NCBI GenBank assembly: GCA_022709585.1
Contig: JAKLIN010000002.1
Coordinates: 1-34,105 of the forward strand
DNA length: 34,105 nt
From: Nanobdellota archaeon
GTDB lineage: Archaea > Nanobdellota > Nanobdellia > Pacearchaeales > GW2011-AR1
Reading direction: 5' to 3'
Part shown: positions 1 through 34,105 of the stretch, one piece after another
How positions within the stretch are numbered: the first letter of the stretch is position 1
Layout of the letters: each line of letters starts with the position of its first letter
The notes under the pieces: generated by a model
Database searches by the model: none
Seen by the model: only the letters and a program-made list of their open reading frames with translations
What the model was told of the DNA's origin: nothing
Translations under genes and position numbers: made by a program

Positions 1-380
1 AAATCTTGAACCATATATGACTTTTTTGCAAGTTTTTCTAAATGGGTTAAAAAAAGGGTATAAGCCTCTTCTTTCAAAGTTTTATCCAAAATTATTGGTC
101 CTTTAATAAAAGTATACACTCTAAAAAACTTAGAAAAAACATTGAAAAGAAAATTATATCTCTCTTTGAGATATTTTACAAAAAGAGGCCCGGAACTCAA
201 AACGAGCTGTCCCACAATTTTTTCTCCTTTTTTTACCAATAAAAATTGGTTTTTCATTCCCAATGCTTTTTCAAGATATTCTGCGTAACCTGAGGTTTGA
301 TAGATTGAACCCCCTCCTTTTTTAACGCGATTATCCCATTCAAAGTCAGGTTGCTCTAAAATGTCTAAAGATAATTCCAT
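1..380 (-). CDS. FemAB-like (GNAT-fold) transferase, N-terminal 126 aa; C-terminus lies beyond the left window edge
   Basis: Not in the ORF track (no stop in window). Own reverse-complement reading from the ATG at 378-380 stays open to position 1: MELSLDILEQPDFEWDNRVKKGGGSIYQTSGYAEYLEKALGMKNQFLLVKKGEKIVGQLVLSSGPLF... The opening resembles FemAB/BioF2-like acetyltransferase N-termini. Divergent from a sugar-modification cluster. Family call by eye only. Confidence 0.45.
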   Translation of the reverse strand, partial: MELSLDILEQPDFEWDNRVKKGGGSIYQTSGYAEYLEKALGMKNQFLLVKKGEKIVGQLVLSSGPLFVKYLKERYNFLFNVFSKFFRVYTFIKGPIILDKTLKEEAYTLFLTHLEKLAKKSYMVQD

Positions 381-490
381 ATTAAAATGGACCTGAAAGG
401 GTTTAATCTTAGCAGGCCCGTAATTAATAGACTTCAAAGAGGTTTTAAATTCTTTTTGTATCTAAAAATCATTATATATTTAAATTTAAA

Positions 491-1612
491 ATGCTCATTA
501 GGAAAATGATAAAGTTCCATGCAGACAGAAATATTCTTTTTTCAGAAGTTGAGGGAATAGTCTCCAACAAAGAGAAATTAATTTCTTTAATTAACAAAGA
601 GTATTCTTCCAAAGAGATTACTCTAACTAATTACGGAAGAACTGCTTTTCAATTAATTTTAGATAGATATAACTTAAAGAATTGCAGAATAATGATTCCT
701 GCATTTATTTGTTCTGTTTTTGTAGAGATCTTCAAAGAAAATAATATTACTCCAGTCTTAATAGATGTTGAAAAAGATACTTTCAATATTAGTCCAAGAA
801 CTCTAAGAAAAGGATATGACAAAACTGCAAGGGCCTTGATTGTGAACCATATGAATGGGCTTCCTTGCGAAGTTGAGTTATTAAAAAAAATTCTTAATAA
901 AAATCAGATTCTAATTGAAGATTGTGCACATTCTCTGGGAGCAGTTCATAACAAAAAAAAGGTTGGAACATTTGGAGATGCTTCTTTTTTTAGTTTGTAT
1001 AAAAGTCTGCCCTCTATTTCAGGAGGATTTGCGCTAACTTCCGGAAATTTAAAGAAACTAAATTCGGACAAAAATCCTTCTTTGTTATCTTTAGGTTACT
1101 ATCTGGGAAAAAATGCTAATTTTATAAAAAATTTCAAAAGAGATAAGGGATTGTATGAACAAGATTTGATTTACGAAAATATTAGATTAAAAGGAATAAG
1201 TTACGTTTCTGAAAAAATCGCTTCTTATTATTTTAAAAACATTAAAAAAATAATTATTTCAAAGAGAAAAATTGCCAAAATTTTACGAACCGCCTTAGAT
1301 GGAAAAGTAGAATTGCAAGCAGATTCCAAGAACGAACATGTGTATACTTACTTTAGTTTTCTTCTTCCAAAAGAAATTGCTTCTAAAAGATTGCGCTTTT
1401 TGGAAATTTTAAGAAGAAATGGGGTTATCGGAAGAATAATCTGGAACAAACCTTTAAATAATTATTTTTCAAACCAATGTCCTAATGCAAAAGAAATCTC
1501 TGAGAGAATAGTGGGGGTTCCATTAAATTATCATTATTCAATTATGGATTCTAAAAGACTTGCGACAATAGTTCAAGAATCACTAAGAGATTTGGAGAGT
1601 GAATCTGAATAA
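491..1612 (+). CDS. DegT/DnrJ/EryC1/StrS-family PLP-dependent sugar aminotransferase
   Basis: 373-aa ORF. Has NYGRTAFQLIL near the N-terminus, DCAHSLGA, and FSLYKSLP with a candidate PLP-binding lysine. Glycan-cluster context. Confidence 0.8.
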   Translation: MLIRKMIKFHADRNILFSEVEGIVSNKEKLISLINKEYSSKEITLTNYGRTAFQLILDRYNLKNCRIMIPAFICSVFVEIFKENNITPVLIDVEKDTFNISPRTLRKGYDKTARALIVNHMNGLPCEVELLKKILNKNQILIEDCAHSLGAVHNKKKVGTFGDASFFSLYKSLPSISGGFALTSGNLKKLNSDKNPSLLSLGYYLGKNANFIKNFKRDKGLYEQDLIYENIRLKGISYVSEKIASYYFKNIKKIIISKRKIAKILRTALDGKVELQADSKNEHVYTYFSFLLPKEIASKRLRFLEILRRNGVIGRIIWNKPLNNYFSNQCPNAKEISERIVGVPLNYHYSIMDSKRLATIVQESLRDLESESE

Positions 1613-1651
1613 GTTAGAAATCTTATTAAAGGAGAATCTATTTAAAAAAAA

Positions 1652-2362
1652 ATGAACAAGAAAGAAGAAATTATAAAAGAATATCAACAAGAGGATTTTG
1701 TGGAAGATTTTGATAAAACAAGATCTGAATCTATTTTTTTACAAGAAAAGCATCGTTTTGAGACTAAACTTATTCAAAAAGCAATTAAAAGTATAAAGAA
1801 AAAAGAAGTTCAAGTTTTAGATGTAGCATGCGGAACTGGGCGGTTGTTAACCGAAATTATCAAAAGCCCTCGAGTAATATATACGGGATTAGATACTTCT
1901 CCAGCAATGATTAAAAAGTTAAAAGAGAAAAATAAAAGTAACCGTGTAAAATTAGTCCTTGCTGATGCTGCGAAAATGCCGTTTCCAAATGAAACTTTTG
2001 ACGTAACATTCACATATCACTTATTATGGCACATTCCTCTAGAAGACCAAAATAAGATAATAAAAGAAATGATTCGAGTCACTAAAAAAGGTGGATTAAT
2101 TGTTTTTGATTCCCTTAATAAAAACTTCTTATTAGAAAAAGTCAGAAAATTATTTGGATTGAAAACAGACCTCGAAATGTACCGAGTTAATTATCAAAAA
2201 ATTAAAATGATGATTTATCCTTTGAATTTTAAAACAGATAAATTACTAGACGCTCCGATTAAAAACAAAATTTTATTTAGAATATTAAACATTTTAAACA
2301 AGTTTAACAAATTTTTACCCTCCTCTTTATTTCATATGATCTTCTTCACAATAAAAAAATAA
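1652..2362 (+). CDS. class I SAM-dependent methyltransferase
   Basis: Motif I VLDVACGTGRL, then GLDTS and LADAAKMPFPNETFDV, typical of the Methyltransf_11/25 fold. Confidence 0.85.
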   Translation: MNKKEEIIKEYQQEDFVEDFDKTRSESIFLQEKHRFETKLIQKAIKSIKKKEVQVLDVACGTGRLLTEIIKSPRVIYTGLDTSPAMIKKLKEKNKSNRVKLVLADAAKMPFPNETFDVTFTYHLLWHIPLEDQNKIIKEMIRVTKKGGLIVFDSLNKNFLLEKVRKLFGLKTDLEMYRVNYQKIKMMIYPLNFKTDKLLDAPIKNKILFRILNILNKFNKFLPSSLFHMIFFTIKK

Positions 2363-2363
2363 A

Positions 2364-3416
2364 ATGAACATCTTAATTGAAGGAGGGGACTTGAATCCTC
2401 CTTTTGCGGAAGGAACGAGAAATGTTGCAATAACTCATGCAAAGGCTTTAATAAAAAAGGGGCATAATGTAGTCATTCTTACAAGAAACAAGTCTAGAAT
2501 TAATGGGAAAAAATTGATAAAAAAAGAAACCATTCAGGGAATCAAATTTTATCGTTGGTCTAATTATTTCGAATTAGCTTTCTTATATCAAAAAATAATA
2601 CAAAAAGAGAAAATAAATTTGGTTCATTTCTTTGCAAAAGGAGGAAGGCCTAAAATTTATCTTAATCTCTTGAAGAGGCTGGGAAATAAACCCTTTATTT
2701 TTACTCTCCTCGGTTTGCCCGTATATTCTCCCAAAAAAGTTGAAAAAGTCATAATAGGCTCGTTGAATAATGTAAATTTAGGAGTTATCACCTCAAATGT
2801 TCTTCTGAATAAATTCAAAAAAGGCTTCAAGAATACAATTTATGTGCCAATCGGAATTGATTTTGATAAATACACCGTAAAGAAAGAAAAAAGGGTTTAT
2901 GTATTGGCTTTAAGAAAACCAACCGAACAAACAGTGGACGCTTTCAAAAGATTGAAAAAAGAATTTCCTTCTATCAAATTTGTATTTAATTCTTCAACAT
3001 TAGATAAAAAAGATAAAATTACTGAAGATGTCTTGGAAAATTTCGAAGTGATTGGAAATAATGAGAGGATGCCAGATATTTTTAATAAAACTCTTATTTT
3101 AGTGGATTTGCATGATAAAGAATTTCCCTTAAGATGCGCCTCTCCTCCTGTTGCAATTATAGAAGCTCTTTCTTGTGGAACAACTGTCGTGTCTACAGAT
3201 ATGCCTGAAATTAGAGAAGTTATTACAGACAAAAAAAATGGATATTTAATAGATTCAGAGAAAGAAGAAGAAATTTATACAACTCTAAAAAATTTACTAA
3301 ATAAAAAATTGAAAAAACAAAAGATTTCTGCTCATTCTATGATTTCTAAATATAATATTAACAACGTAATTAAGACTTACGAACAGCTTTATCAGAAACT
3401 TTTGACTTCTTGTTGA
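2364..3416 (+). CDS. GT-B fold glycosyltransferase (GT4/GT1-like)
   Basis: 350 aa. Starts 2 nt after the methyltransferase stop. C-terminal half PPVAIIEALSCGTTVVSTDMPEIREVITDKKNGYL matches the donor-binding EX7E-type region of GT4 enzymes. Confidence 0.8.
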   Translation: MNILIEGGDLNPPFAEGTRNVAITHAKALIKKGHNVVILTRNKSRINGKKLIKKETIQGIKFYRWSNYFELAFLYQKIIQKEKINLVHFFAKGGRPKIYLNLLKRLGNKPFIFTLLGLPVYSPKKVEKVIIGSLNNVNLGVITSNVLLNKFKKGFKNTIYVPIGIDFDKYTVKKEKRVYVLALRKPTEQTVDAFKRLKKEFPSIKFVFNSSTLDKKDKITEDVLENFEVIGNNERMPDIFNKTLILVDLHDKEFPLRCASPPVAIIEALSCGTTVVSTDMPEIREVITDKKNGYLIDSEKEEEIYTTLKNLLNKKLKKQKISAHSMISKYNINNVIKTYEQLYQKLLTSC

Positions 3417-4758
3417 TAAGAATTAAAGAGAAAAGATAAAATAAATTACTAATTATTACTGCTAAACAGATTCCATATACCGCAGCCAGTTCTCCTTGAA
3501 TGATAAATATTTTAATGAATGCGTAAGAAAGTAAAAGGCTGATTAAAGTGGTTAATCCTAGACTTAACACAATAGACTTTGGATTGCCTCTTGCGATTAA
3601 AAAGCTGCTGTAAAGAGAAGTCATTGGGCTAATTAATAATAACAAACTGAGAACTCTTAAGATATTTACAGAAGGTGCATACGCAGAACCATAGAAGATT
3701 TTAATAATCTGAGAAGAAAAAATCATAATAAAAATTACTGCAAGAATAGAAATAAGAACTGTGAGTTTTACAGATTTGTTAAATGTTTTAAATAACTCCT
3801 TTCCTGAAAGCCTGCTAAATAAAGGAAATAATGCGCTTGAAAAAGCAATTAAAGGAATAGATGAACCAATAAAGCCCATTGCAATTTGATAAAATCCGAT
3901 AAATTCAGATGAAATGAATCTTCCTAAGAATATCATGTCTACATAGCCTAACAAAAATCCTGCCAATCCAAGTAAGAACATCTCTTTAGTGAATTTTGTT
4001 ATTTCTTTTTTGTCTGAGAGAGAAAATTTGTATCGTTTTGATTTGTTAAACAGAATTTTTCTTTTAATCGCTTTCCAAAATAAAAGTAATACAATTATCC
4101 AAAGAAGAACTAAAGAAGAGATTATACCAAAAACCTTTCCAGAAGAGGAATAATCTTTTAATAAAAATAAAATTACTAATGGAATTACAATTATTCTTAA
4201 TCCTTGAAAGAGTGCTTCTCTATAAAAAAGAGTTTTAAAATCATTTAATGATTGCAATAGAAGTTGCAAGAATGAAATTGTTCCTGTAACAATTAAATAA
4301 AGTGAACCTGCAACAAGAGCTAAAAAAATAGGTTTGTTGTAATAGATTTCGGATATAAAATAAGAAAGAGCTAGAAGTGCTCCTGCAGAAAACAACACTC
4401 TGATAAATTTTATTTTTCCCAAATAAAACATGTATTCTTTTGCTTTTGCTAAGTTTTTTTGTGCAATAGAACGAGAAATAAACCTTACCACTGTTTGATT
4501 TATTCCTAAATCTGTGAATGTTGCAAAAAGAAGAATTGTTGCTAAAGCTAAAGAGTATAATCCAAATAATTCCGGAAGTAAAAGTCGGGCTAAAACAATG
4601 GTAAATAAAACAGAACCAACTTTAGAGATAATATTTGCGGATAATTGATACATTGAATTTCTAACCGCTATCCCTATATTTCCAGAGAAATCTCTTTTTC
4701 TTATTCTGTTGAAAATTTCTTTTAAGTCTTTTCCCTCTTTTTTTAGGATATTTTCCAT
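3370..4758 (-). CDS. MOP/Wzx-type oligosaccharide flippase (polysaccharide biosynthesis protein)
   Basis: 462 aa and almost entirely hydrophobic, with about 12-14 helices. The N-terminal NSMYQLSANIISKVGSVLFTIVLARLL pattern is that of the polysaccharide-biosynthesis (Wzx) family. Its 3' end overlaps the convergent GT4 gene by 47 nt. Confidence 0.8.
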   Translation of the reverse strand: MENILKKEGKDLKEIFNRIRKRDFSGNIGIAVRNSMYQLSANIISKVGSVLFTIVLARLLLPELFGLYSLALATILLFATFTDLGINQTVVRFISRSIAQKNLAKAKEYMFYLGKIKFIRVLFSAGALLALSYFISEIYYNKPIFLALVAGSLYLIVTGTISFLQLLLQSLNDFKTLFYREALFQGLRIIVIPLVILFLLKDYSSSGKVFGIISSLVLLWIIVLLLFWKAIKRKILFNKSKRYKFSLSDKKEITKFTKEMFLLGLAGFLLGYVDMIFLGRFISSEFIGFYQIAMGFIGSSIPLIAFSSALFPLFSRLSGKELFKTFNKSVKLTVLISILAVIFIMIFSSQIIKIFYGSAYAPSVNILRVLSLLLLISPMTSLYSSFLIARGNPKSIVLSLGLTTLISLLLSYAFIKIFIIQGELAAVYGICLAVIISNLFYLFSLILINKKSKVSDKAVRKS

Positions 4759-4832
4759 TTAAGCATTAAAGATTATTTGTTTTTATGCTTTGTGAATTAG
4801 TACTCTAATGCGTAAATAGCAAGAAAATAATA

Positions 4833-6398
4833 TTACTCTTTCTTTATGCTTTTAATCAAATCAGCGAAAGCTGGACGAGTGATTAAAACACCCAAGCTTA
4901 TTCCAACAAGTGTTGTGAAAACAAATCCTTTCAATAATCCTGCTCCTGCCCACCAAAGAGGAACTAGTGAAGCTACTGTTGTTAAATATGCTCCTGTAAT
5001 GATTGCAAACGCTCTCTTTAATTTTTGCTTAAGCCCCAACGTTTCTTTGTTCTGTTCACTTGCTTCATCAAGAATAACAATTTGATCGTCAATACCTGTA
5101 CCTATTGCAGCTAAAATTCCCGCAATACTTGGTAAATCTAAATCCCATTTCAAGAAAGCTGCAATTCCCAAGGTGATAATAATTTCACTTGTAGCGACAA
5201 TCATTGGAAGAAGTGCTGCTTTAGAACGATATCTTAAGAAAACAGTTAATGCAACCAATGCAAGTGCGACAACTCCCGCAATAAGAATATATTTGAAGAA
5301 GCTATCTCCTAATGTAGGGGAGATTGTATCCAACTTAACAATTTCAAGTTGGAAAGGAAGACTTCCAGTAATCAAAATTGTTTGAAGATTCTTCATTTGT
5401 TCTTTAGCATTATCGTATGCTTGCTTTTCTGTTTCTCCGACAGCAGAACCTTGAATAGAAATTTGAGTTGTTACAACTCCTTTTAATCCTTCACTGATGA
5501 GAAGACTGTCCATTAACTGATCATCTAAATACAAATCCAAAGTTTCATTAAGATAAACACCTGATTGAGTTCTGTTTATATCTAAATTCTTTGTTATTTC
5601 AGCATGTCTTGTTGCTGCTCCTTGACTTAAATAAACAGTGAATCTAAACTGGCAAAAATATCCTCCTTCTGTAGGCTTGCAAGAGTAAATTCCAGAATCC
5701 TGCCCGCTTCTTGCAACATCTGCTACATCTCTTTCTCCACCAATGAAAACAAGTTGCTCTCCAACTTTAGCTTCAAATTTACCTTGTTGTGAAACTAAAT
5801 TCTTTAAATCTCTTGGTGTTGCTCCGGCAATTTCAATTAAAACGAAATAATTTCCATTCAAGTCATTTACAGGTTTAAGATTCATTTCGGAAACACCATA
5901 AGCATTGAATCTGTTTCTCATTATGTCAACTAAATCATTTGCTTCTGTTAATGTTAAAGAATGATTTTCTGCTTGAATAATTGCTCTAGAGCCTCCTGCC
6001 AAGTCCAAGCCCCATTTAAGATTTGAACTAGGGACTTCTGAAACAGAGAACTCCAAGGGATTATTTGAAAACACAATATATTCTGCTTTTTTTGTTTGGA
6101 TTATTGTTTTAGTGTCTTCAGATAAATTTGTTTTTTCTTTAAGAATCTCTAAAAAATCATTTACAGATTTGATTGATTGCCCGTCAATAGACTGAATTAC
6201 TTCCCCATTTCTTAATCCTTCATTGAAAACAGAGGAGTTCTGAACAACATTTGTAACTAAAACTCCTTTTTGCCCAAATGTAGGAGTTATAAAAATTGCA
6301 ACTAAAGAGAATACAAAAATGATAATCCACAACCAAACTCTCCAAGTAAGTTTAATTTTCATTTTGCTTTTTGCTCTTGCTTTCTTTGTGAAGAGCAT
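4833..6398 (-). CDS. secD: protein-export membrane protein SecD (with a PDZ-like insertion in the first extracytoplasmic loop)
   Basis: 521 aa. N-terminal TM, large loop, C-terminal 5-6 helix bundle with IGTGIDDQIVILDE. Overlaps the upstream secF stop. An alternative start at 6362 (MKIKLTW...) is equally plausible. Confidence 0.85.
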   Translation of the reverse strand: MLFTKKARAKSKMKIKLTWRVWLWIIIFVFSLVAIFITPTFGQKGVLVTNVVQNSSVFNEGLRNGEVIQSIDGQSIKSVNDFLEILKEKTNLSEDTKTIIQTKKAEYIVFSNNPLEFSVSEVPSSNLKWGLDLAGGSRAIIQAENHSLTLTEANDLVDIMRNRFNAYGVSEMNLKPVNDLNGNYFVLIEIAGATPRDLKNLVSQQGKFEAKVGEQLVFIGGERDVADVARSGQDSGIYSCKPTEGGYFCQFRFTVYLSQGAATRHAEITKNLDINRTQSGVYLNETLDLYLDDQLMDSLLISEGLKGVVTTQISIQGSAVGETEKQAYDNAKEQMKNLQTILITGSLPFQLEIVKLDTISPTLGDSFFKYILIAGVVALALVALTVFLRYRSKAALLPMIVATSEIIITLGIAAFLKWDLDLPSIAGILAAIGTGIDDQIVILDEASEQNKETLGLKQKLKRAFAIITGAYLTTVASLVPLWWAGAGLLKGFVFTTLVGISLGVLITRPAFADLIKSIKKE

Positions 6399-7269
6399 GC
6401 CATTTAGTTATTGAAACATTTGTTAACCAAGTATTCATTAAATCAAAAGAAAGTCCTAGCATCATAATCAAAAATATTTGATACAGAACAGATGAAAAAG
6501 GCCCAACAATAAGGAATGCTGCCATCACTGCAAACAAAGAAGTGAAAGTCATAGTCATTCCTGTTTTAAAAGATTCAAATATTACTCTATTAACAGATTT
6601 GCCTTTTCTGTTAAGCACTTTATTTGCAAGTAAAATATCCGTATCAACAGAATAACCGATAAGCATTAAGAAAGCGACAATTCCTGCGCTGGAAATTTCA
6701 ATTCCTAAAAGATTAACAACAACTAAAGCCATGATAATGTCTGCAAATGCGGAATAAATAACAGCTAAAGAATGAACTATGCTTTTGAATTGAAAGAAAA
6801 CAACGAGAGACATTAAAAGGAAAGATACAGAAATTGCAATCAAAAGCTGTTTGTAAAATCCCTTGCTAAGTGTTTCTCCAGAAAATTCAAAACTACTATT
6901 TTCCGGTGTTAATTCATACCCCAAAAATTCTTCTAAAACTTCTCGGGTTTCAGCTTCTCCACTTTTGGTTTCAACAATAACTGCAAGCTCTTCTCGAGAA
7001 ATTAAATCAGAAACTTCTCTTACATTTACTCCTTCAAGTTTATTGGAAATTGCTTGCCTTAATTCTTCAGAATTTATTTTATCATTTATTGTAACAGAAG
7101 TTCCTCCTGTTAGAGAGATATCTCTATTGAATAAAGCATCATTTTTTTCATAGAATTGAACCATATAAACAAGAGAAAAAATAAGCAAAGCTAAAGGAAT
7201 CAACAAAAGAAGTTTGTAATTCTTATCGTGAAATCTCGCAATTTTTTGATATATTCTTTCTTTATTCAT
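6352..7269 (-). CDS. secF: protein-export membrane protein SecF
   Basis: 305 aa. TM, then a loop with GGTSVTI, then a six-helix bundle with LIGYSVDTDILLANKV. Immediately upstream of secD. Confidence 0.9.
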   Translation of the reverse strand: MNKERIYQKIARFHDKNYKLLLLIPLALLIFSLVYMVQFYEKNDALFNRDISLTGGTSVTINDKINSEELRQAISNKLEGVNVREVSDLISREELAVIVETKSGEAETREVLEEFLGYELTPENSSFEFSGETLSKGFYKQLLIAISVSFLLMSLVVFFQFKSIVHSLAVIYSAFADIIMALVVVNLLGIEISSAGIVAFLMLIGYSVDTDILLANKVLNRKGKSVNRVIFESFKTGMTMTFTSLFAVMAAFLIVGPFSSVLYQIFLIMMLGLSFDLMNTWLTNVSITKWHALHKESKSKKQNEN

Positions 7270-7279
7270 TTGAATTAAA

Positions 7280-7351
7280 TGCGCAGGCCGGGACTCGAAC
7301 CCGGGCGATCTGCTTGGAAGGCAGATATACTAACCACTATATTACCTACGC
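7280..7351 (-). tRNA. tRNA-Gly (anticodon UCC)
   Basis: The reverse complement folds by hand as GCGTAGG/CCTGCGC acceptor, ATAT/GTAT D stem, TCTGC-CTTCCAA-GCAGA anticodon arm, and CCGGG-TTCGAGT-CCCGG T arm. Length 72 nt with discriminator A. Confidence 0.9.
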
Positions 7352-7454
7352 ATGTAAATAGTATAAAATTTCGTGTTTTAAATGTTGCGAAAAGGTGAAA
7401 AACACGTTACTCAATCGTTTGTTTAAATTTAAAAGACAATAATTAATTCTTTAA

Positions 7455-7491
7455 AAAAGAGCAGATTTTATCAATTATCTCCTGCTTTCTA
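7455..7491 (+). repeat. short variant of the same repeat family (lacks the internal 22-nt CGGGGTTTCTGCCTGCAAATTT segment)
   Basis: AAAAAGAGCAGATTTTATCAATTATCTCCTGCTTTC versus AAAAAGAGAGCAAAT...TTTTATCAATTCTCTCGTGCTTCC. 25/28 matches in the TTTTATCAATT-TCTC-TGCTT core. Confidence 0.6.
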
Positions 7492-7707
7492 CAGATATTT
7501 CCATGATTCATTCTCTTTTTTGTTAAACCAGGTTTTAGCGAGAGAGCTTTCAGATAAAATTGCATTTTCCGGAATAAATTTTTTTAGAATTATTTTGTTA
7601 TCTTTTAGTATCACGATTAATTTGCCTCCTTCAGAGAAGCCCTTCCTCATTTCTAAGGGTATAACTACCTGCCCTCTTGAACTCATTTTAGTTGTACCAA
7701 TTATCAT
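7489..7707 (-). CDS. AbrB/MazE/SpoVT-family DNA-binding protein (antitoxin-like)
   Basis: SSRGQVVIPLEMRKGF is the looped-hinge-helix/SpoVT-AbrB signature. The likely true start is the internal Met at 7686 (MSSRGQ...). No adjacent toxin ORF. Confidence 0.7.
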   Translation of the reverse strand: MIIGTTKMSSRGQVVIPLEMRKGFSEGGKLIVILKDNKIILKKFIPENAILSESSLAKTWFNKKENESWKYL

Positions 7708-7772
7708 AAATAAGAATCGTAGAAGTTATATTTTAATCTTTTGCTGAGAGAAATAAATTGTATGTAATATAA

Positions 7773-7848
7773 TGCCCCTGACAGGATTCGAACCTGCGAC
7801 CCCCACATTAGGAGTGTGGTGCTCTAATCCAGGCTGAGCTACAGGGAC
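7773..7848 (-). tRNA. tRNA-Arg (anticodon CCU)
   Basis: Reverse complement: GTCCCTG acceptor, GCTC/GAGC D stem, CCACA-CTCCTAA-TGTGG anticodon arm, GCAGG-TTCGAAT-CCTGT T arm, then CAGGGGC-A. Length 76 nt. Confidence 0.9.
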
Positions 7849-7862
7849 AACAAATGAAATTA

Positions 7863-7946
7863 TGCAGGAGAGAGGATTCGAACCTCCGAACTCACTAAGA
7901 GACGGGATTTTGAGTCCCGCGCGTTTGACCACTTCGCTACTCCTGC
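7863..7946 (-). tRNA. tRNA-Leu (anticodon CAA), class II with long variable arm
   Basis: Reverse complement: GCAGGAG acceptor, CGGGA-CTCAAAA-TCCCG anticodon arm, 15-nt variable arm, GGAGG-TTCGAAT-CCTCT T arm, then CTCCTGC-A. Length 84 nt. Confidence 0.9.
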
Positions 7947-8047
7947 TTGAAGTAAGTTAAAAAAACAAGAATTAAACTTGTTTTAAAAGTATCGATAATT
8001 AAAATCTTCTAAAAAATTATTCTAAGTTTAAAATTAATGAATTGGAA

Positions 8048-8764
8048 TTATTTAACCTTTTTAGAAATCAAATCCAAGTCTTTTTGCAATGCGTCAACAG
8101 ATTTCAAGAAAACATCTTTTACGTCTAATTGCCCAACAGATTCAACAGTAATAACCAGCTCATTTTTTGGAGTTATCTCAAGTTTTCTGTTGTTCTTTCT
8201 GCAAATCTCTTCACAAACATCTGAAACTTCTATCTTTAAGTTGTCGTGGATAATTATGCTTTTGCCTTCTTTTTTTACTTCGTTGTTTGGACAGATTTTT
8301 TTGAATTCGTCATATAAATCCGCATCAATTTTTATTTCAGAAACATTTCTGTAGTATAAAAATCCTGGAGAGAATTTTGAATGTTCAACTCCTCTACCTG
8401 TTTTTGCATGTGCAACAAGTTGCAATTCTTGCTCCTCTTCCAAATAAGTGATTGGCAATTTATCGTAAACAACGCCTAGTCCTCCAGTGAATTTTCCAGA
8501 ATAAACAAATCCTTCTCCTTTTGCAGAAAGACTCATGTCCATCTCTGTTTTTTCGCTTACAGATTTGTCCATCTTTAAGGGAATTAAACCAATTCTGTGG
8601 GCAACTGTTTCATCATACAAAGCTGAGTCGTTTTTTACTATTTCAACCTCGTCTATTGCTAGAATTGGAATCTGATTTATGTGCCTTCTGATTGCATTTG
8701 CTAAACTTTCAGAAATTTCAGCTCTGAATGTTATCTGATTTGGTTTTTGTTCAATTATTTGCAT
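8048..8764 (-). CDS. rpoD: DNA-directed RNA polymerase subunit D (Rpo3)
   Basis: N-terminus ITFRAEISESLANAIRRHINQIPILAIDEVEIVKNDSALYDETVAHRIGLIPLK is the RpoD/Rpb3 dimerisation domain. Follows S13-S4-S11, as in the conserved archaeal cluster. Confidence 0.9.
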   Translation of the reverse strand: MQIIEQKPNQITFRAEISESLANAIRRHINQIPILAIDEVEIVKNDSALYDETVAHRIGLIPLKMDKSVSEKTEMDMSLSAKGEGFVYSGKFTGGLGVVYDKLPITYLEEEQELQLVAHAKTGRGVEHSKFSPGFLYYRNVSEIKIDADLYDEFKKICPNNEVKKEGKSIIIHDNLKIEVSDVCEEICRKNNRKLEITPKNELVITVESVGQLDVKDVFLKSVDALQKDLDLISKKVK

Positions 8765-8788
8765 TTTAATATTTGGAAAAATAAGGTT

Positions 8789-9268
8789 TTAAACTCTTCT
8801 TCCTCTTCTTCCTCCCTTCTTCTTTGGTCCTCCTCTTGGGATTCTTGTAACATCTAAAATGTTTACTACTTTGAATCCAGATCTGGATAAGCTTTTGATT
8901 ACTGCATAAGCTCCAGGTCCGAGAGATTGACTGTTTGTTTTTGAACGTATTCTAACATAAAGTGATTTTATTCCTAAAGGTGCGATTTCTTCTGCAACTC
9001 TTTTTGCAATAAACATAGCAATTGTTGGATTTGCTTTAAGTCTGTCATGCTTAGTTGCCATTCCTCCTGTGACTTTAGAAAGTGTTTTTCCAGACATGTC
9101 TGTAACATGAACAATAGTATTATTGAAAGATGTATAAATATGAACAATTGCTTCTAATTCTGGCCCTTTCTTTCTGTCAGACTTTTCATCGTCTTCTTCC
9201 ATTTCTTGCTTTATTTTAAGCTCTCCTCCGCTCATTTCAGAGGTAACTTCTTCGATTTTTCTTTTCAT
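8789..9268 (-). CDS. rps11: 30S ribosomal protein S11 (uS11) with about 35-aa charged N-terminal extension
   Basis: Core IVHIYTSFNNTIVHVTDMSGKT ... RIPRGGPKKKGGRRGRRV. The start lies 1 nt after the S4 stop. Confidence 0.9.
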   Translation of the reverse strand: MKRKIEEVTSEMSGGELKIKQEMEEDDEKSDRKKGPELEAIVHIYTSFNNTIVHVTDMSGKTLSKVTGGMATKHDRLKANPTIAMFIAKRVAEEIAPLGIKSLYVRIRSKTNSQSLGPGAYAVIKSLSRSGFKVVNILDVTRIPRGGPKKKGGRRGRRV

Positions 9269-9269
9269 T

Positions 9270-9788
9270 TTATTCTTCAGATTCCTCAGCTGTTTCGGCT
9301 TCCTCGGATTCAGCTGGTTTTTCTAATTTAATTGCTTTTTTAGTTTTTTGTTTTAAACTAATTTTATTTTCAAATTCAACAGGAACAATATAAGAAGGGC
9401 TGTCTGTAACATTTTTATTCACAATTATCTTTCTGTGAGTTATTGCTTGTCTTGCTGCTTTCATTGTTGGCAATATTTTCTTTGCAACAACGACAGATTG
9501 AAGTCTTCTTTGCAAATAATCTTCTTTAGTTAATGAAAGAACATCTGCAATCGATTTAACATTAAATCCAATTTTTTTAAGTCTAGCGAAGAATGCTTGC
9601 TGCTCTTGTTGACTTGCAGTAATCAAATTTTTTGCTTTCTTTCTGATAAGCTTAACTTTTGCATCAGCTTTCCAGATTTCAGTTTTGCTTTTTAATCCGA
9701 ATTTCTCGATGATTATTGCTTCTTCGTCAATTCTTGCCTTATCAAAAGGTCTTTTTGGTCGTGAATAAAGTTTATGTTTTCTTTTCAT
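9270..9788 (-). CDS. rps4: 30S ribosomal protein S4 (uS4) with acidic C-terminal tail
   Basis: KLYSRPKRPFDKARIDEEAIIIEKFGLKSKTEIWKA plus an S4 RNA-binding domain. Start placed at the internal Met (9788), 1 nt after the S13 stop; the ORF-track start at 9830 would overlap S13 by 41 nt. Confidence 0.85.
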   Translation of the reverse strand: MKRKHKLYSRPKRPFDKARIDEEAIIIEKFGLKSKTEIWKADAKVKLIRKKAKNLITASQQEQQAFFARLKKIGFNVKSIADVLSLTKEDYLQRRLQSVVVAKKILPTMKAARQAITHRKIIVNKNVTDSPSYIVPVEFENKISLKQKTKKAIKLEKPAESEEAETAEESEE

Positions 9789-9789
9789 T

Positions 9790-10323
9790 TTATTTAGCAG
9801 CTCCAGCAGCTTTCTTTTTAATTCCGACACCCTTGCTTCTGTTTCTTCTGAAGTGACTTCTTGTTCTTTGTCCTCTTACTGGAAGATTCAAGTAGTGTCT
9901 TAATCCTTTGTAACTTCTAATTTGTTTTAATCTTTTAATATCAAATTCTTTTTTTAATTCCAAATCTGTTCCAACAATATGCCCATCTTCTCCTGTTTCT
10001 CTATCTTTTCTTCTGTTCAATAAGAATTTAGCAAAAGTAGGTTTTTTTATGAATTCAGAAATTTTCTTTATGTCTGCTTCGTTTAAAGCTCCAACTTTGG
10101 TTTTTTTGTCTAATCTTAAAGAAACGCAAACAGCATTCGCGATGCTCCATGAAATTCCTTTGATTTTTGTAAGAGCAGGATAAATTGCCATATTTGCATC
10201 TACATCTGTTCCAAGAATTCTAACCATTCTACCTAAATGCTCTTGTTGCTTTGCTAGCATAGGGTTCATTTTAGGTTTTTGTGCTTCTTTCGTCGCTGTT
10301 TCTTGTTTTTCTTTTGCTTCCAT
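9790..10323 (-). CDS. rps13: 30S ribosomal protein S13 (uS13)
   Basis: MVRILGTDVDANMAIYPALTKIKGI ... GLRHYLNLPVRGQRTRSHFR. The start is uncertain because in-frame Met codons lie 18-21 codons downstream. Confidence 0.9.
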   Translation of the reverse strand: MEAKEKQETATKEAQKPKMNPMLAKQQEHLGRMVRILGTDVDANMAIYPALTKIKGISWSIANAVCVSLRLDKKTKVGALNEADIKKISEFIKKPTFAKFLLNRRKDRETGEDGHIVGTDLELKKEFDIKRLKQIRSYKGLRHYLNLPVRGQRTRSHFRRNRSKGVGIKKKAAGAAK

Positions 10324-10332
10324 GATATTTTT

Positions 10333-10869
10333 TTAATGAACGAACAAATTATATCTTTCCAAATCTACCAGCTCTTTAAAAATCCTTCTCTCAATAGCTT
10401 TTTGGGGGTCTGGGAGATTTGGAACCCTTTTCCTTATGTCTTCAAAAGACTTGAAAGGCTCTTCTTCTCTTTGTTTAATTATTTCTTGCATATGCTTTTT
10501 TCCGAGTCCAGGCAAAAATTCCAGCTGATGAACTCTTTTATTAATTGCATCAGATTTGTTGTAAAACTCTACAAATTCAGCTTCTCTTTCTCCAACAATT
10601 CTTTTAATGAATTCTTCTAATTGAGCTTTTCCTGCTTCTGTTAGTTTATCTCTTGCGAGTCTTCCAGAGATGTAATAAACTTTATCTCGTTTTCCCTCTC
10701 CGATATAGACTTTTTCTCCGATTTCAAAAGCTGAACCTCTTCGAGGAACTAATTCTAAAAGAGTAAGATTTTTTTCACCTATAGCTTGCACTATTGGAAT
10801 CATTTTCTTTTCCAAAGGATATCCGTTTGGTAAATATTCTAGTACAATTGCATATTCTTCTTTTTCCAT
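10333..10869 (-). CDS. DUF655/COG1491 OB-fold plus helix-hairpin-helix nucleic-acid-binding protein
   Basis: EEYAIVLEYLPNGYP ... FVEFYNKSDAINKRVHQLEFLPGLGKKHMQEIIKQR matches the family that follows L21e-rpoF in archaea. The same synteny is seen here. Confidence 0.8.
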   Translation of the reverse strand: MEKEEYAIVLEYLPNGYPLEKKMIPIVQAIGEKNLTLLELVPRRGSAFEIGEKVYIGEGKRDKVYYISGRLARDKLTEAGKAQLEEFIKRIVGEREAEFVEFYNKSDAINKRVHQLEFLPGLGKKHMQEIIKQREEEPFKSFEDIRKRVPNLPDPQKAIERRIFKELVDLERYNLFVH

Positions 10870-10874
10870 GTTCT

Positions 10875-11177
10875 TTACCTGTAATGTTTAACTATATCCA
10901 ATATTTTTTGGATTTCATCTTCATCTAATCTTACATCGATAAAGATTTTGTTTAAGTCTTCTGCATTTTCCGGCAAAAGATCTATCACTTTGGAGATATG
11001 CTCGGATTTTATTTTTAACAGATTTAGGTCTTGGAGTTTTGCTCTAAGCTCTTTAGCTTTCTTTGCGTCGATTTCAACAAATTTGTTTATGAAACCAGCT
11101 AACTCGCTAGCGCTATCATTACCTTTAAGATATTCGCCTGCTTCAGCCATACTTAATGATTCTCTATTTCTTATCAT
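10875..11177 (-). CDS. rpoF: DNA-directed RNA polymerase subunit F (Rpo4)
   Basis: 100 aa. Rpb4-like helical pattern (LSMAEAGEYLK ... VIDLLPENAEDLNKIF) and the conserved position between L21e and DUF655. Confidence 0.75.
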   Translation of the reverse strand: MIRNRESLSMAEAGEYLKGNDSASELAGFINKFVEIDAKKAKELRAKLQDLNLLKIKSEHISKVIDLLPENAEDLNKIFIDVRLDEDEIQKILDIVKHYR

Positions 11178-11470
11178 TTTGTTGTTTTTGGTTTCTTATC
11201 AGCCTTCGCTGCTTTGATTTGTTTTATTTTTTTCAAATGGATAGGAGCAATTAAAAATTGCTTTTTTTCGTTTTGATCTTTTAATCCAAGAATATAAGAT
11301 TTTCCTCTTCTGCCTTCAATGGTTCCTGTTTTTCCTTGAAGTCTTAATGGAAATTTGGAGTCAACTGTTGGTTCTTTAACTACTGCAGCACTATCTCCAA
11401 TTTCAAATTCTTGAAAGTGCTTGCTAAGCCCAGGTTTTCCACGACTTATTACTCGATTCATCTTTCCCAT
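11174..11470 (-). CDS. rpl21e: 50S ribosomal protein L21e (eL21)
   Basis: 98 aa. FQEFEIGDSAAVVKEPTVD ... LQGKTGTIEGRRGKSYILGLKD is the SH3-like L21e core. 4-nt overlap with rpoF. Confidence 0.85.
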   Translation of the reverse strand: MGKMNRVISRGKPGLSKHFQEFEIGDSAAVVKEPTVDSKFPLRLQGKTGTIEGRRGKSYILGLKDQNEKKQFLIAPIHLKKIKQIKAAKADKKPKTTK

Positions 11471-11542
11471 GTTTTAAACAAATAGACTTCATTTAAAAAG
11501 CTTCGCATGCTAAGTGCATACTAGAATTCTTATCAAAGCGAT

Positions 11543-11740
11543 TTAAAGTTTAGACATATTTAAACTTCTAGAGGTATTGTTGAATAGCTCTAAATTATTA
11601 CTGTCTCTTGCATTTTCCATTGATGCGACGATTGCTTTGAACATCTTTTCTCCCCAAACTCCAACGCCGCATTTGTCACAAAAGTCAATAACGCTATTGT
11701 CTGAAATTTCGCTTTTGCAGTAAATACATTTTTTTGTCAT
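11543..11740 (-). CDS. small zinc-ribbon protein
   Basis: 65 aa. CxxC (CIYC) ... CxxC (CDKC) followed by a short helical tail. No family recognised. Confidence 0.55.
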   Translation of the reverse strand: MTKKCIYCKSEISDNSVIDFCDKCGVGVWGEKMFKAIVASMENARDSNNLELFNNTSRSLNMSKL

Positions 11741-11848
11741 GGTCTCCTCCTTTGTTCTAAAACTGTACGCTCTAAAACTTATTTTGTTTTTAAAGATTTG
11801 TATATCCTGAATAGTAACTTTTAAAAAGCAACCCGTTTACTACAAAAT

Positions 11849-12046
11849 ATGATAATTCCAATAAGATGTTTTAGTTGCGGTAAACCAATCGGCCACTTGT
11901 GGGAAGAATACAAGAAAAGAGTGGAAGCTGGAGAGAAATCTGGCAAAGTTTTAGATGAACTTGGATTGGAAAGATACTGCTGCAGATCAATTTTCTTAGG
12001 GCAAACAGACTTAGTTAAGCTTGTTGGAAAATTCAAGAAAGTTTAA
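11849..12046 (+). CDS. rpoN: DNA-directed RNA polymerase subunit N (Rpo10)
   Basis: [21 protein letters not shown] ... LGLERYCCR is the Rpb10/RpoN zinc bundle signature. Confidence 0.9.
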
Positions 12047-12082
12047 ACTTATTTTGTGCGCTAGTTCAATTTTTATTTAATC

Positions 12083-12379
12083 TTAATCCATTTTCCATCG
12101 AGAAATTGTGCCACAATTTTCACATTTCATTGATTTTGTTTTTTTATTAATTCTTATTTCAGGATGTTTGTAAACACTGAAACATCTTTTACAGAATAAT
12201 TTTTTGTTTGCTCCTAGCTTGAGATTATGCTTCATTGCAAGGGTTTTTATTTTCTTAACTTGCTCGGGAGTTTTATTTTTTATATTATTTCTTAGGTTAT
12301 CTTTTATCTCGGAAAAGAATTCTTGAATCTCTTTTATTGCCTCAGTCTTGGACAGCTGTTTAAGTGATTTTTTTTGCAT
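12083..12379 (-). CDS. rnp4: RNase P protein component 4 (Rpp21/Rpr2 family)
   Basis: 98 aa. Basic helical N-half then a zinc ribbon CKRCFSVY ... CENCG, as in archaeal Rpp21. Confidence 0.75.
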   Translation of the reverse strand: MQKKSLKQLSKTEAIKEIQEFFSEIKDNLRNNIKNKTPEQVKKIKTLAMKHNLKLGANKKLFCKRCFSVYKHPEIRINKKTKSMKCENCGTISRWKMD

Positions 12380-12429
12380 GGGAAATAATTTGAAACAGTT
12401 AATAATACGAGAATAAAAATAAAAAAAGG

Positions 12430-12543
12430 TGAGAGGGCATTACTGTTTCGCACCCTTTTGAGGAACTAACGCAGTAACGTAATTGGCTTGACTTCTGAGT
12501 TCGGAAAGGGATCAGGTATTGTCCAACTACTGTGGCCTTCTAC
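12430..12543 (-). rRNA. 5S ribosomal RNA (stand-alone copy; ends approximate, +/-5 nt)
   Basis: The reverse complement contains ...ACCTGATCCCTTTCCGAACTCAGAAGTCAAGCC..., matching the universally conserved 5S loop B/helix III-loop C region (CCCGAAC..GAAGTTAAGC). The termini AGAAGGC / GCCCTCT can pair as helix I. Locally GC-enriched. Confidence 0.8.
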
Positions 12544-12607
12544 GATTTTTAGATAATCTGACTGTTTTTAAAGCTTTTGATGAAGATAAATGAGATGAAA
12601 AGCTAAG

Positions 12608-12618
12608 TTTTTTATAAT
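12608..12618 (+). promoter_or_regulatory. TATA-box-like element for the tRNA-Leu gene
   Basis: TTTTTTATAAT is centred about 26 nt upstream of tRNA position 1, the canonical archaeal TATA distance. Confidence 0.4.
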
Positions 12619-12639
12619 GCCAGTTGTATGAAACTTTAC

Positions 12640-12723
12640 GCGGAAATGCCGGAGTGGTCAAACGGGCTGGATTAAGGCTCCAGTGGCTTAGTGCCTGCGA
12701 AGGTTCGATCCCTTCTTTCCGCA
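12640..12723 (+). tRNA. tRNA-Leu, class II, apparent anticodon AAG
   Basis: GCGGAAA acceptor, CCG/CGG D stem, CTGGA-TTAAGGC-TCCAG anticodon arm (positions 34-36 = AAG), long variable arm, GAAGG-TTCGATC-CCTTC T arm, then TTTCCGC-A. Length 84 nt. Confidence 0.85.
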
Positions 12724-12875
12724 TTGAAACTAACAATCAAAAACTCGAACCCCCTGAAAAGCCAAACAAAAACCTTTAAATAATGTTATTTTCAAGACAT
12801 ATTGTATAACTCAATAAACCTGCGAGTTAAACGCGTAAGCAGGAGTTTCGACTTCTGTAAACATTATAAGACAAA

Positions 12876-13244
12876 ATGAAATCAAATACAAAGATAAATG
12901 AGCAAACAAAAAAGAAAACTAACCCCGAGTTAGTTGGAGCAATAATTGCTGCAAAGAAAAATGAATCTTGGAAAAGAGTTGCAGAAATTCTTTCAAGTCC
13001 AAGAAAGAACAAAAGAGAAGAAAATTTAACAAAAATAAATGCAGAAGCTAAAGAGGGAGATGTTATTGTCGTTCCTGGAAAGGTTCTTTCAATGGGCGAA
13101 TTAAACAAAAAAATAAAAATTGTCGCACTTAGTTTCTCTAAGGGTGCTGAAGAAAAAATCTTAAAAGCAAATTCAACAATATCAACAATAGTTGATGAAA
13201 TTAAAAAGAACCCAACTGCAAAAGCAGTTAAAATTTTAGAATGA
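12876..13244 (+). CDS. rpl18e: 50S ribosomal protein L18e (eL18)
   Basis: 122 aa. TNPELVGAIIAAKKNESWKRVAEILSSPRKN ... GDVIVVPGKVLSMGEL. Heads the L18e-L13-S9 unit. Confidence 0.85.
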   Translation: MKSNTKINEQTKKKTNPELVGAIIAAKKNESWKRVAEILSSPRKNKREENLTKINAEAKEGDVIVVPGKVLSMGELNKKIKIVALSFSKGAEEKILKANSTISTIVDEIKKNPTAKAVKILE

Positions 13245-13633
13245 AAATAATAGACGGACAAAACGCGGTTTTAGGAAGAGTTGCTAGCTATGCGGCTAAA
13301 CAAGCACTTCAAGGAGAAGATATTGTGATTGTAAACTGCAAAGATTTGATCATCACTGGAAACCAAGAGTTCACTGAAAAAAATATTCACACAAGAAGAA
13401 GTAGAATCGGATGGAGCAGGCAAGGACAAAGATATTCCCGTGCTACTGAAAAGATGGTTAAGACTACAATAAGAGGCATGCTTCCTAATTATAGACTGGG
13501 AAGAGGAAAAATTGCTTTTGAAAAAATAAAATGCTACTCCGATGTTCCAAAAGAATTTGAAAATTCTGAAAAAATTTCTATCGCAAAAGATAAGAAGAAA
13601 GTATTTGTTAAAATTAAGGAGGTTTCCAAATGA
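13241..13633 (+). CDS. rpl13: 50S ribosomal protein L13 (uL13)
   Basis: IIDGQNAVLGRVASYAAKQALQGEDIVIVNC ... MLPNYRLGR. 4-nt overlap with L18e. Confidence 0.9.
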   Translation: MKIIDGQNAVLGRVASYAAKQALQGEDIVIVNCKDLIITGNQEFTEKNIHTRRSRIGWSRQGQRYSRATEKMVKTTIRGMLPNYRLGRGKIAFEKIKCYSDVPKEFENSEKISIAKDKKKVFVKIKEVSK

Positions 13634-14043
13634 AATCCGATAAGAGTAAAATAGTTCATTCTGGTAAAAGAAAAACCGCTGTTGCTCGAGCAGTTATAAT
13701 CGAAGGAACAGGGGTTATCAGATTAAACAAAAGAGACTACCAAACATTGCCTTTCTTCGATAAATTAAGAATTGAAGAGCCAATAAGAATTGCAAAAGAA
13801 ATTCTCGGAAGTATTAACTTTGATGTTCTTATTACTGTTCATGGTGGAGGACAAAAAGGACAAATTGAAGCTGCAAGAATCGCGCTTTCAAGAGCAATAA
13901 TTGATTTTACAAAATCCAAGGAATTAAAAGAAGCTTACTTGACTTACGACAGAGGACTTCTTGTTGCAGATGTTAGAAGAAAAGAAGCTTACAAACCTGG
14001 AGACAGTAAAGCTAGAAGTAGAAGACAAAAGTCTTACAGATAA
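13630..14043 (+). CDS. rps9: 30S ribosomal protein S9 (uS9)
   Basis: GKRKTAVARAVIIEGTG ... GGGQKGQIEAARIALSRA ... DVRRKEAYKPG..KARSRRQKSYR. AAGGAGG Shine-Dalgarno sequence upstream. Confidence 0.9.
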   Translation: MKSDKSKIVHSGKRKTAVARAVIIEGTGVIRLNKRDYQTLPFFDKLRIEEPIRIAKEILGSINFDVLITVHGGGQKGQIEAARIALSRAIIDFTKSKELKEAYLTYDRGLLVADVRRKEAYKPGDSKARSRRQKSYR

Positions 14044-14081
14044 TTTTTCTTTTTAGAAATTTAAGATATTTTCAATTTGAT

Positions 14082-14666
14082 TTAATCTGCGACATAAACT
14101 AGTCTTGGATGATTAAATAATTCTTCTAAAGAGAAATGGTAAAGCTTGTTTCCGATTGCATCCGCAATTTTAACAATTCTCGGCTGAATGAATCTTCCAT
14201 TTTCATCTCTTGATTTAATATAATTCTTTGCTTTTATCTCTTCAAATGGAAGAAGTGAAAAATGGGAAATAATTTTAGATTCATAATCTTCACAAGCTTC
14301 CCCGTCTAGATGAATTCCTAGATGAACTTTATCTTCTTTCATTTTTTCATAATTGTTATTCCACCCTTTTTTTTCTAAAAATTGGCTTATTAACTTTGGC
14401 GCTTCGTAACTAAGATTACAAGGAATATTTTTGTATTTTTCTCCCCTAAGAAGTGAAAACCACCAATCTTTTTCTTGCTCCATCCATTCTCTTGCACCTT
14501 CAAAATCTCTTTTATGCTTACCCAATTCAGGGATTCCGTCCAAGATATTCTCTGAAAAAACTCCAACAATTATCTCTGGTTTATCTGGATAAATGCTGTC
14601 CCCTTTATGGGATTCGTCAAATCCACAAATGATGTATCTTTTACCAGCACAGATTTCCTCAATCAT
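14082..14666 (-). CDS. hypothetical protein, possible RNase H-fold (DUF3800/RNase HII-like) protein
   Basis: 194 aa. N-terminal IICGFDESHKGD resembles the DE(S/A)G first motif of DUF3800/RNase HII. Later acidic positions are HLDGE and KIADAIGN. 8-nt overlap with the upstream recombinase-domain gene. Weak, by-eye assignment. Confidence 0.35.
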   Translation of the reverse strand: MIEEICAGKRYIICGFDESHKGDSIYPDKPEIIVGVFSENILDGIPELGKHKRDFEGAREWMEQEKDWWFSLLRGEKYKNIPCNLSYEAPKLISQFLEKKGWNNNYEKMKEDKVHLGIHLDGEACEDYESKIISHFSLLPFEEIKAKNYIKSRDENGRFIQPRIVKIADAIGNKLYHFSLEELFNHPRLVYVAD

Positions 14667-15201
14667 TTTGTTTTTCGTTTTTTAATTTTTCAAATTTGTT
14701 TTGAACATGATTAAATAATGTCGAAGAGATCAATGCAGGATGATTTCCTTCGTAAACTTGATTATTGAATTTAACTTTTCCAATATAAGTAAAGTTTGTT
14801 AGTATTTTTTTTAATCCATTAACAGAGAGGCCATGGCGTTGAGCAAGTTGTCTTAAACTGATATTCTCTTGCAAAAATTCCTGAAAAATATCTTCGATTT
14901 CGTTTTTATTCTCTGCGGGAACAAGTTTTTTGTTTTCCATCTTGTAACCGAATGGAACTCGCGACATAACTTTCCCTTTTGACGCTTGAGAAATCATGCC
15001 TTTCTTCTGTTTTTCGCCGACAGAAGCGTACTTTCTGAAGGAGTCTAAAACTGCGCCGTTTATTTTTTCAGAGATGTAATCTTTGAATTTTTCAGAATTG
15101 TTTGGAGAAAAATAATGACAGATATCGCAAAGATAAACTTCAAATTTTTCTTTGTTTTTTTCAGACTCATAGCCGCATTTAATGCACCTTTTTGAAGTCA
15201 T
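14659..15201 (-). CDS. zinc-ribbon plus serine-recombinase 'Recombinase' (PF07508-like) domain protein, lacking the resolvase catalytic domain
   Basis: N-terminus CIKCG ... CDICH (four Cys). Then GKVMSRVPFGYKMENKKLVPAENKNEIEDIFQEFLQENISLRQLAQRHGLSVNGLKKILTNFTYIGKV ... GNHPALISSTLFNHVQ. This follows the PFGY ... E ... IF ... G.S...IA..LN ... IL.N..Y.G ... H.PII....F..VQ pattern of the large-serine-recombinase RD. No S-R catalytic N-domain present. Confidence 0.65.
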   Translation of the reverse strand: MTSKRCIKCGYESEKNKEKFEVYLCDICHYFSPNNSEKFKDYISEKINGAVLDSFRKYASVGEKQKKGMISQASKGKVMSRVPFGYKMENKKLVPAENKNEIEDIFQEFLQENISLRQLAQRHGLSVNGLKKILTNFTYIGKVKFNNQVYEGNHPALISSTLFNHVQNKFEKLKNEKQND

Positions 15202-15848
15202 TTGAAACTCACTCCTCTTTTAGTTAACTGCTCTATTAAATCTTTATTGTTCTTAAAAAGGATGCTAGAGATGCCTAACTTTTTTGCTCCTTCAATATTT
15301 TCTGGCTTGTCATCGATAAATAGAACTTGGTTAGGATTAACTTTTAGTTTTTTTAAAGTTAGGTTGAATATCTTTTCATCGGGTTTTCTCACGCGCATTT
15401 TATAAGAAAAGAATCTTTTTTCAAATAAATAACCTAAATGATATCGGAGAGAAAGATAATTCTTGTGTATTTTTCCAAGGTTTGAAAGCAAAATTAGATG
15501 ATATTTTCTTTTCAATAAACACAACAATAAGATTAAATCTTTGTTCGCCCAAAAAATACTTTCCCAAGCTTTTTTGAAAATTCTATAAGGAACTTTCTTT
15601 ATTTCAAGTTCTTCAGCTAAAATTTTTAAGTAAACTCTTGGATTTTGCCCCTTCTCCATCGCATTAATAAAACGATTTGTGTTTGAAGAAAGAACCTCAG
15701 AGATTTTTTTCTCTGGAACATTTAAAACAGGGGCTAGCTTTTTTGCGGCAATTTTTTGGTCATAAAATACTACAACTCCCCCTAGATCAAAAATAAGAGT
15801 GTCTCCTGAAAACTTTTTGATATTTGACACGCCTCTTTTTGGTTTCAT
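15198..15848 (-). CDS. HAD-superfamily hydrolase (subfamily IA-like)
   Basis: Motif I LIFDLGGVVV, motif II LLSN, motif III/IV K ... LFIDDKPENIEGAKKLGI. Confidence 0.8.
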   Translation of the reverse strand: MKPKRGVSNIKKFSGDTLIFDLGGVVVFYDQKIAAKKLAPVLNVPEKKISEVLSSNTNRFINAMEKGQNPRVYLKILAEELEIKKVPYRIFKKAWESIFWANKDLILLLCLLKRKYHLILLSNLGKIHKNYLSLRYHLGYLFEKRFFSYKMRVRKPDEKIFNLTLKKLKVNPNQVLFIDDKPENIEGAKKLGISSILFKNNKDLIEQLTKRGVSFK

Positions 15849-15849
15849 T

Positions 15850-16062
15850 TTAATTTTTTATTTTTTTATTTTGTTTATTTTTCGAAGAAAGTTTTACTTT
15901 TGCATTGGCATTTTTGTTGGGATTCTTAAAAAGTTCTCTTTGATTAAGAATCATCAAGATAATTGCACCAATAATAAAAGCCCGATGAACCAGAAAGGTT
16001 AAAGCTATGCAGACAAGAGCTATCAACGCAAAGAAAAAAACTTTTTTGTTTTTTATTGGCAT
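15850..16062 (-). CDS. small two-helix membrane protein with lysine-rich tail
   Basis: 70 aa. Two hydrophobic segments (FFFALIALVCIALTFLV, FIIGAIILMIL). Its stop abuts the HAD start with a 1-nt gap, suggesting co-translation. Confidence 0.5.
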   Translation of the reverse strand: MPIKNKKVFFFALIALVCIALTFLVHRAFIIGAIILMILNQRELFKNPNKNANAKVKLSSKNKQNKKIKN

Positions 16063-16108
16063 GTTATATCTTGGTTTTACGGGTTTTTAACTTTTTATTT
16101 TAGAAAAT

Positions 16109-16984
16109 TTAACCTTCAGAATATTTCTCTTCGGAATTCAGATTAAGCCCCTCAATTGGGCTTTTTACTTTTTTGAGCTCTTCTGAAGAAACATGCGCAT
16201 AAAGTTGAGTTGTGCTAAGATTGCTATGCCCTAACAGCTCTTGAATTATTCTTATATCTACTTTATTTTCTAAAAGATGCGTTGCAAAGCTGTGCCTTAA
16301 TGTATGGGGATGAACATCTTTGTTGATTTTTGCTACACGCGTTGCTCTTTTGATTATCTTCTGAATATTTCTATCTGTTAGTTTTCCATCTCTCCCGCTG
16401 AAAAGGTATTCTTGTTTGTTTTGTTTTTGCTTTTCCACTTGCTGCTTTAATTCTTCAATTAAAAAATCAGGTATGTTAAACAGCCGGTCCTTTCTTCCTT
16501 TTGCTTGCCTAGCATATCCAATTTTCTCTGAAAAAGATAAATCCGTTATCTTTAAACTCGTTAACTCTGAAACACGAAAACCGCAAGCATAAAGCATGCT
16601 TACAATCAGTTTACTTTTTTTATTGGTTATTGAATCTATAAGCCTTGTTACTTCTTGTTTAGTCAAAACCGGAGGAATTTTTCTTTCTTTTCTTGGACGT
16701 TTTATTCCTTCAGTTATATCTTCTTTCAAGAGATTAGAATAAGCGTATTTAACTGCAGAAAGAAAAACGATGATTGAGGGTGAGGACATCTCAGAAATCT
16801 TAGAAGCCATGAAGTTTTTTACATCCTGATTCTTAATTTGTTCTGGATTCTTCTTACAAAAATTGATTAACTCGTTGTTTGCTCTAAGATAATTGCGAAT
16901 CGTATGCTCTGAATTTTTTGAAATTTTCAATTCTACTTTTAATTTATCTAAGAATTCTTGTTTGTCCATTAAGGTTATATCCAT
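16109..16984 (-). CDS. tyrosine site-specific recombinase (XerA/XerC/XerD-like)
   Basis: 291 aa. N-terminal SAM-like core-binding domain (TIRNYLRANNELINFC). Catalytic ACGFRVSEL (R), HTLRHSFATHLL (H-x-x-R), LGHSNLSTTQLYAHV (H ... Y). Confidence 0.9.
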   Translation of the reverse strand: MDITLMDKQEFLDKLKVELKISKNSEHTIRNYLRANNELINFCKKNPEQIKNQDVKNFMASKISEMSSPSIIVFLSAVKYAYSNLLKEDITEGIKRPRKERKIPPVLTKQEVTRLIDSITNKKSKLIVSMLYACGFRVSELTSLKITDLSFSEKIGYARQAKGRKDRLFNIPDFLIEELKQQVEKQKQNKQEYLFSGRDGKLTDRNIQKIIKRATRVAKINKDVHPHTLRHSFATHLLENKVDIRIIQELLGHSNLSTTQLYAHVSSEELKKVKSPIEGLNLNSEEKYSEG

Positions 16985-17184
16985 AAAAATCCTCTTTTCT
17001 ATGCTTTGAATTGTACGAACTTTTTATATGTTATGAAATCTCACTCTTTTATGATCTTTTTGTTGTTTTTTTGAAAATTTCAAAAGGCATAACCTTAAAA
17101 ATCGTGGTTTATTGAAAAAGGTAGAATAAGTTAATCTTGTTCTGTAATTAAATAAAACGTAGATTAATCTACAAGGATCGCGAA

Positions 17185-17538
17185 ATGAGTAAGAAACTTT
17201 ATGTAGGAAACTTGAACTTTAGTGTTGATCATCAAAAGCTCAAAGACGCTTTCTCTGAATTCGGGGAAATCGAAGAAGCTGTGATTATTCAAGACAAGTT
17301 CTCTGGAAGATCCAAAGGATTCGGTTTCGTAACCTTCAAAGAAGATGCAAACGCTGACAAAGCAATTGCTGCAATGAATGAAAAAGAATTTGAAGGAAGA
17401 AAGATGACAGTAAACGAAGCTAGACCAATGGAAGATAGACCATCTAGACCCCCAAGAAGAGACTTTGGCGGAAGAGGTGGAAGAGACGGTGGAAGACCAG
17501 GTTTTAACAGAGATAGACCTCCAAGAAGATTTAATTAA
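17185..17538 (+). CDS. RRM-domain RNA-binding protein with RGG/PRR-rich C-terminal tail
   Basis: RNP-2 LYVGNL, RNP-1 KGFGFVTF, then DRPSRPPRRDFGGRGGRDGGRPGFNRDRPPRRFN. Confidence 0.9.
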   Translation: MSKKLYVGNLNFSVDHQKLKDAFSEFGEIEEAVIIQDKFSGRSKGFGFVTFKEDANADKAIAAMNEKEFEGRKMTVNEARPMEDRPSRPPRRDFGGRGGRDGGRPGFNRDRPPRRFN

Positions 17539-17611
17539 ATCTATTAGGAATATCTTTAGCTAAACGCTAAATTTTTTGATTTTTATTTTATATTTTATTT
17601 TGAAAAAAGAA

Positions 17612-17637
17612 GTGTGCACTTAGATAGGCTTAGTGAA
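17612..17637 (+). repeat. solitary GTGCACTTAG-box copy (GTGTGCACTTAGATAGGCTTAGTGAA)
   Basis: Shares GT-TGCACTTAG-N-T-N-RRCTTART with the 3' ends of the two long repeats at 17891-17916 and 19146-19171. Confidence 0.6.
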
Positions 17638-17824
17638 CAGAATTATTCTAGATGAAAATTTTCACAATTTTTGCCTAAATTTTACCTTAAAGAGGTGAGT
17701 TCGCATAATGTACGTTGTACGTACTTTTTTAGTGTTTTTTTCGCTTTTTTAAGGCTTTTTCAGAGATTTTTGTGATTTTTTGATGTTTTTAGTGTATTAT
17801 AGCTCAAAAACAGCAATAATTTTG

Positions 17825-17913
17825 AAAAAGAGAGCAAATCGGGGTTTCTGCCTGCAAATTTTTTTATCAATTCTCTCGTGCTTCCGGCGGGTTGTGCACT
17901 TAGGTTAACTTAG
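17825..17913 (+). repeat. long direct repeat, copy 1 (upstream of the M16 peptidase gene)
   Basis: 17842-17887 is identical over 46 nt to 19097-19142, and 17891-17907 is identical to 19146-19162. About 68/72 matches across 17842-17913 versus 19097-19168. Confidence 0.9.
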
Positions 17914-17970
17914 TTATTAGAACATTTTTTCATCTATATCTTTTTAAATTAATTTTCTTTTTTTATTATA

Positions 17971-19068
17971 ATGATTGTTAATCTTAAGAGTCAAACAGAT
18001 CTTTCTGGATTCTATGTTGTTTACGAGGGAGCTGCAAATCTTGAGGAAAAAGGGCAATATGGGATTTCTCATTTAATTGAACATTTAATGACGACAGATT
18101 TGCTCTCAAAAGGTGAGAAATTAGTCAAATCAGGGGTTGAATTCAATGCAGAAACTTCTCAGAATGAAGTGACTTTTTATTTAACTGGATTGGAAAAAAA
18201 TCTCGCTAGATGGAGAGAACCTCTTTTAAGGTCGTTAAGCAAATTAAATTATTCTGAAGATACATTTCAAACACAAAAAAGTGTTGTTTTAACAGAGTAT
18301 TCTCAAGATTTTTCAGGTTTAGAAACTACTCATTTTTGGAATGTCTCTAGGGATATATTTGATGTATATGGACCCTTGGGATTAAAAAAAGATTTAGAAA
18401 GCCTAACATTAAAACAATGCTTAGATTGCTACTCTTCTCGATTCGCTAAGCCTTCAAAAATAATTAATATTTCAAAAAATTTCGAATATAAAGATAATTC
18501 GATTCAATTTGACACACAAAAAGCTAAGAAAAAGATCGAAAGGGGAGATTATGATGCGCCTTTAGAGATGGCAGATTTCTCTGATGAAATGACTTCGATC
18601 ATCTGCTTTTCGCCGATTATTGAAGAAGATTTTGCGTATGTAGATTTTATTAATAGTTTACTTTCAGATAGTTTAAGTTTTCCTCTTTTTCGAGAGATTA
18701 GAAATAAAGGACTTGCTTACGAGCTCTCTTTGAACCAAAGAAGAATCAACAATCAAGGAATTTCTGATTTAACCGTACCTGTTTCAAAAGAAAATGTATG
18801 GAAAACGATTGGAACGATTCGAAAAGTTCTGAACAATCCAAAAAGGCTCTTTACGGAAAGACGAATAGATGCCGTTAAGTCCTCTTTAAAAGCTCAACAA
18901 GAAAAAGAAGAAATTTTAAGATTTATGTGTGTTGAGGAGTATATTGATCCTCCAGAATGGAATGTTTATTCGATACTTCCAGAAGTTAATTTAGATAGAA
19001 TAAAAGAAGTTTATGATAAATATTTTGATTTTGACGCTTGGCATACTTCTTATTGCCCTTCTGATTAG
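17971..19068 (+). CDS. M16 (pitrilysin/insulinase)-family zinc peptidase, compact form
   Basis: 365 aa. Inverted zinc motif HxxEH in GISHLIEHLM, with the downstream NAETSQNEVTFY segment typical of M16. Confidence 0.75.
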   Translation: MIVNLKSQTDLSGFYVVYEGAANLEEKGQYGISHLIEHLMTTDLLSKGEKLVKSGVEFNAETSQNEVTFYLTGLEKNLARWREPLLRSLSKLNYSEDTFQTQKSVVLTEYSQDFSGLETTHFWNVSRDIFDVYGPLGLKKDLESLTLKQCLDCYSSRFAKPSKIINISKNFEYKDNSIQFDTQKAKKKIERGDYDAPLEMADFSDEMTSIICFSPIIEEDFAYVDFINSLLSDSLSFPLFREIRNKGLAYELSLNQRRINNQGISDLTVPVSKENVWKTIGTIRKVLNNPKRLFTERRIDAVKSSLKAQQEKEEILRFMCVEEYIDPPEWNVYSILPEVNLDRIKEVYDKYFDFDAWHTSYCPSD

Positions 19069-19081
19069 CCACTACTAAAAC

Positions 19082-19170
19082 AAAAAGAGAAAAAGCGGGT
19101 TTCTGCCTGCAAATTTTTTTATCAATTCTCTCGTGCTTCCGGATGGTTGTGCACTTAGGTTAGCTTAATG
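19082..19170 (+). repeat. long direct repeat, copy 2 (downstream of the M16 peptidase gene)
   Basis: See copy 1. Same orientation, 1255 bp from copy 1. Confidence 0.9.
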
Positions 19171-19274
19171 CAAAGCAAAAAAGGTGTGAAAAAGGCATTT
19201 TTAATGTTATTTTTACTAATCATTTTCTTGAAAAATTAAACAAAAGTGTATTCTTATTTTATCGACGGAAAACT

Positions 19275-19403
19275 GGCTGTTTAAAGGGTGTTTAAACAGG
19301 TGTTTATTTTTGCTTTTGGGTGTTTGTGGGTGTTTGCCGCTGTTTAAACAGGCTGTTTGCCCTACTTTTTTGATGTTTTGGCTGTTTAAACAGGTGTTTA
19401 ATA
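19275..19403. repeat. iteron-like array of about 10 G(G/C)TGTTT(A/G) units, including the palindrome CTGTTTAAACAG
   Basis: TGTTT cores at 19278, 19289, 19301, 19321, 19331, 19341, 19354, (19374), 19383 and 19395, mostly 10-13 bp apart. Perfect CTGTTTAAACAG at 19340-19351 and 19382-19393. The 18-mer TGTTTAAACAGGTGTTTA occurs at 19289-19306 and 19383-19400. Confidence 0.85.
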
Positions 19404-19484
19404 ATTTATTTAATGATTTCTACAAGGATTTTTTACAATTTTATTGAAAAATAAAAGCATGCTTACGACGATAATTGCCGACGA

Positions 19485-20141
19485 GTGCAAAACATTTTTA
19501 AACTGTTTATTATAATAACTATTATGTTTTGGTTTTTTAATAGAAAAAAAGAGGCAGAAGACATAAAAAAAGATGTTAAATCTGGTTTTGAATCTGTAAA
19601 AAAAGATATAACTTCTATTAGTGGATGGATAAATTATTTAGATTCTGAGAAAAATATTACAAAAAAAGACATTTTGGATATGAAAGAGGATTTGTCTTCG
19701 ATAAAAAAAGAAATTGAAGGATTAAAAAACGTTGTTTCTTTTATGGGCCAAACCCAAACAAACAGGGTGTTTAAAACACCCGCTCGGGTGTTTGACAAAC
19801 AAACAGTTGTTTTGCCTGTTCAAACAGCTGTTCAAACAGCTGTTCAAACACCTAATTTAGATAGATTTTCAACAACTGAAAGAGCAATCTTGTGGGTATT
19901 GCTAAATTCAGAATTAAAGTTAAGTTATGATGATCTCTCTGCAGTATTGGGGAAAGAGAGATCTACGATTCGGGGCCAGATTAACTCAATTAAACAAAAA
20001 GGAGAGATAATTCAAGAAGTTGTTGAGGAAAATGGCAAAAAGAGAGTGTTTATACCTGAAGAAATCAAGGAAAAACTACTCAAAAAGGCAAAAGTGAGAG
20101 TTAGCGGAACTAAAAAAGCTAAGAAAAATGAAAAAAGCTAA
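19485..20141 (+). CDS. membrane-anchored coiled-coil / Q,T,V-repeat linker / winged-helix DNA-binding protein (paralog 1)
   Basis: N-terminal hydrophobic helix (FKLFIIITIMFWFF), heptad-like KKDVKSGFESVKKDI...LSSIKKEIEGLKNVV, linker QTQTNRVFKTPARVFDKQTVVLPVQTAVQTAVQT, and C-terminal wHTH (TERAILWVLLN..LSYDDLSAVLGKERSTIRGQINSIKQKGEI). The track start is GTG; an ATG at 19524 is an alternative. Confidence 0.7.
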   Translation: MQNIFKLFIIITIMFWFFNRKKEAEDIKKDVKSGFESVKKDITSISGWINYLDSEKNITKKDILDMKEDLSSIKKEIEGLKNVVSFMGQTQTNRVFKTPARVFDKQTVVLPVQTAVQTAVQTPNLDRFSTTERAILWVLLNSELKLSYDDLSAVLGKERSTIRGQINSIKQKGEIIQEVVEENGKKRVFIPEEIKEKLLKKAKVRVSGTKKAKKNEKS

Positions 20142-20527
20142 GAAAAATGAAACCTTAAAAAAGAAAAAGTGAGGGGTAAAGGATCAAAATTCAAAAAGCA
20201 GTAAAAATGAGAGTAACGATTCGTGAGAAAATGCAAAAATACATGAAAAAAATGAGTGTTTTGTAGTGGTTAAAAAGCATCAGAGATTCACGAAGAATTG
20301 CGAGAAAGAAAGAGAAAAAGGCATAGAAATAGTTCATCGGTTAACCGATTAGATTATTTGGAAGAATGAAATTTAATAGTTTATCGACGGAAATATTTTT
20401 AAAAAAAGTTAAGTAATTTTTGAAAAATGAGAGGAATTGATGCCCTTTTGGAAAAAATAAAAGTCATAAATGAATTTTTATGGCTCAAGAAAAATTAAAA
20501 GAGCGACGTGGAATAATTTAACTGAAA

Positions 20528-21274
20528 TTATAGATCTCTAAGTTGAATAATCGCATCTAAAGACGCAACTTTTTTAAGATTCTGGGAAACAGAGAGTTTG
20601 ATCTGTTTATTATTTATTTTTTCTTTTTGAATTGGAACTCCTTTCTTGATTAATTTTCCGACGTAGTCTCTTACCGAACTCTCGCTGAGACCTAATCTTT
20701 GAGAAAGTGTCTTGTAATCCGAGAATCCTTGCTCTTCGTCATATTGATAAATTGCGGAAAACACCAAAAATTCTTGCTCTGTAAGCTCCTTGAATTTAAG
20801 TCTAATTTCTTTTTTTATACTATCCAGAGAGCTAAGAATTTCCAAAGCTTTATCCATGTGAGTTAAAGAGTTAGATTCTGATCCTAAATGCTTCCAAGAG
20901 CCTTCAATTTGGCTGTTTTGTGTCTGTTGGTTTGTCTGTTGGTTTGTCTGTCTGTCTGTTGGAACCCCTCCATTTCCAGTGGAGAAGCTCATATTTTGAG
21001 CTTTAGAAGGCTTAAAGGGGTAATTATCTGTTGGATTATGTGTTGGAACTGTTGGAACTTCTTGCCTGTCTGTTGGCTTTAAATAGGCGTCTGTTGGACT
21101 CATTTGAAGCTCTTCAACAAGCTTAGAATCATTTAAGGCTGAAGGGGTTTCTTGCTTTTTCGAAACTAAAAGGGACTTTAATTCATTTAATTCTAGTTTT
21201 ATCCAATCAAGTTCTTCCTTAAGAGAAATCATATCCTGTTTAACCCTGTCAAATGCCTCTTTGATTGGTTCCAT
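20528..21274 (-). CDS. coiled-coil / P,T,Q-repeat linker / winged-helix DNA-binding protein (paralog 2)
   Basis: N-terminus EAFDRVKQDMISLKEELDWIKLELNELKSLL, linker with PTD(R/A/N) and QTNQQTNQQTQN repeats, and C-terminal wHTH (TEQEFLVFSAIYQ..FSDYKTLSQRLGLSESSVRDYVGKLIKKGV). Aligns by eye with the C-terminus of paralog 1. Confidence 0.7.
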   Translation of the reverse strand: MEPIKEAFDRVKQDMISLKEELDWIKLELNELKSLLVSKKQETPSALNDSKLVEELQMSPTDAYLKPTDRQEVPTVPTHNPTDNYPFKPSKAQNMSFSTGNGGVPTDRQTNQQTNQQTQNSQIEGSWKHLGSESNSLTHMDKALEILSSLDSIKKEIRLKFKELTEQEFLVFSAIYQYDEEQGFSDYKTLSQRLGLSESSVRDYVGKLIKKGVPIQKEKINNKQIKLSVSQNLKKVASLDAIIQLRDL

Positions 21275-21360
21275 TTAATTGTTTAAAGCAAGGAGTATAA
21301 AAAGATTGATGTTATTCATCAAGCAGGTTAAAAGATAAAGCTTTCTTGCTATCCTTCACT

Positions 21361-21633
21361 TTACTTGCCTTGAATCTTTTTGTATGCTTCATACGATTTA
21401 TTGGACAGTTTCCACCTAGCCCTTTTTTTGTAAGTTGTTCCTTGAGGATTCTTCTTTATTTGGTCAACTAACCCTTTTTTACTTAAATCTAATAAAAGCT
21501 TTTTGACAAATTCTTCATCTCTTGCAATTTCTTTAGAAATTTGAGAAATAAATAAAGAACGAGGGCTGTTCTCAAAAAGGAGAGAAAGTATTTGCTCGGA
21601 AATTTTATTCTTCTTTTCTTGAGAAATTCGCAT
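21361..21633 (-). CDS. small winged-helix transcriptional regulator
   Basis: 90 aa. ILSLLFENSPRSLFISQISKEIARDEEFVKKLLLDLSKKGLV ... wing (YKKRARWKLS). Same strand as paralog 2 and upstream of it. Confidence 0.6.
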   Translation of the reverse strand: MRISQEKKNKISEQILSLLFENSPRSLFISQISKEIARDEEFVKKLLLDLSKKGLVDQIKKNPQGTTYKKRARWKLSNKSYEAYKKIQGK

Positions 21634-21718
21634 GAAGGATTAATACCGAATAACTTTTTAAAGATATGCCAAAGAAGAAACTCATTTAAAGCCGATTTAA
21701 CTCGACTTTTTCATTGAA

Positions 21719-22768
21719 ATGGAATCAACTTTAGAATTCAGCGCTGGCAATAAACAAACAGCACGTGAATTCATAAAAAATTTAAAAGGAACAGACAACC
21801 TCGCAATTGTAAGCCATAACGATTTAGACGGTCTTGCTTCTGCAAAAGTTTTAGAAAGGGTTAGCTCTCCTAAACTTATTGAACTTGTTTCTTATGATAG
21901 AGTAAACAATTCTTTGGCAGATTACCTTAAGAGTAAAAAAATAAACAAGATTATCTTCTCGGACCTATCCTTAGACTTTCCAGGAAGCTTAAACTCTTTT
22001 GAAACGTTTGCCGATTCCTTGATTATAGACCACCATCAGTTCAAACAAAATCTGGAAACAGAAAAAACCAAATTTGTGAATGCCCAAGGATATTGTGCTT
22101 CTTACCTTTGCTATTCCTTATTTTCTGAGCAATCAGATTTAAAAAGTTTAGACTGGCTAGTTGCGCTGGCTTCTTTGGCAGACTGGCTTTATTTGAAGAA
22201 CACTTCTTGGCTTGGACAGATTTATGAAAAATATGGTGAAAAATTAGATTTAAAAGAAATTCAAAAGGGAAGATTTTGGGAAAGTGTTCTCACTCTTTCA
22301 GATTTTTTGATTTACTTTAAAGATTCTCCAAAAAAAGCTTATGATTTAATAGACTCAAAAAATTTTGATTTAAAGCAAACAGAACCTTATGTTTTGAAGG
22401 TTAGAAAAGATCTTGAGAAGAATTTAGAACTGTTTCAAGAACAAAAAGAGATTATTCCCGGAGGATTCTTTTATGAAATGCAATCAAGTTACGATTTAAA
22501 TTCGCGATTTGCTTCTTTAGTTAGTGGAAAAAATCCAAGCCAAGTTTATATTATCTCTACAAAAAATAAAAATCTTTACAGGATTTCTGCTAGACGAAGT
22601 GATGGAAAACAAAATATGTCTGAGTTAGTAAAATACCTTACCGAAGATTTAACTCTAATCAATGCAGGCGGACACCTCGCAGCAGCAGGATGCAATGTTT
22701 TAGATATAGACTATGCAAAGTTCAAACAGAAATTAAAAGATATTCCAGAACAACTCTTTAAGGTTTAA
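21719..22768 (+). CDS. DHH/DHHA1-family phosphoesterase (NrnA/RecJ-like)
   Basis: Motifs AIVSHNDLDGLASA (DxD/D.DG), IIDHHQ (DHH) and AGGHLAAAGC (DHHA1 GGGH-like). Confidence 0.8.
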   Translation: MESTLEFSAGNKQTAREFIKNLKGTDNLAIVSHNDLDGLASAKVLERVSSPKLIELVSYDRVNNSLADYLKSKKINKIIFSDLSLDFPGSLNSFETFADSLIIDHHQFKQNLETEKTKFVNAQGYCASYLCYSLFSEQSDLKSLDWLVALASLADWLYLKNTSWLGQIYEKYGEKLDLKEIQKGRFWESVLTLSDFLIYFKDSPKKAYDLIDSKNFDLKQTEPYVLKVRKDLEKNLELFQEQKEIIPGGFFYEMQSSYDLNSRFASLVSGKNPSQVYIISTKNKNLYRISARRSDGKQNMSELVKYLTEDLTLINAGGHLAAAGCNVLDIDYAKFKQKLKDIPEQLFKV

Positions 22769-22799
22769 GGGGGTAATAAGTAAAAAGATTATAGAAAGC

Positions 22800-23219
22800 T
22801 TATTTCTTTTCTTTGCTCTCTTTTCTGATTGCAGGTAAAGGTATATGCAAAGGAAGATTCATTTCATCTTCTAATTCCATTGCTTTTAAGTTCGCTTTTC
22901 TCAAAATAGCATTGAAGACAAAGATTTTGAAATCTTCTTCGATTTTCTTTTCTTTCCATTGTTTTAATATCTCTCGAGATTGCCTTTGATCTAAGGAAAC
23001 GAGCAAATCCCCTTTAAACTCAATTTTAACATAATTTGGGTTGTAATTAATTATGTAAGAAAACTTTACTCCTAAGAAATCGTCTTTTGTCTTAAATAAG
23101 TCTGCTTTAACTTGAGAAATTTCAGATAAGTCTATTTTAGTTTCCACTTTAAGATTCTCTGTTTTATCTGAAAGCTTTTCTATGCTTATCTTTTTGAAAG
23201 TTAATCCGACTATTTTCAT
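22800..23219 (-). CDS. hypothetical protein (possible SecB-like fold)
   Basis: 139 aa. A beta-rich N-part and helical C-part ending NLPLHIPLP are loosely reminiscent of SecB-type chaperones. No firm motif. Confidence 0.3.
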   Translation of the reverse strand: MKIVGLTFKKISIEKLSDKTENLKVETKIDLSEISQVKADLFKTKDDFLGVKFSYIINYNPNYVKIEFKGDLLVSLDQRQSREILKQWKEKKIEEDFKIFVFNAILRKANLKAMELEDEMNLPLHIPLPAIRKESKEKK

Positions 23220-23263
23220 TTTAAGTAAATTAATTGATTTATTTGGTAAGAATTTCTAAAGAA

Positions 23264-23524
23264 TTAAACTAAGTCTTCTTCAGAAACGATCACAAAGTCC
23301 CCTATTGCAATAATAGAGTTATAAGGGATAAGTATGTCATTGGTGTGAGTTCTTTCAAGGTTAAGGTTCTTAACGTAAGCTGTGGAGTCTCTAACAACGA
23401 GGTTGATTAATTCTCCAGACTTAGTTTCAAAAGTAATATCCTTTACAGCACCTAGTCTTTTTCCCTCTTTTGTGACAATCATCTTGCCCAAAATCGAATT
23501 GAATGGGTTTTTTTCTTGTTGCAT
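23264..23524 (-). CDS. PRC-barrel domain protein
   Basis: ILGKMIVTKEGKRLGAVKDITFETKSGELINLVV ... ILIPYNSIIAIGDFVIV is the PRC-barrel pattern. Start set at the ATG at 23524 (MQQEKNP...); the track start at 23569 is a TTG codon. Confidence 0.75.
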   Translation of the reverse strand: MQQEKNPFNSILGKMIVTKEGKRLGAVKDITFETKSGELINLVVRDSTAYVKNLNLERTHTNDILIPYNSIIAIGDFVIVSEEDLV

Positions 23525-23743
23525 GATTGTTTTAAAGGGGATTGATATATAAATTTTTCTATAACTCAAGATAACAATTCAACGAGCTCTTTAAAACAGT
23601 AATGAAAGGGAAGAATAAGGAAACCAGTTAAGAAAAGAAGATAAAAGAGACTAAAAGAAGAATGATTCAAATAAAAAGGCTCGATTAAAAATGTATTAAA
23701 ACAAACTTAAAAGGTCTAAAAGGCTGTTAATTTTAGCTTTTCT

Positions 23744-23771
23744 CCCTGACCCCTATATTTCCAGTAGAAAC
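23744..23771 (-). promoter_or_regulatory. origin recognition box (ORB) 1
   Basis: The reverse complement reads GTTTCTACTGGAAATATAGGGGTCAGGG: the dyad TTCTACTGGAA plus a G-string, like the archaeal ORB consensus TTCCAGTGGAAA...GGGG. Confidence 0.75.
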
Positions 23772-23877
23772 ATTTAAAAAAGAAAAATTGAATTTTATTT
23801 TTTTATTTTTTATTTATAAAATTATATATTATATATTATATATATTATAATAATATAATAAGATAAAGTTAATCGGT

Positions 23878-23898
23878 TTTCCATAAGAAATCTTGGTG
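23878..23898 (+). promoter_or_regulatory. degenerate mini-ORB
   Basis: TTTCCATAAGAAATCTTGGTG aligns with ORB2 TTTCCACTGGAAATGAACCTGTGGG. Confidence 0.4.
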
Positions 23899-23973
23899 TC
23901 TTTCTTATTCAGTAGTTATAATCCTTTATATAATATTTTAAGTTTTTTCGTTGGAAAAATTTATAATAAACTC

Positions 23974-24000
23974 TTTCCACTGGAAATGAACCTGTGGGAG
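23974..24000 (+). promoter_or_regulatory. origin recognition box (ORB) 2
   Basis: TTTCCACTGGAAATGAACCTGTGGGAG: the dyad TTCCACTGGAA plus a G-rich tail. Opposite orientation to ORB1. Confidence 0.75.
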
Positions 24001-24033
24001 ATACAATAAAAAATAAAATATTCAAAAAACAAA

Positions 24034-25263
24034 ATGGGAGTAATTTTAGATGAAATTTTTGAAGCTTTTGATAAGAATAAAATCTTCAAAAATAAAGGAG
24101 TTTTAGAATCAAATTATCAACCAGAACAGATTCTTCATAGAGATGAACACATCAAACAGATTGCTTCTATACTCGCCCCGGTGCTTAGAGGAGAAAAATG
24201 CAGTAATTTGTTTCTTTATGGAAAAACAGGAACAGGAAAAACAATTTCTATTCAATATGTAAAAGATGAAATGCTTAAAAGAGTTAAAAAAGAAGCAGAT
24301 TTCGCCCTTAAAATAGAATATCTTAATTGTAAATTAAAAAAGGTTTCAGACACAGATTACAGAATTTTAGCGGAGCTTATTAAGAAACTTGGAGGGCAGG
24401 TTCCAGATACAGGGCTTCCTACAGAAAGGGTTTACAATAAATTCATTAATTTAATTGATTCAGAAAAACAAATTATTGTTTTAATCTTAGATGAAATCGA
24501 CCAAGTTGTTAAGAAAATTTCCAGCGATTTCTTGTATAACCTCACAAGATTAAATAACGAACTTTCTCAGTCCAAGCTTTGCCTTGTTGGAATTAGCAAT
24601 GATTTAACTTTTTTAGATGAAATTGATCCTCGAGTAAGAAGCTCCCTTTCAGAAGAAGAAATTGTTTTTTTACCTTATAATGCAATTCAGCTTCAAGAAA
24701 TTTTAAGAAAAAGAGCTGCAGAAGCGTTTAAAGAAGGCATTCTTCAAGAGGGGGTTATCGAAAAGTGTGCAGCCTTTTCAGCAAAGGGTTATGGGGATGC
24801 GAGAAGAGCCTTAGATCTGTTAAGAGTTGCAGGGGAATTAGCAGAAAGAGATAAATCCGATAAAATTACTTTCAAGCATATTGATGAAGCAAATAAAAAA
24901 TTAGAAAGTGATAAAGTTTTAGAGATTATTCAATCAGAGCCCAAGCCTTTCCATTATGTTCTTAATTCGATTATTCAATTAACAGAACAAAGAAGCAAAG
25001 AGGGAAAATCTTCTCACGAGCCTATTTTTACAGGAGATATTTACAATCATTATGCAGAGTTCTGCAGTAGAAACAAAATCGAAGTTTTAACTCAAAGAAG
25101 AGTTTCAGATATTATTCAAGAATTTGATATGTTTGGAATAATAAATGTTAGAGTTGTTTCAAAGGGTAGGGGGGGAAGAATGAGAGAAATTAATTTAGTT
25201 TTAGCTCAAGAGAGTATTGTCAAAGTTAAAGAGATTATTAAGAATTCAGTTGATTTTAGATAA
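24034..25263 (+). CDS. cdc6: Orc1/Cdc6 replication initiator
   Basis: 409 aa. Walker A LYGKTGTGKT, Walker B LILDEID, sensor and arginine region GDARRALDLLR, C-terminal winged helix. Confidence 0.95.
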   Translation: MGVILDEIFEAFDKNKIFKNKGVLESNYQPEQILHRDEHIKQIASILAPVLRGEKCSNLFLYGKTGTGKTISIQYVKDEMLKRVKKEADFALKIEYLNCKLKKVSDTDYRILAELIKKLGGQVPDTGLPTERVYNKFINLIDSEKQIIVLILDEIDQVVKKISSDFLYNLTRLNNELSQSKLCLVGISNDLTFLDEIDPRVRSSLSEEEIVFLPYNAIQLQEILRKRAAEAFKEGILQEGVIEKCAAFSAKGYGDARRALDLLRVAGELAERDKSDKITFKHIDEANKKLESDKVLEIIQSEPKPFHYVLNSIIQLTEQRSKEGKSSHEPIFTGDIYNHYAEFCSRNKIEVLTQRRVSDIIQEFDMFGIINVRVVSKGRGGRMREINLVLAQESIVKVKEIIKNSVDFR

Positions 25264-25311
25264 CTTTCAGTTGTAAAAGAATATTTTTGGCAGGCTGCCG
25301 GAAACAAGAAG

Positions 25312-26901
25312 ATGGAAGAGAAAGAAATTTTAAAATTTTGTTTAAAGAAAGGCATTCTTTTAGATAAAGAAGTTTTAAGTTTGCTTAGCGAGGCTCTTGA
25401 ATCTGAATCAGAGATGAAAGTTATTGAAAAAATAAGAGAAAATAGCCAAAAAAAGTTCATCACAAAAAATGTTTTCTGTGAGAATATTAAACAGGTTAAT
25501 CAGGTTTTCTCCACCCTCTCAGAAGATAAAAAGAAAAAACTAGAAACTCTTAAGATTAAGCTCGGTTTGGAATTAGAAATTTCCAAGGAATCAATTCCAT
25601 TAATCCAAGAAACGTCAGTAATTGCAAAAGATTCTGGAATAAATTCTTCAAGAGGATTAGATGAAGAAAATGTGAAAGTTAAATCTTTAATTTCTTGTGT
25701 AAATAAAAAACCCGAAGTGGAAGACTTTGTTAAATTCTTTAAAAGCAGATTAACAAAAATGAGAGGAATTCTTCAGACGCACGCAAATCTAAAAGATTTA
25801 GTTTCAATAAATAAACTCTCTGGAAATCGGCATAAGGTTAGTATTATTGGGATTGTTAGCTCTAAAAAAACTACTCAGAATAAAAATATTTTATTAGAAG
25901 TAGAAGATTTCACCGGAAAAATTAGGGTGTTAATTAATCAGAACCGTCCTGGGCTTTATGAAAAAGGAGAAGAAATTACAGCAGACTCTGTTATTGGGGT
26001 TGTTGGAGCAGGAAATGGAGAAATTATTTTTGCAGAAGATATCATTTATCCAGATTCTATGATTGCAGAAAGAAAAAGAGCTCCAACAGAAGAGCTCGCT
26101 GCTTTTATAGGAGATGTTCACTACGGAAGTAAATTATTCATGAAAGAAAATTTCATTAAGTTTGTCGAATATCTCAATGATGTTTCTGCTCCAGGCTCAG
26201 AAGCTTCTAAAATAAAATATCTTTTCATTGTTGGAGACTTGGTCGCAGGAATTGGAATCTATCCTGAGCAAGAGCCAGATTTAGAAGTAAAAGATTTAGA
26301 AAAACAGTTTCAAGGAATTGCAGAACTTCTTGGAAAAATTAGAAAAGATATTACAATTATTCTTTCTCCTGGAAATCACGATGGAGTTAGATTGATGGAG
26401 CCACAACCACTTTTCGATAAAAAATATGCTGCTCCTCTGTACTCTTTAAAAAATGTAATTATTACTACAAATCCTGCATACGCAACAATTGCTTGTTCGA
26501 AAAGATTTTCTGGTTTTGATGTTTTAACCTATCACGGATACTCTTATCCCTATTATGTTGATAAAATTCCTTCTTTAATTAAAGTGGATGCAATAAACTC
26601 TCCAGATAAGATTATGGCTTATCTTTTGAAAAACAGACATCTTTCTCCAACTCATTCTTCTGTTCAGTATTATCCCTTGGAAGAAGACCCTTTTGTTATA
26701 GAAAAAGTTCCAGATATCTTTGTTTCGGGGCATATCCACAAGTCCGCTGTTTCTTATTATAATAATATTTTGATGATTTCTTGTTCTGCTTGGGAATCAA
26801 TAACAGCTTTCCAGGAAAAGATGGGAAATAAACCTGATTTTTGTAAAGTTCCTATTGTAAATTTAAAAAATCGAACAGTTAAAATTTTAGATTTTGAATA
26901 A
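25312..26901 (+). CDS. polB: DNA polymerase II (PolD) small subunit DP1
   Basis: 529 aa. OB-fold region, then calcineurin-like phosphoesterase motifs FIGDVHYGS, VGDLVAGIG, PGNHDG and SGHIHK. Confidence 0.9.
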   Translation: MEEKEILKFCLKKGILLDKEVLSLLSEALESESEMKVIEKIRENSQKKFITKNVFCENIKQVNQVFSTLSEDKKKKLETLKIKLGLELEISKESIPLIQETSVIAKDSGINSSRGLDEENVKVKSLISCVNKKPEVEDFVKFFKSRLTKMRGILQTHANLKDLVSINKLSGNRHKVSIIGIVSSKKTTQNKNILLEVEDFTGKIRVLINQNRPGLYEKGEEITADSVIGVVGAGNGEIIFAEDIIYPDSMIAERKRAPTEELAAFIGDVHYGSKLFMKENFIKFVEYLNDVSAPGSEASKIKYLFIVGDLVAGIGIYPEQEPDLEVKDLEKQFQGIAELLGKIRKDITIILSPGNHDGVRLMEPQPLFDKKYAAPLYSLKNVIITTNPAYATIACSKRFSGFDVLTYHGYSYPYYVDKIPSLIKVDAINSPDKIMAYLLKNRHLSPTHSSVQYYPLEEDPFVIEKVPDIFVSGHIHKSAVSYYNNILMISCSAWESITAFQEKMGNKPDFCKVPIVNLKNRTVKILDFE

Positions 26902-26935
26902 ATCAAGGAGAAAATTAAAAAATTAAAAAATTAAA

Positions 26936-29900
26936 ATGGAAACAGAAAAATATTTTCATGATTTTGAAAAAGAAGTGCGGGTTGCATATTCTGTTGCAGA
27001 CATTGCTAGGAAAAAAGGATTAGACCCTGTTGATAAAATTGAAATTCCTTTAGCAAAAAGCCTCGCAGAAAAAACAACAGGACTTATCGCAACAATTTAT
27101 CCTCAATTAACAGATTCTGGTGTTGTTCAAAGAATTTTAGATTTAGAAGAGCTTTACGGCAAACTTGATTCTGCAGTCGCATTTAAAATTGCGGAAGAAG
27201 TTGCAAAACAAAAATTTTGTACATTTTCCAATCAACTAGAAGCGATTGAAGCAGGAATCAGAATGGGGTTTGCTTACATCACTCTGGGAGTTGTTTCCTC
27301 TCCTATTGAAGGATTCACTGAAATTAAAATTAGAAAAACACGCGATGGAAAAGATTATTTTGAAGTTTTCTTTTCAGGGCCAATCAGAAGTGCCGGAACA
27401 ACTGCTTCTTGTATGGTTTTAATGTTAATTGATTACCTGAGAGAACTTTTTGGATATGCAAAATACGATCCAACAGAGCAAGAAGTTAAAAGATATGTAA
27501 CTGAAAATCACGATTATCATGAAAGAGTTACCAATTTGCAGTATATGCCTACAGATGAAGAAATTGTTTTCTTAGCAAAAAATCTTCCAATTCAAATCTC
27601 TGGAGAACCAACAGAAAAAATTGAAGTTTCGAATTATAAAAATCTTGAAAGAGTTGAAACAGATTTTGTTAGGGGGGGAATGTGCTTAATCTTTTCAGAA
27701 GGACTTGCACAAAAAGCTGCAAAAGGATTTAGACTTTTGAAAGGGGTTAAGAAAAAAGATTTCCAAGCAACAGGATTTGATTTCTTAGAAAAATACATTG
27801 AACTTCATGATAAAAGAAATTATGGAAAAAATGTTTCAACAGACACTCGCCCAACATACATTAAAGATATTGTTGCAGGAAGGCCTATTTTTGGGCACCC
27901 TTCTCAAAGTGGGAGCTTTAGATTCAGATATGGTAGAAGCAGAGTTTCAGGATTTTCAGCGTCTTCTGTTCATCCAGCTACAATGGGAATTAGTGATAAT
28001 TTTATTGCAATTGGTACTCAACTTAAAATTGAAAAGCCAACAAAAGGGACAGTCACCACTGTTTGCGATTTACTTGAAGGCCCGGTTGTAAAACTTTCCA
28101 ATGGAAGTGTAATAAAACCTAAAACTTTGGAAGAAGCTAAAAAAATTTACTCAGATGTTACAGAGATTATTTATCTTGGAGATTTGCTTATGCCTTTCAG
28201 TGATGTTGCAAATAGAAATGCAATTTTGCTTAAGCCAGGATATGTTGAAGAATGGTGGCAACTTGATCTTAAGGAAAAAAATCCCGAAGTTGCAGCAAGC
28301 ATAAATCCCTTTGAGGTAAATTTTGAAAAAGCAATTGAAATCAGCAGAGAATATGGAATTCCTTTGCATCCTAAATTCATTTTATACTGGACTCAAATTT
28401 CATTAGAGCAATTTTTAGGTTTGTTGGAATGGTTGAGTTACGCAAGACTTGCTGGAAAAATAATTTTACCTTATAACAAAACTGAAAAAGAAAAATTTGA
28501 GTTAGGAAAAAGAACACTAGAGTTATTAGGAATTGAACACGAAGTTACTTTGGAAAACGTGGTTTTAGAGAAACAGGAAAGCAATATTTTATTTTTAAAT
28601 TTAGGATTAGACTTAGAAATTTTAAATCAAGAAGGACATTTATTACAAGAGTTTTTAGATAAATCTAAATTTGAAACAACTAAGATTAATCCTGAAGATA
28701 ACTCTGAAATTAAAAAAAGTGTTTTAGAAATTATCAATTCAAATTCTTGTGTTGTTATTAAAGATAAAGCAGGAGATTTTATTGGAGCGAGAATGGGCAG
28801 ACCCGAGAAATCCAAACTTAGAAAACTTACTGGAAGCCCAAATACTTTGTTTCCTGTTGGAAAAGAAGGAGGGAGACTCAGAAATGTTTACGATGCTCTT
28901 AAAGTTGGGACTGTCAAAGGGGATTTCCCAATTTACTATTGCGAGAGCTGTAAAAAAGAAACAATTTATCCTTCTTGTGAAGATTGCGGAGCAAAATGCA
29001 AAAAAATGTATTATTGCAAAGACTGCGATGAAAAAAGAACTTCTGTTTGTGAAGAACACAAGACTTGCCGTTCTTATGCTTATCAAAATTTAGATGTAAA
29101 TCATTATTTTCAAAAAGCTAAAGAAAAAATTTCAATAAAAGATGAAGAAATGCCTGCATTGATTAAAGGAGTCAGGGGGCTTTCTTCTGGAGGAAAGCAA
29201 ACAGAACATCTTGCAAAAGGAATTTTACGTGCAAAATATGGGTTGCAAGTGAACAAAGACGGAACAATTAGATTAGATGCAACAGAATTACCTTTAACTG
29301 CATTCAAACCAAAAGAAATTTTTGTAAGTGTTGAAAAACTTAAAGAGTTAGGGTACACAGAAGATGTTTATGGCAAACCTTTGGAAAACGACAATCAAAT
29401 TTTAGAATTAATGCCTCATGATATCTTACTTCCTTGCTCTCCCGAAGGAACAGATGAAAAAGCAGATGATGTTTTCATAAGGATTGCTCAATTCATGGAT
29501 GAACTCTTAGTTAAGTTTTACGGGTTAGAACCTTTTTACAATGTTAAGAAAAGAGAAGACTTGGTTGGAAAACTTGGTGTTTGCATGGCTCCTCACAATT
29601 GTGCAGGAGTTGTTTCCAGAATAATTGGATTCTCTCACGCTCAAGGATTGTATGCAAGCCCTTACATGCATGCAGCTATCAGAAGAGATTGTGATGGAGA
29701 TGAAGTTGCAGTGATGCTTCTTTTAGATGTTCTTCTTAATTTCTCTAGAGAATTCTTGCCAAGTCACAGAGGAGGAACTCAAGATGCGCCTCTTGTTTTA
29801 AATGCTAAAATAAATGCAGGAGAAGTGGATGATCAAATTTTGGATTTAGAAATGGTTTCAGAATATCCTATTGAACTTTATAGGGCTGCAGAACAGAAAA

Positions 29901-30445
29901 AACATTCCTCTGAAGTTTCAGTTATGAATGTTAAACTGGCATTAAAAGAGCATAGGGATCCTTTTGTTAAGATTGGATTCACTCATGATACTTCGAACTT
30001 TAATCAGGGAGTTATGTGCTCTTCATATAAATTATTTGGAACAATGATGGACAAGGTTAATCACCAGATGATGCTTGTTGAAAAGCTTAGAGCAGCAGAT
30101 ACTTCAGATACAGTTAGACTAATTATTGAACGTCACTTTATTAGAGACTTAAAAGGTAATTTAAGAAAATTTTCCACTCAAGAATTTAGATGCGTTAAGT
30201 GCAATGAAATTGTACGGCGTCCTCCTTTAACGGGAAAATGCCCTGCATGTAAAATAGGAAAATTAATTTTTACGATAAACGAAGGAGGAATCAAGAAATA
30301 TCTTGAACCTGCGCTTGGGCTCGCCGAAAAATATCATCTTTCAACTTATCTTCGTCAAAATTTAGAGATTACTAAACGTCAGGTTGAAAGTATCTTTGGA
30401 AAAGAGCCAGAAAAACAAGTCGGACTTGAAAGTTGGTGTAAATAA
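26936..30445 (+). CDS. polC: DNA polymerase II (PolD) large subunit DP2
   Basis: 1169 aa. Internal Cys clusters CESCKKETIYPSCEDCGAKC and CKDCDEKRTSVCEEHKTC, catalytic-region RRDCDGDEVAVMLLLD, C-terminal zinc ribbon CVKCNE...CPACK. The length fits an intein-free DP2. Confidence 0.95.
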   Translation: METEKYFHDFEKEVRVAYSVADIARKKGLDPVDKIEIPLAKSLAEKTTGLIATIYPQLTDSGVVQRILDLEELYGKLDSAVAFKIAEEVAKQKFCTFSNQLEAIEAGIRMGFAYITLGVVSSPIEGFTEIKIRKTRDGKDYFEVFFSGPIRSAGTTASCMVLMLIDYLRELFGYAKYDPTEQEVKRYVTENHDYHERVTNLQYMPTDEEIVFLAKNLPIQISGEPTEKIEVSNYKNLERVETDFVRGGMCLIFSEGLAQKAAKGFRLLKGVKKKDFQATGFDFLEKYIELHDKRNYGKNVSTDTRPTYIKDIVAGRPIFGHPSQSGSFRFRYGRSRVSGFSASSVHPATMGISDNFIAIGTQLKIEKPTKGTVTTVCDLLEGPVVKLSNGSVIKPKTLEEAKKIYSDVTEIIYLGDLLMPFSDVANRNAILLKPGYVEEWWQLDLKEKNPEVAASINPFEVNFEKAIEISREYGIPLHPKFILYWTQISLEQFLGLLEWLSYARLAGKIILPYNKTEKEKFELGKRTLELLGIEHEVTLENVVLEKQESNILFLNLGLDLEILNQEGHLLQEFLDKSKFETTKINPEDNSEIKKSVLEIINSNSCVVIKDKAGDFIGARMGRPEKSKLRKLTGSPNTLFPVGKEGGRLRNVYDALKVGTVKGDFPIYYCESCKKETIYPSCEDCGAKCKKMYYCKDCDEKRTSVCEEHKTCRSYAYQNLDVNHYFQKAKEKISIKDEEMPALIKGVRGLSSGGKQTEHLAKGILRAKYGLQVNKDGTIRLDATELPLTAFKPKEIFVSVEKLKELGYTEDVYGKPLENDNQILELMPHDILLPCSPEGTDEKADDVFIRIAQFMDELLVKFYGLEPFYNVKKREDLVGKLGVCMAPHNCAGVVSRIIGFSHAQGLYASPYMHAAIRRDCDGDEVAVMLLLDVLLNFSREFLPSHRGGTQDAPLVLNAKINAGEVDDQILDLEMVSEYPIELYRAAEQKKHSSEVSVMNVKLALKEHRDPFVKIGFTHDTSNFNQGVMCSSYKLFGTMMDKVNHQMMLVEKLRAADTSDTVRLIIERHFIRDLKGNLRKFSTQEFRCVKCNEIVRRPPLTGKCPACKIGKLIFTINEGGIKKYLEPALGLAEKYHLSTYLRQNLEITKRQVESIFGKEPEKQVGLESWCK

Positions 30446-30471
30446 ACCTCTTTTGAAAAAGTTTACTTAAA

Positions 30472-30801
30472 ATGATTGAAAAATCTGAAAAATTAGAGAA
30501 TAAACTAAAAAATTTTCAAGAAAAATTGAAAAAGGGATGGTTGGAGAAAGAAATAGGTGAAAAAATGGAAATGGCAGGAGTAATGTCCTTTCTTTTTGGA
30601 GTCATTGGAGGTTTAGATTATTTAGGAACACTTAACAAGCCTCCTGTTAATAGTTATCCTTTAAGTAGAATTTTTGAACATCTTTCCAACTATTCCGGGA
30701 TTTATCTCGGCGCAGGGATTGTTGGGGTTGCAATCGGCAACTATCTTTGTAATAGGGGAATCAAAAAAGAAAACAGCTACACTAAAGAGTTAAATAAGTA
30801 A
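30472..30801 (+). CDS. small membrane protein
   Basis: 109 aa. Charged helical N-terminus then two hydrophobic segments (AGVMSFLFGVIGGL, GIYLGAGIVGVAIGNYL). Confidence 0.5.
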   Translation: MIEKSEKLENKLKNFQEKLKKGWLEKEIGEKMEMAGVMSFLFGVIGGLDYLGTLNKPPVNSYPLSRIFEHLSNYSGIYLGAGIVGVAIGNYLCNRGIKKENSYTKELNK

Positions 30802-32020
30802 TAACTGTTGGAATCAGCAAGCAACCCATCATATGAGTTCTTCTTATATCATAAGAAATACAATAAATTCCAGTTAAAGTGGAAACTGCAAAAACAATTA
30901 ATCCTAAAAATCCAGAAATAATAAAAATTACTCCTGTTAAAACAGCCAAGATTATCCAGGAAATTTTTGAATAATTAACTTTTGAAATTTTTTTAGATAA
31001 TAACCTTGCTAATTTTTCAGTTAAGAAAAAAGAGATTATTCCAGAAAATAAAGTCACAATTAAAATTAAAACTAAAAGTTGAAATGAAAACTGCCCTAAA
31101 AGATTGCCGATTGCTGCAGCTGCTCCGGTTCTGCTTCTAGAGATTAAATAAAGTGTAATAAATGAAAAACTCATCCCAAGAGTATTTGTTGCACCGAGCA
31201 AAACGAGAAATCCTTTTTGGTCAGTTTTAGTTATTGAACTTCCAATAACTGCAGCTTGCCCGCTTCCAAGCCCTGGAAGCAAACTTGAAATTGGCGAAGC
31301 AATTGTTGCCCCAATCAAAGGCAATAAAACTTTTTTATTTAACTTAACGGAAGTTATATCCTGTTCTGGAATTTTCGGTTTTGTTTTAATGCTTGTAATC
31401 AAAGAGGAAGCCCCAAACAACCCAGAAAGCAAGGGAAGAAGAGGCTCTTTCAAGGAATTTAAGTTAAGAGCAATCAATCCCAATATTCCTGTTAAACAAA
31501 AAATTAACAAAGCTAAAGATTTTTTCTTTTCTGAAAAAATTAATGCCCCAACAACTAAAATTAAAAGAAAAGCCATTACAGGAATTTGAGGGATGAAACT
31601 TAAAAGAGGAATATGAATCTTTGTTAAAAGCAATTCTTGAAACTGAGGAAGAAAAAAGAATGCGATTGGGGTGATTAAAAGAACAATAAAAATTGCGGCA
31701 ATGCTCCCGTAATTAGTTAGCATTATTGCTTGATAACCTTCTCCTTGTTTTAACATTTCATGTCCTGGAAGAATTGAAAGTTCTGTTTCAGTGTCAGGGC
31801 ATCCAAGAAAAATTGAAGGGATAAAGTCAATAAAAGTATTTGTTATTGCCATCGCAACAATTAACACAATAAGATAAACTGGTTGAATTAATCCTGAAAG
31901 AGTTATTGAAGAAGCAACAAGAACACTTCCAACTAAATTTGTATGAATTCCTGGCATTAAACCTGTAAAAACTCCCGCGAGAATTCCAATAACTGCAAAT
32001 AGAATTATCTCCAAAAGCAT
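30782..32020 (-). CDS. TctA-family/DUF112 integral membrane protein
   Basis: 412 aa polytopic. N-terminus ILAGVFTGLMPGIHTNLV and the later LLPGLGSGQAAVIGS are characteristic of the TctA/DUF112 (COG1784-like) family. Confidence 0.7.
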   Translation of the reverse strand: MLLEIILFAVIGILAGVFTGLMPGIHTNLVGSVLVASSITLSGLIQPVYLIVLIVAMAITNTFIDFIPSIFLGCPDTETELSILPGHEMLKQGEGYQAIMLTNYGSIAAIFIVLLITPIAFFFLPQFQELLLTKIHIPLLSFIPQIPVMAFLLILVVGALIFSEKKKSLALLIFCLTGILGLIALNLNSLKEPLLPLLSGLFGASSLITSIKTKPKIPEQDITSVKLNKKVLLPLIGATIASPISSLLPGLGSGQAAVIGSSITKTDQKGFLVLLGATNTLGMSFSFITLYLISRSRTGAAAAIGNLLGQFSFQLLVLILIVTLFSGIISFFLTEKLARLLSKKISKVNYSKISWIILAVLTGVIFIISGFLGLIVFAVSTLTGIYCISYDIRRTHMMGCLLIPTVITYLTL

Positions 32021-32045
32021 CGCTTTTCAGAAGATGCTATTTGTT

Positions 32046-32495
32046 TTATAGTTTTTTGTTTAAAACAGATTTATCTTTTTCCCAATAATTGAATTTAGTT
32101 TTCAGTTTATAGCCTCTTTTCTCTGCAAGATGATTCATAGAAATGTTCCAGTCTCTTACAATAAAAGCAATCTGTTTTATTTTGTACTTTTTAGCATAGG
32201 ATTCCATTTCTTCCAATAACTTATTTGCAATGCCTTTTCCTTGTTGATTTTTTGAAACAGCAATGCTTTCTACATACATCGCTTTATCTGAATTAATTGT
32301 AAATTCATTAAATCCAACAACTTTTTTGTTTATTTCTGCAATAATTAAATGAGTTTCATCATCTTTGAGCATTTTTTCAAAAAGATGTTTATTATACTCT
32401 CCGGGGTAATCTTCAATACTGTTAACCCCTTTCACAATCTTAACAAGTTGAGGAATATCTGCTTTTGTAGCTTTTCTTAATTTTATTGTTTCCAT
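32046..32495 (-). CDS. GNAT-family N-acetyltransferase
   Basis: 149 aa. Acetyl-CoA-binding motif A: VSKNQQGKGIANKLLEEM (Q/R-x-x-G-x-G/A). Confidence 0.85.
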   Translation of the reverse strand: METIKLRKATKADIPQLVKIVKGVNSIEDYPGEYNKHLFEKMLKDDETHLIIAEINKKVVGFNEFTINSDKAMYVESIAVSKNQQGKGIANKLLEEMESYAKKYKIKQIAFIVRDWNISMNHLAEKRGYKLKTKFNYWEKDKSVLNKKL

Positions 32496-32614
32496 CTTGT
32501 TTTGAACTCAAAAGAGTATTTAATTTCATCGATTAGATCTTTTAAGAATAATCTAAAATCTCAACAAACTTTAAAAATATCTTAATCTTACTGAAAAATA
32601 AAAGAGTGACTTTG

Positions 32615-34105
32615 ATGAGAAATAAAAAAATTATTCAAGCATTTGGATTTCTTTTTCTAGTTGTTATTTTGCTTTTATCTATTAATAGTCTTATAACTTT
32701 CACCGGAAAAGTTATAACTTCTAATCAAGATGTTCAATCTAATTTCATGTTGGATTCTTTTAGAGTTCAAGAAGTAAATTCTTTAGGGCAAACTAATCTT
32801 CTCGAAGGAAATACCGCATATTCTCCTTTAAATTCTTTTTCAGATATAAATAAAGTCGATCTTATTTCAGAGCAAGATTTTTTACAAGATAAATCTAAAG
32901 ACACTTCTTTGAATTATTCTGGATTTATAATTGAGTTAAAAGAAGAGCCTGCAGTTAAGAAAAAGTTTGAATTAGAAGAGTTAGCAAAAAAGAATCAAGA
33001 GATTATAGACACTGCTCCAATTTACAGTCCTGCTAGAGTCTTAAATTTAATCTCGGGAGTTGATGAAAAAAATTTAGATAGTTTTATTTCCAGTGCTCAA
33101 CAAAGGCAAATCTCTGAAAAAGAAAAAGTTAAACAAGAAGTTGTTAATCTTATTCAAGAAAAAATAAATCAAGGAAAAAATCCTTTAACAGGAAATGCAA
33201 TTTCAAACCCTTCTCAAATTAATTTAGAAGAAATTATTGTAGCAGAATTCCAAGATTTGTTTAATGGTTTTGCAATAGATGTTGATGAAGAAACAGCAAG
33301 AGAAATTGCAGAAATTGACGGAGTTAAAAGAGTTTGGCCAAATATGATTGTTCAAGCAACCTTAATGGAGTCTGTTCCTTTAATTCAAGGAGGAATCTCA
33401 GAATCGCAAGAAGATTCAGAAGGTAATTATTACAACGTGATTCAAGGAGGAATCCCTGCAGGGCAATTAGATTCTGAAGGGAATGACTGTCTTATTTCAG
33501 GAAAAGAATGTTTAACCGGTAAAGGGGTTAAAATCGCAATAATTGATACGGGTGTTGATTATACTCATCCAGATTTAGGGGCATGTACTCAAGAACAATT
33601 TTTATCCGGTAATTGTGAAAAAGTTATTGGAGGCTACGATTTTGTTACTTGTGAAGAATGGGGCTCTAAATCCGGAGGGTGTTCTATAACTCAAGAGGAA
33701 GATAACAATCCAATAGACGAAATGGGACATGGTACTCATTGTGCTTCTATTGCCGCAGGAAATGGAGTTTTAAAAGGAGTTGCTCCTGAAGCAGAAATTT
33801 TAGCTTATAGAGTTTTGAACTCTCAAGGAGGTGGAATGATGGATTGGGTTATTGCAGGAATTGAGCAAGCGGTAAAAGATAATGCAGATATTTTAAGTTT
33901 AAGTTTAGGATCTTCAAGAGGCAATCCTGATGATCCTCCTTCTAAAGCAATAGATAATGCTGTTTTAGCAGGAAAAATTGCAGTTGTTGCAGCTGGAAAT
34001 GACGGATTTTCTATAAGAACAATAGGAAGTCCTGGTTCTTCTCGAAAAGCGATTACAGTAGGTTCTTCAGATAAGTCTGTTTTTTTATCTTCTTTTTCAT
34101 CTAGG
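32615..34105 (+). CDS. secreted subtilisin-like serine protease (S8), N-terminal 497 aa; continues beyond the right edge
   Basis: Not in the ORF track (no stop). Own reading from the ATG at 32615 is open to the window end. Signal/anchor FGFLFLVVILLLSI, I9-like propeptide FNGFAIDVDEETAREIAEIDGVKRVWPN, catalytic Asp box VKIAIIDTGVDYTHPDL, His box GHGTHCASIAAG, Asn region VVAAGNDG. The Ser box lies beyond the window. Confidence 0.85.
   Translation, partial: MRNKKIIQAFGFLFLVVILLLSINSLITFTGKVITSNQDVQSNFMLDSFRVQEVNSLGQTNLLEGNTAYSPLNSFSDINKVDLISEQDFLQDKSKDTSLNYSGFIIELKEEPAVKKKFELEELAKKNQEIIDTAPIYSPARVLNLISGVDEKNLDSFISSAQQRQISEKEKVKQEVVNLIQEKINQGKNPLTGNAISNPSQINLEEIIVAEFQDLFNGFAIDVDEETAREIAEIDGVKRVWPNMIVQATLMESVPLIQGGISESQEDSEGNYYNVIQGGIPAGQLDSEGNDCLISGKECLTGKGVKIAIIDTGVDYTHPDLGACTQEQFLSGNCEKVIGGYDFVTCEEWGSKSGGCSITQEEDNNPIDEMGHGTHCASIAAGNGVLKGVAPEAEILAYRVLNSQGGGMMDWVIAGIEQAVKDNADILSLSLGSSRGNPDDPPSKAIDNAVLAGKIAVVAAGNDGFSIRTIGSPGSSRKAITVGSSDKSVFLSSFSSR

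What the first reader, a model, noticed from the sequence alone, without database searches (positions are those of the whole stretch)
19275..19403. Iteron-like array: about 10 helically phased TGTTT-core repeats built around the palindrome CTGTTTAAACAG
Within 130 bp the unit G(G/C)TGTTT(A/G) recurs about 10 times at mostly 10-13 bp spacing. There are two perfect 12-bp palindromes CTGTTTAAACAG (19340, 19382), one GTGTTTAAACAG (19288), and an exact 18-mer TGTTTAAACAGGTGTTTA repeated 94 bp apart. An AT-rich stretch (19404-19460) and then a gene for a membrane-anchored wHTH protein follow. This iterons / AT-rich / DNA-binding-gene layout resembles plasmid-type replicons and centromere-like partition sites. 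It lies only about 4.4 kb from the chromosomal oriC. Possible roles are an autoregulatory operator array, a centromere or membrane-tethering site for the origin region, or a relic or secondary replicon origin.
Basis: partly seen in the sequence, partly recalled or inferred. Interest (0 to 1): 0.7.

Follow-up and report, generated by a model that had tools for sequence, protein, structure and literature searches.

The report
Conserved binding-site array, partly inside its gene
A real, evolutionarily conserved cluster of short DNA-binding sites sits in front of, and is also written into the coding sequence of, a DNA-binding protein gene beside the replication origin of tiny uncultured archaea. 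It most likely lets that protein control its own gene and is not a second replication origin.

Summary
The array is real. Nine exact GSTGTTTR sites, all on one strand, lie in 19276-19400, against 3.7 expected in the whole 34-kb window. It is conserved: 70 of 77 species-level Nanoarchaeota (Woese-/Pacearchaeota) genomes carry at least 4 strict sites 100-300 bp upstream of the same gene, against 0.16 expected. The commonest spacings are 10 and 13 bp.

The downstream gene starts at ATG 19524 and encodes 205 aa: coiled coil, disordered linker and wHTH. The "membrane anchor" is its translated BRE/TATA promoter.

The same motif is embedded in the linker-coding DNA (19760-19852). Synonymous sites there are frozen (Ala GCT 99%, Gly GGT 99%). 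In a distant clade of the family both the linker-coded motif and the upstream motif change to CGTTCA/TGAACG, read in all three codon phases. Selection therefore acts on nucleotides, and one reader probably recognises both clusters.

The gene belongs to a conserved oriC-proximal cluster. The canonical ORB origin and cdc6 lie 4.4 kb away.

Best reading: a cooperative operator array for the adjacent wHTH protein, giving autoregulation, with extra sites at xerA in relatives. A centromere- or tether-like role and an RNA-level role remain open. A plasmid-type iteron origin is not supported.

The parts
19256..19273 (+). ATTTTATCGACGGAAAAC, left-boundary copy of a second motif (TCGWCGR) that marks this locus
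   Evidence: TCGWCGR occurs only 3 times in the window, all at this locus. A copy at about -260 is present in 46 of 81 related loci. It is conserved between the window and L001.
19276..19400 (+). The TGTTT array: 9 exact GSTGTTTR half-sites plus 1 weak one, all in one orientation, including three TGTTTAAACA palindromes
   Evidence: Conserved at -300 to -100 from the ATG in 70 of 77 species genomes with at least 4 strict sites (median 7; background 0.16 per 290 bp).
19339..19359 (+). Core module GCTGTTTAAACAGGCTGTTTG, the most conserved part of the array
   Evidence: A strict regular expression finds it in 51 of 81 loci, at a median of 168 bp before the ATG. Information content is 1.5-2 bits per position.
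19366..19371 (+). Conserved T6 run 5-6 bp after the core. In relatives it is followed by an inverted CAAACAGSTGTTT; in the window by GGCTGTTTAAACAGGTGTTTA (19380-19400).
   Evidence: Anchored stack of 51 loci, 1.1-1.6 bits per position. Its role (bendable spacer or transcription stop) is unresolved.
19478..19485 (+). CCGACGAG, promoter-proximal copy of the TCGWCGR motif (a variant, ACGACGA, lies at 19466-19472)
   Evidence: 56 copies in 48 loci at -90 to -30, consensus tTTatCGtCGaaaAaaa just upstream of the BRE/TATA.
19488..19502 (+). Archaeal promoter of the downstream gene: purine-rich BRE (CAAAACA) and TATA box (TTTTTAAA). The mRNA is probably leaderless.
   Evidence: TTT(T/A)AA starts 27-30 nt before the ATG in 71 of 79 loci; consensus aaaAa.aAAA.aTTTTtAAa. 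Identical in L001.
19524..20141 (+). Gene 'g205', 205 aa: conserved hydrophobic N-terminal tip (MFWFF), coiled coil (aa 2-77), disordered linker (aa 78-109), wHTH (aa 117-169 and wing), basic tail. It is the candidate reader of the array.
   Evidence: Over 2,378 homologues, with the start at MFW. AF2 model. Weak HTH_11 and Sta1/Lrs14-like matches below cut-off. Only generic HTH fold matches.
19760..19852 (+). Intragenic cluster of the same motif, encoding NRVFKTPARVFDKQTVVLPVQTAVQTAVQTP. It includes GGGTGTTTAAAACACCC and three 12-bp CTGTTCAAACAG units.
   Evidence: Synonymous sites are frozen across 80 species: Ala GCT 99% (background 35%), Gly GGT 99% (23-33%), Thr ACA 94% (57%), Gln CAA 97% (70%), V82 GTG 98% (13%). 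The motif occurs in two codon phases. The region is predicted disordered.
20384..20390 (+). Third TCGACGG motif, in the convergent intergenic region. In relatives the equivalent copy lies inside the neighbouring wHTH gene.
20528..21274 (-). Convergent gene 'w248' (coiled coil, linker, wHTH), syntenic partner of g205 in 76 of 81 loci
   Evidence: Its linker carries an ORB-like element at 20961-20986 with frozen codons.
21361..21633 (-). Third wHTH gene 'w90' of the conserved cluster
   Evidence: Present in 72 of 81 loci.
23742..24000 (.). Canonical oriC: ORBs at 23742-23771, 23876-23901 and 23972-24000 flank an AT-rich unwinding region. cdc6/orc1 follows at 24034-25263.
   Evidence: cdc6 is followed by PolD DP1 and DP2.

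Best explanation
The array is a conserved, multi-site operator for a sequence-specific DNA-binding protein. That protein is most probably the coiled-coil/winged-helix protein encoded immediately downstream (g205, 19524-20141). The half-site is G(G/C)TGTT(T/C). It occurs as direct repeats 10 bp apart and as TGTTTAAACA palindromes. Inferred mechanism: coiled-coil-linked dimers or oligomers bind cooperatively to the upstream cluster (-250 to -125 in the window). They also bind a second cluster embedded in the gene's own linker-coding DNA (+237 to +329). The two clusters bracket the leaderless BRE/TATA promoter, so the protein could set its own expression by looping, filament formation or a transcription roadblock. 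In relatives, single palindromic modules of the same motif sit at the start of the nearby xerA-like recombinase gene, so the factor also has a small regulon. Shown here: the array exists and is far beyond chance. It is positionally conserved across about 80 species. The intragenic copy is under nucleotide-level selection. The upstream and intragenic motifs change together in a distant clade whose recognition helix also differs. Inferred, not shown: that g205 is the binder (rather than w248 or w90), the direction of regulation, and the looping or filament geometry.
For: Enrichment in the window: 21 hits against 3.67 expected, 14 of them at this locus. Conservation: about 5 forward and 1.7 reverse strict sites per locus at -300 to -100, against 0.01-0.03 per 50 bp elsewhere. 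At least 4 sites occur in 70 of 77 loci, against a background of 0.16 per 290 bp. The core module lies a median of 168 bp before the ATG. The upstream neighbour gene varies, so the array travels with g205. The phylogenetic footprint against L001 shows array and promoter conserved and spacers diverged. Spacing peaks at 10 and 13 bp. A conserved BRE/TATA lies 27 nt before the ATG. The intragenic motif has frozen synonymous codons in a region AF2 predicts to be disordered. The motif occurs in two codon phases in this clade. In the distant clade CGTTCA occurs in all three phases, and the palindrome CGTTCATGAACG is read both as SFMNV and as IVHER. Covariation: the distant clade (recognition helix VTIRRHINDIKK instead of STIRGQINxIKQK) has CGTTCA/TGAACG in the linker. 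Seven of its 30 loci also have small clusters of that motif at -150 to -50, and the motif is almost absent elsewhere within +/-2.5 kb, including in w248. Half-sites vary independently (TGTCCAAACA and TGTTTGGACA both occur), which fits protein contacts and not base pairing. Single palindromic modules lie 6-89 bp before, or at the 5' end of, xerA-like genes in more than 10 relatives. The g205 DNA-binding domain is a generic wHTH with weak Sta1/Lrs14-like similarity.
Against: No binding data exist. The array lies upstream of the BRE/TATA and does not overlap it, which is atypical for simple archaeal repression. A second locus-specific motif (TCGWCGR) and, in some relatives, an ORB-like element share the region, so the regulatory logic involves more than one factor. 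In the distant clade only 7 of 30 loci have upstream copies. The intragenic region would also fold strongly as RNA, z = -5. I could not scan whole genomes, so uniqueness or regulon size is known only for the 34-kb window and +/-4 kb of 80 loci.
Confidence: 0.55

Rival explanations
1. Origin-proximal architectural, centromere-like or tethering site. The protein coats the roughly 600-bp region (array plus own gene) to mark, condense or tether the origin region, by analogy with ParB/parS, RacA/ram or Noc. The conserved hydrophobic N-terminal tip (MFWFF followed by basic residues) might contact the membrane or a partner.
For: The locus belongs to a cluster that keeps its place next to oriC: g205, w248, w90, p139, PRC-barrel protein, oriC, cdc6. 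cdc6 is seen in 58 of 81 loci at a median of +3.2 kb, and that count is limited by the flank fetched. The clustering of many sites upstream of and inside the binder's own gene resembles known centromeres (own knowledge: a parS inside B. subtilis spo0J; parC in front of parMR; tubC in front of tubR). The N-terminal M-x-F-W-x-F-x-K motif is invariant even in the distant clade. The array is unique within the 34-kb window.
Against: No ParA, SegA, ParM or TubZ-type NTPase is in the window or in the conserved cluster. Single sites at xerA promoters look like transcription-factor operators. Membrane binding by a five-residue hydrophobic tip is speculation. The predicted transmembrane helix was an artefact.
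Confidence: 0.18
2. RNA-level element. The palindromic units make the linker-coding part of the mRNA strongly structured. This could pause translation, set mRNA stability or provide a protein-binding site. An RNA made from the upstream array could pair with that region, since both are built from the same self-complementary unit.
For: The mRNA segment 19755-19860 folds with z = -5.1, and none of 200 shuffles folded as well. Upstream and intragenic motifs covary, which RNA-RNA complementarity would also predict. A conserved T-run follows the core. A promoter-like element with GTGCACTWAGG lies upstream of the array in most loci.
Against: The upstream array itself is not notably structured as RNA, z = -1.15. 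Several T4-5 runs lie between the upstream promoter-like element and the array. There is no Rfam match. Half-site variants are one-sided and not compensatory. Zero-spacer palindromes, 10-bp phasing of direct repeats and copies in xerA promoter DNA are hallmarks of double-stranded DNA recognition.
Confidence: 0.12
3. Accessory or architectural array for the nearby XerA-like tyrosine recombinase. A wHTH protein polymerises on phased direct repeats and directs or restrains recombination while also repressing transcription, as the Cox, Apl, Xis and RdfS recombination directionality factors do.
For: A xerA-like gene lies within about 2 kb upstream in 56 of 81 loci, and motif modules sit at its start. 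Arrays of short direct repeats at about 10-bp phasing bound by oligomerising wHTH proteins are typical of such factors (abstract of PMC11963761; Cox and Apl from own knowledge). In L001 the module is a perfect 28-bp palindrome with formal 11-6-11 geometry.
Against: Archaeal dif is a single site per chromosome, lies in the terminus region and is not next to xerA (PMC2958812). Here there are many copies 4.4 kb from oriC. The window has no module at xerA, and RRM and M16 genes lie between xerA and the array. g205 is larger than known directionality factors and has a coiled coil. There are no signs of a mobile element.
Confidence: 0.07
4. Secondary or relic replication origin with iterons bound by a wHTH initiator.
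For: The layout is a repeat array, an AT-rich stretch and a DNA-binding gene. w248 matches DnaD_N and HTH_36. About 12 relatives have an ORB-like element between the array and the g205 promoter, and w248 carries an embedded ORB-like element.
Against: The window's array has no ORB (best score -20). The unit size and spacing are unlike iterons. The AT-rich spacer is not conserved. No Rep or Orc gene is adjacent. A complete canonical oriC with cdc6 and PolD lies 4.4 kb away. Composition profiles show nothing special here.
Confidence: 0.04
5. Low-complexity chance cluster, or a decaying duplicate of the linker-coding segment with no function.
For: The genome is AT-rich. The upstream motif resembles the linker-coding DNA. 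ATGTTTTGG occurs both at 19373 and at the gene start (family D7).
Against: None of 100 shuffles reached the observed count. Position, orientation and core sequence are conserved across about 80 species with 63-91% protein identity. The upstream copies are perfect palindromes containing stop codons, not degraded coding sequence.
Confidence: 0.02

Closest known systems
Type II and type III plasmid centromeres: parC/ParR (R1) and tubC/TubR (pBtoxis) (own knowledge)
   Same: An array of about 7-10 short repeats with 10-12-bp periodicity lies immediately upstream of, and flanks the promoter of, the gene for the small DNA-binding adaptor. The adaptor both autoregulates and builds a higher-order complex. 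TubR is a wHTH protein that binds 12-bp repeats.
   Different: No partner NTPase (ParM, TubZ or ParA) is present. The context is chromosomal, conserved and next to oriC, not a plasmid. The binder candidate has a long coiled coil. A second site cluster lies inside the coding sequence.
Cox (P2), Apl (186), lambda Xis and RdfS: oligomerising wHTH repressors and recombination directionality factors (PMC11963761; otherwise own knowledge)
   Same: Short motifs occur as direct repeats phased at about 10-11 bp and are bound head-to-tail by a wHTH protein. A tyrosine recombinase gene lies nearby and carries sites at its start in relatives.
   Different: There is no mobile element or att site. Palindromes are mixed with the direct repeats. 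The protein is twice as large and has a coiled-coil domain. The locus is conserved across a phylum-level clade.
Archaeal autoregulating wHTH factors (Lrs14/Sta1 family, Ss-LrpB) (own knowledge; family match)
   Same: An archaeal wHTH protein with several regularly spaced sites in its own control region. The g205 HTH shows weak Sta1/Lrs14-like similarity.
   Different: The score is 23.9 bits against a family cut-off of 80, so it is not a member. The architecture (N-terminal coiled coil plus linker) differs. There are 9-10 sites rather than 2-3. The sites lie upstream of the BRE/TATA and inside the CDS, and do not overlap the TATA box.
ParB/parS, with a parS inside B. subtilis spo0J; RacA/ram; Noc/NBS (own knowledge)
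   Same: Origin-proximal binding sites for an HTH protein whose gene lies near oriC, including a site inside the protein's own coding sequence. RacA combines an HTH with a coiled coil. Noc has an N-terminal membrane-targeting peptide.
   Different: No sequence or fold relationship was detected. No ParA is present. The sites here are concentrated at one locus as far as could be examined.
ucm/UBP at Sulfolobus oriC1 (PMC12141716)
   Same: A precedent for a non-ORB motif and a non-initiator DNA-binding protein associated with an archaeal origin region.
   Different: The ucm is a single 11-bp element between ORBs inside the origin. UBP is a small beta-rich nucleoid protein and not a wHTH. The array here is 4.4 kb from the DUE and tied to a gene promoter.
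Plasmid iterons with a Rep initiator
   Same: Direct repeats lie next to a gene for a winged-helix protein.
   Different: Iterons are 17-22 bp long and spaced about two helical turns apart. They need a Rep initiator and an adjacent DUE. None of these was found here.

Membership tests
Plasmid-type iteron origin | Direct repeats of about 17-22 bp, usually about 22 bp apart | tested here: not met
   The core unit is 7-8 bp. Spacing modes are 10 and 13 bp. TRF periods are 10-12 bp.
Plasmid-type iteron origin | Adjacent gene for a Rep-type initiator | tested here: not met
   Pfam and NCBIfam give only generic HTH matches for g205. The hits for w248 (DnaD_N, HTH_36) and w90 are wHTH-level matches only. 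Fold search finds only HTH regulators.
Plasmid-type iteron origin | Origin activity with an adjacent conserved DUE | not testable with these tools
   This needs marker-frequency or initiation mapping. The AT-rich spacer 19404-19460 is not conserved even in the closest relative.
Plasmid-type iteron origin | Mobile-element or extrachromosomal context | tested here: not met
   Chromosomal synteny is conserved in 81 loci. The core module has 0 matches in viral contigs.
Archaeal oriC (ORB/Orc1) | ORB or mini-ORB dyads (TTTCCAnnnGAAAT and flank) flanking an AT-rich DUE next to cdc6 | tested here: not met
   The best ORB-model score in -260 to -40 of the window is -20.5, against 25.6 for the 10th percentile of true ORBs. 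The true ORBs lie at 23742-24000.
Partition centromere (parC/ParR, tubC/TubR, parS/ParB, AspA, SegB) | Cluster of short repeats upstream of the adaptor's own gene | tested here: met
Partition centromere (parC/ParR, tubC/TubR, parS/ParB, AspA, SegB) | Partner NTPase (ParA, SegA, ParM or TubZ) encoded in the same operon or cluster | tested here: not met
   None among the window ORFs that were scanned or in the conserved gene clusters.
Partition centromere (parC/ParR, tubC/TubR, parS/ParB, AspA, SegB) | The adaptor binds the repeats and supports segregation | not testable with these tools
   This needs EMSA or footprinting and a segregation or localisation assay.
Autoregulatory operator array of a wHTH transcription factor | Sites at a conserved position relative to the factor's own promoter | tested here: met
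   The core lies a median of 168 bp before the ATG. TATA lies at -27. The array follows g205 whatever the upstream gene is.
Autoregulatory operator array of a wHTH transcription factor | The motif co-varies with the factor's DNA-binding domain across clades | tested here: met
   The near clade has STGTTY with helix STIRGQINxIKQK. The distant clade has CGTTCA/TGAACG with helix VTIRRHINDIKK, both in the linker DNA and, in 7 of 30 loci, upstream. Caveat: w248 and w90 diverge in parallel.
Autoregulatory operator array of a wHTH transcription factor | Additional operators at other promoters (a regulon) | tested here: inconclusive
   Modules occur at xerA-like gene starts in more than 10 relatives but not in the window. 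Whole genomes could not be scanned.
Autoregulatory operator array of a wHTH transcription factor | Direct binding and an effect on transcription | not testable with these tools
   This needs EMSA or DAP-seq and in vitro transcription or a reporter.
Lrs14/Sta1 protein family | Score above the family's curated cut-off | tested here: not met
   Sta1 scores 23.9 bits against a cut-off of 80. Lrs14 scores 17.2 against 90.
dif site of XerA | A single 11-6-11 inverted repeat per chromosome, in the terminus region and not next to xerA | tested here: not met
   There are many copies within 600 bp, 4.4 kb from oriC. The criteria are from PMC2958812. Only the L001 module fits 11-6-11 formally.
Structured non-coding RNA | Match to a curated RNA family, or a stable fold with compensatory changes | tested here: not met
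   No Rfam match at the gathering threshold or up to E = 5. The array folds with z = -1.15. Half-site variants are one-sided.
Cox/Apl/Xis/RdfS-type directionality-factor arrays | Direct repeats phased at about 10-11 bp | tested here: met
   10-bp spacing is the commonest (105 of about 420 intervals).
Cox/Apl/Xis/RdfS-type directionality-factor arrays | Small stand-alone wHTH protein next to an integrase and att site of a mobile element | tested here: not met
   g205 has a 75-residue coiled coil. The context is chromosomal and conserved. A xerA-like gene is nearby in 56 of 81 loci, but no att site or mobile element is evident.

The most novel reading that the evidence does not exclude
The gene carries its own binding-site array inside the DNA that encodes its disordered linker. 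On this reading the 'invariant' VQT-repeat peptide is largely a by-product of cis-element selection. The protein assembles over the whole -250 to +330 region into an origin-proximal nucleoprotein complex. That complex would serve as a centromere-like mark or membrane/partner tether for the origin region in DPANN archaea, which have no recognised chromosome-segregation system.
Probability: 0.15. Interest if true: 0.85.

Novelty: new variant of a known kind. Interest (0 to 1): 0.64.

Why it matters
Nanoarchaeota and other DPANN archaea are almost all uncultured, and almost nothing is known about their gene regulation or chromosome biology. This work yields three things.

- **A factor-and-motif pairing from sequence alone.** The data link a clade-specific DNA-binding protein family to a cognate motif and a precise site map in a conserved origin-proximal gene cluster. 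The pairing can be tested directly with recombinant protein and synthetic DNA.
- **Cis-elements inside coding DNA.** The binding motif is written into a disordered linker's coding sequence. It appears in two codon phases in this clade and in all three in a distant clade, with frozen synonymous sites, and it changes in step with the upstream sites. Apparent peptide conservation in linkers may therefore reflect selection on DNA. This bears on how conserved 'motifs' in uncharacterised proteins are interpreted.
- **A practical marker.** The array and its gene mark the oriC neighbourhood in fragmented metagenome bins.

Tried and rejected
- **RNA families:** Rfam at gathering thresholds for the whole window and at E up to 5 for 16950-20600 gave only tRNAs, 5S rRNA and one chance snoRNA hit.
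- **Structure:** the AF2 model of g205 has mean pLDDT 59.7. Its PDB fold search gave only generic HTH domains with E above 0.06, and a PDB profile search gave nothing significant.
- **Family assignment:** no Pfam or NCBIfam match for g205 reached its cut-off.
- **Paralogy of g205 and w248:** only weak coiled-coil similarity, E = 0.008.
- **Mobile elements:** a viral-contig scan for the core module found 0 hits.
- **ORB model:** a position-weight scan showed that the window's array is not an ORB, and that the ORB-like element upstream of g205 exists in only about 12 relatives.
- **dif hypothesis:** rejected on copy number and location.
all three wHTH proteins are conserved, and all stay syntenic in the distant clade, so this did not discriminate between them.
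- **Codon variants:** use of GTC in the VQT repeats does not track the upstream TGTCC variants. This rests on inspection, not on a formal test.
- **Promoter and terminator scan:** the sigma-70 promoter scan is irrelevant for an archaeon.
- **Literature:** searches found no description of this family or motif.
- **Not possible here:** whole-genome motif scans.
Full report
**Organism and setting.** The window has about 31% G+C. It carries a canonical archaeal origin. ORB elements at 23742-23771, 23876-23901 and 23972-24000 flank an AT-rich stretch. They are followed by cdc6/orc1 (24034-25263) and the two PolD subunits. The closest relatives of its genes are labelled Woesearchaeota, Pacearchaeota or Nanoarchaeota.

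**The observation.** GSTGTTTR occurs nine times in 19276-19400, always on the + strand, and a tenth degenerate site lies at 19373. The whole window has 21 hits against 3.67 expected, and none of 100 shuffles reached that number. The 10-mer TGTTTAAACA occurs exactly only at 19289, 19341 and 19383. The 18-mer repeat 94 bp apart is exact.

**The downstream gene.** The database protein is 205 aa and starts at ATG 19524 (MFWFFNRKK...). Homologues are 198-211 aa. In 71 of 79 related loci a TTT(T/A)AA box preceded by a purine-rich BRE starts 27-30 nt before this ATG. That is the geometry of a leaderless archaeal promoter. AF2 predicts one long helix (aa 2-77), a disordered stretch (aa 78-109) and an HTH (aa 117-169). 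Fold and profile searches return only generic HTH regulators, with a weak Sta1/Lrs14-like match far below cut-off. The family is lineage-restricted: 328 representative clusters at E of 0.001 or better among 1.84 billion.

**Conservation of the array.** I fetched 80 loci from distinct species genomes, with 63-91% protein identity.
- The strict 7-mer G[GC]TGTTT and its complement occur about 6.7 times per locus between -300 and -100 from the ATG. Elsewhere they occur 0.01-0.03 times per 50 bp.
- 70 of 77 loci have at least 4 sites there (median 7). The background is 0.16 per 290 bp over 534 kb.
- The anchored consensus is G.TGTTTA.gGc-TGTTTAAACAGsCTGTTT-N7-TTTTTT, followed by an inverted (C)AAACAsC. 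The core starts a median of 168 bp before the ATG.
- Spacings between same-strand sites peak at 10 bp (105 cases) and 13 bp (71 cases).
- The gene upstream of the array varies: a small membrane protein, a xerA-like gene or others. The array therefore belongs to the downstream gene.
- Against the closest relative, the array and the promoter are conserved islands while the spacers have diverged.

**The motif inside the coding sequence.** Residues 82-112 (RVFKTP..VF.KQT.V..VQT.VQT.VQTPNL) are nearly invariant although they are predicted to be disordered.
- Their synonymous sites are frozen across 80 species: Ala GCT 99% (35% elsewhere), Gly GGT 99% (23-33%), Thr ACA 94% (57%), Gln CAA 97% (70%), Val82 GTG 98% (13%), and never GTA in the repeats.
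- The DNA spells the upstream motif: GGTGTTTAAAACACC, AAACAGSTGTTTAT and three copies of GSTGTTCAAACAG. In that frame the C in place of T avoids a TAA stop codon.
- The palindromic unit occurs in two codon phases, read as VFKT and xVQT.

**Covariation.** A profile search reached relatives with 22-27% identity whose recognition helix differs (VTIRRHINDIKK.GF instead of STIRGQIN.IKQK). I fetched 42 such loci and analysed 30 of them.
- Their linker peptides are unrelated to VQT: ERSIVHERS and QSFMNVQS. Both are translations of one DNA motif, TCGTTCATGAACGTTCAATCG.
- CGTTCA occurs in all three phases (61, 50 and 65 times). The palindrome CGTTCATGAACG is read as SFMNV 23 times and as IVHER 10 times.
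- Seven of the 30 loci have small clusters of that same motif at -150 to -50. It is otherwise almost absent within +/-2.5 kb, including in the neighbouring wHTH gene.
- Upstream and intragenic motifs therefore change together with the protein clade, and what is selected is the nucleotide sequence. This is the strongest computational argument that one reader recognises both clusters.

**Context.** Downstream synteny is strongly conserved: g205 (+), w248 (-) in 76 of 81 loci, w90 (-) in 72, a 139-aa protein in 70, a PRC-barrel protein in 68, then oriC and cdc6 (58 loci, limited by flank length; median +3.2 kb). A xerA-like recombinase lies upstream in 56 loci. The window has insertions: RRM and M16 genes upstream and a RecJ-like DHH gene downstream. 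Outside the g205 region, perfect modules (AAACAGCTGTTTAAACAGCTGTTT and variants) in these 8.6-kb loci are almost all at the xerA-like operon. Some lie 6-89 bp before the recombinase start or at its 5' end; others lie inside the adjacent HAD-like gene. This looks like a transcription-factor regulon. The window itself lacks that xerA module.

**Weighing the mechanisms.** Several features point to recognition of double-stranded DNA by an oligomerising protein. The palindromes have zero spacer. The direct repeats are phased at 10 bp. Half-sites vary independently, with TGTCCAAACA and TGTTTGGACA both seen. Copies lie in promoter DNA of another gene. The upstream array lacks notable RNA folding, z = -1.15.
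- **Main model.** Two clusters bracket a leaderless promoter, and the encoded protein has a coiled coil and a wHTH. This suggests cooperative autoregulation by looping, filament formation or a roadblock. I give it 0.55.
- **Architectural or centromere-like role at the origin (0.18).** It is favoured by the conserved oriC-proximal position and the invariant N-terminal FWxF tip. It is weakened by the absence of any partition NTPase.
- **RNA-level role (0.12).** It is kept alive by the strong predicted structure of the linker-coding mRNA, z = -5, and by the conserved T-run.
- **Recombination-accessory role with XerA (0.07).** dif itself is excluded by copy number and position.
- **Second origin (0.04).** This has little support. 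The array has no ORB, no initiator gene is adjacent, the spacing is not iteron-like, and a complete origin is next door.

**What remains unexplained.** The locus holds at least two further conserved motif systems. TCGWCGR occurs at four fixed positions, two of them inside coding sequences with frozen rare codons (TCG 93% and 88% against 7% background). An ORB-like element is embedded in the w248 linker, with Ser codon TCC in 48 of 48 loci. The control region is therefore read by several factors, possibly including Orc1. Assigning TGTTT to g205 rather than to w248 or w90 needs an experiment.

Noticed in passing
window 17827-17912 and 19082-19167 (partial copies at 17613-17642 and 7466-7487); L001-L080 between -1800 and -200 from the g205 start: An 86-nt repeat (91% identical) ends in GTKCACTWAGGTTAnCTTWGT and follows a terminator-like hairpin with a T7 run and a TATA-like AAATTTTTTTATCAAT. 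The GTGCAC element occurs 121 times in 81 loci, 119 of them on the g205 strand, and always upstream of g205. There is no Rfam match and the function is unknown. It may be a small transcription unit or an upstream control element.
   Followed up: partly
window 20961-20986 (-), inside the w248 CDS (20528-21274): An ORB-like element, TTCTCCACTGGAAATGGAGGGGTTCC, is embedded in the linker-coding DNA (peptide FSTGNGGV). In relatives the codons are frozen (Ser TCC in 48 of 48; GGG GTT CCA invariant). This points to a possible Orc1/Cdc6 binding site inside a coding sequence about 1.5-2.8 kb from the DUE.
   Followed up: partly
window 19262-19268, 19478-19484 and 20384-20390; related loci at about -260, -50, +170 and +800 to +1000: A second locus-specific motif, TCGWCGR (TTTTATCGWCGRWAAA), occurs only three times in 34 kb, all at this locus. 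In relatives two of its four fixed positions lie inside coding sequences: LSSIK of g205 (TCG codons 93% and 88% against 7% background) and KGIPVEK of w248. The reader of this motif is unknown.
   Followed up: partly
L006, L011, L035, L037, L046, L056, L063, L065, L073, L074 at about -150 to -110: About 12 relatives carry an ORB-like element, TTTTCCAnnrGAAAynnrGGGGCTTCGACACA, between the TGTTT array and the g205 promoter. Others have TTCCAGCACAT repeats there. The window has no equivalent.
   Followed up: partly
L001:678, L007:1052, L014:785, L020:1185, L036:538, L066:1329, L071:998 and others: Single perfect modules of the TGTTT palindrome lie 6-89 bp before the start, or at the 5' end, of the xerA-like recombinase gene, and also inside the adjacent HAD-like gene. 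The one in L001 is a 28-bp perfect palindrome, CCAAACAGCTGTTTAAACAGCTGTTTGG. The window's xerA promoter (16985-17184) lacks it.
   Followed up: yes
window 20921-20959 (-): The w248 linker contains a (GACA)n/(AACA)n tetranucleotide run encoding DRQT and NQQT repeats, and seven CCAACAGAC ('PTD') units. In some relatives (L015, L038) it reads (CTGTTTGT)4 on the g205 strand.
   Followed up: partly
window 20091-20102 (g205 aa 190-193) and 20154-20189: The codons for K-V-R-V near the 3' end of g205 are frozen (AAA GTG AGA GTT; GTG 100% against 13% background). A similar AAAAGTGAGRG recurs just after the stop codon. This may be another embedded element.
   Followed up: no
window 20112-20152: A perfect 19-bp tandem duplication (AAAAAAGCTAAGAAAAATG, 2.2 copies) spans the end of the g205 coding sequence and its stop codon.
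   Followed up: no
window 17185-17538: An RRM_1 RNA-binding protein with an RGG-rich tail is encoded in an archaeal genome. It is present upstream of the array in only a few relatives (7 loci).
   Followed up: no
window 21719-22768: A RecJ/GAN-like DHH-DHHA1 gene is inserted into the otherwise conserved wHTH/p139/PRC/oriC cluster. Most relatives lack it at this position.
   Followed up: no
window 22800-23219 (-) and 23264-23569 (-): A 139-aa protein with no family match and a highly conserved PRC-barrel protein (median 78% pairwise identity) sit directly beside oriC in 68-70 of 81 loci.
   Followed up: no
L046 and L074 (record titles): Two of the 80 loci come from bins labelled Patescibacteria and Bacillota, although they carry this archaeal gene cluster. 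This is probably bin contamination or mislabelling.
   Followed up: no
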